Source: Prasinococcaceae sp. CCMP 1430 (taxonomy: Eukaryota > Plantae > Prasinodermophyta). From it: a stretch of 56,878 nt of DNA. The position numbers and the translations under genes are program-made. Position 1 is the stretch's first letter; the number at the start of each line of letters is the position of its first letter. The stretch lies in NCBI GenBank assembly GCA_013416795.1, contig RQSC01000014.1:1-56878 (forward strand), read 5' to 3'. The notes beneath the pieces are model-generated. The model searched no databases. It was not told where the DNA came from and saw only the letters and a list, made by a program, of their open reading frames with translations. This document shows, in pieces, positions 1 to 56,878 of the stretch.

Positions 1-462
1 CCGCCGCCGAGCTTGCCGCCGAGCCCGCCGCCGAGCCCGCCGCCGCCGAGCGCGCCGCCGAGCCCGCCGCCGCCGAGCGTGCCACCCGCACCACCACCTG
101 GCTCACCCCCGATGCCACCACCGATGACGACGCCTCTTCCTTCCCTTCCTCTCGATTCATTGCTGCACTCTTCACCGAGCAATGCGGCCGCGGCAGATAA
201 AGCCGAGAGAACGCACAAGAAACGCACGAAAGCAAAGAAGAAGAAGGCCAAGGGCGTCAAGAAAGCCAAGAGAAGCAAGAAAAAGACGGAAGCGGTGCCG
301 CCTGCACCGGTCCCCTTGATGACAACGACGAAGAAGAGGAACACGAAGGTCTCAAAGAAGACCACGAAGGCCTGCGCGAAGGCCGGCGAGTCTAAGAAGA
401 GGTGCAAGAAGAAGAAGATGTGCACTTTCTCCAAGAAGAGCGGAACATGCGTGCCAAAGTGA
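1..462 (+). CDS. 3' end of a Pro/Ser-rich (SPPP-repeat, HRGP/extensin-like) protein with Lys-rich tail and 4-Cys C-terminal motif; 5'-truncated by window edge
   Basis: Frame 1 is open from base 1 (PPPSLPPSPPPSPPPPSAPPSPPPP), then poly-Lys stretches and ...CAKAGESKKRCKKKKMCTFSKKSGTCVPK*; TGA ends at 462. Confidence 0.55.
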   Translation, partial: PPPSLPPSPPPSPPPPSAPPSPPPPSVPPAPPPGSPPMPPPMTTPLPSLPLDSLLHSSPSNAAAADKAERTHKKRTKAKKKKAKGVKKAKRSKKKTEAVPPAPVPLMTTTKKRNTKVSKKTTKACAKAGESKKRCKKKKMCTFSKKSGTCVPK

Positions 463-518
463 TGCGTGCTGTACGTCGAGTGGGGACAGTTTTTTTTTAA
501 AAGTTTGGCTTAGTAGTG

Positions 519-523
519 TTACA
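519..523 (-). terminator. TGTAA poly(A) signal (Tic22-like gene)
   Basis: TTACA on plus, ~95 nt past the stop. The same motif follows many genes here (3164, 6655, 22304, 32971, 37855, 47903, 55093). Confidence 0.6.
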
Positions 524-617
524 CTCCCTGCTCGTCGCAGCCAGCCCCCGCCCCGCCCCGCTTACCCGCAATACGGCGCGGGGCGCGTGCGCGGCAACTC
601 GCTGCAGCAGCCATCCT

Positions 618-3075
618 TCATAAGTCTCCGATGAATATACACGCCGTGCCGTCTTTGGACGATGCGTCCGTTGGCACGGTCTTGGGCGGCACGGCTGCCG
701 TGGTGGCACCGTCGGATGCGGCGGCGGCTGCCCTCGCCGCTCTCGCAGCCGCGCGCCCCCTCATGTTCGCGGCATCCCTCTCACACTTGCTCAGCACCTC
801 GCCAAAGTCGTGCACGTGCACCTTCGGTGGCTGCACACCGAGAGCCCTGCGCCCGAGCGAGGTGGCGAGCATGAGCCTGTCCGCGGCGTCGGCCACTTCA
901 TCGGCTCCGGCGCGCATGGCGGCGCCGAAGTCGCCGGCACCGGGGGCAAGATCTGTGCCAGCATCGCGACGCGAATCACCTTCGCCACCCTCCCCTAGCT
1001 CGGACAGGAACTCATCCACTACGGAGGCAACGCAGGGCGCTGAGGGTCAGCGGCCGCCTGGGCGCATGCGAACATGCGCACGCCGCTCGCGCGCGTGCAT
1101 GTCCGACCGCATCCACGTTCAGCGCAGTTGCCGACAGTACTCCACCCAACGTGCGTTGGCGCTCAGCGCACGCACCATCCGGTGGGTCCATCTCTCCGAT
1201 GTCGTCTTCGTCGTCCCCCATTCCACCGCCAGATGCACCCATGGGGCCGCCCCCGCCCCGATCCGAGCCGCCGCCGTTGGTGCCGCCCTTTCCCCTGCCC
1301 GAACGCGCCGCTGCTCTCCTCTCGCGCTCTCTCCTCTCCTCGCGCCTGGCCTCGAGGCACGCGGCGCAGCTGACCTCAAGCTGTAGCTGCGTAAATTTGT
1401 CGAGCTGCGCGCGCGACAGAAAGTACGGGGTTCGCCACGAGGGCGCGTCATCATCTGCGACCGCCTCACCGGTATCCCAATCACCGCCTTCTGAAATCTG
1501 GTCAACCTCAACCTCCACGCGACCGAGGTTTCCATCGCCCCCCCCGTCGCTGCCTGCGCCGAATGCGCCCAGGGAGTCAGAGAGCAGGTCGCCAAAAGGG
1601 CTGCCGCCATCTCGCGCACGTTCGCCTGCTTCGGCATCCACTAGGGGGAGGCTCCCCGAGCCAGGATCCTCAGAGCCAGTCACGGAAGCGGCAGCGTCGG
1701 CGGTGGCAGATACGTCCAGAGGGCCGGCGCTGCTCTCCCCCTCACCGCCGACAGTGACAGCGTCGCCGTTGCCGCCTCTGACATCATCGCTCGCATCGCC
1801 CTCCTCCTTCTCGCGCACGGCCCCCTGTTGGTCAGGCACACCAAAAGGCACGCGGGCCTGTTGACTCCGCTGCGCCTCCCTCTGCGCTTGCTTCTGTCGC
1901 GTCTCACCAAGGCCAATATGCAAGCCATCAGCAGAGAAGACTGGAACGCCCTCGAATGGGGCGTCGACGCCAGTCTCCTGCTTGCGCAGCGTCCGCGCAG
2001 CTACGAGGTCCTCCCGTGCGGGGAGGAGCGCGCACGTAGGGGCGCGCCGCTCGCCCGTCGGGGAATGCCGGACGGCCGAGCCCAGGAACAGGTCGACGGC
2101 ATCGCGCAGCGCGATGCCGCCCACCCTGCCATCTTCGTCGCTCTCTGAAGAGCTGTCGGATGCGTCCTCTCCCATGTCGCCGGCGTTGTCGGTGCTCGCG
2201 TCGCGCAAACCGCCGTCGCCGCCGTCACTTGCACCGCCCCCCACGAGCTTGATACCCAGCAGCTCCTCCAGCAGCGCCCTGTGCTCCTCAGGAAGCTCGG
2301 TGGCGCCAGTCGCTATCGTCGGGCCGCCTGGGCTGGTCTTGACAGGGCGTGAGGATGCTGTGCTACCGCCTGCGGCGCTTCTACCTTTCTCGCCGCCGCC
2401 ACCTTCACCATCGTCCTCATGCCTACTTCCGCCATCTGGCCCACTGCCGGGCGCGTTGCGTTCCTCTGCCTTGCTGCGTTGCTGCTGCGCCCACTGGCTC
2501 GGGCGCTTGGCTCTCAAGCGCTTCCTGCGCCGCGCCTCGAGCACGTCGAGCGCGGTTGTCGCGTCGCGCGGGGAGGCGAAGAGCAGCTTGCGCGACTCGT
2601 CATCGTCTGCGGACGTGGTGCCACCACCGGCATCGGCGCCCGCGGGGTACGCGCCGGCGCGCTCCCCGTCGATGCCTCTGGCCCAGTCTGCAGCGCGGCG
2701 CGCGCACTGCGCGAGGCCGCCGAGCGCAGCGCGCACTGGCCCCATCGTGGCGCCCTCCGGCAGGTTGGCCCTCGCCCACTCCTTCTGCGGTCCGGGGAGC
2801 GTGCGCGCGTGCGCTCGCACGTCGGCGCTCGCGGTGCTCGCGAGCAGCTCCCCGGTGCTCGCGAGCAGCTTCCCGCGCTGCGCGGTATAGGGAGCGTACA
2901 CCATGCCGATGAAGGACGGCGCGTGAGGGTCAGGCGTGCCGCCGCTTTTCCCATTGCTGCCCGCGCCCGCAGCGGCCAGCCGCGCTGCGATCATGGGTAG
3001 GCCGCGCAGCGCCGAAGCGAGCGCCGCCGCGTCGACGGCGGGAGATGAGCGGGGGGAGCCATCATCCTCGCACAT
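618..3075 (-). CDS. TIC22: Tic22-like protein, 2 exons (3075-1176, 1018-618), with long low-complexity insertions
   Basis: Tic22-type motifs in order: LRGLPMIA, LLFASPRDA, ALLPAREDLVAARTL, FEGVPVFSADGL, TPYFLSRAQLD; exon 2 has KVHVHDFGEVLSK and CIFIG. Phase-1 intron G|GTGCGT (1175) to TAG| (1019) joins the two ORFs in frame. TGTAA at 523-519. Start codon uncertain. Confidence 0.65.
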
Positions 3076-3196
3076 CCCCGAGCACACCCCGCGCCGCGAC
3101 CGCCGCCCGCCGCGGCGGCCGCGTGCTGTGGAGCGGCCCCCGCGCGCGAATGACTTTCAGGGTTTACATGTTGCCAATTGACGACGCTCCTCACCG

Positions 3197-5002
3197 TCAC
3201 ACGATCTCGAACCGCCACGCATCGGCCAGCGGAGCGCCATGCGCACCGCGTCCGCCGTAGAGGAGCACCGCGCCTGGCCCTATCTCGCACGAGGCCGCCA
3301 TCTCGCGAGCAGCGGGCCGGCCGCCGTAGAAGTCACGGCGCCATGCCGGCGCGGCAGACTGCGCGGACTCGCTGCGGCCCGAGCTGCTGCAACACGTGGC
3401 GCGCACCCATCGAAGTTCCCCATCGGTGGCAGCCTCCAGCTCAGACGGCGCCTCAGCCCCCATTTCGCTTGGCCGCATGGCCAGCAGCCAAGAGTCTTCG
3501 AGCAGTTCGTATGTCTCACCCCACCCGCCATGCAGGAGCATCGCACGCGTCCCTCTCAGCGGCGACATGACCGCACCTTTGCGGCCCTGCGGCACGCGCG
3601 GGGGCGCGCGCGGCGGGCCGAGCTCCGGGAGGCTCGCGTGCAGCGCTTCGGCCCACGCGGGCGTGCATCCCATGAGTTCGGCGTCGCCCGATGCGTCGCG
3701 CATAGCACAATTCCACAGGCATGCCGCACCGTCGCTGCTGTCGGCACTGCACCGCCACACGTCGCCGCGACGTTGTGAGCGTTCGCCGAGGCCTCCGAAC
3801 GCGAGGGGTGCTTCGCCGGGGCCCGGCGAGGCGAGCGCGAGCGCCGAGCGCCGAGGGAGAGACGACGCACCCCTGCCATCGGCGCGCGCGTCGCCCCCCT
3901 CTGCGCAAGCACCGTCGGCCTCCCAATCCGCGCGCAGCGCGCCGTCGTTCGTCACACGCACGCAGAGGACACGAGTGTCGCCCAGCTTGCCGCGCTTGCC
4001 CACGCCACCGCAGATCAACACGCGGCACTCATCACGCGTAGACGCAGTTCCAGACGCGGCGCCAGGGTCGGAACGTGTCGCCCTTGCTGCGAGTACCACT
4101 GCAGCGTGCTGCCAGCGGGCGCATGGCGCGCCGCCGTTGCTGCAAACGCCGACGGCGCCTTCGTCCCCACCCCGCTCGCCCACGTCTGGCACGAGCTGCA
4201 TCCAGCAGGCATTGGTCTCGATGACATCCGCCGCACACCTGCGTAGCTCTGCTGCGCGTGGCAGCTCTATAGCCCAGACGTCCGCGCGCGGTGCGCTGTT
4301 GGCGTCGAGGCCACCGTGCACGACCATGAAGTCGTGGTCACCGAGGCGTGCGCAGACAGCGATGTGGCCGTAGCGCGCCGCAGGACGAGCGCTACCCGAT
4401 GCGGGGAGCACGCGCACGGCCCGCATCGTGTCGCTGACACCCCCGCAGCCGCGGTTTCCACTGGCGCAGGGCTCGCGGCAATCGAGGACATCGATGCAGT
4501 CCATAAGAGAGTCGTCCGCAGCGCGCCCCCCGAAGACTGCCGCAAGGCCACCTGCACCGAACGCCACCATGCTATGCCCCCACCGTCCGCCTGAGTAAGC
4601 GGCGGGCAGGCCGTGCCCGCAGCGCGGGAGATGGCGCACAGAAGGAGTGGACGTGGGCTCGCCATTGGGGACATAGTTTGGCGTGCGCAGCTCGCGCCAG
4701 TGTGCACGGTCACATGTGCGTACCGCACGCAGCAGATTGCGCCACCCACCCGCACGCTTCGCGAGCGTGCGTGCGTGTGCGCCTGCAGTGCAGCCGATGC
4801 TGGCGTCACCAGCTAGCGCGAGCTCGGCCCTCGCAGCCCCCTCCCACGCGTGGGGGGTGTCCGCCGCGCGCCGCAGCGCGGCGCATGCGCATGCTGCAGC
4901 GGCGACGTCCCGCGCCGAGCGCAGCGCCGACAGCAGCGCAGCCAGAGCGTCCACCGGCGCGCCCTCCAGCAACCCGGCGGTCGTGGGCGCGCCCGTCTCC
5001 AT
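3197..5002 (-). CDS. F-box/Kelch-repeat protein
   Basis: F-box-like N-terminus (LLEGAPVDALAALLSALRSARDVAAAACAC...W) followed by Kelch repeats GRWGHSM/VFGG, PAARYGHIAV/VHGG, PCARWQHAAV/ICGG, LLHGGW, LLYGG..DAW. ATG at 5002; TGTAA at 3168-3164. Confidence 0.75.
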   Translation of the reverse strand: METGAPTTAGLLEGAPVDALAALLSALRSARDVAAAACACAALRRAADTPHAWEGAARAELALAGDASIGCTAGAHARTLAKRAGGWRNLLRAVRTCDRAHWRELRTPNYVPNGEPTSTPSVRHLPRCGHGLPAAYSGGRWGHSMVAFGAGGLAAVFGGRAADDSLMDCIDVLDCREPCASGNRGCGGVSDTMRAVRVLPASGSARPAARYGHIAVCARLGDHDFMVVHGGLDANSAPRADVWAIELPRAAELRRCAADVIETNACWMQLVPDVGERGGDEGAVGVCSNGGAPCARWQHAAVVLAARATRSDPGAASGTASTRDECRVLICGGVGKRGKLGDTRVLCVRVTNDGALRADWEADGACAEGGDARADGRGASSLPRRSALALASPGPGEAPLAFGGLGERSQRRGDVWRCSADSSDGAACLWNCAMRDASGDAELMGCTPAWAEALHASLPELGPPRAPPRVPQGRKGAVMSPLRGTRAMLLHGGWGETYELLEDSWLLAMRPSEMGAEAPSELEAATDGELRWVRATCCSSSGRSESAQSAAPAWRRDFYGGRPAAREMAASCEIGPGAVLLYGGRGAHGAPLADAWRFEIV

Positions 5003-5342
5003 GACCGCCAACCGAGCCCGCACAGGGCCCGTAGCGTCCCGCGCTCCCCGCCCCCTTTTCCCTCCTTTCCCTCCTTGCCCCCCCCGTCCCGCCAACCCCG
5101 CCCTGACCCCCACCTCCCGTGCCCCCCGTGCGTCGGCACTGTGCAGCCCGCGCCGGGTGCGGAGTGGCGCGCGCAGCCGGCGCTCCGCCAAGTGCGAGTC
5201 AGTTGGCAAGATTTTCTGCCGTAGCGCTTCCACGCGCACACTCGGCCACGCCACACGCCGCCCGGCCGGCAGCGGCGTGCTGCCTCTTGGTGGGCCGGCC
5301 GCAGATTGCAGGGTCCCATTTGTGTCGCTGCTGCGGAGGAGG

Positions 5343-6596
5343 ATGGCCGCCCTGGCGCTGGCGCGCGGCGGGGCCGACGCGCTTGTGGGCGCGGCGGGCG
5401 GCGCGGCGCGCGCTTTTGGCGCGGCCGCACACGCCGTCGGCGACCCACTCGTCGCGGCCATCGGGGCCGCCGATGGAGGACACGACGGCCACGAGTCTGA
5501 TTCCTCGGACGATGGGCACACGGACTCGGAGGAGGTCGACGGCGTCGATGCGTACGAAAGCATGTGGCGCCGCCGAGAGAAGGAGCAGCGCGAGCGCGCT
5601 GCCGCGGGGTTGGCAAGCAACATCAGCGCAGCTGTTCGCGGCGAACCCCTCTCCAAAAATGCAGCAGGGGAGGATCTCAGTCGCATCGCAGGCAGCGGAG
5701 GCGCCTCCTCCATTCATGGCATCTCCCGTCAGCGGACGCAGAGTGGGATGGTGCCGCCCACGCCGGAACCGCCGATGGTCTCTGCGAAGCCAATCCACTC
5801 GCCACACACACTCGCGAACGATGAACCCCGCGCGAAGGGCCTTCCACCGCCGTGGTCGAACAAACAGCCCCGCGCGACGACGGGACATCGCGCTCACTCT
5901 CACGCTCGTGCTCCCAGCTCCTACGCCACCGCCGAACAGCTCTGTGCGAGCATGGTCTCTCTCGAACGCAGCGGCGGTAGCCTTCACCAAGGGCTGGCCA
6001 AGTCAACCAAAGATCTCGCTATAGATGTGTCCCTGCAAGATGCGCAAGAAGGCGACCAAAAGAAGTCCAGTCACCGTCGCACGTTCTTCGGTGTTCTCCC
6101 AGTACCTCCCATCGGCAAACTCATGCGCAAGGCTCGAGGCCGCAAAGAAGTGACGGAGATTGACGCCCGTCCTGTGGTCGTCCCGAAGGATGCCGACGGC
6201 CTGACAACAACTCCTACTGGCGGGCCGCAGACGAGAGATGCCGACGTGCCTACTCCTGAAAGATGTCGCCATGTACATCCCGGTTCGCGCCACGGCGACG
6301 CCACAGCTATCGTCACGGCTGCGAGTCGATCGTCCGAAGGCGCCACCGAGAGCGGCGTGGGCGCAAGTGCCGTCGAAGCCGTCAGCCACGACATCGGTCG
6401 CGGCGTCACGCGCAAGCGCACGTTGGGCGAGAAGATTGAAGTGGCGGCAGACGTCGGTATGAAGCTCGCACTTGGGCTGATGGCTCTCAGCCTGGTCTCG
6501 AGTGGGGTGACATCAATGCGGCGGCGACGGCAGCGGAGAGACATCGTGATCGTTAACAACATGGGCCTAGCTAAGGCATTCCCGCTGAGGCACTGA
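5343..6596 (+). CDS. Hypothetical low-complexity protein with a C-terminal hydrophobic helix
   Basis: ATG 5343 divergent from the F-box gene, 417-codon open frame, C-terminal LALGLMALSLVSSGV followed by RRRRQRR; TGTAA at 6655-6659. Confidence 0.5.
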   Translation: MAALALARGGADALVGAAGGAARAFGAAAHAVGDPLVAAIGAADGGHDGHESDSSDDGHTDSEEVDGVDAYESMWRRREKEQRERAAAGLASNISAAVRGEPLSKNAAGEDLSRIAGSGGASSIHGISRQRTQSGMVPPTPEPPMVSAKPIHSPHTLANDEPRAKGLPPPWSNKQPRATTGHRAHSHARAPSSYATAEQLCASMVSLERSGGSLHQGLAKSTKDLAIDVSLQDAQEGDQKKSSHRRTFFGVLPVPPIGKLMRKARGRKEVTEIDARPVVVPKDADGLTTTPTGGPQTRDADVPTPERCRHVHPGSRHGDATAIVTAASRSSEGATESGVGASAVEAVSHDIGRGVTRKRTLGEKIEVAADVGMKLALGLMALSLVSSGVTSMRRRRQRRDIVIVNNMGLAKAFPLRH

Positions 6597-7229
6597 CGAA
6601 TGCTGGCAGCTGGAGGGGGGAGAGCGGGCTGTCGGAGCAGCGAGTATCACGCATTGTAAGAGACAACAGGCGATAGGGTCGATGACCGCACGAGTCTGAA
6701 CGACATGCCGCACGAGTCAGAACGACTCATGTCAAGGCGTTGTGGGCGGACTAATGGTATCATTACAACCCTAACACTGAAACGCACAATCGAATGTATT
6801 TTATAATCTACCACAGACCCTAGTACGCGCAAATTGCACTTTCGTTTTGAGGTGCACCTTATCCGTTGCGGCGCGCGGCGCCTGGCCACGGCCAGGGTGC
6901 GTGTGGCCGCCTCGCGTGCGCCACAGGACGCGCACTGTGCTGCGCAAGCTGCTGGCGGCGTGCAGCGCGCGCGTGGGAGGAAGCGCGATGGCGTGCGCGC
7001 GCGTTGGACAGGCAACTGCCGCGAGTGGCGCGGGTGTGGCGCACCGCGCCGCGCCGCGGCGCGTACGCCGCGCTGCGCCGCGCCGCGCCGCGACACGCGC
7101 AGTGCTGGAGGCGCTCGGCCGTGCTCGTGCGCAGCCAGGCGTGCCGTGTGCCGATCGAGCCCGGCAGGCTGGAGTGGGAAGGGGGGCGGCTGGCACACCC
7201 GGCGGCGGTCGGGTTGCACTCGTGGCACC

Positions 7230-8672
7230 ATGGCGGGTATCACGGCGAGCGCCGCCGGTGGTGAAGACATGTATATCTCCGAGCTGCTGTCGTACTCCCT
7301 TGATAGGCTGAACAAGGAGCCGGATCTCCTGCGGGGCGACGCTGAACGCGTGCGGCGCCAGCTGCAGGAGGTCGCGGTGCGCCACCACGCAAGCTTTGTC
7401 GCCGCCGCCAAGGCGGTCGGGGGCGTTCGCGAGGAGCTGCAAGAGGTAGACGTGCGGCTGGGCGCGCTTGCGAGTGCAGTGCCCAAACTGCAGGAGGCGT
7501 GCACCACTTTCTCACAGGACGGCAGTGGCGGCGCGCGCGCGCGGGGCGAAGCCTCGGACAGGCGGTCTGCGCTGCTGGCAGGTGGCGGCGCGCTGCTTGC
7601 TGCTGCGGCGGGCGCGCGGGCGCCGGAGGCGCAGGCGATCGGCTTTAAGAAGGAGCTTAAGAAGCGCCGGGTGCCGCTGTCCGAGTACACGCAGCAGCCG
7701 GGCTTCCAGTGGCTCGGCGAGCCGCACGAGGGGCTCAAGGTTTACGATGAGGTCGTTGGGAAGGGGCGCGAGGCGGTCGAGGGCGCCAATCTCACGACGG
7801 TAAGCGTGGCGAGCACAAAGCCACCGTCCAGACCGGCGAGGGCAACGTTGTCCTGCCGATGTGTGTCATAGGAAGCGTCGTGGCCGCCAGCGACCGCCGC
7901 TGACGAAACGCCCCGACACCCTCGCCGCCTGTGCGCCCTCTCTTTTGCGGGCCCGCCACCCGCCGCCCCCAAACCAACACCGGTGCCGCCGCTCGCCGCC
8001 GCTCGCGCACCGCAGCACTTTGAAGTGTACTACCGCAACGTCCTGGTCGAGAGCAGCCGCGAGGGGCGCCTCATCGGGCGCAATGCCACGCTGGAGGAGC
8101 CGCTCAGCTTCGCTTGCGGGTTCGTGCCGCCCAAGTACACCGTCTCAGCGCCTGTTGATTACGTCGTCGGCGTGGGCCTGAAGCTCGAGGAGGACCTCGC
8201 GACCGGTGAAAAGTACGCGCTCAAGGTCTACTTCGGCTCGCCCGCCCAGCAAGCCGGTGTGCCGCTGAACTCGCGGCTCGCTGCTGTGGACGGAGAGTCC
8301 GTGGCGGGAATGAGCACTGAGCGCGTCGGCGAGCTTCTCCGTGGCGACGGCGAGGAAGGCGGCGAAGTTGTGCTGAGCATGAGCGTGCTCGGCGGTGAGC
8401 CGATTGACTACAAGCTCGCGCGCGCGAGCTACGCTGTGCCGCGCGCGCGCCCGCCGCCACCGCCACAGGGCGCGAACGGGCTGTACAATGGCGAGGCAGG
8501 CGCACAGGCGCCAGCGGCGCTCTTCCTCGCCGTGCGCGGTATGCGCGAAGGCGGCAAGCGGCTTGTGCGCGTGACGCCCGACGTCGGCTACGGCCCAGCA
8601 GGCAGGGGCGAGATTCCCGCAGGGGAGAGCTTCTCCCTCAAAATCGAGCTCCTCAAGGTGTCGGATGCGTAG
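7230..8672 (+). CDS. Chimeric gene: COG8 N-terminal fragment + twin-arginine lumen signal + FKBP18-like PPIase with inserted PDZ domain; exons 7230-7799, 8016-8672
   Basis: YISELLSYSLDRLNKEPDLLRGDAERVRRQLQEVAV (COG8 N-terminus); DRRSALL...AQA (TAT-type signal); GLKVYDEVVGKG, HFEVYY..SSREGRLI, NGLYNGEAGAQAPAALF..GMREGGKR..YG..EIP (FKBP18-type); GVGL..GSPAQQAG..AVDGESVAGM (PDZ). Phase-0 intron GTAAGC 7800 to CGCAG 8015. Confidence 0.75.
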
Positions 8673-8846
8673 AGATTAGCTCTGGGTCGAGGCCTCTCAT
8701 GTCGACCAGCACAAGTAACACGACCAAAGAGGTGATGACCAACGTATTATGAATGGTGTCGCGCGCTCCGCCGTCGCCAGGCAGCGCGCGCCTAGGCTGG
8801 GTTCCAGTGGCGCCTGCACGCAAGCAGGCGTCGTCCTTGCCTGGAC

Positions 8847-9639
8847 TTACTGCGTCTTCTTATTCTCGCCCTCACAACCGCCAGTCTCCCCGATGAGGCC
8901 CTTTGGTAGCACCTCCGCGAGGCTGGCCCTGAACGCATCCTCGTGAAGGATGCCGTCCTCGTCGAACCACTTGGTCACGCTGTGCTTCACAGTCTTGCTT
9001 GGCTCGTGCGCCCAGTGCCACCTTTTGTCGAGCGTGCCGACGTCAATCTCGTATGTGTCGCCGTACCTGCGGCGCGGCGTAAATGGCGCTCGTCAGCGCA
9101 TGGGCCAGGCCACAGTCAGGAAGGCAGCACCGGCAAAGCCAATCCCATTCGGCGCGTCCAAAGCAGTGCGCTGCGCCGCACCTGTCCATGCGCGTCGCGA
9201 TGGCGACCCCCTTCCCATCCGGCCCGCCATTCTTGAGGAAGACAATGTTGTCTCCCTCCACCATCACCAGCAGCATGTACAGCGCCACGTTGAGCACGAC
9301 GTACGCGGCAAGACACCACAGCAACACCTCGCGGTTGTCTGGGAACTTGACGGGCCACAGCTGTGCGAAGAGCGCGACGCCGATCGCCGCGAAGCCGCCC
9401 ACAAGCTTGACGTTCGACCACGCAACGTCCTCCTCGATCTCGTCGCGATCGAGAACCTCTGCAACGATGAAGTCGTCCAGTACCCGCTTGATCGACGCCG
9501 TGTCACCCAGGTTGAGCACACGCAGCGGCTCCTCCTCCTCTCCCTCTTCCTCCTCGTCCTTCCCCCCATTGGCCCTGCCCTTGCCCTCATCCACATCGGC
9601 CGCGCCGCCAAGGCCGACAAGGCTCAGCATGCCGCCCAT
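8847..9639 (-). CDS. SPCS2: Signal peptidase complex subunit 2 (SPC25); exons 9639-9182, 9066-8847
   Basis: NLGDTASIKRVLDD, SNVKLVGGF, two TM helices, MDRYGDTYEI, SVTKWFDEDG; intron AG|GTGCGG (9181) to GCAG| (9067). Confidence 0.85.
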
Positions 9640-9911
9640 CCTCACGGATCGTGCGGCGGCCGCTCGACCCCTTGCCGCACCGCGCCTGCACACGCGCGTG
9701 GGGCGCGCAGGGAAGCGCGCGCGCGTGTGGATTAAGAGAGACAAGGTGCGGAGGGAGTGTGTGTGTGTGTGCGTGCGAAAGGCCCGTCCCGCGCGGGGAC
9801 CGATGGCCGCAACGCCCGCCGCCCGCCCTCTCGCCCCCCCCACAAGTCGCCCGCCGCGCCTCGCGCCTCGAGAGTGGCCCTCTGCGGCCAACACCCGCGC
9901 CAGCGGCGGGC

Positions 9912-9912
<1 letters not shown>

Positions 9913-9944
<32 letters not shown>
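9913..9944. repeat. Poly(dT) tract (32 nt) between divergent genes
   Basis: T32 followed by an N, between SPCS2 (minus) and the lipoyl-domain gene (plus). Confidence 0.85.
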
Positions 9945-10239
9945 NGTCCGCCAGGCGCCTGAGAGCGAGCCCGCGAGCTCAGCAGCCCGCGCCCTTCCCT
10001 CCCGCGCACGAGCGCCGCGGCTCGCCGCGCCGCGTGCGGAGTGCGGACCGCGGTTGGGGAGCGGCGGCGTGGCCGTGGCGCGTCTGCTTCGCTCCTGCAG
10101 AGCGCGCGGCGGCTCAGGGCTCCGGGAGGACCCCCAGGGACAGGGCCGGAAGCGCGTCCGGCGCTCGGCGCTCCGAGCGACGCGCAGAGCGTGGCGTGGC
10201 ATAGGCGCGCGCTGGAAGGAGGACGCAGAGGGCGTCACT

Positions 10240-11145
10240 ATGGCGCTCGTGGCGGTGGCGCGGCGGTCCGCCGCGACCAGGGCGGCGGCGGCGGCATTTG
10301 CAGCTGCGCTCTCGGCGCCACCAGGGCGTGCACGCGCGTACGCCGACAAGGCGTCGCTGCGCGCGGGCCTGGTCGCGGCGGCCGCGGCGCTGGTCGGTCT
10401 CGGGCTTGAACGCTTCCCAGATCACGCCCGAAAGCGGATCGCTCGACGGCCAGGCGCCGGTCACCGGCTTGCCGCTGGCGCGGAAGTGCTTGATCGCCAG
10501 GCGGATCTCGTCAGCGGCCGCGGGCTCGATCCCGCCCTCCAGCGTGCGGCAGGGACGGCGCGGCCTGCCGCTACGCCCATCGGTGGCAGTGCCGGCGCCG
10601 GCGCCTCCTTCGCTGCCGGCGCCGCGCAGGCTGGCGGCGTGCTCCCGGCGGGCCTCCCGGCGCACACCGTCATGGAGATGCCCGCACTGTCCCCGACGAT
10701 GGAGAGCGGCACGCTGTCCGAATGGGCCAAGGCCGAGGGTGACGAGGTCGCCGCGGGTGACGTGCTCGCTACCATCGAGACGGACAAATCCTCGATGGCG
10801 TGGGAGGCGATGGACGACGGCTATGTCGCGAGGCTGCTCGTGCCAGAGGGCACGCAGGACGTCGCCGTTGGTCGACCCGTGCTGGTGATGGTCGAGGAGG
10901 CGGAGGACGCGAAGGCATTCAAGGAAGTCGCAGCCGATGCGTTCGGCTCCGTGGCAGGCGGAGGCGGTGCTGAACCGTCCGCCACGGGTGTGACGGCTGC
11001 CCCGGCCGCGCCGTCCGCTGCAGTTGCTGCCGGAGGCGGCGCGCCCGTGGCGGCGCCCACCGCCACAGCGAAGGGTGACGTGCCCAGGCGGCGGCGGCGC
11101 TACAAGCATGCCGCCACGGGATGGACGCTCACAGAGTGGTACTAA
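10240..11145 (+). CDS. Putatively mitochondrial protein with a single PDH-E2-type lipoyl domain and no catalytic domain
   Basis: Arg/Ala-rich presequence ending RARAYA; MPALSPTMESG..W.KAEGDEVAAGDVLATIETDKSSM...GYVARLL..G..V.VG.P lipoyl signature; Ala/Pro linker, then stop. Confidence 0.8.
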   Translation: MALVAVARRSAATRAAAAAFAAALSAPPGRARAYADKASLRAGLVAAAAALVGLGLERFPDHARKRIARRPGAGHRLAAGAEVLDRQADLVSGRGLDPALQRAAGTARPAATPIGGSAGAGASFAAGAAQAGGVLPAGLPAHTVMEMPALSPTMESGTLSEWAKAEGDEVAAGDVLATIETDKSSMAWEAMDDGYVARLLVPEGTQDVAVGRPVLVMVEEAEDAKAFKEVAADAFGSVAGGGGAEPSATGVTAAPAAPSAAVAAGGGAPVAAPTATAKGDVPRRRRRYKHAATGWTLTEWY

Positions 11146-11363
11146 CCGGCGGCAGCACGATCACAGCGATGCGATGCCAGCTATGGCGAGCCGGCCAGCC
11201 TCGCACATTTCCGTAAGCCCTTTTCCATTTGCATTTTGAACACTCTCAGCGGAGCTGCGCGACGGTGGCACCACAGAGCGCAGGCGGCGCGCCACGTCCG
11301 CGGGGTGTGACAGGTGATGGCGGGCCGCCGCGCGTGAGGGCACGGGTCGAATTCCGCGGCGCA

Positions 11364-12194
11364 ATGGCGAAGGCATCGGCGACCGCCGCTGCAGCTGTTC
11401 TTGCCACCGCCACTGCGCCGGCGTGCGCTTTCTCAGTGGCACGCGGAGGCAGAGTGCGCCGGTGCGTTCGGCGGCGCTCCACGCGCCGGTGCGCGCGCTT
11501 GGTAGGCGCTGTGGGCGTGGCGGGCGTCATGGGCGCGGCAAATGCGGCTGCTTGGCCTGCTGGTGTCGTCACCGCCGCCACAGCACACGCCGTTCTCGCA
11601 GTCGGCGCGTACTGTGTGCGTCGCGGCACGTTCCATGGCCTGGCGCCTGCCGATGTGCTGCGTATGCACATTGCGCCGCTGCTCGCCGCGCGCACGCACG
11701 AGGGCCGCGCATACACCGGTGGCGGGCGACGCGCATGGGCAGCAGCGCGGTCATTGCTATGGGTTGCATGGTGCGCCACCTTGTGGCCTGCAGCCGAAGC
11801 CCTTCTGATGCTCGCGGCCGCTGCGAGCGCGGCGCGTGGTGCGCGTCCGCGTCGCAAGCTTGCAGCGCTCTTCTATGACTATCCCGGCGCCAACGGCTGC
11901 GGCATGATCATTGAGGAGCGCACTGCGCAGCAAGCAGGGCACGAGTACTTTGCCCACGGTGCGGCGGCGGGGCGCCGCCGCGCCCAGCTGCTGCGGCTCG
12001 ATTGGCACCGCTTCAAGCTGTGCAGCCTGCCAGTGCCAAGCAAGCCGCGCAGCCGTGGGAATGAGCCCCGGCAGCATCGTGCGGTGCACGTCAATCTCCC
12101 ACACCTAGACCTGCCGCGCGCGGGCGTCGAGCATTGGCCGTGGCGGCAACTCGCGAAGCGGGCGCTTGCGCGCGGCGCGCCAGGGAGGGCGTGA
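11364..12194 (+). CDS. Hypothetical membrane protein
   Basis: ATG 11364, Ala/Arg-rich leader, two to three hydrophobic segments; no recognisable family. Confidence 0.4.
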   Translation: MAKASATAAAAVLATATAPACAFSVARGGRVRRCVRRRSTRRCARLVGAVGVAGVMGAANAAAWPAGVVTAATAHAVLAVGAYCVRRGTFHGLAPADVLRMHIAPLLAARTHEGRAYTGGGRRAWAAARSLLWVAWCATLWPAAEALLMLAAAASAARGARPRRKLAALFYDYPGANGCGMIIEERTAQQAGHEYFAHGAAAGRRRAQLLRLDWHRFKLCSLPVPSKPRSRGNEPRQHRAVHVNLPHLDLPRAGVEHWPWRQLAKRALARGAPGRA

Positions 12195-12277
12195 TGCCGG
12201 CCGGGCGAGCACATTAATGTAGCTGTGTAGAATACGGAGCGAGACCAACAGAGCGCGCGGTGCGCACGCGCCGGCGC

Positions 12278-13564
12278 TCAGAGCTCCGAGCTGTCGTGCG
12301 CAGCCTCCGTGCCTTCGTCCTCCGCCTCGTCGGCTTCGAGCATGGCATCCAGGCGCGCGGCGCGCTCGTCGGCGGAGAGCTCCGCCTCCGCCTCCGCCTC
12401 CCCCTCCTGCCCCTCCTCCAGCAGGTCGCCAACCGAATCGGCGAAGATCTCCTCGTATGTCTTTTCCGAATCAGGCTTCTCCTCCTTCGGCTTCTCCGTC
12501 TCCTCAGCCTCCGTGGAGTTGGTGTCGGTGCCGTTTGAGATCTGCTTATTCGCCGTCGCCCAGTTCATGAATTCGTCGAAGGAGTTGCCAGCAGTGTCAC
12601 GCATCTCCTTGACCGCCTCCTCGTCGGGCGCGTTGAGGTAGAAGGCGACACCGCCGGCCACCAACAAGGCGAGCACGGTGAGGCGGCTCCACCACTTGGC
12701 AAGCCCCGCCTTCTTGTCGAAGCCGTAGCGCGGCAGAAGCGCGTCCATGAACGGCACGTCGTCGTTGAAGAGGTTGGGGAACACCCAGAAGCTGCGTCCG
12801 GTGGTAAGCCACACAACGCTGTAGACCAACAGCCGCACGAAGATGGTGGTAAATATGAGCGCCAACAGCGCCACGCAGACGTACACCACGCCGAACTTGA
12901 ACCAGAGCGGCGCGATCGGGTAGAGGCACATGAGCACCGGCGCGAGCACGAGCGCCGCGCCCTGCAGCAGACTCTTGAGCTGCACGGGGCGCACGTAGAC
13001 GAAGCCGTAGTACGTGTCATCATCGTCGATGTCGGCCGTCTCCCCCGCGCGCTTGCCGCTGTAGCTGACCGTGGTGGTCTGCGTGGCGCGGAAGAGCTGC
13101 TCCTTGTGCCACACATATTTGCGCGGCCAGCGCGGCAGCTTCTTCTTCCCCGGTGGCAGCTTGGTGTTGTGCCGGTCGAGGCGAAGGAAGAGCTTGTGCT
13201 GCATCATGCGCATGCATGCGACCGCGACCAGCGGCTTCAAACCGAGCCGTTCGGCGCCCCTCAGCTCTGTCTCGGTGAAGGCGTCTTCGCCCTCGGGCAG
13301 CTCGAGCTTCTGCCGCACGAGCTCTTCATGCTTCTCGATCCACTCGCGCATCTCCCGACCTTTGAACACGTCGAGGCGCGTGGCGTCGCCACCGACGAGG
13401 ACGCCGTCGCGCACGTCGATACCCTTGCGCCCACCCTCCATGCACTGCTCGCATAGCGAACGCAGCGCAAGGTACTTCGGATCGAGGTCGGCGTCAGCCT
13501 TGCCCACCGTGCCGTCCGCGTTGACGCCCACCGCCTCGCGCGCCTTCTGCATCGCCGCCTCCAT
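12278..13564 (-). CDS. SEC62: ER translocon subunit Sec62
   Basis: FKG..M..WI, FLRLDR, Y.FVY.RP, two TM helices around MCLYPIAPLWFKFGVVY, GRSFWVFPNLFNDD, acidic tail; single exon. Confidence 0.88.
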   Translation of the reverse strand: MEAAMQKAREAVGVNADGTVGKADADLDPKYLALRSLCEQCMEGGRKGIDVRDGVLVGGDATRLDVFKGREMREWIEKHEELVRQKLELPEGEDAFTETELRGAERLGLKPLVAVACMRMMQHKLFLRLDRHNTKLPPGKKKLPRWPRKYVWHKEQLFRATQTTTVSYSGKRAGETADIDDDDTYYGFVYVRPVQLKSLLQGAALVLAPVLMCLYPIAPLWFKFGVVYVCVALLALIFTTIFVRLLVYSVVWLTTGRSFWVFPNLFNDDVPFMDALLPRYGFDKKAGLAKWWSRLTVLALLVAGGVAFYLNAPDEEAVKEMRDTAGNSFDEFMNWATANKQISNGTDTNSTEAEETEKPKEEKPDSEKTYEEIFADSVGDLLEEGQEGEAEAEAELSADERAARLDAMLEADEAEDEGTEAAHDSSEL

Positions 13565-13685
13565 GGCTGGGTGCCGCTGCGCGGGAGGCTAAGGGTCGTC
13601 GGCTTTCGGGCGTGCCGGCCTGTCCACTGCGGCCTTTCGCACGCGACCGGCGCGCAAAGAGCACGTGCAGTGACGGGCGGCAGGG

Positions 13686-13693
13686 TATAAATA
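13686..13693. promoter_or_regulatory. TATA box (TATAAATA on plus; TATTTATA on minus)
   Basis: Isolated AT-rich octamer in very GC-rich sequence, ~120 nt upstream of the SEC62 ATG; orientation ambiguous. Confidence 0.5.
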
Positions 13694-14257
13694 GGCGGGC
13701 TCCGCGCCGGCGGCGCGCGGCGCGCCGATCGGCTTCTGTCCCCCCCCTCTCTCTTGCGCGCGATCGCAGGCGCGGCGCGGTGCGCGCCGGCCGGCCCTCC
13801 GACGCCTCGGCCGTAGCGCGATGGGCGCTCGTGTGCAAGGCCGACCCCGCCCCTCCCCCCTTTGCCGCCGCGGCTGTCGGCCCGCCAAACCGCGATCGCG
13901 CTCGTTCTCCCGTGTGGTTCCCTGCCTACCAACACCCGCAGAGACGCCATCAAAATGCGTTCAATGGGGCTCATCAAATAGCATGCGGCGGAGCGGCTGA
14001 CAGCGGGCCCCTGCCAGCGCCGCTTTTTTTTTTTTTGGCTCTCTGAGTGAGCGTGCGAGTGGCGACCAACAAACGAACGCGACGGTTGGCAGACTGCCAC
14101 TCTGCGCGCCGTGAGCGCAGGGTGGCAGGGAGGCGCACGGGCATCCTCACGCTTGAGCCGGAGAGGCTGGCCAGCAAGTGCTCGCAGCGCGGCGGTGTCT
14201 GCGCGAGGTGAATATGTAATTAGTGATTGTACGTGGCGGCGGGGCGCGCGCGCACGC

Positions 14258-17200
14258 CTAAGCGCCCTTCGAGGCGTCCCCCTTGGGTTGTGCCGCCTTG
14301 GAATGGTGCACCCCGCCGCGGGCCGCTGAAATCGACACGGTCGCCTGAGGGATGCTGCCTCGTGCTGTTCCGCCCCTGATGCCAGTGAGAAAAGCAGCCT
14401 TGCTTCTCTTTTGGTCGCGCTTCTGCTCAACGGTGGCTCGCAGCATGGCGCCGTCGAGCACGGCGTCGCCGCTGCCCTCGCAAGCGAATGCTGCCGCCTG
14501 CGCTGCCGATGCGAGCTTGCCGATCTGGCGACCGCTAAAGCCCTCGGTGGCCTCCGCCGCGTCCATCAAGTCGGCGTCGCTTGCACATAGCACTGGAGGC
14601 TCGGGGCGGCCAAAGACGCGCCGTGCAAGCTTGTAAAGCGTGCTCCTCTTCGCATTCGCGGGGAAGAACTTGTGAAGCTGGCGGCGCAAGATCTCCAAGC
14701 GCTCGGCCTTGCGTGGCAAGTCGAAGAAGACCGCTTCGTCCATGCGGTCGAGCACGGCACTGTCGAGGTCTTCAGGCCTGTTGCTGGCCAGCACGAGCAT
14801 GACGGTGGAGCTCGCGCCGCCCGTGCAGTACAATAGCGCGTTGAGTGCGCTGCGTACACCCTCCGACATGCGCTCGCCGCCATCCACACCGGCGGCGTCG
14901 CGGCAGCGCAGGAAAGCGTCCGCCTCGTCGATGAAAAGCACGAGCCCCTTGCGCGAGCGCGACGCCCACTTGAACAAGGCGTGGATCTCTGTGACAGCCT
15001 CCTTGCCCATGGGAGCAACATCGCCGCCGGTCATCACGGCGTAGTCGAGCCCGCTGTGGCGCGCAAGCTCGAGCGCCGCCATCGTCTTGCCCGTGCCTGG
15101 CGTGCCGTGGAAGAGCACGTTTCGCATAGGCGCGCCACGACGCTGCGCGCTGGCTGCGGCGCGACCCAGCGTCGACAGTCGAGTCCCTAGCTCGGGAGAT
15201 AGCACAGCCTTCTCATGCGCCTCGAGACGACGCAGGAGCTTCCACGGGCGCCTCCAGTCGCCGCGACTTGTCTCGCGAAGCAGCCTGGGGGCGCCCATGA
15301 GCCACGCATGCAGAGCCCCGCCAAACGCCTTGAATAGCTCGCGTGCGGCAAAATACGCCGCCGCGAGCGCCGCGAGCGCACCCATCACGGCACGCAAAGT
15401 GTCGGGCTCGCTCACGAGCGCGCGCGAGCCGCTCGCAAGCGTAGCCAGGACCTCGCGTGTTGCTGCCACGATCGCTTCGCGCTGCGCGTCCGCCGCTACC
15501 TGCGCCGCTGCCACTGCGCGCTGCTTCTCGATTTCCTCGGTTTCGATCGCCTTGCGGATTGCAGCGTCGGCCTCCGCCTGCGCCTTGCCCTCCGACGCAC
15601 GCACGGATGCCTCGGCCTCTGCGTCGGCCTTGGCCTTGGCAGTCTCGAACTCAACCTCGGCCATGGTGCGCTTGGCATCCAAATCGACAGCCGAGCGCGC
15701 CCTTGCGCCTTCTGTCCTCAGCGCCTCGAGGCGTCGCTCGCTCGCTTCTCGCGCCGCCGTCTTGTCGGCATCTGCTGAGCGCTCCAGCTCCGCCCGAGTT
15801 TCGAGCCTGCGCTCTGCCAGCTGATGTTCATACTGCGCCAGCTGCCAAGAACAGCCGAGCTCGGCACTGCACTGCCCACCGTAATATGTTACGCGCAGCT
15901 CCGCGGGGTCGAGCAACGCATTGCCCGAGCGGTCTCGGACGGTGCTCGCCGCAAAGCTGATGGTGAGGATGCCCAGAGCCGCTGGTTCCACGGTGCCCCT
16001 GAAACGCATCGCACCACCCCCCTCCTCCTCGTCAAGAGACGCGATCACACCACCGCCGCCGCTCACCTCCAGTGCCCCCGGACCAATGCCTTCGACCGGC
16101 TCGTCACACTCAACCAGGATGTCAAACGGTCCGGACACGTCCTCCTCAGGGCCTGACAACGTGCAGCGCGGCGCGTGCTCGTCGCGCAACGCGCCGACAG
16201 CTGCCGGTGCCACCAGGCCCCCAACCGTCGTCACGACGTCGCCGGCAGGCCAGGCCGAAAGGACCACCAGCCTGCCGCTCGAGCGCTCGGCTACGATCAC
16301 ACGACCGAGCCGGTCGACCTCAAGCCCGGAGGGCTCAGCAATCCTTCCCTCGCCGATGCTGCCGGCGAATGTAAGGTCGCGCGCGTGGAAGACGGCCACG
16401 CGCCCGGCATCTGCATCAGCCACGTACACGTTGCCTTCCCCGTCCGTATCTACCGCCACCGGTCTCTGCAGCACGTCGCCTTCCGTGCCGAGCACGGAAT
16501 CCAGCGACATGTCGGCCGTGTGGAGCACGTGCACGGCCCGCGCGGTGGCGTCGCACACAAATACACGCCCGCGTGCATCAACCTCGATGCCGATGGGCTC
16601 CTGTAGCGCCTCTGAGGTGAATGACGCCTGGACCTCATGCTCGGCGTCAAGCCTGACCACGATGGCGCCGTCGCCGCCGACGCGTGCGATGTAGAGGTTA
16701 CCGTCATGTTCCTCAACGGCGCGCACGCCGTCGAAACCAGTGAGCGTGCCGGCGTTTGCGTGTGCGGCCGCGCCGTCGAACATACGGACAACGCCCGCCT
16801 CCGAGTCGGCGACGTACACCATGCCTGCTTCATCCACTTCCACAGACGCCGGCACCCCCGGCATCGAGATCTCTCCAAGGCGCTTGTAGCTCTCGCTGAG
16901 CAGGATTATGCGGCGCTGCTCGGGCTCTGCCACGTATAGGTTGCCGTTGGACACAGCCACTTCGATGGGATCGGCGGCTGCACTTGGGTTGCCGGCGGCG
17001 TCACTGCCAGCGCCAGCACGTAGGCCGAGACGCAACATTGAAGCACCCACGGACGGTGTTACCTGCACCTTGAAGCGGCTAGCTGCCGTGGCCTTCGTGA
17101 AGGATGCCGCCAGCGTCGCCATGCCCTCCAGCACCTCCACCGCGTTGGGCTCCATGTTTCGCACCACCTCTGAGAACGAAATCACGAGCTCGAACGAGTC

Positions 17201-18805
17201 CGCCTGTGCTCCGGCGGGCGCCGAGAGCGTCGCCTTCGGCGGCGTGCCATCGTACGTCACCATAAGTCTGTTCCCTTCCTTCGCATTCGCGTTGCCCCCT
17301 GAGTCGATGGCTGCGTCCGTACCGACATGAATGGAGAGCATGCCGTCGGCAGCGGGGTGCACAACGCACTCGTATCTGTCGCCAGCCTCGGAGCTGCGCC
17401 ACTTGGCCACAGTGCCACCAACGCCAGTGATGACAACCTTCGATGCGTCGAAACCGCTCACTGGCTCCGACCACTGGAACGTGACAGCGATCTCGTCGGC
17501 CACTATGGAGGACTTTGACTCGCTCCCATGGCGCGAGAGAACGACAGTTGGCGGCAGGTCGACCTCCCAACGCACGGGGCCAAGCAACGCCTCGTTGCCC
17601 GCCGCGTCGACGAGGCGCACCTCGAACTCATGCCCCCCATCAGAGAGGCGCGTCAGAAGGTAGGGCGACTCGCACGGCGTCCAAGCCCCGTCGTCAGCGC
17701 GGCAGGCTGCGGTAACGGCCACGCCTGCGGCGCTGTCGGCATCGGTCGCCCAATCGAATTTGGCGGCCGTGCTCATCGAACGCGCGGGCGGTGTTGTGCT
17801 GAACACCGCCGAGGGACCCACGGTCTTCACCACCCAGCGGTACGAGGGGGCGGTTGCCTTTGATTCCGCGTTGTCTGAGGCGTCCACCGCCCGCACAGAG
17901 AAGCTATGCTCGCCGTCGGCCAACCCCTCGTACCGCGCGGGGCTCGTGCACTCCTCTTCGTCAGCGCCATCAACGCTGCAAAGGAAACGCGCGATGCCCG
18001 ACGCGTCGTCCCGTCCGGAGAAGCCGAAGGCGACGGTCGAGGAGTTTGCATGCTGCGCTGGCCCTGACTTCAGGATGGTGACGGGCGCCTGCGTGTCGAG
18101 GCGGTGCTCGACGGTGAGCACCGGGCGCCAGTTGGCGTTGGCGTGCTCTGTCCCCGCCACGGCCGCGCGCGTCCAGCACGCCTCGTCCGCCGAAAACAGC
18201 TCGAAGCCAAGCATCGCCTCCGTGCTGTCTCCGCCCATATTTCTCCGGAGCGCTTCGGTGACGTCGAGAGTGTGGGTCACCCACACCCCGCGCTGCTGCG
18301 CGTCGACCTCGACGATGTCGAGCGGCTGACCGCGCTGCGGGCGCGACGCCCACGTCACGGCGCCGCCGCCGCCGCGCCCGGCGCCGAGCTCACGAGCGGC
18401 CGCCTCGGCGATTGACACGCGGCGCATGTCTTGGTCGAGGCGCCGCAGCGTGAGCGACAGCGTCGCGCGCGTCACGTCGAGGCTGGCGCCGTCCCTCCAG
18501 AGCGCGTCAAGGGAGAACAGCAGCCACGAGTGCGCGTCGCCGCCAGGTGCACCCGCGGCCGCACACCGCTGCCCGATCGGCAGCGTGTCGGCGGACGCCA
18601 CTGCGCGCATGGCATCAGCCATCGCGGCCTCGTCCGCCCAACCCGGTTCGGAGGCGACTCCAGCGGCCGCATCGATCGCCACGCGCTCATACCTCCATTC
18701 GCCTCGCGCTCCGCCCGCGAACGCAGCCACGAGCGCGGCGGCGAGCGCCGCGCGCGCCACCGCAGCCGCGCGCCGCGCGCCTGCGCGTGCCCGCGTCCGC
18801 GCCAT
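14258..18805 (-). CDS. Secreted-type multidomain protein (signal peptide, CBM96/DNRLRE-like, 5 Ig-like repeats, NHL propeller) fused to ATAD3-like coiled-coil/TM/AAA+ ATPase
   Basis: One uninterrupted frame. Signal MARTRARAGARRAAAVARAALAAALVAAFAGGARG. ATAD3 hallmarks: LLRETSRG, APMRNVLFHGTPGTGKTM, SGLDYAVMTGGDVAPMG, LFKWAS.SRKGLVLFIDEADAFL, RMSEGVRSALNALL, NRPEDLDSAVLDRMDE. Confidence 0.85.
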   Translation of the reverse strand: MARTRARAGARRAAAVARAALAAALVAAFAGGARGEWRYERVAIDAAAGVASEPGWADEAAMADAMRAVASADTLPIGQRCAAAGAPGGDAHSWLLFSLDALWRDGASLDVTRATLSLTLRRLDQDMRRVSIAEAAARELGAGRGGGGAVTWASRPQRGQPLDIVEVDAQQRGVWVTHTLDVTEALRRNMGGDSTEAMLGFELFSADEACWTRAAVAGTEHANANWRPVLTVEHRLDTQAPVTILKSGPAQHANSSTVAFGFSGRDDASGIARFLCSVDGADEEECTSPARYEGLADGEHSFSVRAVDASDNAESKATAPSYRWVVKTVGPSAVFSTTPPARSMSTAAKFDWATDADSAAGVAVTAACRADDGAWTPCESPYLLTRLSDGGHEFEVRLVDAAGNEALLGPVRWEVDLPPTVVLSRHGSESKSSIVADEIAVTFQWSEPVSGFDASKVVITGVGGTVAKWRSSEAGDRYECVVHPAADGMLSIHVGTDAAIDSGGNANAKEGNRLMVTYDGTPPKATLSAPAGAQADSFELVISFSEVVRNMEPNAVEVLEGMATLAASFTKATAASRFKVQVTPSVGASMLRLGLRAGAGSDAAGNPSAAADPIEVAVSNGNLYVAEPEQRRIILLSESYKRLGEISMPGVPASVEVDEAGMVYVADSEAGVVRMFDGAAAHANAGTLTGFDGVRAVEEHDGNLYIARVGGDGAIVVRLDAEHEVQASFTSEALQEPIGIEVDARGRVFVCDATARAVHVLHTADMSLDSVLGTEGDVLQRPVAVDTDGEGNVYVADADAGRVAVFHARDLTFAGSIGEGRIAEPSGLEVDRLGRVIVAERSSGRLVVLSAWPAGDVVTTVGGLVAPAAVGALRDEHAPRCTLSGPEEDVSGPFDILVECDEPVEGIGPGALEVSGGGGVIASLDEEEGGGAMRFRGTVEPAALGILTISFAASTVRDRSGNALLDPAELRVTYYGGQCSAELGCSWQLAQYEHQLAERRLETRAELERSADADKTAAREASERRLEALRTEGARARSAVDLDAKRTMAEVEFETAKAKADAEAEASVRASEGKAQAEADAAIRKAIETEEIEKQRAVAAAQVAADAQREAIVAATREVLATLASGSRALVSEPDTLRAVMGALAALAAAYFAARELFKAFGGALHAWLMGAPRLLRETSRGDWRRPWKLLRRLEAHEKAVLSPELGTRLSTLGRAAASAQRRGAPMRNVLFHGTPGTGKTMAALELARHSGLDYAVMTGGDVAPMGKEAVTEIHALFKWASRSRKGLVLFIDEADAFLRCRDAAGVDGGERMSEGVRSALNALLYCTGGASSTVMLVLASNRPEDLDSAVLDRMDEAVFFDLPRKAERLEILRRQLHKFFPANAKRSTLYKLARRVFGRPEPPVLCASDADLMDAAEATEGFSGRQIGKLASAAQAAAFACEGSGDAVLDGAMLRATVEQKRDQKRSKAAFLTGIRGGTARGSIPQATVSISAARGGVHHSKAAQPKGDASKGA

Positions 18806-19584
18806 CCGGAGCGCGCCGCGGGAGCCCGAGGGGGCGGCAGGGGCGAAGAGGGGGTCGGACGTAGCTGCGCGCGTGCGGAGCTGAAGGGTGAGAGGCGCAG
18901 GCCCGGAAACGCACGGCGAGGCGCCCCCCAGGCCCCCGCCGGCGCCCCGCGCCTGCACCGCCCCCCACGCCCGCGCGCGCCCCGCCACAGTACCTCGTGT
19001 GGCACGCACCGAGACCGGCGCTGCGACCCCCCTTTCCGACCTGGGTCTGGCGTGCCAAGGCCCGCCGGCGCGCGCTCTCTCTCTCCCTCGCTCGGGGAAC
19101 TCGGCGCAGGCAGGGGGAACGGAACGCGCCAGGCGCCAGGTGGCTCCGATGCCGATGGGCTGGCTGGCGGTCATGGCGCAGTTCCCGCCTCCCGAGCCCC
19201 ACCCAAAGCGCGCCTGCCATGCACGAAATGATCCGAGGAGGCACTGGACTGCGAGCGCACTGCACCGCACCGGCCACACTTGTTACACCGGGTGCAGTAC
19301 CAAACGACCGAGCTCGGCGTGCGGCTCGCTGTGGTTTTTTGGTTGGTTGGGGGTGGTTGGGTTGAGCAGGCAGATGCCAGACGTCTCGCGAGCGCGCCGC
19401 GGTGTTCAGGCGCGTGCGTTCCCCGGGGCGGCGGCGCGGACGCCGCCAGAGCCCCCGCACGGGGCACAGACAGGCCAGCGCACGGGTAGGCGGGGCCAGC
19501 GCGCGGGCAGAGCGGTGAGGATGGGGGAAACGCGCTGGGCCGAAGCGGTCGGGCGGGCGCTGCGCTGAAGAGAGGGCCGCGCCG

Positions 19585-22269
19585 ATGGCGGAGGGGGGCG
19601 GCGTGGGAGCAGGTCCGGCGGGCGCGTTTGCAGTCCGAATGGCGACCAAGGGAGCAGTGTACGTGGTGGACGCCGATGAGCACGCGGCAGGTGTCCGAGG
19701 CGCACCATCGCAGGCAACCTCGAGCTCGCTGCACGCCGCAAGGCTGGCGATCGTCGTCGCGGTCATGGCAGCGGCTGCTGCCTGGGCCGCAGGGTACGCC
19801 CCCGATGTGGCGGTGGCAGCAGCAACCGCCGCTTTCGCGTTCGCGGTCGTGCCTCTCATCGCGGGCCTTCGCAGGCTTCCCGACACCATCGGCTTCGGCG
19901 ATTCGCGACCGCGAAAGCGACGGCGACGCGCGTATCGCTTCAAGGTATCCGCACCACTGCTCGCGGGCGGCGCCGATGGCAGCTCCGACAACGCAAGTGC
20001 GCTGCGCGACGATGCATCTGTGCTGGCGACGTGCGACAGCTGGCACCCGCTCGGCGCAGCAGCGAGGCACTGGTGCGCGACGTTGCTCGAGAAGTCGCCG
20101 TCGGCGCCGTCGCGATCTGTGGAGCTGCGCCTCGTCGTGATACACAAGCTGCCGCAGGACCACCCCGACGCAGACCCGGACGCCTTCGGGATGGGTGCCG
20201 AGGGCACAGCCGACGTCGGATTCCCGCCACCGGTCGGAGTCACGCAGGTGGACACGGACACCTCGCCGTCCGACAGCAATTCTGCCGGTGCGACCCCTGA
20301 GAAGGGCACAAAAGCAGAGGATGCGAAGCCTGCATCGATGGTTGCGACAGACGCGGTGGACGTTGCGGACCCAGCGGCGCTTACGGCGATGTTGCGCGGC
20401 GAACCCGGGGTGCCACTCGTTGGTATCGCTTATGTGCAGGTGCTCAAGGGCGTGCGCTGCGACACTATCGTCGGGTCCGAGGCTGCCGCGCGCACCGCGC
20501 ACGCAAGCAGCCGTGGCATTGGCGGCAGCCGCCGCAGCGATGCGATTGCCGTGCTGGAGCTCCCGCTCCTACAGCTTTCAGGCGTCTTCCTGGACGGTGA
20601 GCGCCTCGACGAACCCGCGCAGGCAGCTATGCTGCCGCGCATCGCGCGCGCGGTACTCGCACAGCTCGCTGGCGCCGGCGTCGGCTGCGTGGTCGTGCGC
20701 GCACCCACATCGCAGCAGGCACCGACGTGGCCAATGGCACCCTCGGCGTACGCCGAGTCAGCGCTCATCGGTGCGGGCATGGTGCCAGTAGCGACGATGA
20801 GCGCGCCGGGGGTCGTGATGCCTGTTGGGCCGCGCGCCGCCGGCGTCGAGCGTCCCCGTAGGGTGCGGGCGCCCGGCCGCGGCGCCGCGGAAGGGGCCAC
20901 TGGCTCGATGCAGCGCACCCTGAGCACCCTTGGCGCCAGTGCGCGCCGTCGCCGTCGAATTCGGCGAGCGCTCGACGCGTTCGGGGCCGGCGGAGGGTCT
21001 GTGCGCTGGGCTGGGGGCGGCGCCGAAAGCACGGGGGACGGCGAGAGCAGGGACGTTCGGGCGGCGACTGCTCAGCGCCTCGCCCAGCTTTGGCAGGCAA
21101 CCATACGCAGCAAAGGAATAGGGAGTGGCATTGGGGCACGAGTCACGAGCGGCGTCGCGACTGAAGGCAGTCAACCTCCGGGCGTGCATGGTCCCCGCGT
21201 GCCATCAGAGATGCCGGCCGAGCTGGCGCGAGCGTGGGATGTCGGCGCGCCCTTCTTCAGTGCGCTGCTAGAAGCGCCAGCGTCATCGACGTTGCGCGTT
21301 GCCATCGCTTGCGATGGGAAATCGCACGCGCGTGCGTTTGCGCTCGCGCTCGGCCGAGGCTCCGCCGAGCCGTGGAGCGGAAGAGAGGGCCCGCTCGCGC
21401 TGCGCATGGGCGCCGCTGACACCTGTGGTGACTCGGCGAGGAGGGCACGCGACGCACTGACCGCGATCCTGTGCGACACGGCGAGACGTGTGGGCGCGGC
21501 GGGCGACTGGGGATTACCCGCAAGCACAGACGCCTCCGCGGAGGAAGGGACGGCCGAGGCACCTTCAGGCAGCGCGTCAACTTACCCACCCATCGAGTCG
21601 GAGACTTGGTTCGTAGACGTTGGGTGCGGCGGCTACGAGATGAAGCGCGCACTGCAATGCAAGCGCGTGGACTCGGTGGTGTATGCGCTCATCGACGGCG
21701 CGGCGCGCGCGGTGCCCGGCCGCGTGCCCTCGGAGCTCGAGGCACCCATTGTGCTTCGGCCCCACCGTCTGCCCGAGGTGGCATCGAGGCTGCCCGAGTG
21801 GAGTGTGCTGGAGAGCGACGAGGCGCGCAACAAACGAGAGGCTCGCGAGGTGCTCCACGCGCACCGCGAGCGCGAGTTCTACCGCGTCGGAGCGGGCTTG
21901 GGCGCCGGGATGTCGCGACATGAGATTCGCAGGCAGCTGCGCAAACGTCGCAGGATGCTGGCGCGCGCAGCTGCCGCGAGCGCTCGGCCCCGCGCTGCGG
22001 ACGATGGCAGCACCGCCTCGCCTGCAAAGCAAGACACTGGTGAACCGAGCGACGGCAGCGACGCCTTTGCCGACAGCGCAGACCACGCGCGTCAAGCGAG
22101 TGACGACGAGCGCAATGCGTCGTTCGAGGACGCCGCGAGCGACGTGGACGGCGCGGAGGTGCGCGAAGGCGTCGACGCGTTGGAGCCGCCCGAAGTCGGC
22201 TCCGCCAGCAGCGAGGACGGGGATCGCGAGGAGGTCTTTCTATCCCCTGAAACGCAGCGCACTGTGTAA
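19585..22269 (+). CDS. Large membrane-anchored hypothetical protein with a degenerate FemAB/Acetyltransf_6-like GNAT region
   Basis: 894-codon ORF, two N-terminal hydrophobic segments; PLVGIAYVQ, RRRRIRRAL, PFFSALL, RAFALAL, WFVDVGCGGYEMKRALQC are reminiscent of tandem-GNAT FemAB-like proteins. The ORF is well supported, the family call is weak. Confidence 0.5.
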   Translation: MAEGGGVGAGPAGAFAVRMATKGAVYVVDADEHAAGVRGAPSQATSSSLHAARLAIVVAVMAAAAAWAAGYAPDVAVAAATAAFAFAVVPLIAGLRRLPDTIGFGDSRPRKRRRRAYRFKVSAPLLAGGADGSSDNASALRDDASVLATCDSWHPLGAAARHWCATLLEKSPSAPSRSVELRLVVIHKLPQDHPDADPDAFGMGAEGTADVGFPPPVGVTQVDTDTSPSDSNSAGATPEKGTKAEDAKPASMVATDAVDVADPAALTAMLRGEPGVPLVGIAYVQVLKGVRCDTIVGSEAAARTAHASSRGIGGSRRSDAIAVLELPLLQLSGVFLDGERLDEPAQAAMLPRIARAVLAQLAGAGVGCVVVRAPTSQQAPTWPMAPSAYAESALIGAGMVPVATMSAPGVVMPVGPRAAGVERPRRVRAPGRGAAEGATGSMQRTLSTLGASARRRRRIRRALDAFGAGGGSVRWAGGGAESTGDGESRDVRAATAQRLAQLWQATIRSKGIGSGIGARVTSGVATEGSQPPGVHGPRVPSEMPAELARAWDVGAPFFSALLEAPASSTLRVAIACDGKSHARAFALALGRGSAEPWSGREGPLALRMGAADTCGDSARRARDALTAILCDTARRVGAAGDWGLPASTDASAEEGTAEAPSGSASTYPPIESETWFVDVGCGGYEMKRALQCKRVDSVVYALIDGAARAVPGRVPSELEAPIVLRPHRLPEVASRLPEWSVLESDEARNKREAREVLHAHREREFYRVGAGLGAGMSRHEIRRQLRKRRRMLARAAAASARPRAADDGSTASPAKQDTGEPSDGSDAFADSADHARQASDDERNASFEDAASDVDGAEVREGVDALEPPEVGSASSEDGDREEVFLSPETQRTV

Positions 22270-22515
22270 GTGGTGTGTTCTCATCGCTACTCGTGCGTTG
22301 CCCTTACAGCAGCTGGCGCAGGATGGTCTCTCTATATCGTTTTGTACACGGCGCAGAGGGAGTGGTCCGCATTCCCATGCTCCTCCGGTGGATGAGGGGA
22401 TGGAGTCGCCCACGCGCAGTCCCCTCCGCACCGCTGCCTTCCTGGATTTGCCTCTCGTAAAGTTATGACGACTGTGCTGCGCGCTCGCTGCTCGCGTGCT
22501 GCTGTGCTCGCCTGC

Positions 22516-23586
22516 TTAGCAGTCGTCAATGGCGAGGAGGCTGAACGGATTGTGCATGTCCGGCCTGCCGGGGTCGTCATCGTCTTCATCCTCTTCGGTG
22601 TCGTCCTCATCGTCCTCCCAGCTGTCCGCGGTGGGCTTGGGCTTCAAGACGCCCGAGGGCGTGCGGATCGCTTTAGGGGGCTGCCCCGGGGCGACGACGG
22701 CCTTGGACGACGGGATGCCGTGCGTTGGCATGACACTTTTCCCGGCAGCGATGTGCTTCACGAGCGCGTCGGTGTTGGCCTTGAGCTCAGCGCGGCGCCT
22801 CTCATTTTCCTCCCTGCGTGCCTTGCGTTCGTTGTCGAGCCTCTCGAGTTCGAGCAGCCTCTCGGACGTGTTCGCCGGCTTGGCGTCGCCAAAAGGGTTG
22901 GGCCTGCCGCACGCAGGGCTGGACTGCGCGCCGATTGCGCCTGCTTGGGCGGAGCGCGGCGCCAGATTGAGCTTAGGCCTCATCGACGATGCAGGCGATG
23001 CCGTCGGCAGCGACGTCGGCGGGGCGGACGAGGGCGGCCCGGAGGCCATCCCCTGCTGGAGCGTGGACACCGGGCGCACGGGCGGCGCGGAGGGCATGTC
23101 CGGGCGCACGGTCACCGGCCGACCGCGCACGACCGTTCCGTCCTTGCGCAGCGCCTTGAGGAGCAACTCGTGATTCTCGAAGTCGATGAAGATGCCTCGC
23201 AGGCGGCCCGAGTCGCGGTGCCTGATGGGCCGCATGTCGGTGATGATCGTGGGCGCAAACACCATCTCCACCTCCTCGGGAGTCACCGAGTGGGGAAGGT
23301 TGCTCACGAATGCGGTGACGCACGTGGGGGATACTCCCCCCGCGGCGACGCGGTGCGCGCTCCGGCTGTTGTAAGCCCCGCCTCCAGAGTAGGCGGGCGG
23401 CGCAGGGGCCGCGGGGGCGTCGCCGTGGCTCGTGAACCGCCTGGGACCGTCGCGCGGGTATTGGCCGGGGTGCGGTCTGCCGCCGCCGTCGCCCTGGCCT
23501 GAGTGTTGGCGGTGCATTGGCTGCGGCGGCATGAAGCCGCTCGCCATGCGCACGTCGCCGCTCGGGCGCGCTTCCACCTGCATCAT
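22516..23586 (-). CDS. EIF4B: eIF4B/eIF4H-like RRM protein
   Basis: RRM (TAFVSNLP..., GRLRGIFIDFE, LRKDG..VRGRPVTV), then RPKLNLAPRS and RPNPFGDAKP motifs and a charged coiled-coil; ATG 23586; TGTAA at 22308-22304. Confidence 0.75.
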   Translation of the reverse strand: MMQVEARPSGDVRMASGFMPPQPMHRQHSGQGDGGGRPHPGQYPRDGPRRFTSHGDAPAAPAPPAYSGGGAYNSRSAHRVAAGGVSPTCVTAFVSNLPHSVTPEEVEMVFAPTIITDMRPIRHRDSGRLRGIFIDFENHELLLKALRKDGTVVRGRPVTVRPDMPSAPPVRPVSTLQQGMASGPPSSAPPTSLPTASPASSMRPKLNLAPRSAQAGAIGAQSSPACGRPNPFGDAKPANTSERLLELERLDNERKARREENERRRAELKANTDALVKHIAAGKSVMPTHGIPSSKAVVAPGQPPKAIRTPSGVLKPKPTADSWEDDEDDTEEDEDDDDPGRPDMHNPFSLLAIDDC

Positions 23587-24008
23587 ACTAGACGGCACTT
23601 GAGGGAGGGGCAGCGGTCTGCTGCGTCCGTTCGCCGCACGCGCAGTCGAGGTGCGCCTCGGACGGCGTCAGGGCGCGCTCACCCCTGTTCCCTCTCCCTC
23701 CCTGTTCTCGCCGAGCGAGGCGCGGCCGGCCTCGCGCTTCGCACCGCACCGAGCCAATCCTCCCGGTGACGCCGCTTGCACCACCGCTCCGCGGCCAGAG
23801 CGCCCACTCTGTCCCGCGCCCCGCCGTGGGAGCCGCGCGCGCGACAAAAAAAAAACGTCGCCTCGCGCGCGCGCGCGCGCGCCGCCCGCCCGTCCGCCCC
23901 TCGTCCTCCTTTTCGTCGTCGTCGTCGTCCTCCTCCCCCTTCCCCCTCTCACAACCGCCGGCTCAGCCGCGCAGCGCACCCCCTCTGGCCCCTCCCCCCC
24001 ACGCGCAG

Positions 24009-24135
24009 GGCGGCCGCCGCGGGCTACCGCCGCCAGCGCGAGCTCATGCTGCGCGGCGCCGCCGAGCTCTGCGAGGGCTACGCGCGCTCCTGCGCCCAGC
24101 GCGCCGAGGAGCTTGCCGCCGCAGCCGCGGCGTGA
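24009..24135 (+). other. Orphan terminal-exon-like segment
   Basis: Pyrimidine-rich tract + CGCAG acceptor at 24008, then AAAGYRRQRELMLRGAAELCEGYARSCAQRAEELAAAAAA*; no upstream exon found. Confidence 0.3.
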
Positions 24136-24196
24136 GCGCGGCCCCGGGAGACCCAGGAGGCCCACACGCCCACGCGCAGGCTCGCACCGCGTACAG

Positions 24197-24370
24197 CACA
24201 GGCAGAAAATGCCATCGCGGCCCGTGCCTTCGATTTCGGCGAGGAGCCTCTCGTACACGCCGAGGTCGTCGCGCGCCGCGGCGAAGCCTGGCACGAGCAC
24301 GACGTCCCACGGCGTGGGACGGGTGCCGTACGTGCGAGCGGACGCATCGCCGCACACGACGCGCGCGCAT
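24197..24370 (-). pseudogene. Isolated coding-like fragment (frameshifted after ATG)
   Basis: VVCGDASARTYGTRPTPWDVVLVPGFAAARDDLGVYERLLAEIEGTGRDGIF has the locus codon bias; the ATG at 24370 is out of frame across a (CG)n run; no downstream exon found. Confidence 0.3.
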
Positions 24371-24493
24371 AAACATTTAACCCTATTTCCAAACCTAACC
24401 CAAAATACGCGGTCTGACGTGTCACGTGCGCACGTCAAAACGCATGCGAGCCCGTCCGGTAAGGATTTGGATAAGGATTTGGATTTGGGGGCG

Positions 24494-24590
24494 GTGTGTG
24501 TGCGCGTGCGCGCGCGTGCGGCGTGGCGTGTGCGTGTGTGCGTGTGCGTGTGTGCGTGTGTGTGTCGTGTGTGTGTGTGTGTGTGTGAGC

Positions 24591-24639
<49 letters not shown>

Positions 24640-24773
24640 TGCGTGTGTGTGTGTGCGCGCGCGCGTGTGTGTATGTGTGTGTGTGCTGGCGCGCGTGTGT
24701 GTGGGACTGTGCGTTGCGTGTGTGTGTGTGTGCGCATGTGTGTCTGCGTGTGTGTGTGTGCGAATGCGCGCGT
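24494..24773. repeat. Compound microsatellite: (TG/CG)n - (AC)23 - (TG/CG)n
   Basis: Imperfect TG repeats 24494-24586, pure AC repeat 24592-24637, imperfect TG repeats 24638-24773. Confidence 0.95.
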
Positions 24774-25217
24774 GTCCGGGCTCGCGCCGCGCAGCCTTAT
24801 CCGCAATCCGCGGCGGCCGCCGGTGCGAACGCGAAGAAATCCCGCGCGCCCCTTCTTTTTTTTTCGCGCGCGCGCCCGGCTTCGGTCGAGCGCGATCGAA
24901 ACCGGCGCCGCGAAAATCGCCGGCCGGCCCGGAACGCATCGGAGCGCGCCCCCGAAAACGCGGAAGGAACGGCGTGGGTTGCACGACCTTTTTTTCCTTT
25001 TTTTTTGCCCTGCGTTTTCATCCGGGCGCGCGCGCGCGCGCGCGCCTTTTTTCCGCGAGCGCTCTGGCAGATCTTTTGCGCATGCCGCGCGAGATCGCGC
25101 CGCGCCACACAGCGCGCGCCTGCTGCCCGCCCAGCCTCACCCGCTCCCACCCACTTCTTTCTCCCTCTCTCTTGGCGGCTCTCTCCGCCCCTCCCCCCCC
25201 CCTCCCCCCTCACCTAG

Positions 25218-25864
25218 GAGCGATGATGACCTCGGGCGTGGCGACGGCGCCGCGCGCCGCGGCGCGCGTCCGCGAGCGCGCTCGACGTCGACGCGCTCAT
25301 GCACAACAGCTCCTTCCTGGGCTTCGCTGCCGTCATGGTGTGCTGGGCGGGGCCGCAGTCGCTCGGTATGATGGTGCTGGCGCGCAAGGAGGAGGACGGC
25401 CGGGAGCTGCTCGCATCCAAGGTGCGCGCTCTAGCTAGCAGGTGTTGGTGGACGCCACGCCCACCGCACCACGCCAACGACCCCGTCGAAGGCCGCGCAA
25501 ACGCGCCGCGCGTCGATGGGCTGACCCACGCTCGCCCGCGCGCGCCCGCAAACGTCCCACGCGCGCGCACGCTCGCAGGGCGTAAGCACGGACGACATCC
25601 CCAAGGGTGACTGTACGTGGCGCCAATGCCCGCCTCCTCAAGACGCACGCCATCGCGCGCGCACCCGCCAACCAACCGCCACCGCGACGTGCGAGGACGC
25701 GCACGCACTTGCGCACTGCCCAGTCGCGCTGCGCGCTCGCGGCTGCTTGGTGGATGTCTCATCGCTGACGGCAGGCGCGCGCCCACGCTCTCGGGTGAAC
25801 AGGGGGGCGGGTCCGCACGCGCCTCAAGGACAACGGGCTGCTGCCAAGCCAGCAGAAGAAGTGA
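25218..25864 (+). pseudogene. Two-exon gene remnant or error-ridden small membrane-protein gene
   Basis: Acceptor CCTAG 25217; [50 protein letters not shown] then donor GTGCGC 25422; CTGAC branch + GCAG acceptor 25774; second exon has in-frame TGA at 25796 before RVRTRLKDNGLLPSQQKK*. Confidence 0.3.
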
Positions 25865-26084
25865 GCCTGGGGGGAACGCATCGGATGGCGGGGCGCCGCC
25901 CGCACCCGCAACGAAGGCGCTGCGCTGCGTGCGCGCGCACGACCGACACACGTTGTCACCCCGCCGCCACACCAGCCCGCCGCCGACACGCTCGACGCGA
26001 CCGCGCTCGAGGTTCACAAACAACTTTTTTTATACACTGGCTTGGTTGCCACGCGCAACAGTAAACCTCATTGCTGGGAACGCC

Positions 26085-27442
26085 TTACTCGTCGCGGGCG
26101 GCGTACCTGACGATGTCGGCGTCGCGGCAGTTGATGCCCGTCATGGGCGCGCCCAGGTCGCACGAGACCTCCGCGAGCACCTTGGGGTCGTTGTAGTGCG
26201 CGACGGCCTGCACGATGGCGCGCGCGCGCTTCTCCGGGTTGGTGGACTTGAAGATGCCGCTGCCGACGAACACGCCGTCGACGCCAAGCTGCATCATGAG
26301 CGCCGCATCGGCGGGCGTCGCGACGCCGCCCGCGGCGAAGTTGACCACGGGCAGGCGGCCGAGCTCCTTGGTCTTCTTGACCAGCTCCACGGGCACGCGG
26401 TGCTCCTTGGCGAACACGTACAGCTCGTCCTCGTCCATGTTCTTCAGCATGCGGATCTGGCCCAGCACCGCGCGCGAGTGCGTCACGGCCTCGACGACGT
26501 CGCCGGTGCCAGCCTCGCCCTTGGTGCGGATCTATACGGCGCGGTGTGTGCCGAGAGGCGCCGGCGTGCGTCAGCGACGGCGTCCGCGAGGCTGGCGGTG
26601 GCGGAGGGCATGAGCGCCGCCGCGCCACGCGAGTGTCGCGATGGGGCGTGCGCACGCCCCGCGCGGGGCGCACGGCACTGCCTACACTTCTGCGCCGCGC
26701 TGCGAGATGCGCTGAGCGCTCGCATGCGCGGGGCGCGGGGCGCGGCCGGCGGTGACGCACCATCGCAGCGCCCTCGGCGATGCGGCGGAGCGCCTCGCCG
26801 AGGTTGCGGCAGCCGCACACGAAGGGGATCTTGAACTTGTGCTTGTTGATGTGATGCACCTGGTCCGCCGGGGTGAGCACCTCGGACTCGTCAATGTAGT
26901 CGATGTCGAGCGCCTCGATGATCTGCGCCTCGACGAAGTGGCCGATGCGTGCCTGCGCGCGAGAGAGGCAGAGCGCGGTCACGGACGGCCACGGGCGCGG
27001 GCGCAGGAGCGGCGCATAGCGCGGGCCTCGCGTCAGCAGAGGCGCGCGGCAGGCGACTCGAGGCGGCGGTGCGGCGCGCGAGCTGCTCAGGGGAAAAGGC
27101 GCAGCAGCCGCACGCGTTTGTCCAGCGCGCTCCACGGGGGCGGTATGCGGCGCGGGGCATGCGACGCCTGGCGCCCTTTGACGTCCGAACCCTTGGCGCC
27201 GCCGGCCGCCACTGCGCGCCACCCATGCGCGTTGCGCCGCGCCTCACCTTGGCCATGACGGGGATGGTGACGGAGGCCTTGATCTCCTTGATCATCGAGG
27301 GGTCCGACATGCGCGCGACGCCGCCCTCCTTGCGGATGTCCGCCGGCACGCGCTCGAGCGCCATGACGGCAACGGCGCCCGCCTCCTCGGCGATGCGCGC
27401 CTGCTCGGGCGTCACCACGTCCATGATGACACCGCCCTTGAG
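26085..27442 (-). CDS. PDX1: Pyridoxal 5'-phosphate synthase subunit PDX1; exons 27442-27248, 26952-26761, 26531-26085; first exon probably in the N-gap
   Basis: [27 protein letters not shown]|[23 protein letters not shown]|[48 protein letters not shown]; all introns GT-AG, phase 0. Confidence 0.97.
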
Positions 27443-27610
27443 CTGCGGGCGTCGCGTGCGCAAGAGGTGCGGACGCGAGCGTGGGCGCGTTGGTGCGAGA
27501 GGTCAGTAACGAGCACCATGCGCCCCTCCAGGGCGCGGCGCGTGGCTGCGCCGCGCGCCGCGGGCCGCCGCAGCCGCGCAGCGGGCAGCGGACCGCCCCC
27601 TCGCAGGGGG

Positions 27611-28083
27611 NNNNNNNNNNNNNNNNNNNNNNNNNNNNNNNNNNNNNNNNNNNNNNNNNNNNNNNNNNNNNNNNNNNNNNNNNNNNNNNNNNNNNNNNNN
27701 NNNNNNNNNNNNNNNNNNNNNNNNNNNNNNNNNNNNNNNNNNNNNNNNNNNNNNNNNNNNNNNNNNNNNNNNNNNNNNNNNNNNNNNNNNNNNNNNNNNN
27801 NNNNNNNNNNNNNNNNNNNNNNNNNNNNNNNNNNNNNNNNNNNNNNNNNNNNNNNNNNNNNNNNNNNNNNNNNNNNNNNNNNNNNNNNNNNNNNNNNNNN
27901 NNNNNNNNNNNNNNNNNNNNNNNNNNNNNNNNNNNNNNNNNNNNNNNNNNNNNNNNNNNNNNNNNNNNNNNNNNNNNNNNNNNNNNNNNNNNNNNNNNNN
28001 NNNNNNNNNNNNNNNNNNNNNNNNNNNNNNNNNNNNNNNNNNNNNNNNNNNNNNNNNNNNNNNNNNNNNNNNNNNNNNNNNNN
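27611..28083. other. Assembly gap (N)
   Basis: Run of N. Confidence 1.
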
Positions 28084-29531
28084 NGCGGTCGGCGGGGGCG
28101 GGGGCGGCGGGGAGGCGCCGCGCCTGCGCCGCCTCGCGCTCGGCCAGCGTCCAGCCGCACAGGGACGTCGCGGAGAGAGGCCGCCGCGGCGGCACCTGCC
28201 ACACGGCGCGAGCGACCGCCTCGGCGGCGTCGGCGAGCAGCCGCTCGCCGCGGCCGTACTCGTACGCGTCGTCGTTCAGCACACCATTGGCATTGGTGTA
28301 CACGGTGGCCGCCAGGAAGAAGCCGCGTCCGGTCTCCACGTCGACGATGTAGGCGTTGTCGCACGTGTGTCCGTACGCCTGGCCAATCTTGTTGTACACG
28401 CGCAGGGCGTTGGGCTCGAGCACGCGCCGCAGGCCCGGCAGGAAAAACTTGCACCACTCGTCCGGGTGGCGCTCACGAGCGTAGCTGGGGTTGGCGCTCG
28501 CGCGCGGGTACTGCGCCATGGCCTCGCGCAGCAGCTCGCAGTGGTCGCTGCTCAGGCCGAACCCCGGTGCGCCCTCGGGCACCACATCGGGCGCGAGCAG
28601 CTTGACGAGGCAGTCCTGCAGCTCGGGCAGCGACATCGCGTTCTTGCGCGAGCAGTCCAGCGGCGCGTCCACGCGCGCGCCGCCACCCGCCGGGACATGC
28701 GCCCTGCCCAGCGCAGCGCCCTCGTTCAGCGGCACGCGGAGCGTTGACCGCTGCGGGGGCAGGCAATACGCGCCGTGTGCGCCCGCAGGGTGCACCTCCA
28801 CCGCCGGCGTGAGCGCGTCCTCCTCGGCGGTGCGCGGCACGGGCGCATCGCTCAGCCGATGGTGCACGCGCGTTGAGCGCAGGCCTGCCGTCCACATGGA
28901 GCGGTTGACGGCCGCCTGGCCGGCGAAGTCATACAGCCGGTTGAACGCGTCGTTGTCGCTCACGAGGAAGAGCTTGCGTACCTCGTGCGCGACGGTGACG
29001 GCGCGGCCGCGCGCATTGGTCGGGTCCAAGGAGATAGCACCGGGTGCGCCTGCGAGCGCGCCGTGGATCACGAGCGGCGAGTCCGCGTCGCACGCGCCCT
29101 CGCCGAGCGCGCCGCGCAGCGCCTGCACACGCTGCAGCGCCGCGATTGCGGCGCACACCTTTATGGCGCTCGCCGGGTAGAAGTACGCGTCAGGCGCGCC
29201 GCTCTCGCCGCAGCGCACGTACGAGCGCTCAAGCGCGAGGGGCGGACCAGCAGACGGGTTTGGGGCAGGGGTAGGGCCGGGGCCGATCTGGCCGCCACGC
29301 GCGCGCCCGGGCGCGGGGACGACCTCAGCGAGCGCTAGCTGCAGGTTGAGCTCGTCCGCCTCGTCCAGCGCCGCCGCCAGCGCCGGTGAGGCCGCGCGCA
29401 GCGAGCGCTCGCGCGCGCGGCGCGCGCTCTGGCGGGCTGCGGCGGCGCCGCGCGCACGCGTCCGAGCTTCGACCCAATGATTTGCCGAAAACGGAGGTGC
29501 GCTCGGGCAGCGCGCGCAGACTCGCGGCCAT
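28084..29531 (-). CDS. Class A beta-lactamase-like serine hydrolase (Beta-lactamase2-type); 3' end in gap, 5' end needs a frame correction
   Basis: YFYPASAIK (SxxK), VSDNDAFNRL (SDN), VYNKIGQAYG (KxG), FFLAATVYTNANGVLNDDAYEY. The frame is open upstream to ~29530, but the only ATG (29531) is in a neighbouring frame across (CG)n runs. Confidence 0.8.
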
Positions 29532-29586
29532 TTTCAGGGCGGATGGGCCGGGAGGGCGGCAATTGAATAGGTGCGTGGTGATTCTC

Positions 29587-31536
29587 TTACGCAGGCGCCA
29601 CCGCAGCCACCCCGCCCCCACCTTGGGTCTCCTCCGCCGCCGCGCCGCCATCAGCGCCCGCGCTGACCGCCTCCTCGCCCTTCTCTGACTCGACGACGTC
29701 CGCCAGCGTATGCGTGGCGCCGATCCAGTTGCGCACCACGAAGCAGTACACCACCACGATGGCGGGCAAGGCGCCGGAGAGGGACCCGAGGAGGATGAGC
29801 AAGCCCTGCTGCAGCATGCTGCCGCCGCTCTTGCCAAACTGTGCGCCGACCACGTCGATGGCCGCTTTACCCTTGGTGCGGCTCTCCGAGTCGAGACCGA
29901 TGTACACCATCTCCTCAGCAGGTTTGAAGAGCGCGAACTTGGCCGCGCGCAGGAAGATGTATCCGGCGGCTCCCAGCGCGGTGATGTAGCCCAGCATCTC
30001 CATGGAGCCAAGCGCGGGCACAGCGCGCCCGAGCCAGCCTGCCGGATCGGCGTGCACGGCGTGCCATCCCGCGCTTAGCAGCAGGAAAGCCGCGCCGCAC
30101 CACATCATGAACATCGGCGTCACCAGCGCGGCCACGCGCCAGCCCATGCGCGTGAAGATGATCGGCGACAGCACCATGAGCAGCGCCGTGCACGCGCCCG
30201 TCGCGCTCGAGATGTCGCCCATCACGCGACTGAAGTCCTCGGGGTTGGGGAACATCATGTGCAGGTGGCCCTTCACGCTCACCTGAAGCAGCGCGTACGC
30301 GATGCCCTGGCCCACAGCCAGCACTGCCAAGCAGCGCAGCTCGACCTTCTGCGCCAGCACGGCCAGGCTGTCCTTGAGGCTGAGCTTTTCCTTCTCCTTC
30401 GGCTCCTCCTCGTCGCCGGCCGTCGCCGGCTCGCTTCCGGCGGGTTTCGTGGTCTCCGCGGGAATAAGCGCATCTCCCGCCGCCTCCTCGACCTCCTCCA
30501 GGCGCGCCGTCGTGGCGGGCACCTTGACGGGTGTCTGCAGGCGGCACGCCTGCCGCGTGCTGACATACCTGTGGAGGGCCATCGCGCCCACGCCCGCGAC
30601 CAGCACGCTCGCCATAAGGATGGAGAGCTGCGAGGACCACTCGACGCCGGCGCTGGACAGGTGGCGCAACTCGTAGCCCGCGAGCATGACGCTCAGGTTG
30701 GCGCCCACGCCGAAGAGCGGGTAGAGCACCTCTGCCTCGCGGATGGAGCACAGCTCGTTGGCCATTCCCCAGAAGAGCAGCGATATGCACACGTCGCCCC
30801 ACAGCTCGGCCATGACGTAGAACAGGCTGTAGGTCCAGTTGCGCACGACGGCGATGAGGCCGCTGAAGCCCGCGGGCAGCACCGTAAGCAGGTAGTCCGC
30901 GAAGCCGTGCGGGTGCAGCACCGTCGCTGTGTACGGGTACACAAAGGCGAACGCTGCGAAGAACGCCGTGAAGGAGCCTACGATTGTGTAGAAGAGCTTC
31001 TCTCGCGACATGCGGCTGCTCAGGTAGGCGAACACCACCAGGAACACCACGCTGGCGGGGAGCACGCCGTACACCGTCAGGAAGGGGATCACGTCCGCAC
31101 CGCCGCCCAGCGCGGTGATGACTAACGTGTCCTTCGTGTTGTCCACGATGGTGTTGGCGAACGCCAGGAAGAAGAAGCAGCAGGACAGCGGGATGAACTT
31201 GCCCCACATGCCGGAGAGCTCGGCGAGGAGGTTCTTGTTTGGTTTTTGGCTGGCGTCCGGTGTCGCGACGGGCTCAGCCGAAGAGGAGGGCTGCGTGTCG
31301 TCTGCCCCACTGCCGCTGCCGCCAGCAGCCGCGGCGGGCGGCGCCGCGCGCCCCCTGCGTAGCCTCCTCGCCCTGCCCAGAGCGTCGGGAGCGGGCTGGG
31401 GCATGGCCCGTCGACGCGCGGCCGGCCCCGCGAAGCGTCCTCCATGGACCTCCGCCGAGTGTCCTGTTTGCGCCGCCGCCGCAGCAGCCACCGCTCCGCC
31501 GGGGCACCCAGCCCTCGGCCGCACGCGGCGCAGCGC
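29587..31536 (-). CDS. NTT: Plastid ATP/ADP antiporter (TLC/NTT family); start at ATG 31404 or within the gap
   Basis: KFIPL..FF..F..TI...TKDTLVIT, AD.IPFL, RNWTYSLFYVMAELWG.V..SLLFWG.AN, YPLFG.GAN, KFALFKPAEEMVYI.LD.E..TKGKAAIDVV...GKSGG. Confidence 0.95.
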   Translation of the reverse strand, partial: ALRRVRPRAGCPGGAVAAAAAAQTGHSAEVHGGRFAGPAARRRAMPQPAPDALGRARRLRRGRAAPPAAAAGGSGSGADDTQPSSSAEPVATPDASQKPNKNLLAELSGMWGKFIPLSCCFFFLAFANTIVDNTKDTLVITALGGGADVIPFLTVYGVLPASVVFLVVFAYLSSRMSREKLFYTIVGSFTAFFAAFAFVYPYTATVLHPHGFADYLLTVLPAGFSGLIAVVRNWTYSLFYVMAELWGDVCISLLFWGMANELCSIREAEVLYPLFGVGANLSVMLAGYELRHLSSAGVEWSSQLSILMASVLVAGVGAMALHRYVSTRQACRLQTPVKVPATTARLEEVEEAAGDALIPAETTKPAGSEPATAGDEEEPKEKEKLSLKDSLAVLAQKVELRCLAVLAVGQGIAYALLQVSVKGHLHMMFPNPEDFSRVMGDISSATGACTALLMVLSPIIFTRMGWRVAALVTPMFMMWCGAAFLLLSAGWHAVHADPAGWLGRAVPALGSMEMLGYITALGAAGYIFLRAAKFALFKPAEEMVYIGLDSESRTKGKAAIDVVGAQFGKSGGSMLQQGLLILLGSLSGALPAIVVVYCFVVRNWIGATHTLADVVESEKGEEAVSAGADGGAAAEETQGGGGVAAVAPA

Positions 31537-32119
31537 NNNNNNNNNNNNNNNNNNNNNNNNNNNNNNNNNNNNNNNNNNNNNNNNNNNNNNNNNNNNNNNN
31601 NNNNNNNNNNNNNNNNNNNNNNNNNNNNNNNNNNNNNNNNNNNNNNNNNNNNNNNNNNNNNNNNNNNNNNNNNNNNNNNNNNNNNNNNNNNNNNNNNNNN
31701 NNNNNNNNNNNNNNNNNNNNNNNNNNNNNNNNNNNNNNNNNNNNNNNNNNNNNNNNNNNNNNNNNNNNNNNNNNNNNNNNNNNNNNNNNNNNNNNNNNNN
31801 NNNNNNNNNNNNNNNNNNNNNNNNNNNNNNNNNNNNNNNNNNNNNNNNNNNNNNNNNNNNNNNNNNNNNNNNNNNNNNNNNNNNNNNNNNNNNNNNNNNN
31901 NNNNNNNNNNNNNNNNNNNNNNNNNNNNNNNNNNNNNNNNNNNNNNNNNNNNNNNNNNNNNNNNNNNNNNNNNNNNNNNNNNNNNNNNNNNNNNNNNNNN
32001 NNNNNNNNNNNNNNNNNNNNNNNNNNNNNNNNNNNNNNNNNNNNNNNNNNNNNNNNNNNNNNNNNNNNNNNNNNNNNNNNNNNNNNNNNNNNNNNNNNNN
32101 NNNNNNNNNNNNNNNNNNN
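31537..32119. other. Assembly gap (N)
   Basis: Run of N. Confidence 1.
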
Positions 32120-32675
32120 CGCGGCGGCCGCGGAGCGCGCCGAGGGGGGCTCGCGAAGGGAGGCGCTCGCCGCGGCGGCGCTTGCGGCGCTCGTGGCTGC
32201 ACCGCCGCCACCCGCGTCTGCGCTCGGCTTCAAGAAGCAGCTCAGGAAGAAGGGCATCGACGCCGTGCCGCTCGACAAGTACTCCGAGGTGTCCGGCTCC
32301 CCGGGCCTGCTGTACTACGACCGCACGCCTGGCACGGGCGAGCCCGTCAAGGTGGGAGAGCGCGTTGCGGTGCACTTTGATGTCAAGCTCGGCCGACTCA
32401 CATGCTTCAGCTCGCGCATTGGCAGCGGCGTGACGGGCGGCGTTCCGTACGGATTTGACGTGGGCACCAGCAACCTCGGCCTGGTTCTCAAGGCGCTCGA
32501 CCTCGGCACCGAGGGCATGCGCGTCGGAGGCCAGCGCACACTGCGCGTGCCCGCGGAGTACGCATACGGCGACAAGGGCTACGGCGAGATTCCGCCGGGC
32601 GCGACGACTACCATCGACATCGAGCTGCTCAGCGTCAAGGTCAATCCCCTCACCAGGCAGAGGACGGGCTCGTAG
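32120..32675 (+). CDS. FKBP16-4: Thylakoid-lumen FKBP-type PPIase, FKBP16-4-like; 5' end in gap
   Basis: SRREALAAAAL...ASA TAT signal; GERVAVHF, SSRIGSGVTGGVPYGFDVG, LKALDLGTEGMRVGGQR, AYG.KG..EIPPGAT..IDIELLSVK. Confidence 0.85.
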
Positions 32676-32986
32676 GCGATGGCAGGCGATGGGCAGTGGT
32701 CCGCGCGGCGACCACCCCCAGCCCGATCCCTTGGCCATCTTCCTCGACTCCGAAGCCTTTCAAAGGACTCATCGCCCGGAGCCCGAGCTGCGCGCGTAGC
32801 GCTCCAGGCGCGTTGCTGGGCGTAACGACTTTTTTGTGCGACCGAGCGCACGCGCCTGCTGCAGGGTCTGTCTCAGCGCGCTGTGGCTCCTTCGTCTCCA
32901 AGCTTCCTCTCGCGCTCGTGCGATGCCAGTGCGTGCGCAAACGGCGCCGTCCCATGATACTGTACAATATTTACACAGAAAGGGCG

Positions 32987-34535
32987 TCAATGCCCCCCAT
33001 CGTAGCCGTCGTCGTGGTCGCTGTCCGGCCCGGACGCTCCCCGCGTGCGTCCTCCCGCTCTTGCCGCTATGGCCCTCGCCATTTCGTCGATGCTCTCCCC
33101 CGCGTTTGCGTCGAAGAGGCCGTCCTCGAGCGCCGCTTCCGCTGGATCGTCCGTCTGCGCGCTCAGTCCGTGGATCTGGTCGAAGCGCTCAAGCTCGATG
33201 CCCGCCATCGCGTAGCCATTACACTTGTCGATCGTGCGGACCAGCCTGCAAGCACGGGGGTGCAGCGCACGGCACGCCCGTCGGCGCGCAGCGTCAGCGA
33301 CACGGCGACGTCGCGCGCGCGCGCGTACAGCGCGCGCGAAGCGCGTCTTTCACCCTCCATGCGCATGCCATTTGACTGACCTCTTGACGCTCTTGGCGTT
33401 TTCCACGTGCAGGGTCGCGAAGCTGACCAGGCTGAAGTCCTCAACCACCTCGCACAGGGCGTCAGTGAGGCGCGCGTGTGAGCGGCTGAAGGGGTCATCT
33501 GCGCCCGCCAGGGCGCCACGCACGAAATCCATGCCGCTCGGGCCGGTATACTCGGCGACGGTCGCCTCTGGGTCACCATCTACGGCGCGGACAGTGCGCA
33601 CGCGCGCGCGCAGCAGTCAGCAAAGGGCGGGCTCGCGAAAGGACGCATGGGCAATGGCCGGCGAGAGAGGGCGCGAACTTTGCGGGCCGGGCGGCGAGGG
33701 CCCCAGGCGCGCGCTCGGAGCCGCGCCTGGGCGCGTACGCGAACCTGGTACGTGTTTAGTGAAGAGATCCATCTTCGTGAGCACATTCACGTGCGGCAGC
33801 TCCAGGTGTAGCATGGCGGTGAGGCTGAGCACCACGGCCGACAGATACTTGTGCGGGTCGGCGCACACGTGGGAATCGACGAGGTGCACTGCGGCCGCAC
33901 GGAATCCCCAGTCGTTCACGACCGTGCGAGCGATGCGCTGCACGGACCCGTGACAGCTGAAGAGCTCGGCCTGACCGGGAAAGTCGAATAGAACGTACGT
34001 ACTCTCTCCCAGCGGCGCCAAACGTTCCTGGGCGGAAGGAGGCGCGTGCGCGCGCGGCGGCGCCGTCAGGCGGGATACCGGCCGTGCGTTCGAGGCGCCG
34101 TGTCAGCACGGCTCTGCGGCGATCGGCGCGTGGGCATGCGCGCAGTGCACCGCGAAAGCGCAAACGTGGGGGGATGCCAACGGCGGGCGCGTGGGACTTC
34201 TGTGCCGGGAACGGCGGCACAGCAGCACGGCAGGCCGGTGCTGCACATCTTTGCGGCGCGTTGCGAACCTTGAGCCATTCGAGATTCTTCTCGAGTGTTT
34301 CCATGCAGTAGAGCAGACCCCCGTTGGGCCCCAGGCCCAGCTCCTCCATGACAACCGGCAGCGACACGAGGTCACCCACGTCGATCTGCGCCTCATAGGG
34401 CGCGTCCTCGTTGCCCGGGTCGAGGTTCACCACAGCGCATGGCCGTCCGCACAGCGCGAAGAACTGCTGCAGGCCGCGGCAATACGTGCTCTTGCCGCTG
34501 CCCGGCGGGCCGCACACGAGCTGGCAGAACGGCAT
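32987..34535 (-). CDS. GPN2: GPN-loop GTPase 2; exons 34535-34269, 34027-33745, 33579-33381, 33245-32987
   Basis: [84 protein letters not shown]; three GT-AG introns restore the frame; TGTAA at 32975-32971. Confidence 0.92.
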
Positions 34536-34703
34536 GGCGCGCGCCCGGTCCCTCCCCTCCGCTCCACTCCCCCTGGCCCGCGCGGCGAGGGCGCGGCGCG
34601 CGCCCGTGCCGCAGTGCCGCCGCGCGCACGGGTGCAGCCGAGCGTGCGCACAGGCGAGATGCGGCCTGGCTGGGCGGTTCCGACCGCATCGGCCGCGGGC
34701 TTA

Positions 34704-34726
34704 TTAGGGTTACAACAGTAGGGTTT
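34704..34726. promoter_or_regulatory. Telo-box-like pair between divergent GPN2 and carotenoid oxygenase
   Basis: TTAGGGTT 34704-34711 and TAGGGTTT 34719-34726. Confidence 0.45.
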
Positions 34727-34763
34727 GATCTCGGCGGTGCGCACGAGCGCGCGCGATCCGCTC

Positions 34764-36697
34764 ATGCGCCAGTGCGCGCGCGCGCGCGCCGCACGCGCGG
34801 GAGCGCGGCGCGGCGCCCACCGCTGCTGCAGCCGCGGCCGCAGCAGCAGCCGCGCGCGTTGTGCGCGTCGACGACGCAAGTGTGGTGCGCGTGGAGCAGG
34901 TGGGCTACGAGGGGCGCCCCGCCGACGACACTATGGTGGCGGACATGGTTGCAGGCTATGGCTGCGCCAATGGCGAGGAGGTGGACCACGCGGTGGACGA
35001 GCGCGTGCACGTCGTGCGCGGTGCCATCCCGCGCGAGCTCTGCGGCACTTGGTACCACAACGGGCCTGGGCGGATGGAGCGCGGCGGCGTGGTGCTCTCG
35101 CAGCCTTTCGACGGCGATGGTCTCATCACGGCGCTAAGCCTTCGCGATGGCCGCGCCCACTTTCGGAGCCGCTTTGTTCAGACGCGCGCCTACATCGAGG
35201 AAGAGCGTGAGGGCCGCTGGCTGTACCGCGGCGCGTTCGCCAGCGGCAACCCAAGCGGCGGGCTGTTCTTCAACCCCTTTGATTTCTCGGCAAAAAATGT
35301 CAGCAATACCGGCCTGCTGCCGTGGCGCGCTGGAGGGGAGCTGCTTTCCCTACACGAAGCGGGATTGCCGCACCGTGTCGACGGCCGTACACTCCGAACA
35401 CTCGGCGGTGAGACCGACCTCGGCGGCGTTGTCGAAGGTGGCGTGCTCGCCGCCCACCCGCGCACCACGCATGACCGAATCATCAACTTCTCCGCGGAGC
35501 AGGGGCAGGGTGAGGGGAGGCTCACTTTCTACGAGTGGGAGAGGAGGCGAGCCTCAGACGATGCGCCTGCGGCTAGCGCCGCCGCTCCCACCACGGCCAT
35601 CCCCGACCCTGACCCTGAGCCCGCGCTCCTTTCCAAGGTGAGCTTCGGAGGCGTTGCCGGCCTCGGGTTCTACCACGATCACGCGATCACATCAAAGTAC
35701 TACTGCGTGGTTGAAAATCCCACCTCAATCGACACGCGGCGCCTGCTCCTCGAGTACATGATCGGCCGATGCTCCATAGCAGAGACCATCGCCTTCGATG
35801 AGGAGAGGCCCATGGTGCTCCACCTCCTGCCGAGGCCAGGGCGGCCAGGTGGAGAGGCGGGCGCGGAGGGGCCGGGGGCGGCGCAGCGCCTGCGCTTCGA
35901 CATCGGCCCGGGGTTCGTCTTCCACCTTATCAATGCCTTCGATGTGGCTCCCGACGCCACCTCGGGCATGCCCGAGGGTGGTGTGGTCGTTGATGCGGTG
36001 CTCTGGCGGCGCGTGGACTTCGGGCGCACCGCACAGCTCGATCGCGTCGGGCCGGAAGACTACGTCGACGGTGACCGGCCGATGGCCGAGCGCATTGTCA
36101 TCGACTTCGCGACGGGCGAGGTCCGGCGGCGGGTGCTCACTGATCGGGCCGTCGAATTCGGCGATGTGGCGCGCGAGGGTGAGCCCTGCGCCCACGCGTA
36201 CCTCGCGGCGGGCTGCTACGGCCACCCAAACGAATGGGGGCCAGCCATGGGAGTCATGAAGCTCACGCCGGGCGGGTACACAAGCGAGGGCGACGAAGCC
36301 GAGGCGGAGGTCTCGCACTGCCTAGTGCGGGCGATGGGCGCGCGGCGACTCGTGAATGAGCCCCTCTTCGTGCCACGCGATAATGCGACTGCGGAAGATG
36401 ACGGGTGGCTGTTGGTACAGGTGTACGATGCGGAGGAGCATGGCCGGCCGAGGGTGCGTGTGCGCGTGCTCGTGAGTGAGCGTGCTCAAAAGCGCGGCGC
36501 TTCAGTGTGCGTGCGCTCGTGCTGACGCGTTTGGCCTCGCTCGAACGCGCGCGCGCACACAGCTGGTCATTCTCGACGCCAAAGACCTCAGCGAGCTCGC
36601 GGAGATAGCTCTGGATAGGCACGTGCCATTCAGGCTGCACGGTTGCTTCGTTCCACATCAGCTCATGGAAGACGACGAAGGGAAGCCGGTGGTCTGA
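34764..36697 (+). CDS. Carotenoid/apocarotenoid cleavage oxygenase (RPE65 family, cyanobacterial ACO-like); intron 36454-36562; start uncertain
   Basis: NGPG, PFDGDG, FRSRFVQT, KNVSNT, EAGLPH, EPLFVP; four Fe-ligand His candidates (AHP, YHD, FHL, LHG). Evident frame from 34861; the ATG at 34764 is out of frame across a (GC)n run. Confidence 0.9.
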
Positions 36698-36989
36698 GGA
36701 AATTTTAATGCGATTCATTCATACTCTCACCTGAAGCTCCGCAGGGCACAGGGGGCGGAGAGCTCAGCGGCGGCGATGCACGCCACGTGGGGAGCGCTGC
36801 CGTCGGCCCGCGGCGACGCGCGGCGCGTGCGGCATCGGCCCTCCACACCGCTCGTTGCGTGCGCCGAACGCATGTGGTGTGGCGAGCTGCCCGTTCGAAA
36901 ATCAGCGGTGCGCAGTCGCGGCGTCAAAGTTGCGCACACTGCGCGGTGCCAGTCCTTGCGGCGGCGCGCGGTCTGGGCAGGCGGGCAGA

Positions 36990-37764
36990 ATGCACATCGA
37001 GAGCATCACCCCAGCTCAGGCGCGCGCGGCGCTCGATGCGTACCCCAAGGCAGTTGCTACTGCTCACGCTGCCGACGCACGCCGCAAGAAGGTGCGGCGC
37101 CGACGCCGCGCGGCCATGAAAAGCTGGCGCGATCGCCCCGACGCGCCCGCGCATCCGTGCTGTGCACTCACGCGAAGGCATGCCCCGCTCTCTTCCTCCG
37201 CAGGCCGGCCTGAAGACTCTGGACGCCTGGTGGCGCGGCGAGGGACGAGATGGCGCGCGCGCGCGCGGGCACGTGACCAAATCTGATCTGGTGCAGCTCG
37301 TCCAGTGGAAGCTTGCGCGCGGCAAGCAGCGGCCGCTGCTTGGCTATGCGAAGGCGCAGGATCCCAAGGCTGTGGTCGCCGCGTCCACGCCCGTCTTCGA
37401 CGAGGGTGCCACCCTCGACGGCGCGATGGACTCGCTCGTGGGACTGCGCGGCGTTGGGCCGGCAACGGCGTCGGCGGTCCTGTCGTGGGCGAGAGACGAC
37501 TGGCCTTTCATGAGCGACGAGAGCTTGCTCGCCACGGGGGAGCGGACATACACCAAGAAGCGATACGAGGACCTCGTGCAGCAGCTCGGCGCGGCGGGGA
37601 AGCGGTGGGGCTGCTCGGCGGCGGACGCCGAGAAGGTGTGCTACTCGCTCGCCAATGGTGGCGGTGGGGCACCGGCGGGCGGCGCAACCGATGGCGAGGG
37701 AAGCAAGCGCGCCGCCCCGGCGACTGGCGCCCGCAGCGGCGGGGCGAAGCGAGCCAGACAGTGA
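36990..37764 (+). CDS. Amun-like HhH (DNA-glycosylase-fold) protein; exons 36990-37091, 37204-37764
   Basis: LDAWW, TKSDLVQLVQWKLARGKQRP, LVGLRGVGPATASAVL (HhH), PFMSDE; phase-0 GT-AG intron. Confidence 0.7.
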
Positions 37765-37983
37765 GGAGGTGGCCGCGCCGACGGCCAGTCGCGCGTGCGC
37801 GAGAGAGACAGAGACAGAGAGCGCCGTGCGGTTGCGGATGCACCCTGCTGTATTTTACATATGATAGCACGCCCGTTTCGCGCGCGACGGTCTGGGCGCG
37901 TCATCCTGCTCTGGTTCGATGCTGGCGAGGCGCGAGCGTACCACTTGCTAAGCCTCCTTCGCTCTTCTTTAGTTCGCTGGAGT

Positions 37984-39568
37984 CTAGTTGTAGTAAGCGT
38001 CGTCGTCCTCCGCTCCCGCCAAGCGGGCATAGGCTGCGGGCAGACTCGGCCCTGGTCGAGCGTACAAGACGTGCCAGATGGTACGCGCTACGTGCGCGAG
38101 CATGAGTCCGTGCAGCGCCCACATGACGTACGCCGGCGTGCCGCTCAGCGAGCGCGTGTGGGGTAGAAGGTATCGAAGTGCGCCGTCGATAGAGCGGGCC
38201 GCGCGCTCGAGAGCCCCAGCGGCGTGCGCTCGGGCGGCCTGCATCCCACCTGCCTTGATCGCTTCGCCCCTCCTCCGCTGCTTGTCCTTTTCCAGCCTGA
38301 CCTCCTCCTCGATGCGTGCCATCTCGCGCTGCACCATGGGATCACTCAGGTCGAGCCCCATTTTGTCGGCGATTTCTTGGTCGCGTCGCCTCCTCTCCTC
38401 GTCTAAGCGCCTCTTCACGAACGCCATCCGTGGGTCGCGTGGATCGATGCCCAGCTCTTTCGCAATAGCGGCATCCCGAGGCGTTGGCGCGGTGGCCGAA
38501 GCCACCGCTGGCTCATCCCCTCCGGGGGCGCTGGAGGTGCCTGCGGATTGGCTTCCTTCGGATGCTCCCACTCGCTCGCCGCCTTCGTACAGCTCCCCGG
38601 GCCGTTCGAACATGCTGCCAAACGTTTCTCTGTCACGCGTGTTCTGCTCGGCGAGCGAGCGCCGCGCACGCCTCAGGCTCCTCTGCACCTCGAAGTTGTT
38701 GGGCTCGAGCTTAGCGCCGAGCGTCAGCAACCGCGTGGCCTCCTCGAGGTCGTAGCCAGAGCCTAGCATCAAATGTGCCTGAGCGAACCGTCAGGCGCGG
38801 CCATCTGGCGTGTCAGCACCTACGAGTTTGGGGAGCGCGCAAGTGCGCAGGAGCTCGTACACACACAAGCGGCTGCTAGTGCGTGCAGGGCGTATTGCGC
38901 CCAGATCCGTACCTGCGCCCCCCGGTACATGGCTTTGACGTGCGCCGAATTTGCGCGCATGGCCGATCGCGCGCAGTACAGCGCGCCGCGGGCGTCGGTC
39001 TCCTTCAAGCGGCACTGCGCTGCGTTGCACAGAGCGGCACAGAGCGTGTCTACGGCGCGATTCCTGGGCGTAGGCGTGCGCGCGAGCGGGATATGCAGGC
39101 TCGAGTAAGCGTTCGCGTTCGTGAGAGCGTGCACGCGGCTCGGACTGAGGGATTGTGCTGGGTTCGGCGCGGCATGCGATCGCAGACGCACCTCTGCTCC
39201 TCATCCTCGATGTCTGCATAGCTGCGCACGAGCGGCATATCCTCTCCTCGCTGCTCGAACCACGCCCACTCCGCCGCCGAGCGCACGTAGCATGCGAGTG
39301 CGAGCTCGAGATTGCCGTTGCCGAAGGCGTCGTTGCCCTCGCGCTTGAGCGACATCGCGCGCGAATGTCGCTCCTCGAAGCTGTGATCGCCGTCGCCGCT
39401 CGCGCCGCCTGCACCGCCTGAGCGGGGGCGCTTGAGCGTGCCGCCCTTAAACCATTCGGGCGCCTCCTCCCAGAGCTGCCGTCCCGGGCGCTGCTTCAGC
39501 TGCGCGGTCTTGATCTTGCTTGCCTCGCGCATGACTGCACCCATGTCGCCCCCGGGCGCGTCTACCAT
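37984..39568 (-). CDS. TPR-repeat protein; exons 39568-39192, 39063-38913, 38778-37984
   Basis: LKREGNDAF..GNLELALACY, LCNAAQCRLK, ANSAHVKAMYRGAQ|AHL, AKLEPNN; GT-AG introns keep the frame; TGTAA at 37859-37855. Confidence 0.75.
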
Positions 39569-40473
39569 GACGCTTGCCCCGCCAGAACGGGCTCCCGCCC
39601 CCCTCCCACGACTCTCTGTCTCTCTCGCACCCACGCCCACTCCCGAGCCCACGCCCGCGCCTGGCCCGCGCGCGCGCTCTGCCTCCTGCCCCGCCCTCGC
39701 CCCACCGCCCCTCCCCTCCCACACAGGGCCACGCTCCCCCGTCAGCCAGCTCGCTCGCGCCCGCGCCGGCGGGCGCACTCGCGAGCGCACTCGCGCCCCC
39801 GGGCGCAGGCGCTCGGCGGGCGCGGGCTCCGCGCGCTCGCGCGGAGGGGGGAACGCCCACGGGAGAGTTCATTCCGCCTGCTGCGGATCGCGAGTCGCCA
39901 TCCACCGAGCGTCTGTTCAACGATTCGATTGCCAGGCGTGCCGCGACCTTTGACACGCTGACCAAATTGGTATCTCTGAAGGTTTCGATGCAAGGCAGTT
40001 TTCAAGGGGCACGCGGGCCAGGGGGGACGGCGCGTGCCATGGGCGTCGGGCCTGGGGGGGGGAGGGAGGGGCTCTGTGGAGCGAGGGGCAGCGATGCGGC
40101 AGGGGGTCAACGATGGCGTCGAGGCGGAGGGATGCGCGTCCGTCGAACGGCGTGAAGTTTGCCATCACGCGCGCGCGCTCCGCCCCGGGGCGCGGGGTGC
40201 GACGAAGCCGGTTGCAAACTTTTCCGCGCGGGGCGGGCGGCGGGAGGCGCAGCGACGGACGGGCCGCCCGCAGCACGTGCGGGCCCTCCGCTGCGGCGCG
40301 CATGCCCGAGTCAGGTCGCCACGGGCGCACGAGACGTGCCACACGGTGGCTCGAGCGCGCATGCGAGCCGTTTAGGTCGAGTCACCCCCCCGCGAGCGAC
40401 TGCACACTGCCGTCTCCCACCCGCCCTGACCGCAGGACGCACTCGCTTGCGCAGCCGTGGAGGCGGCCCTGTC

Positions 40474-40875
40474 ATGGTAGAGCGCTGCGCCCCCCGCGCG
40501 TGCTGCATCGTTCTTCGCCGCCGCTCACTCTTGGCTGCGGTGATGCTTGCTCTGGCGTACGCCTCAGCCGCTGTCGGTGCGGAACTCGCCCCTGCGCCAC
40601 AGCCCGCAGGCTTGGACGCACTCGGCGACATTGCAATCGACATTGACGCACCGTCCGTCGACGCAGAGGAGGAAGGCGGCACCTTTGATGCCGGCGAAGG
40701 TGCCGAGGTCGGCGTTGCCAGCACGGGCTCCGATACAGGTGCGGGAGGCGTCGGTGGGCCGTGCGACTCCTGCATGCTCGTGTGCGACCTCGTGAGCTTC
40801 CCGGACGCGACTGGGAAAGCCACGTGCATCTCAAATTGCTGCAGCGTGTGCCCGGGCCGCTCCGAGTGCAGCTGA
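40474..40875 (+). CDS. Small secreted protein: signal peptide, acidic spacer, 8-Cys C-terminal domain
   Basis: LLAAVMLALAYASAAVGA signal; Asp/Glu-rich middle; C-x2-C-x3-C-x13-C-x3-CC-x2-C-x5-C. Confidence 0.6.
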   Translation: MVERCAPRACCIVLRRRSLLAAVMLALAYASAAVGAELAPAPQPAGLDALGDIAIDIDAPSVDAEEEGGTFDAGEGAEVGVASTGSDTGAGGVGGPCDSCMLVCDLVSFPDATGKATCISNCCSVCPGRSECS

Positions 40876-41108
40876 AGTGGAGCGATGCTCGTGCAATGGT
40901 GGAGCGACGAAGCGCTCCCACTGGCACCGGGCTTGCGACCCCCACACTTTCGGCCGGCGCATGGCTGTGCCGCGTCGACAGAGCGAGCGAGGGCAGCACA
41001 GCACGTTCCGACCCAGCGCCCACCTCGCGCAAGCGCGTGCGCGTCTCCTCGCTACAGTGCATCGTCGTCCTGGGCAACGAACCCACCTAGTGTGTTAACT
41101 CCCTATTC

Positions 41109-42800
41109 CTATGGCACCCTGGGCAGCGACCGTGAGGTAGTCTTGGTCATGACCTCTGTCAGCGCCTCCGCATTTGAGGTTGCCGCCGTGCAGGGATCCA
41201 GCAGTGCGAGATGCCGCGCGGTGAAGCGCACGACGCCCACGCGCTCCGGGTCGATCGTGCCGCTCGCTGAGCTGTCCATCTCGTCGTCGTCCGCTTCGCA
41301 CGGCTCCGTTCTGCCATCGTCGTCCCATGCCTTCTCTGCCTCAAAGTCCAGGAAGCTGTGAACGCTCACGGAGCGTGGCCGCATCTGCCGCCGCTTGCCG
41401 CCCACGCCATCCCCGCGAGTGCTCCTATCCCGGCTGTGCTCTTCAAGCCACATGTCCTTCCACGCGCCGCCGGGCTCGAAGAGCTCCGTCGAATGCAGTG
41501 AGCGCGGCGAGAGTCGGATGGGGAAGACCATGGAGGTCGCTTCGGGGATGCTAGGCCGGCGCACGTACGCGTCCACAGGACCGCTCCAAGCGAATTCGTA
41601 CGAGTGCTGGTCCCGCTTTTGCTCCTGCTGTGCCGTCGATTTCCATTGTGAATAGTCAGTCGGTTTCAGAGCGCGCGGCCAGAGCGCGATGGCGGTCCAA
41701 TTGTCGTTAGAGCGTGTCCGGACAGGGCAGGCGGACGACGGGGCGACGCAGGCAAAACCGCATCTTGCGAACATTCTTTCGCACGGTGCGCGTAAGCGAG
41801 CGCGAGCTAGCATTCTGGTACGTAGATTTCTGCGCACCAGACAGGGGTGCAGCGTGTGGTACCGCACCTGAAAGTTGGATGAGAAGTCCTCTTCGTCCAA
41901 AAGGGGCAAATCATCGTCTGCCCACCAGCCTTCCTCATGGCCGCCTGCGTCCCGTTGGTCATCAGAATCGGCCGCGTAAGTGCGCGCAAGCCCTCGCGCC
42001 CACGCTGGCGCTGTCGATGGGTGTTTTGCAAAGCTCTCAATTGGGGCGAAGTCGATCAGCGCATGGGGCTCGAGCTCCACGACCGCCGCCTGGCCAGGCC
42101 TGGCGCGGTCTACTGGACCGCCACCCGCCACCACCGCGAAGGACGGGGGCAGCTCAACGGGCGTTGGTACATAGTACTGATTGAAGTAGAAGTCCGGGCG
42201 ATCGGGGAGCGTCTTGCCGGTGGCGTGCCCAGCCGCACCAGCCGCGCCGCAGTTCGGCTGCTCAGAAGATGCGGACGATCCAGCACATTGGCACTCGCCA
42301 TCGACAACGAACTCCGTGCCATCGCCGGGCCACCGCATAGTTCGGCCGACGCAACCGCCAGGCGTGCGCGCGCTTGCTGGCGCACCCTGGCCAGTGCGTA
42401 GACCGGCACTAATCCCGTCGGACTCAACCGCGGCGCTCTCGACGGCCAGCTCGTCGACGCCTTTGACGGGACTGTGCCGCGACGCGAGCAGCCCGCTTCC
42501 GAGTGCTACAGCAAGAACGAGCAGGGACGCAAGTGGCGAGTGCTCTTGGTCGCGCGCGGCACCGTGGCCCAGTTCCTGCTGGTCCTGGGATTCACCGTCG
42601 TCGCTGGCGTCCTCAGTGCGGCGAGGCAGTCCGCTCGCAGGGCCATCGTTGGAGGCACTCGCGCGCGCGCCCCCTCCCGCCCTCTGGGGGCAGTCCTGTC
42701 GCCGACGCCGTCCCTGCCGAGACTCGTCCGTCACCAATGGTTGGTCCTGCAGGGGCGGCTGGAGCTGCTGACAGTCGTAAAACTCGTCGGCTTTGCCCAT
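41109..42800 (-). CDS. Hypothetical type II membrane protein; probable in-frame intron ~41867-41628
   Basis: ATG 42800, TM LASLLVLAVALGSGLLA, globular-looking C-terminal part; donor CAG|GTGCGG 41867, CTGAC branch and CAG acceptor near 41628. Confidence 0.5.
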   Translation of the reverse strand: MGKADEFYDCQQLQPPLQDQPLVTDESRQGRRRRQDCPQRAGGGARASASNDGPASGLPRRTEDASDDGESQDQQELGHGAARDQEHSPLASLLVLAVALGSGLLASRHSPVKGVDELAVESAAVESDGISAGLRTGQGAPASARTPGGCVGRTMRWPGDGTEFVVDGECQCAGSSASSEQPNCGAAGAAGHATGKTLPDRPDFYFNQYYVPTPVELPPSFAVVAGGGPVDRARPGQAAVVELEPHALIDFAPIESFAKHPSTAPAWARGLARTYAADSDDQRDAGGHEEGWWADDDLPLLDEEDFSSNFQVRYHTLHPCLVRRNLRTRMLARARLRAPCERMFARCGFACVAPSSACPVRTRSNDNWTAIALWPRALKPTDYSQWKSTAQQEQKRDQHSYEFAWSGPVDAYVRRPSIPEATSMVFPIRLSPRSLHSTELFEPGGAWKDMWLEEHSRDRSTRGDGVGGKRRQMRPRSVSVHSFLDFEAEKAWDDDGRTEPCEADDDEMDSSASGTIDPERVGVVRFTARHLALLDPCTAATSNAEALTEVMTKTTSRSLPRVP

Positions 42801-43759
42801 TGCCCGCCCCTTCCTCGGTGGGTTCACCCCTACAGGCCGCGATTCGTATTGCTCGGCGCGCCCCTCGTCGGAGCCGCCGCGCCACCCCGCGGCGGCTGCG
42901 CGGCAGGGTGAGACCCGGCGCGCGCCGGCGCGCCCCGGTAGCGCCCCGGTGGGCGGCGGCGGTGCCGCTGCGGCGCGCCGCGGTGTGGCTGGGGCGGCCC
43001 GCCCCCTTTCTCTCGCCCGCGCGAAAAAATCGCGCCGGCGAACGAAACCAACACCGAACGCGTTTCGGCGGGGGGAGGCGCGTCCCCGCCAAATCGCGTT
43101 GCGTCGTTTGCGCCCAAAGGAGCGAGCGCTTCGACATCAAACGGCGCCGAGAAAGCGGAAGCGCGCCCGAAAGCTCGGGTCTGCCGTTTGACCCGCGGAC
43201 GAACCGAACTGAACTCGACGGCGCCGAATTGCCATCGCTCCGCCGATGCACCCGACGCATTGCCTTTTTTTTGCCATGCGTTGTGACACGCGGCCGCGGC
43301 GCGGCGTCGGGCGGGAGCATCGTCATCGCCTGCGCACCGACATTTTTCGCGCGCGCGTTTGCGTTGACAGCGCGCAATGGAAAGTGATCAGAAGTGCCCT
43401 CGGAAAAAGGAACGTGCGGTTGGCTGGGCACCACAGCGCGCGCGCGCGCGGAGCGCGGCGCGGCGCGGCGCGCAGCGCGGCACCGAGGGCGCGCCGGCAC
43501 CGCGCGGCAGCGGCGCGGCCTTGGCGCCTGCGCGAGCCGGCGAGGAGGTGGGGGAGACTACTGCTCTGCCCCGCGAGACGCCCTGAGGCACGCTGGGTTG
43601 TGTGGGGGGAGGAGGAGCGCGGCCGCACGCGCGGCCCACGGGGCTGCTCCTCTGTCGAAACTGCTGCAGTAATCGCGCTCTGTCTGTGCGCCTGGCGGCT
43701 GTTGACTGCCGTGGCCTCCCGGGCGCGCGTCGAGGGTTGAGACGCCTTTCTGGGGGAAG

Positions 43760-45623
43760 ATGTGTTCTTCTTCGCGGTCGTCGTCGCCTGCTGATCGGAG
43801 TCACCAGCAGCAGCAGCACCGCCGTGCCGTCTCTCTCACGGCGATGCGAGTGCTGCTACTGCTTGGCGCGCTAGTGGCGGTGGCGTTTTGTGGGCGGTTA
43901 GCAGGAAAGGCGCTGCGAGGTTCCCGGCGTGGCGAGGGCGACGATGGGCCTTGGCGGCTGAGGCGGCTGCGCGGCGCAAGGGACGGTGGGGCGGCGGCTG
44001 CTGACGAGGCCTCGAGCAGACGAGCAAAGGGAGGGTGGTTTAGCGGCGAGAGCGACGATCCGCCTGATGTGCCCGACGGTGCGAGTTCGAAGGCGCGCGT
44101 GCCTGCTGCGGCGCCAACCAAGTCGAACGCCAGCGTCGCCAATCCACCTTCCCCCGCGGTCACGTTTGCTCTCGGTATGGTCTCGGCCTGCTGCGTCGAG
44201 CAGCATCGCCGGCGTCGTGACATGCACCGCGCCATATTTGCAGACTACGTAGCAGGGCGCGTCGGCCAGCGCGAGGCGCTCCCCGAGGGGTCGATGGCGC
44301 TCTACTTTGTCGTGGGGCATCCGAAGGACGATCCTAACTTCGAGACCCTGCGTGAGGGTTCCGAGCTGCGCGAGGAATTGACGACCGCAAAAGACATTGT
44401 GCGGCTGAAGGCGGAAGATAGCTACCTCAACCTGTACAAAAAGGTGCGTCGATCGTTGCTCGGCGCGCCAGCGCGTGCTACTTACCCCCCTTCCCACTCG
44501 AGCGCTCCGCGCTGTTTTTGTCGCTCACAGCAGGCCGGCGCGCAATCCTTCTCGGCACGAAAACGAACGCAGACGGACATGTTCCTGGCGTGGGCACTGC
44601 TGCACACCACTGCTCGCTACATCATAAAGGTCGACGACGACTGCTACGTGAATTACCGCTCCCTCTATGACATCTCATTGAGCAACTTCGGAAGCGACCC
44701 GTACGGGGTGTATCTTGGGAGTCACCATCACTTCGTGCCCATCCGCAAGGCTTCGAGCAAGTGGTACGTTTCGGAGGAGCAGTGGCCAAACCACTGCCCC
44801 GAGTCAAAGTACGCGGATGGTTGGATGTACATGCTGAGCCGCGACGTCGCATCAGCGGCCAGCGCGGTCCTTCGCTCCGCCAGCGAGTTCGTGGACGGGT
44901 CAACCCAGAGCCACCCCAATCCGTTAACGAACGAAACATCGGTGGAGCTCTGGGGGGTGCCGGAGCTGCACACCGACCCTCAGCTGCAAGGCCTGCCGAC
45001 GACAGATGGCTTGCGCGTGCCAACGTGGCACCCGGATCTGGAAACGAGGAGTGCAAGCGGCCCTGCGCGCGACGGCAACGAGTGCAGCCTGAACCGTATC
45101 TGGTTTGAGGACGCCAGGGTAGGAATCGCGGTCTCGAGAGCGTTTGCCGGCGCGGAGTGGGTCTTTTCGCGGTTGTCGCGTAGCAGCAGGTACTTTGCCT
45201 CCGCGTGGCACTGCTGCTATCACGGTGCGTGCGCCGCCTTCCCTTCCCTTCGCGCCTGCGTCTGCTCTCTCTCTACGAGCTGCCCACGCGTTTCACGCGC
45301 GCGCGCCCAGCTGACACTCCTTGCTTCGTGCCTGTGCTCGCACGCGTCGCTCGTCGGTTGGAGCAGATACCATCGTGAAGCACCTGGACTTCGGATGCTC
45401 GACCAAGCCCACCGCGGTGTTGCCGAAGCTTCACGCCGTGCTGAACAAGACCATTGCTGACAAAGACCGCATTCAGTGCGTTCACAAGAGCATGGGCTCC
45501 TGCGGCAAATCCGCAATGGACAGGTGGCTGCAGTTCATGACCGGCGGGGAAGGATTTGGCACCACGTGTGACGGCGCAAAGGCGAAGAAGTCGTCGTCGC
45601 TGCGGCGGCTCGCCGCGGCATGA
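43760..45623 (+). CDS. GT31-family glycosyltransferase (Galactosyl_T); introns 44444-44572, 45225-45366
   Basis: N-terminal signal anchor; RRRRD, YFVVG, DIVRL...DSYLNLYKK|T, YIIKVDDDCYVN (DxD), KWYVSEEQWP, YMLSRDVA, EDARVG, VKHL. Start is ATG 43760 or 43844. Confidence 0.88.
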
Positions 45624-46530
45624 GCGACCCCTCCCTTGTCCACCGTCGCCGAGCTCCATTCGATCTGCCAACTCCGGATTGTACTCCATCTATTCTAGCG
45701 CACCTGCGCGCCTACACCACCAGACGACCTGTCGCAGCGCCCGCTTGCATAAAAGACACCGTAAGGCCCGTCGATCTGTGTGATCCAAGCGCACCGCGCC
45801 CGCGCGGACGCCCACCACCGCCGCAGATACCCAGCTCCACGGACCCATCGCCGCACGCGCGAGCACTCCGCGCACGCTCGACCTCCCACTGCTCCCCATC
45901 CCGCCCCTGCAACTGCCACACGCGCACGCACCTACCTACGGCCTCGACACCTCATCCAACGGAATGCCAGCCCGGCAATTCATCCGAGGCTTGGCAGAGG
46001 CCGCGCGCCGCGCCGCGCCGCGGCCAGAAAACCATCCAAAACTAGCAGCGGTGGGGGCGGGCGCAGCCGCGGCGCGCGCGCGGCACGCGCCGCGCCTCGC
46101 CGCGCGCATCTCCGTGCGCGTTTGCGATTTTCTTGGCTGCGGTACGGAACAAATTCAGCCCGCACCCGAGTGCGGGCGGGCGACGGCTGACGTGTCACGA
46201 TCTGGGCGTATCGCCGTATCGCGCGCGCGTGCAGTTTGATTGCCGAATCGGGGCGAGGCAGGGGTGGAGGTATCGGCCGCGCGCGCTCTGCGCCGCGGGA
46301 AATCTTCGTCCGCTGCGCCGCTCGAGGGCGGGTGGGTCGAGAGGGGAGGGGCGCAGGGGGGGGGGCGGCGCGCGCCACACCGCACGCCCGCACGCAGCGA
46401 GTCCGGCGCGCGGCCCGCGACAGAGGCGCAGCAGCGCAGGCACAGCGCCGACGCGGCACGAGCGCACGCGCGGCGCGAGCGCGGTCGGCGAGGGCGAGGC
46501 TCGCATTCTGGTGTCTGCATTTCGCTCGCA

Positions 46531-47584
46531 ATGGTGGGCGTGAGCGTGACGGCGAGCTCCGGCTGCGCGGGCACGGCGACGTGCTTCGTCTTCGTGACGA
46601 TCATCCTCATGATCATCGCCATCTCGACAAATGTGTGGCTCTCTACGAGCGAGGTGCGCCGTCGCGGCGCTCATCAGCGAATCCCGTGCGAGGGTCCAGC
46701 CGGGGAAAATGGCGCGTGTCCACGCGTTGACGGCTTGGCGCGCGTGCCCAGGGTGCTGACGGACTCGCTCTCCTCACTGCTCACGCGTCGACGTCGGCGC
46801 GACGCAGACAACGATCGGCTTGCTGAGCAACGAGGGCCTCTGGAAGCGGTGCTTCATCGATGAGGGCTGCCTTGACTGGAGCGACGTCCAGGGCACGCCC
46901 AACAAGATCACCGCCGTGCGCGCGTGGTCTATCATCTACCTCATCCCAGCGGTGGCCACCATAGCCGCGGCCATGTGCCTGCCGGGTCCGGGCGCATCAG
47001 TTTGTTCCTTCATCGCCATGGTGCGTGCCAGCGCGTATGGCGTGCCCACCGTGCGGTGTGCCTGCAGCTTGTAGCAGGGTCGTCGCGTGCGCTCGCGCCG
47101 GGTGCGGTATTTGCTCGACGGCGACTGCAATGCTGCGCCGCTGACTTCGACTCATCGACGAACGCCATCGCCGCTGCCTTCTCTTCTCTTCGACGCACCA
47201 CGCCACGCGCGTGCTGCACGCCAACAGATCTGCGCCGTGCTCGTGGTTGGCATATTCGCAGGTTACAAGATCGATAACGCCCTCTTCGGCATCGACGCCA
47301 CCGGTTTCCCCATTGCACCTGCGACTCCTTTCGGATACGACTGGGGCTATTGGCTGGCCGTCTCTTCGTTGGTCCTCGTGGGCGTTGCCTGGCTGCTGTA
47401 CATGTTCACGGCGTGCACGGGAGGCGACGAGAGCAAGGAGGAAAAAAGGACGGACCAGGGCGACGAGGAGGCACCACCCGAAGCCGAGGACAAGGGCGCA
47501 AAAGGCAAGGGCGAGGAGACGGTGCCCCCGCCGATGCCAGCGGAAGTTCCACCGGAGGGCGCCGATACAGCCCCGGCCGCATGA
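46531..47584 (+). CDS. Claudin/PMP22-superfamily tetraspan membrane protein; exons 46531-46653, 46808-47020, 47228-47584
   Basis: Four TM segments; first loop W...GLWKRCFIDEGC (W-GLW-C-C signature); FGYDWGYWLA before TM4; two phase-0 GT-AG introns. Confidence 0.75.
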
Positions 47585-48102
47585 GGAGGCTCGTAACAGA
47601 GGTATGCACGCTGCCGTTTTGCACTGCCGCACAAACGCACAGCTGAGTACATGTTCTACCGATCGGCTGAGCGCCAACGTCAAGGCCTCGTTGACGGCGC
47701 GGCCAGAAAAGAATGCATGAGGCGGTAAGAAAGAGAGAGTTTGCTTGGCCTCCCCTGGGTGGAGCCGCGCAGAAGAGCGCGACAGTGAGGACGGACGCAC
47801 GCGCCTCGCTGGCCGGCGCGCGTGGCTATTCGCCGAGCCAGGGCTCTTCCCAGCCGAAGCGTCGGCTGGCGCTGCTACGGTATGTCTACCTCTCTCCGTA
47901 ACTTACAAGTACCGGCTCTTTTCTTAGCAACGACAATGCAAACGAATGCGTGTGTGGAGTGCGTATCATGCTCCAGAAGAGTTCGTGCAAAAACTCGATG
48001 ATGGCGATGGGCCGCCCTGCGGAGTGGGTGTCATCCTGCGTGTTTGTATGCGGCATGCGTTGGAGCCAGACAGAGACGCGCGCCCTGTTCTGGCCTCCCC
48101 TC

Positions 48103-49971
48103 TCAGTCGTCGCCCTTCTTGGGCTTCTTGTCGGGTGGGGGCTTGGTCTTGTCAGCGGCGGGCGCGCCCGACGCGCCCTGCTTGCTGCTGCGCTTCTTTG
48201 GGTTGCGCCACAAAGTTCGTGTTTGAGCCTGCACGTCGGGGTGCGACGCCCTCCAGGCCGCCATCTCGGCCTCGTATGCGGCCATGGCGTAGTTGGTCAC
48301 AGCATTGGGGCCAAACTCTAGCACGGCAGAGCGGTCATACGCCACAGCGGCCTCGTTCTCCGTGCGGAAGAGGCCCAGGTACTTGTACTTCTTGCCCAGG
48401 AACTGCCCCATGCGCGCCTCCCAGCGCCCACCTTTGTGACGCGTGACGCCACGAAACTTGCTTGAGCCGCGGCTGAAGCCCTTGGAGTGCCTGCGCAGCA
48501 GCGCCACCATGTCATCCCTGGAGGTTGCCGCCACCGCGGCGGCGACGCCCGCGTACGTCGAAAGCGGGAAATTGAGCTGGGCATCAGCCTGACCGCGGCA
48601 GTGGAGGCTCATCAGATCGTACGCACGCGCGGCGTTCGCCTCCTCGTCGAAGCCTCCGAGGTATATCTGCTTCCCCGCATCCCACATGTGCGCCTCGAAT
48701 CGTCCCGTGCGCTTGTGCCTGGTCACACCGCGGTATGCGCTGCTGCCTGGGTGCTGATTGCGCGCGGCTGGTCGCGGCCGCCTCGCCGCGGCCGCGGCGG
48801 CCGCCGCTGCCGCCTGGGCAGCGGCCTCGACGGCGGCGGCGGCGCCTTCGCCGTCGCTTCCCGTGTCGCCTCCCTCTTCGACGTCCGCCGCTCCGCCCAC
48901 AGCTGCCGCACCGGCGGCACCGCCGCCCTCTTCCGGACGCGGGGGGCTGGACGCATGCGCGCCGGCCTTGCCCTCGATGATGGCCGCCAGCTCAGCCTCG
49001 AGGTCATAGTCGCCGCCGCCCGTGGCGCCCCCTTGAGGAGCGATGGGCACACCGACAGCTGGCGGTGCCAAGCCTGCTACCGCCGCGGTACCCAGGAGAT
49101 TCAGCAGGTCGGTAGCGCCCGATCCGAGGGGCGGCGGCGATGCGAGGCCGTGCATTGACTGCAGTTGGAGGTCGCGCAGCTGGAAGGGCGGCTGCGACAG
49201 CTGAAGGGGCGCCGGTGGCACGTACGGACCGAAGAGGCCGAGGCCCTGTGGCACGGCGGGTGCAGGCGGGGGCTGCGCAATGCCAGCGGGCGTTCCCACG
49301 ATGACCGGCCCGAGCATCCCCGCGGCAGGTCCTCCAGGCAGCCCAGGCAGCACGGAGGTGTATGTGGCCGTGGGAGGGGCGGCGCTCGTATCGAAGGAGG
49401 GCGGTGCCACCGGCAGCGTTGCATGAGTTGTGCCCGGCTGCTGACTGGTCGAAGGCGCTGCAGAGGACGAGAACGGCGCACCGTATGTACCTGCCAGCGG
49501 CGACGACACGGGTGGCGGCGATGGCGGCGATGTGTGGTGTGGCGATGGCGCCAGCACCTCGACAATCGGCGCCCGCGCCTCAGCAGTCGGCGCCTGCACC
49601 TGCGAAGGGAGGATTTCCGTGGTAGGAATGGTATCGTCGAAGAGGTTGTCCACACCGCCGTCGAACGAGGCCGAGACCGGATGAGGGACTGCCGCCATCG
49701 CCGGATTAGGCCCGACGGCCTGTGCCCTCGCGGTTGACTCCGCGAGGGTGCTCGCCACCAACGCAGCGAGCTTTCCCGTGCTTTCCGTTCGCACAGGCGT
49801 GAGCGGCAGCGGCGCGAGCGCGAACGGATCCACCAGTGCCGCTGCCGCCGGTGTCGGCGCGCGTTCGCCGTTGCCGCCCCCGGGAAGAGTCGCGATGGAT
49901 GCCTTCGCAAAAGCGGCGGCCTCCGGGCCGGGGAGCGAGCTCTGTCGCGGCAGGCAATTCATAAGCGACAT
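48103..49971 (-). CDS. AP2-subfamily transcription factor with two AP2 domains
   Basis: SSAYRGVTRHKRTGRFEAHMWD..KQIYLGGF..AARAYD; linker LRRHSKGFSRGSSKFRGVTRH; GRWEARMGQFLGKKYKYLGLF..EAAVAYD..AVTNY; ATG 49971; TGTAA at 47907-47903. Confidence 0.93.
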   Translation of the reverse strand: MSLMNCLPRQSSLPGPEAAAFAKASIATLPGGGNGERAPTPAAAALVDPFALAPLPLTPVRTESTGKLAALVASTLAESTARAQAVGPNPAMAAVPHPVSASFDGGVDNLFDDTIPTTEILPSQVQAPTAEARAPIVEVLAPSPHHTSPPSPPPVSSPLAGTYGAPFSSSAAPSTSQQPGTTHATLPVAPPSFDTSAAPPTATYTSVLPGLPGGPAAGMLGPVIVGTPAGIAQPPPAPAVPQGLGLFGPYVPPAPLQLSQPPFQLRDLQLQSMHGLASPPPLGSGATDLLNLLGTAAVAGLAPPAVGVPIAPQGGATGGGDYDLEAELAAIIEGKAGAHASSPPRPEEGGGAAGAAAVGGAADVEEGGDTGSDGEGAAAAVEAAAQAAAAAAAAAARRPRPAARNQHPGSSAYRGVTRHKRTGRFEAHMWDAGKQIYLGGFDEEANAARAYDLMSLHCRGQADAQLNFPLSTYAGVAAAVAATSRDDMVALLRRHSKGFSRGSSKFRGVTRHKGGRWEARMGQFLGKKYKYLGLFRTENEAAVAYDRSAVLEFGPNAVTNYAMAAYEAEMAAWRASHPDVQAQTRTLWRNPKKRSSKQGASGAPAADKTKPPPDKKPKKGDD

Positions 49972-50078
49972 CCGCGGCACCGTCGTCTGTCCAGCCCTAC
50001 GACCGGACCGAGGGAGGCACCAAACGACGCCGGCTCCTCGCCCGCGCGGCGCCCCCGCCACGCGCGTGCTTCGTCCGG

Positions 50079-50108
50079 TAGGGTTTGGGGTTAGGGTTTT
50101 GTTTAGGG
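50079..50108 (-). promoter_or_regulatory. Telo-box cluster (AAACCCTA-like x3) upstream of the AP2 gene
   Basis: TAGGGTTT 50079-50086, TTAGGGTTT 50091-50099, TTTAGGG 50102-50108; ~110-140 nt upstream of ATG 49971. Confidence 0.55.
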
Positions 50109-50577
50109 TACAGCATCGGATTTTTTGGGGGTATTGCGTGCACGTACGTATGGAGGGTGTCAGCACAGCATTCACACTGATCACCAAATCCGGATCAGGG
50201 TTCCAAATTTATGGCCACATATCACAACATCAGCACACAATTCCATGTCATCTTCGTATGAGAATTTCCGGGGGGCATCGAGCAAGCAGGTCGAGGGCAG
50301 GAAAGGGTGTGCTGCCGCAGTCGCGGGCCTCAGTCAGTCAGTCGGGCCAGCGTGCGGCATCGAGCGACCCCGCCAACGTACCGACGCGCTCGCCTCGGCC
50401 GCGTCAGCAGAGGAGGGACCGACCGGCCGACCGACCCAGCCAGGGCGAGCCGAGCCGAGCCCGCGCGCGGCCGCAGCGTCGGTCGGTCGGTCGAGCGCAC
50501 AGCCGCGGCTCTCGCCGGCTTGAGCTCGGGCTCCGCGGGAGGGCCAGCACCGGTGCTCTTGTATGGCGCTCCATGAC

Positions 50578-50616
50578 CGCGCGCGCGCGCGCGCGCGCGC
50601 GCGCGCGCGCGCGCGC
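50578..50616. repeat. Perfect (CG)19 tract
   Basis: 39 nt of strict C/G alternation. Confidence 0.95.
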
Positions 50617-51346
50617 CGACGTGCCAGCCCGCCGGCGCAATTCATAACGAGAACAGCACGCGGCGGCGCCGCCGCGCAATCCCCATCCGCGGCTGGATCA
50701 GCGCCCACTCACGAACCGAGCGCGCCGAGGGCTCTCTCGCGCGCAAACGCGGATTTCGATCCGATCCGGCGCGCCGCCTGCGTACTGCAGCGGCAGCTGC
50801 GCCCGGCAGGGCGAGCACCTCGCTCCGTCGGCGCCTCCGTTACCTCCACCCACGTGTGTGGGCGCGCGGTGGCGGCAAGCCAAGCTGGCAGCGCCCGCGA
50901 CCGACCGGGCCCACGCTTCCAAACACGTGCCAGCTGGAACATCCACGGGAGAGACCACCAATCATCGCGACTGTGATCATTTTGCACGTGCCGCATGATG
51001 GAATGATGAGTGAATTGAGCTTGCCATGTCGAGTGGGGTGGCCTGGCATGGGGGTTCGCGAAGGTTCGCGAAGGTCTGTGCGGGGCGTTCCGTCCTGGCG
51101 AGACCCACCCGATCCACTCGTCTCGAGTTCAAGATTTGAAGGTCGATGTGTGGAACGCGTCCACGGATCCTCCGGAAGACGAGTACCATCATGATGGTGC
51201 TATCATAGGACTATCCGGATAGTACATCACCATTTTACCCACTGTCCGTTCGTACACTGTGTGTAAATTTTGTATTGTACCCAGGTGCTGTGCAATTGTA
51301 CAAATTTTGTACAGGAATGGTAAGGGTTACCACCACGCACCGCTGC

Positions 51347-52739
51347 TCAGGTCGAGCGCACTAGAGCGCGCACTTCGGCGTCTTCGCTGGACGCGAGCAC
51401 GGCCCTCACCGCCTCCCAGTTGTCGATGACGCTCTCCTGGCTCTTGGCGGCCCTGACGCCTCCGCGCGCCTCGCGGTGCTCGACGAGCGTGTTGCCAATC
51501 ACTTCGGCAGAGGGCTCCAGGCCCACCGCGCGCATGAGGTCGCCCCACGCCGCCACGCTCGTGCGCATCGCCGCGCCTGAATCGTCGTACTCAAATGCGA
51601 AGAGGTCCTCGGTGAAAACCGGCGCAGCGAGCTGCTCCTGATCCTTCCAGAGCGCGCGCGCGTGCTCCTCGTATCCGAGGCGGCGGCGAGTCCACCACGC
51701 CAAAGTCTCCTCGAGCTTGGCGGGATTCAGGTAGGCGCGGGTGACAACCTGCGCGTACGCGTGCGCGCGCGCGCGTCATTCGTGAGCGGGACGTGTGCGT
51801 GCGGTAGATGCGGGGCCGCGCAGGCGTAGCCATGCCGCAATGCTGGTCAGCACACCGGTCAATTGGTCCGGCCTGCAGGGAGCTGCGCGGGGGCGTGCAC
51901 AAAGCGGGGCCCTGCCCCGACCATCAACGCACCGGGTTGCCACTGGCGGCCGCCGCTCGCCGCTTATAGCACAGCGTGGGGTCCGTCCCGTTTTCGGTGA
52001 CAACCTCCCCGATGGGGCTGTTCTTCGCGAGGAAGCAGTCGCGAACGAAGCACGTCAGCATGTCCAGGACATTCCTCCGCCACACGAAGACAGCGCGCGC
52101 GCCCGTGTTGGCAATGACGGGCGACAAGACGGCGTCGCCCGCGTACATGGCGTTCGCGCCCTCATCGGCGCGGAGCTCGAGCTTCTGCAGGAGCATGAGC
52201 CCTTGGCTGGTCGCCTCCTTATACTGCGCCATGATCGCGTCCTCCATGGTTGCTTTGCCGCCCGCTGGCGGCCCGTGCTCCCTGTAGTAGGCGTTTGTCT
52301 CCGGGCGCAATTCCTCAAAGTACAGGTCCGCCGCCGGATGGCCGTGCGCCGCGGTCAGAGCGCGCGCGAGCTTAATGGTGGCGGTGGACCCGCTGCATCC
52401 CTCCATGATGAGCAAAGCGGGATGATGCACGCTCGCAGTGCCGGCGCCTGCTGCCGCCTGCGCGTCGCCCGCCGTCTCGTTGTTGACCTTATCTACGCGG
52501 CTCATTGCGGTGCGCTGGGAGTCGAGCGCGTCTGCCTGCTCCCGCAGCCGCGCGGCCACGCTCGCGACCAGCACCTGCCAGTCTGCTTGCGAGCCCGACT
52601 CGCCAAGGGACCTGCCTGCGGCCATGATTTGCCTCGACAGCGCGCTGTGGCGCGCCCCTGCGGCCGGTGCGGCTGCTGTCAGCAGCCCCGCCAGCGCGAG
52701 CGCGCGCATCGCCGCGGCGGCCGCCGCCCAAGCCCGCAT
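51347..52739 (-). CDS. Secretory-pathway sulfotransferase-like protein (Stf0-like); exons 52739-51933, 51748-51347
   Basis: Signal anchor; LLIMEGCSGSTAT (5'-PSB-like), VFVWRRNVLDML (3'-PB-like), EDL, SVIDNWEAV; phase-0 intron GTGCGT 51932 to GCAG 51749. Confidence 0.65.
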
Positions 52740-53135
52740 GTCCCCGCTGCGAAGAGACCCCAGCCAGGGGGTGAGGCCGGCGTCGGGAAGGCTCCGTGCG
52801 CGGCCTCCGGAGTGACGCGGGGTCGCTGCCCCCGCTCCCCCTCCCCCATTTTCCCCTCGTCGCCCCCCCCCCCCTCCACCCCGCGGTGGCAGCTGCGACG
52901 GCCGCCGCCGCCCCGCGCGCTCACGGCGGTTGGCGCGCGCGCTCAGTGCAGGCCGGAGGGAGGGGGAGGGGAGGGGCGGGCGTGGAGGGCGTGGCGCCAG
53001 AGCGCGCGCGTGCGCGCGCGCGTCGGGTGGCGCGTCTCGAGTTCGAGGGGAAGGAAACGACGGCGCGCGCGCGCGCGTGCGCGCGCGCTCGTGTGCGTGT
53101 GCCGCGCGGGGAAGGGCGCGGACGCGGCGACACCG

Positions 53136-55079
53136 ATGTCCGTCGCGCGGCGGCTGAGCGCCACCAGTGGCGGCTTCGACCTCGAGGCCGACGCGACGGC
53201 CGCGTTCCTGCGGCGCGCGGGCTGCCGGCGTGTGGCGCTGCAGTTTCCCGATGAGCTGCTGGTGCATGCGCCGCGCGCGGCGGCGGCGCTCAAGGGGCGG
53301 CTTGGCGACGGCTGCGAGGCGATCGTGCTCGCGGACACCACCTTCGGGCCATGCTGCGTCGATGAGGTCGCTGCGGCGCACGCGGGATGCGATGCGGTCG
53401 TGCACTACGGCCGCGCGTGCCTGAGCCCCACGCTGCGCCTGCCTGCGCGGTTTGTACTCGGGCGCACACCGCTCGACGAGGCGGCCGCGGCGGCGCGCCT
53501 CGCCGAGGCGGCCGCGACCGCGGCGCCCACGCCGCTGGTCGTGCTGTGCTCGCTCGAGTACGCGCACGCGCTCGCTCGCATCGGGGCGCTTGCGCGCGAG
53601 CGCCTCGCGGAAGGCGACGCAGGGGGTGCCGAAATCGTCTTCGGCGAGCTGGAGCCTCTCGAGCGCGTGCCTGCCCCGCCCGTGGCCGGAAGCGGCGGGG
53701 CGCGCCTGCTAAAGGTGTCCGAGGCGCGCGGGAGGGAGTGTGGCTGTGGCCCGTCGGGATGCGGCGCGAGCGCCGATGCGCGAACGGCCCCCGCGCCAAA
53801 ATCGCCCTCGCCTGTCGCGAACGCCAACTCCCACGCGGTTGATGCTGCGAGCACGGAGAGCGGGGCGCGCGACGGCCGCATATCACTGGGCGGCCTGTCG
53901 TTTAGACTGCCGCGCACGTCGACAGCTGATGGAAGCTCGAGCGACAGCGACGAGGACGATACGCCGCCGGCCGTGTCGCTGGCGTGGATCGGTGGGGAGG
54001 GCCCCGCGCTGACATCTGCACTCATGACGCTCGCACCGACGATTTACTGCCGCTATGACCCCGCGCTCGAGCCCGTGCGCAGCGCCGGCGACGATGGCAG
54101 CGGCGGCGCTTTCGGCGACAGCGATGGCGATGGCGACGGCGCCTGCGGCGGAGCCTGGCTCTCTGACGAACCCGGCGCGTTTCGCGCGCTGCAGCGGCGC
54201 TACTTCCTCGTCGAGAAAGCCAAGGACGCGTCAATCGTAGGCGTGCTCGCCGGCACGCTCGGGGTCGCGGGATACGAGGAGGCCATCGAGCGCGTGGTGC
54301 GCCTTGCGGAGGCCGCAGGCAAACGCGCGTACGTGTTCGCGATGGGCAAGCCCAACCCAGCCAAGCTCGCCAACTTCCCTGAGTGTGGGGTCTTCGTGCT
54401 GGTGGCCTGCGCGCAGACGGCGCTGCTCGATTCGAAGGACTTCTACGCGCCAGTCATTACCGTCTACGAAGCCGAGCTGGCCTTTGAGGACAGGATGTGG
54501 GGGGGGAGGCTCAGGCTCGACGGGGGGGCAATGCAGGCCGCAGCGGCGGCCGAGGCAGCGGCCGAGGCGGCCGAGGGCACCGCTGGGAGCGTTGACATGA
54601 GGCGCAAACGCGGCGAAGAGGAGGAAGGGCGCTTCTCGATGGTTCGTGGTGCGTACATGGCGGCGGCTGGCAACAGCGATTTCGGCGCGGGGTGCTCCGC
54701 GGACTCCGAATCGGACGGAGATGCGAGCGATGGCGGGGACGGCGCTGCTGGCGCCGCCAGTGGGGCACGCGCCCTCGCAAACGCGGCCCTTGGACGCGAG
54801 CTGGCCGTGCGCGCCGAGCGCGCTCTCCAGATGCGCTCGGACGCCAGCGGCACGCTTGAGGCGGCGTCGGCGGCCGAGTACCTGGTGCTCAAGCGCACAT
54901 ACCAAGGCCTCGAGGCCGAACTCGAAGACGGCAAGGCGGAAGACACGCGCGTGCGTGAGGGCTGGGCGGGACGCGCGGCGGGGTACGCGCACGACACTGG
55001 CCAGGCCCGCGAAGCGGGCGCCGCCGCGGGGGCGCAGGCGAACGCCGAGAGCGCCAAGAACGGTGGAGTGGACTGGTGA
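53136..55079 (+). CDS. DPH2: Diphthamide biosynthesis protein 2
   Basis: RVALQFPDELL, VLADTTFGPCCVDEVAA.H...D.VVHYG.ACLSP, RRYFLVEKAKDA.IVGVL.GTLG, GKPNPAKLANFPE, SKDFY.PVIT.YE, YL..RTYQGLE; TGTAA at 55093-55097. Confidence 0.93.
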   Translation: MSVARRLSATSGGFDLEADATAAFLRRAGCRRVALQFPDELLVHAPRAAAALKGRLGDGCEAIVLADTTFGPCCVDEVAAAHAGCDAVVHYGRACLSPTLRLPARFVLGRTPLDEAAAAARLAEAAATAAPTPLVVLCSLEYAHALARIGALARERLAEGDAGGAEIVFGELEPLERVPAPPVAGSGGARLLKVSEARGRECGCGPSGCGASADARTAPAPKSPSPVANANSHAVDAASTESGARDGRISLGGLSFRLPRTSTADGSSSDSDEDDTPPAVSLAWIGGEGPALTSALMTLAPTIYCRYDPALEPVRSAGDDGSGGAFGDSDGDGDGACGGAWLSDEPGAFRALQRRYFLVEKAKDASIVGVLAGTLGVAGYEEAIERVVRLAEAAGKRAYVFAMGKPNPAKLANFPECGVFVLVACAQTALLDSKDFYAPVITVYEAELAFEDRMWGGRLRLDGGAMQAAAAAEAAAEAAEGTAGSVDMRRKRGEEEEGRFSMVRGAYMAAAGNSDFGAGCSADSESDGDASDGGDGAAGAASGARALANAALGRELAVRAERALQMRSDASGTLEAASAAEYLVLKRTYQGLEAELEDGKAEDTRVREGWAGRAAGYAHDTGQAREAGAAAGAQANAESAKNGGVDW

Positions 55080-55092
55080 GGCTCCCACCGCT

Positions 55093-55097
55093 TGTAA
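55093..55097 (+). terminator. TGTAA poly(A) signal (DPH2)
   Basis: TGTAA 14 nt after the stop codon. Confidence 0.6.
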
Positions 55098-55205
55098 AAA
55101 TCACGTGTACAATGCCATCGGGAAATTCCGACATCGACGCGCCGCGCGCAGTGAGGCGTCGAGCCGCGCGGCCGGCCAGCGCCCGGGGATCCCGCGTTCC
55201 ACGGG

Positions 55206-56878
55206 TCACAGCGCCAGCCTGTCCGCGCTGAAGAGCTGCATGGTGGACTCGGCGATGCGCTCCGTCCCACCCTCTAGCGCGAGGTCAGCAGTGGCAGCAC
55301 CGATGAGCGGCGCGAGCTTGAAGCCGTGGCCGCTGCAGCACGACAACACGACGACCTTGCCGTCCGCGGCCGTGTCGAAGACGTAGTCGTGGTCTGGCGT
55401 CATGGTGTACGTGCACGCTTCCGTCAGCGCCACCTCGTCCGTGTCGATGCCTTCGAAGTGTCGCGACACCCACTTTCCCACCACTCGCCGAGCTTGTGCA
55501 GCCTGCGCGCGCCACACGCGTCAGCACAGCCGGGCCGCCCAGGAGCAACAGCAGCGCGCGCGCCATTCGTGTTGCTTCAGCGCATCCCGCAAGCGTCGGT
55601 CGCGCAGCAGGCACGCAGCCCAAGCCAGGCGCATGCGCGCACGCACACGGCGCGCCCCGCAGGCTGCGCTCGCGCGAACGGCGCCCTCACTCACATCTGG
55701 AGCCATCGTCCTGTCGTCAGCGTCCCGACCGAGCCGCTCCCAGTGCGCCTCCGGCAAGTGCAGGCTGGCCTTGATCAGTCCAGGCAACTCGTGGATGGGG
55801 AAGCCGTAGAGCGTCTGGAAGTCGATGGACGCACGACTGTCGCCCGTGCTCCCGCCTGTCTCGTCCCAGCCGGGGGGGAGCGCATCCGCCTCTGTCTGGT
55901 CATCGCCGTAGCAGATGTACACGGGGAAGCGCGCCGCGTCGAAGCGGTGGCGCGCCTGGGCATCGCGCGCGCGCCAGTACGCCACGGCGGTCGCGATGGG
56001 CCGCAGGTCTAGCCGCAGTCCCAGAGTATCCTCGAGCAAAGCCCCGGCCCACGGCCCGGCCGCAACCACGACTCGCCGCGCCACCACGGACTGCGCCACG
56101 CCCCCACCCGCGCCCTCACTGGTGCCAGCGCCGGAGCTCGCGCCGCGACTGTTGTCCTGGACGGCGAGGCGCATCATCCCACCCTCGGCGTGGTCGATGC
56201 CAACGACGGCCGACCTGTCACGCAGCGCGGCGCCGTGTCTCTCCGCCAGCCCGGCGTACATCGCGACGGCTTTGGTCGCATTGAGGATGCCGGCATCGGC
56301 GTTCCACAATGCCGTCCAGTGGTCAGGAATTGAGAAGCCCGGGAAGCGACGCGAGACGCGCTCGGCGTCCATGCGCTCCGCGCGCACGCCGTTGGCTTCG
56401 GCGGCGGCCAACACGCGCCGCATGCCCGCGCCTTCGGCAGGGCCGAAGTCGAGGCCGCCCGTGGGTGTGTAGACGCTCGTGCGCGCCTCCTGCTGCGCGC
56501 TCTCCCAAAGGGGGTACGCCTTGCGCATCATTGCCGTGTAGTGCTCCTCCGCGTACGTCGGCCTGTCGTGGCGGGGGGACGCGATTGGCAGGGGCTGCGT
56601 GAGCGCGGGCTCGCGGCGCGCGGGAAGGGTGGCCACCACGCCGCGCGGCAGCGGCCAGGCAGTAGGGCGCGCGCAGGGCACCGCTCACCTTATGATGCGA
56701 CTCTCGCCGTGCGAGGACCCCCGCCTGTGGAGCATGTCGTGGCGCTCGAGCAGCAGCGTGCGCGCCCCGCGCCTCGCGCACTCGTAGGCGACGCACACCC
56801 CCGCGATGCCTCCGCCGACGACCGCGACGTCGTACGCCCCCGGCGGCGCCGCAGCAGCGCGCGACGAGAGCGTCCCGG
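55206..56878 (-). CDS. Sarcosine/L-pipecolate oxidase (FAD-dependent, MSOX/PIPOX family); 5'-truncated; exons >56878-56689, 56562-55695, 55502-55206
   Basis: YDVAVVGGGIAG, GSSHGESRII|R.TY, A.PLWE, GILNATKAV, VVAAGPW, YGFP, C.YTMTPDHDYV, CSGHGFKLAP.IG; GT-AG introns restore the frame. Confidence 0.92.

Follow-up and report, generated by a model that had tools for sequence, protein, structure and literature searches.

Torsins are AAA+ ATPases that carry a signal peptide and reside in the lumen of the ER and the nuclear envelope. PknD of Mycobacterium tuberculosis joins an extracellular NHL propeller sensor, through one membrane helix, to a cytosolic kinase. In ATAD3, the coiled coils act as an oligomerisation scaffold in the intermembrane space and the ATPase lies in the matrix; all characterised ATAD3 proteins are mitochondrial and their mechanism is still unclear (PMC10419812, PMC13249166). 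Here we describe a gene in which an ATAD3-type core follows a signal-peptide-like start and a long array of carbohydrate-binding-type, Ig-like and NHL domains.

The window, that is, the whole 56,878-nucleotide stretch of DNA analysed, carries on its minus strand a 1515-residue gene without introns (14261-18805 by ORF analysis), with the stop codon at 14258-14260. A single intronless frame of about 1,500 residues had been predicted from the sequence, and the length found here, the colinear relatives and the junction-crossing transcripts described below bear this out. From N- to C-terminus the gene encodes the following features.

18701..18805, minus strand: start codon and signal-peptide-like segment, residues 1-35 (hydropathy, onset of codon periodicity, orthologue N-termini)
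18098..18610, minus strand: CBM96-type beta-sandwich, residues ~66-236, with conserved Cys81 and Cys210 (weak Pfam match, fold match)
17546..18097, minus strand: two Ig-like repeats of the OmpL47/Big_13 type, residues 237-420 (NCBIfam, cysteine pairs)
16952..17545, minus strand: two Big_12 domains, residues 421-618 (Pfam Big_12)
16202..16951, minus strand: six-bladed NHL beta-propeller, residues 619-868 (Pfam, NCBIfam, predicted model, Foldseek)
15881..16201, minus strand: third Big_12-like Ig domain, residues 869-975 (orthologue Pfam matches, predicted model)
15836..15880, minus strand: fusion junction G-G-x-C-x5-C-x-W-x-L-x2-Y, residues 976-990 (family alignment)
15416..15850, minus strand: coiled-coil stalk, residues 986-1130, homologous to the second ATAD3 coiled coil (Pfam ATAD3_N, composition)
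15326..15394, minus strand: predicted membrane helix, residues ~1138-1160, homologous to the ATAD3 inner-membrane segment (hydropathy)
15119..15325, minus strand: juxtamembrane linker with P-x-L-[LV]-R-E-T-S-R, residues 1161-1229 (ATAD3 alignment)
14261..15118, minus strand: AAA+ domain and lid, residues 1230-1515 (Pfam AAA, motifs)

The C-terminal ~540 residues are ~40% identical over ~90% of the length to canonical ATAD3 of plants and green algae, and the closest proteins of ordinary length are named ATAD3 proteins of these same groups (272-287 bits). Pfam AAA matches residues 1230-1362 with 80.9 bits (E 1.4e-22). Walker A (GTPGTGKT, 1234-1241), Walker B (VLFIDE, 1289-1294) and ASNRP...DR (1340-1354, including sensor-1 Asn1342 and Arg1354) are intact, and all three are invariant both in the fused family and in canonical ATAD3; RETSR is likewise intact at residues 1177-1181 and aligns with canonical ATAD3. 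Upstream of it, Pfam ATAD3_N matches residues 988-1176 with 35.9 bits (cut-off 25), covering only positions 102-264 of the 265-position profile, and the stalk of 145 residues is rich in Ala, Glu and Arg and contains no Pro and three Gly. The FDPxxLERGAKALRE start, in the first ~100 positions of ATAD3_N, is not matched and is replaced in this protein. No solved ATAD3 structure was present in the top 60 of the 260 Protein Data Bank sequences that matched; Cdc48/p97 ranked first there, and the similarity to solved Cdc48, p97 and FtsH chains is restricted to the AAA core (no more than 112 bits). The ATAD3-type order of coiled coil, membrane segment, RETSR and AAA domain named in the original prediction is confirmed by the identity to canonical ATAD3, the two Pfam matches and the intact motifs. 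Canonical ATAD3 homology starts at QLAQYEHQLA, right after the junction. Within the junction, G976, G977, C979, C985, W987, L989 and Y992 are invariant in the family, and the motif is confined to fused members.

Ahead of the junction, the domain scan proposed in the original prediction was run with Pfam and NCBIfam; it matched modules of the ectodomain as well as of the ATAD3 core, and the predicted module coordinates all proved right to within a few codons. The two repeats predicted as Ig/Fn-like are of the OmpL47 type, with an NCBIfam OmpL47-type barrel at residues 255-319 (46.4 bits, cut-off 40), a weak match to Pfam Big_13 and one invariant cysteine pair each (276/286 and 368/378, across nine family sequences). 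Tandem units with the same cysteine pair occur in repetitive proteins of bacterial type, and their identity to the two repeats is 30-34%. The first two of the three predicted Big-like repeats match Pfam Big_12 in two stretches (E 4.9e-18, 65.7 bits against a cut-off of 27). The third was recovered through orthologues, in which Pfam matches its equivalent (P0011 864-942, P0017 712-792), and through the predicted model, in which it is a beta-sandwich. The predicted NHL propeller is supported by Pfam NHL (45.7 bits, cut-off 20), by an NCBIfam ScyF NHL match in the same region, by a weak TEN_NHL match and by six-bladed fold matches. A model of residues 612-982 (pLDDT 88.8) consists of an all-strand domain followed by an Ig-like sandwich; its top Foldseek match is 1l0q, an archaeal surface-layer protein with a propeller and PKD pair, and the NHL propellers of Pizza6, TRIM71, Brat and PknD match with target TM-scores of 0.65-0.84.

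Outside the family, the ectodomain modules are most closely related to bacterial proteins of the surface type. Two word-based searches for relatives of the whole ectodomain outside the family gave only module-level bacterial-type matches with 10-26% coverage, the sole exception, in the first search, being the family member P0002; this absence is weak evidence, because the sensitivity of word-based searches is limited. Invariant cysteine pairs in the outer part comprise 276/286, 368/378 and 979/985, plus C81/C210 in the N-terminal module, and the AAA part has no invariant cysteine in the family.

The N-terminal module had been described as CBM96/DNRLRE-like. The CBM96 part of that description holds at the level of fold but falls short of the Pfam threshold, with 20.9 bits (E 3.5e-4) for CBM96 (PF24517) on the isolated module and 20.3 bits for the Chloropicon orthologue against a cut-off of 26. 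The DNRLRE part did not hold, with no Pfam or NCBIfam match to DNRLRE in the protein at E up to 0.1. An AlphaFold model of the module (pLDDT 68.5, moderate confidence) gave 8wab_B (Z 13.4) and 7vbo_A (Z 12.9) as top structural matches, the next best reaching 9.1, with rmsd values of 3.0-3.2 over 146-147 residues (3.0 over 146 for 8wab_B). The module shares its beta-sandwich fold with 8wab, which binds chondroitin sulfate, and 7vbo, which binds alginate, but is only 14-16% identical to them. Unlike the CBM96-type modules found on lyases, it is joined to a membrane ATPase, and ligand binding is a prediction.

Chlorokybus, Chloropicon, three Tetraselmis species and two uncultured marine lineages all have colinear full-length relatives (29-36% identity). 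The full-length colinear orthologues are P0002, P0013, P0011 (Chlorokybus), P0019 and P0168 (Chloropicon), and P0165, P0166, P0183 and P0313 (Tetraselmis); P0002 is 37% identical end to end in a pairwise alignment and 33% identical over 96% of the length by BLASTP. Two of the Tetraselmis sequences are single MMETSP transcripts with ORFs that cross the junction motif between ectodomain and coiled coil, a point at which junction-spanning transcripts had been proposed as a check on the fusion. A Tara metatranscriptome fragment, P0164, holds the ATPase part only, without the junction. In a careful maximum-likelihood tree, which included no non-ATAD3 outgroup, the fused proteins form one clade with support of 100/100, and canonical green-plant ATAD3 is its moderately supported sister group (91/80). 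The AAA part groups with ATAD3 in a clade of its own, as the original claim of ATAD3 paralogy had it. We conclude from the sequences that the gene is a paralogue and not the canonical ATAD3 copy, and that the fusion is real and conserved across green algae. A canonical ATAD3 copy is present in Prasinoderma coloniale (P0145); another protein, P0022, is a GC-rich canonical ATAD3 copy 46% identical to P0145, and P0311, which belongs to the cluster of P0022, stems from a different sample. Exact look-ups with P0326 (the public gene model of this genome, see below) and P0145 returned no contig. The distribution of the fused family over Chlorokybus, Tetraselmis, Chloropicon, this deep-branching GC-rich alga and uncultured marine lineages implies that it was present early in green plants and was later lost in land plants.

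Our best explanation, to which we assign a probability of about 0.68, is that the protein is an old green-lineage ATAD3 paralogue whose N-terminal part was swapped for a signal peptide and an ectodomain, and that it spans the membrane with its N-terminus outside and its C-terminus inside. In this exchange, the first ~100 positions of ATAD3_N (the FDPEALERG start, approximately the first coiled coil) and anything N-terminal to them would have given way to the signal peptide and an array of ~940 residues.

An alternative that concerns the origin only is that the fused clade did not arise as a green-lineage duplicate of canonical ATAD3. It would then represent, in green algae, a group of ATAD3-like proteins with signal peptides that is older and widespread, and in which many proteins have an autoprocessing domain of the Peptidase_S74/MYRF type where the fused ones have the Ig/NHL array. 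Many ATAD3-like proteins of 640-1310 residues from other organisms do have signal-peptide-like starts, and several match Peptidase_S74 or MYRF_ICA. Like P0105, P0033, P0046 and P0099, the window protein consists of a signal-like start, an added N-terminal part and a core of ATAD3_N, helix and AAA domain; in those proteins and others, however, the added part is an autoprocessing chaperone-type domain or none that is recognisable, where the window protein has its CBM/Ig/NHL modules. A quick tree placed the fused clade away from canonical green ATAD3, in the half with these other signal-peptide-bearing proteins, and an AU test with the fused clade held to them did not reject the grouping (lnL difference 5.9, p 0.33). 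The careful tree, by contrast, puts the fused clade beside canonical green ATAD3, and the fused proteins show no S74 or ICA match; we regard the older origin as possible but on the unlikely side. The signal-peptide-like starts of so many other ATAD3-like proteins suggest that a wider, non-mitochondrial ATAD3-like branch may exist.

The minus-strand frame is open from 19279 to 14258, leaving 158 open codons 5' of the ATG at 18805. Codon-position GC periodicity begins at approximately codon 180 of this long ORF, in which the ATG at 18805 is codon 159; GC2 is ~0.55-0.66 and GC3 is 0.8-0.9 inside the coding region, while GC is ~0.8 at all three codon positions 5' of that ATG. Residues 37-126 can be aligned with relatives and include the invariant W37, G78, C81, R121 and R122, and the same 1515 residues were called independently on a contig that is 99% identical (P0327). 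The onset of periodicity, the homology of residues 37-126 and the P0327 call place the start at the ATG at 18805. Two other gene models were rejected. P0001, from another gene caller, starts at the ATG at 19174 and has 1638 residues, but its extension lacks both codon periodicity and homology, and the orthologues begin at the signal peptide. P0326, the public gene model of this genome, joins both halves of the protein but starts at Met127 without a signal peptide, which would cut the CBM96-type fold in half and lose residues that orthologues conserve. Compared with the 99%-identical strain, the coding region diverges by 0.48% and the flanks by 1.6-1.9%, a three- to fourfold better conservation with zero indels. 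The 22 coding substitutions (10 synonymous and 12 non-synonymous) are too few to say much about selection. Neighbouring genes (Sec62 downstream in the window; ankyrin and DUF4457 at the locus of the metagenome orthologue) differ between the two loci and so give no functional hint.

Residues 1-35 comprise an Arg-rich n-region, an uncharged Ala/Leu/Val stretch and GGARG, followed by the conserved Trp37, with the N-terminal hydropathy peak at residues 13-31. With seven Arg in the first 18 residues and eight in the first 35, an Ala-rich continuation and no acidic residue in the first 35, this N-terminus by itself looks no less like a presequence for organelle import than like a signal peptide, and it is the orthologues that argue for the latter. 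A signal-peptide-like n/h/c layout and the conserved Trp are found in all six complete N-termini of the family (6/6); the best 10-residue hydropathy is 2.5-3.5 in the five that were scored, and the sixth, P0313 of Tetraselmis striata, has a 19-residue hydropathy peak of 1.91 at residues 8-11. The Tetraselmis N-termini have a poly-Leu core and that of Chlorokybus has no Arg. The signal peptide is thus a prediction favoured by the signal-like start of every complete family member; the window protein's own Arg/Ala-rich segment is ambiguous between signal peptide and presequence.

Outside the globular domains there is only one further hydrophobic peak, at residues 1136-1158, with a moderate score of 1.56 (1.7 to ~2.0 in orthologues), and the 40 residues past the membrane helix contain nine Lys and Arg against four Asp and Glu. 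The signal peptide would direct the chain into the ER and the ATAD3-type hydrophobic helix would halt transfer; the ectodomain and the ~145-residue stalk would therefore lie outside the cell or in the secretory lumen, and the AAA+ domain in the cytosol. A type I membrane protein with ectodomain and stalk outside and the ATPase in the cytosol is most likely the arrangement that these signals encode.

It is improbable, in our judgement, that the protein is still mitochondrial, with its Arg/Ala-rich start serving as a presequence or outer-membrane anchor and its Ig/NHL array lying in the intermembrane space or on the mitochondrial surface as an extension of the part of ATAD3 that reaches towards the outer membrane. 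Such a location would fit the Arg-rich N-terminus with its 35 residues free of acidic side chains, the similarly Ala-rich and moderately hydrophobic starts of canonical plant ATAD3 (hydropathy 2.0-2.4), the retention of the whole ATAD3 core from the second coiled coil on, including the membrane helix and RETSR, and the mitochondrial residence of all characterised ATAD3 proteins (PMC10419812, PMC13249166). However, the orthologues start with classic signal peptides instead of amphipathic presequences, and the ectodomain consists of domain types known from extracytoplasmic surface proteins of bacteria and archaea and has invariant cysteine pairs. Since the signal peptide would emerge more than 1100 residues ahead of any internal ATAD3 import signal, co-translational ER targeting would probably come first.

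A torsin-like arrangement, in which the whole protein including its ATPase is lumenal in the ER or secreted and residues 1136-1158 do not stop transfer, seems to us quite improbable. The modest hydropathy of this segment in the window protein would allow it, and Torsin A, an AAA+ ATPase that a preprint (bioRxiv 10.1101/567099) describes as resident in the ER, offers a precedent. The segment is nonetheless homologous to the accepted ATAD3 membrane anchor, its hydrophobic character is clear in orthologues, and the stretch after it carries positive charge. Conserved cysteines form three or four invariant pairs in the outer part and are absent from the ATPase part. Finally, we give almost no weight to the reading of the long frame as an artefact, either two adjacent genes or a chance open frame: long spurious ORFs are indeed common in high-GC DNA (the region is overlapped by 36 ORFs of 100 codons or more) and the frame stays open well upstream of the real start, but Pfam domains occupy the frame from end to end, colinear relatives occur in at least seven lineages with the junction as their most conserved short motif, transcript-derived Tetraselmis ORFs cross that junction and the public model likewise unites both halves, and as far as sequence evidence goes this reading is already refuted.

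How the type I protein favoured here would work is less certain. By analogy with ATAD3, its coiled coil and AAA ring would mediate oligomerisation. A fully helical stalk would measure ~20 nm and keep the ectodomains away from the membrane. In that position the CBM-type module and the propeller would bind polysaccharides or glycoproteins in the wall, theca or scale layer, and adhesion may in this way be coupled to ATP hydrolysis.

We found no paper on an ATAD3 protein with a signal peptide or ectodomain; one apparent literature match was rejected as a misprint for ADAT. According to the original prediction the architecture is not known to have been described, which agrees with this literature search, but the architecture is not unique to this genome and already stands in public databases as unnamed proteins, for example WZN66332.1 of Chloropicon roscoffensis ('AAA domain-containing ATPase'). 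The recurrence of the same design in distant green algae points to a membrane protein, driven by ATP and so far undescribed, that would be exposed at the cell surface or in the lumen of a secretory compartment. A conserved paralogue that keeps the coiled coil, helix and ATPase but swaps its N-terminal end also shows that the ATAD3 core is a portable module spanning a membrane and the gap beside it, and through the fused family the role of the ATAD3 ATPase can be studied in a second and independent setting. If the predicted topology is true, the protein would be one of few AAA+ motors with a direct connection to a binding domain outside the cell or in a lumen. It would then also matter for understanding how the coverings of scaly and walled green algae are built or sensed. 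As a tentative extension, green algae from the deepest lineages to an early streptophyte may keep a cell-surface AAA+ machine in which a hexameric ATAD3-type ring lies under the plasma membrane and, through one helix and a ~20 nm stalk, carries six lectin/Ig/propeller arms into the wall or scale layer. ATP hydrolysis would be mechanically coupled to the matrix, or matrix binding to the ATPase, and together with the signal-peptide ATAD3-like proteins of other eukaryotes such machines would form an unnoticed non-mitochondrial branch of ATAD3.

With human ATAD3A and plant ATAD3, the protein shares the second coiled coil, the membrane helix, P-x-L-V-R-E-T-S-R and the AAA domain with its lid. Its predicted orientation is also that of ATAD3 in the mitochondrial inner membrane, with the N-terminal part on the far side and the ATPase on the near side. 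Unlike ATAD3, it has a signal peptide and ~940 residues of CBM/Ig/NHL modules in place of the first ~100 ATAD3_N positions, belongs to a separate clade (100/100) and is predicted to reside in the secretory pathway or at the cell surface instead of in mitochondria. Torsins resemble it in that an AAA+ protein enters the secretory pathway by an N-terminal signal sequence, as is predicted here, but their ATPase is lumenal and belongs to another AAA+ clade, whereas the window protein is predicted to keep its ATPase in the cytosol and to expose just the added domains to the lumen or the exterior. As in archaeal and bacterial surface-layer or adhesin proteins such as 1l0q, an Ig-like domain comes after the propeller; such proteins lack a cytosolic motor, whereas the present array is anchored to an AAA+ domain via a coiled coil and a membrane helix. 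PknD has the same combination of a six-bladed NHL propeller, one membrane helix and a nucleotide-using enzyme, with the outward and cytosolic placement of these parts predicted in our protein, and the propeller model is 26-28% identical to both PknD chains of PDB 1rwi by Foldseek. It differs from PknD in having an AAA+ ATPase instead of a kinase, a far larger ectodomain and a long coiled-coil stalk.

The gene for the predicted ectodomain-ATAD3 protein lies in a single minus-strand frame that is open from 19279 to 14258, in a window of 68% GC. The codon-position pattern expected of coding sequence (GC2 about 0.55-0.66, GC3 0.8-0.9) begins only just past the ATG at 18805, and 5' of this codon GC is about 0.8 at all three codon positions. 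Residues 37-126 of the resulting protein are alignable with relatives, and P0327, a gene called on a contig of 99% identity, consists of exactly the same 1515 residues. Given the onset of the coding pattern, this alignment and the P0327 call, the real start as read from the sequence is the ATG at 18805. In EukProt, the public model for this gene in the same genome (P0326) has 1389 residues identical to residues 127-1515 and joins both halves of the protein. This model starts at Met127 and omits window positions 18427-18805 (-), which encode the signal-like segment and the N-terminal half of the CBM96-type module, and the secretory signal would therefore be missed by database architecture searches. 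Compared with the near-identical strain contig L001 (99.3% identical), the coding region shows 0.48% base differences and no indels, while the flanks differ by 1.6-1.9% with four indels in the upstream flank.

The genes and open reading frames considered in the window are as follows.

12278-13564 (-): Sec62 translocon subunit gene, directly downstream of the fused gene (Pfam E 5.6e-21)
14261-18805 (-): fused gene, 1515 residues
19585-22269 (+): ORF of 894 codons just upstream, divergent from the fused gene
22465-23502 (+): ORF of 345 codons
23651-25438 (+): ORF of 595 codons
29587-32211 (-): ORF of 874 codons encoding a complete TLC ATP/ADP transporter domain (Pfam E 3e-119)
51795-55079 (+): ORF of 1094 codons with a diphthamide-synthesis domain (Pfam E 3.8e-65)

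The Sec62 gene also neighbors the fused gene in L001, but the neighbors differ in the metagenome orthologue contig L002, so that this adjacency is probably coincidence. For the three candidate ORFs upstream (894, 345 and 595 codons), Pfam yielded no domain at E up to 0.001. The TLC ORF sits in the GC minimum of the window, 0.53 at 30-32 kb compared to about 0.68 elsewhere, and a second dip, to 0.575, occurs at 26-28 kb. In the 1094-codon ORF the best-matching stretch falls late, at residues 795-905, which suggests a long N-terminal extension or else an unrecognized intron or upstream open frame.

Matches to Pfam, NCBIfam and known structures reproduced the domain order originally predicted for the fused protein almost line by line, with the exception of the DNRLRE label for the N-terminal module, to which no DNRLRE model matched. 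All Pfam domains listed here scored above their own thresholds.

Residues 255-319: OmpL47-type barrel (NCBIfam)
Two copies: Big_12 (Pfam)
One region: NHL (Pfam)
Residues 988-1176: ATAD3_N (Pfam)
Residues 1230-1362: AAA (Pfam)

The alternative CBM96-like label held at the level of fold but not of profile score: Pfam CBM96 reached 20.9 bits against a cut-off of 26 and is sub-threshold, while a structure model built from five family sequences (pLDDT 68.5) best matched 8wab (Z 13.4), a module that binds chondroitin sulfate, and 7vbo (Z 12.9), one that binds alginate, with the next match at 9.1. The two repeats at residues 237-420 share 30-34% identity and a Cys-x9-Cys pair with the tandem units of bacterial-type repetitive proteins. 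Residues 612-982 were modeled (pLDDT 88.8) as an all-strand domain followed by an Ig-like sandwich. Hydropathy peaks at residues 13-31 and 1136-1158, the stalk at 986-1130 contains zero proline, and the Walker A, Walker B, sensor-1 Asn and Arg1354 motifs of the ATPase are all present along with RETSR, the ATAD3 linker motif after the membrane helix.

The C-terminal 541 residues were used to search 1.8 billion representatives, and the fused family was compiled from the matches plus their cluster members. Among these matches were long proteins in which the alignment begins at the first residue of the query.

Fused relatives of the window protein
Chlorokybus atmophyticus: fused protein, 1463 residues
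Chloropicon roscoffensis: WZN66332.1, annotated "AAA domain-containing ATPase", 1495 residues, plus 96 near-identical metagenome copies
Tetraselmis astigmatica: MMETSP transcripts, 1304-1315 residues
Tetraselmis sp. GSL018: MMETSP transcript, 1228 residues
Tetraselmis striata: fused protein, 1321 residues
P0002 and P0013: fused proteins of two uncultured marine lineages

These relatives carry the same Pfam domains in identical order and align colinearly at 29-36% identity; the CBM96-type module is absent from the Tetraselmis proteins. The junction, G-G-x-C-x5-C-x-W-x-L-x2-Y, is invariant in the family and confined to fused proteins. It is contained within the Tetraselmis transcript ORFs, and therefore one message encodes both halves in those species. 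By these sequence comparisons the fusion proposed in the original prediction is genuine, being both real and old.

The assignment of the C-terminal part to ATAD3 was likewise sustained, as its relatives of ordinary length are named plant and green-algal ATAD3 proteins, which cover about 90% of the query at about 40% identity. In alignments, homology with canonical ATAD3 begins at QLAQYE(D/H)(E/Q)LA, within ATAD3_N, and the FDPEALERG start and first ~100 ATAD3_N model positions are replaced in the fused proteins. A careful maximum-likelihood analysis of 54 sequences recovered the fused proteins as one clade (support 100/100) separate from canonical green ATAD3 of land plants, Myrmecia, Pyramimonas and Prasinoderma (99/100), in agreement with the proposal of a paralogue, and the two clades are sisters with support of 91/80. 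Prasinoderma coloniale carries a canonical copy (P0145). Because the fused clade fell in a different position in an earlier quick tree, an alternative that the AU test fails to reject (p 0.33), the safest statement from these data is that the fused protein is a distinct ATAD3 paralogue older than the chlorophyte/streptophyte split.

Many other ATAD3-like proteins among the best 150 relatives, of 640-1310 residues and from metagenome or Logan assemblies, have classic signal-peptide-like starts and an extra N-terminal part ahead of ATAD3_N, the membrane helix and the AAA core. Such matches of the 541-residue search, from outside the window, include P0105, P0033, P0046, P0109, P0099, P0039, P0023, P0081, P0072, P0141, P0076, P0056, P0316, P0029 and P0107. 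Several match Peptidase_S74 (P0105, E 5.5e-8) or MYRF_ICA (P0099, E 5.7e-7) N-terminal to the ATAD3 core. These proteins may be an undescribed non-mitochondrial group, and non-mitochondrial ATAD3-like proteins may be commoner than the literature suggests. The ATAD3 literature searched contained only mitochondrial descriptions, from animals, plants and Plasmodium, and mentioned no signal peptide or ectodomain. The sequences of the fused family are already public but unnamed, and their architecture is without description in that literature.

In 6/6 complete family N-termini, a signal-peptide-like layout precedes a conserved Trp. It is unambiguous in Tetraselmis (poly-Leu) and Chlorokybus (no Arg); in the window protein, where 7 of the first 18 residues are Arg and an Ala-rich stretch follows, it is ambiguous. 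Three Cys pairs are invariant in the outer part, besides C81/C210 in the first module, and none is invariant in the ATPase part. The ectodomain is built of domain types typical of surface proteins in bacteria and archaea, and positive charge lies C-terminal to the membrane helix. Together these features point to a predicted type I membrane protein whose ATPase would face the cytosol and whose ectodomain and coiled coil would lie outside the cell or in a lumen. A mitochondrial location, as described for ATAD3, is less likely, as is a fully lumenal protein, ATPase included.

The predicted type I orientation is the same as that of ATAD3 across the inner mitochondrial membrane. ATAD3 coiled coils form an oligomerization scaffold in the intermembrane space, and the N-terminus reaches the outer membrane (PMC10419812, PMC13249166). 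By analogy, the fused protein would act as an oligomeric, ATP-dependent tether linking the membrane to an outer polysaccharide-rich layer, with the CBM-type module and the propeller as its putative binding parts. The best structural matches of the 612-982 model are six-bladed NHL propellers, among them the extracellular sensor of PknD, and they also include the propeller plus PKD pair of an archaeal surface-layer protein, which resembles the propeller and Ig-like sandwich of the window protein.
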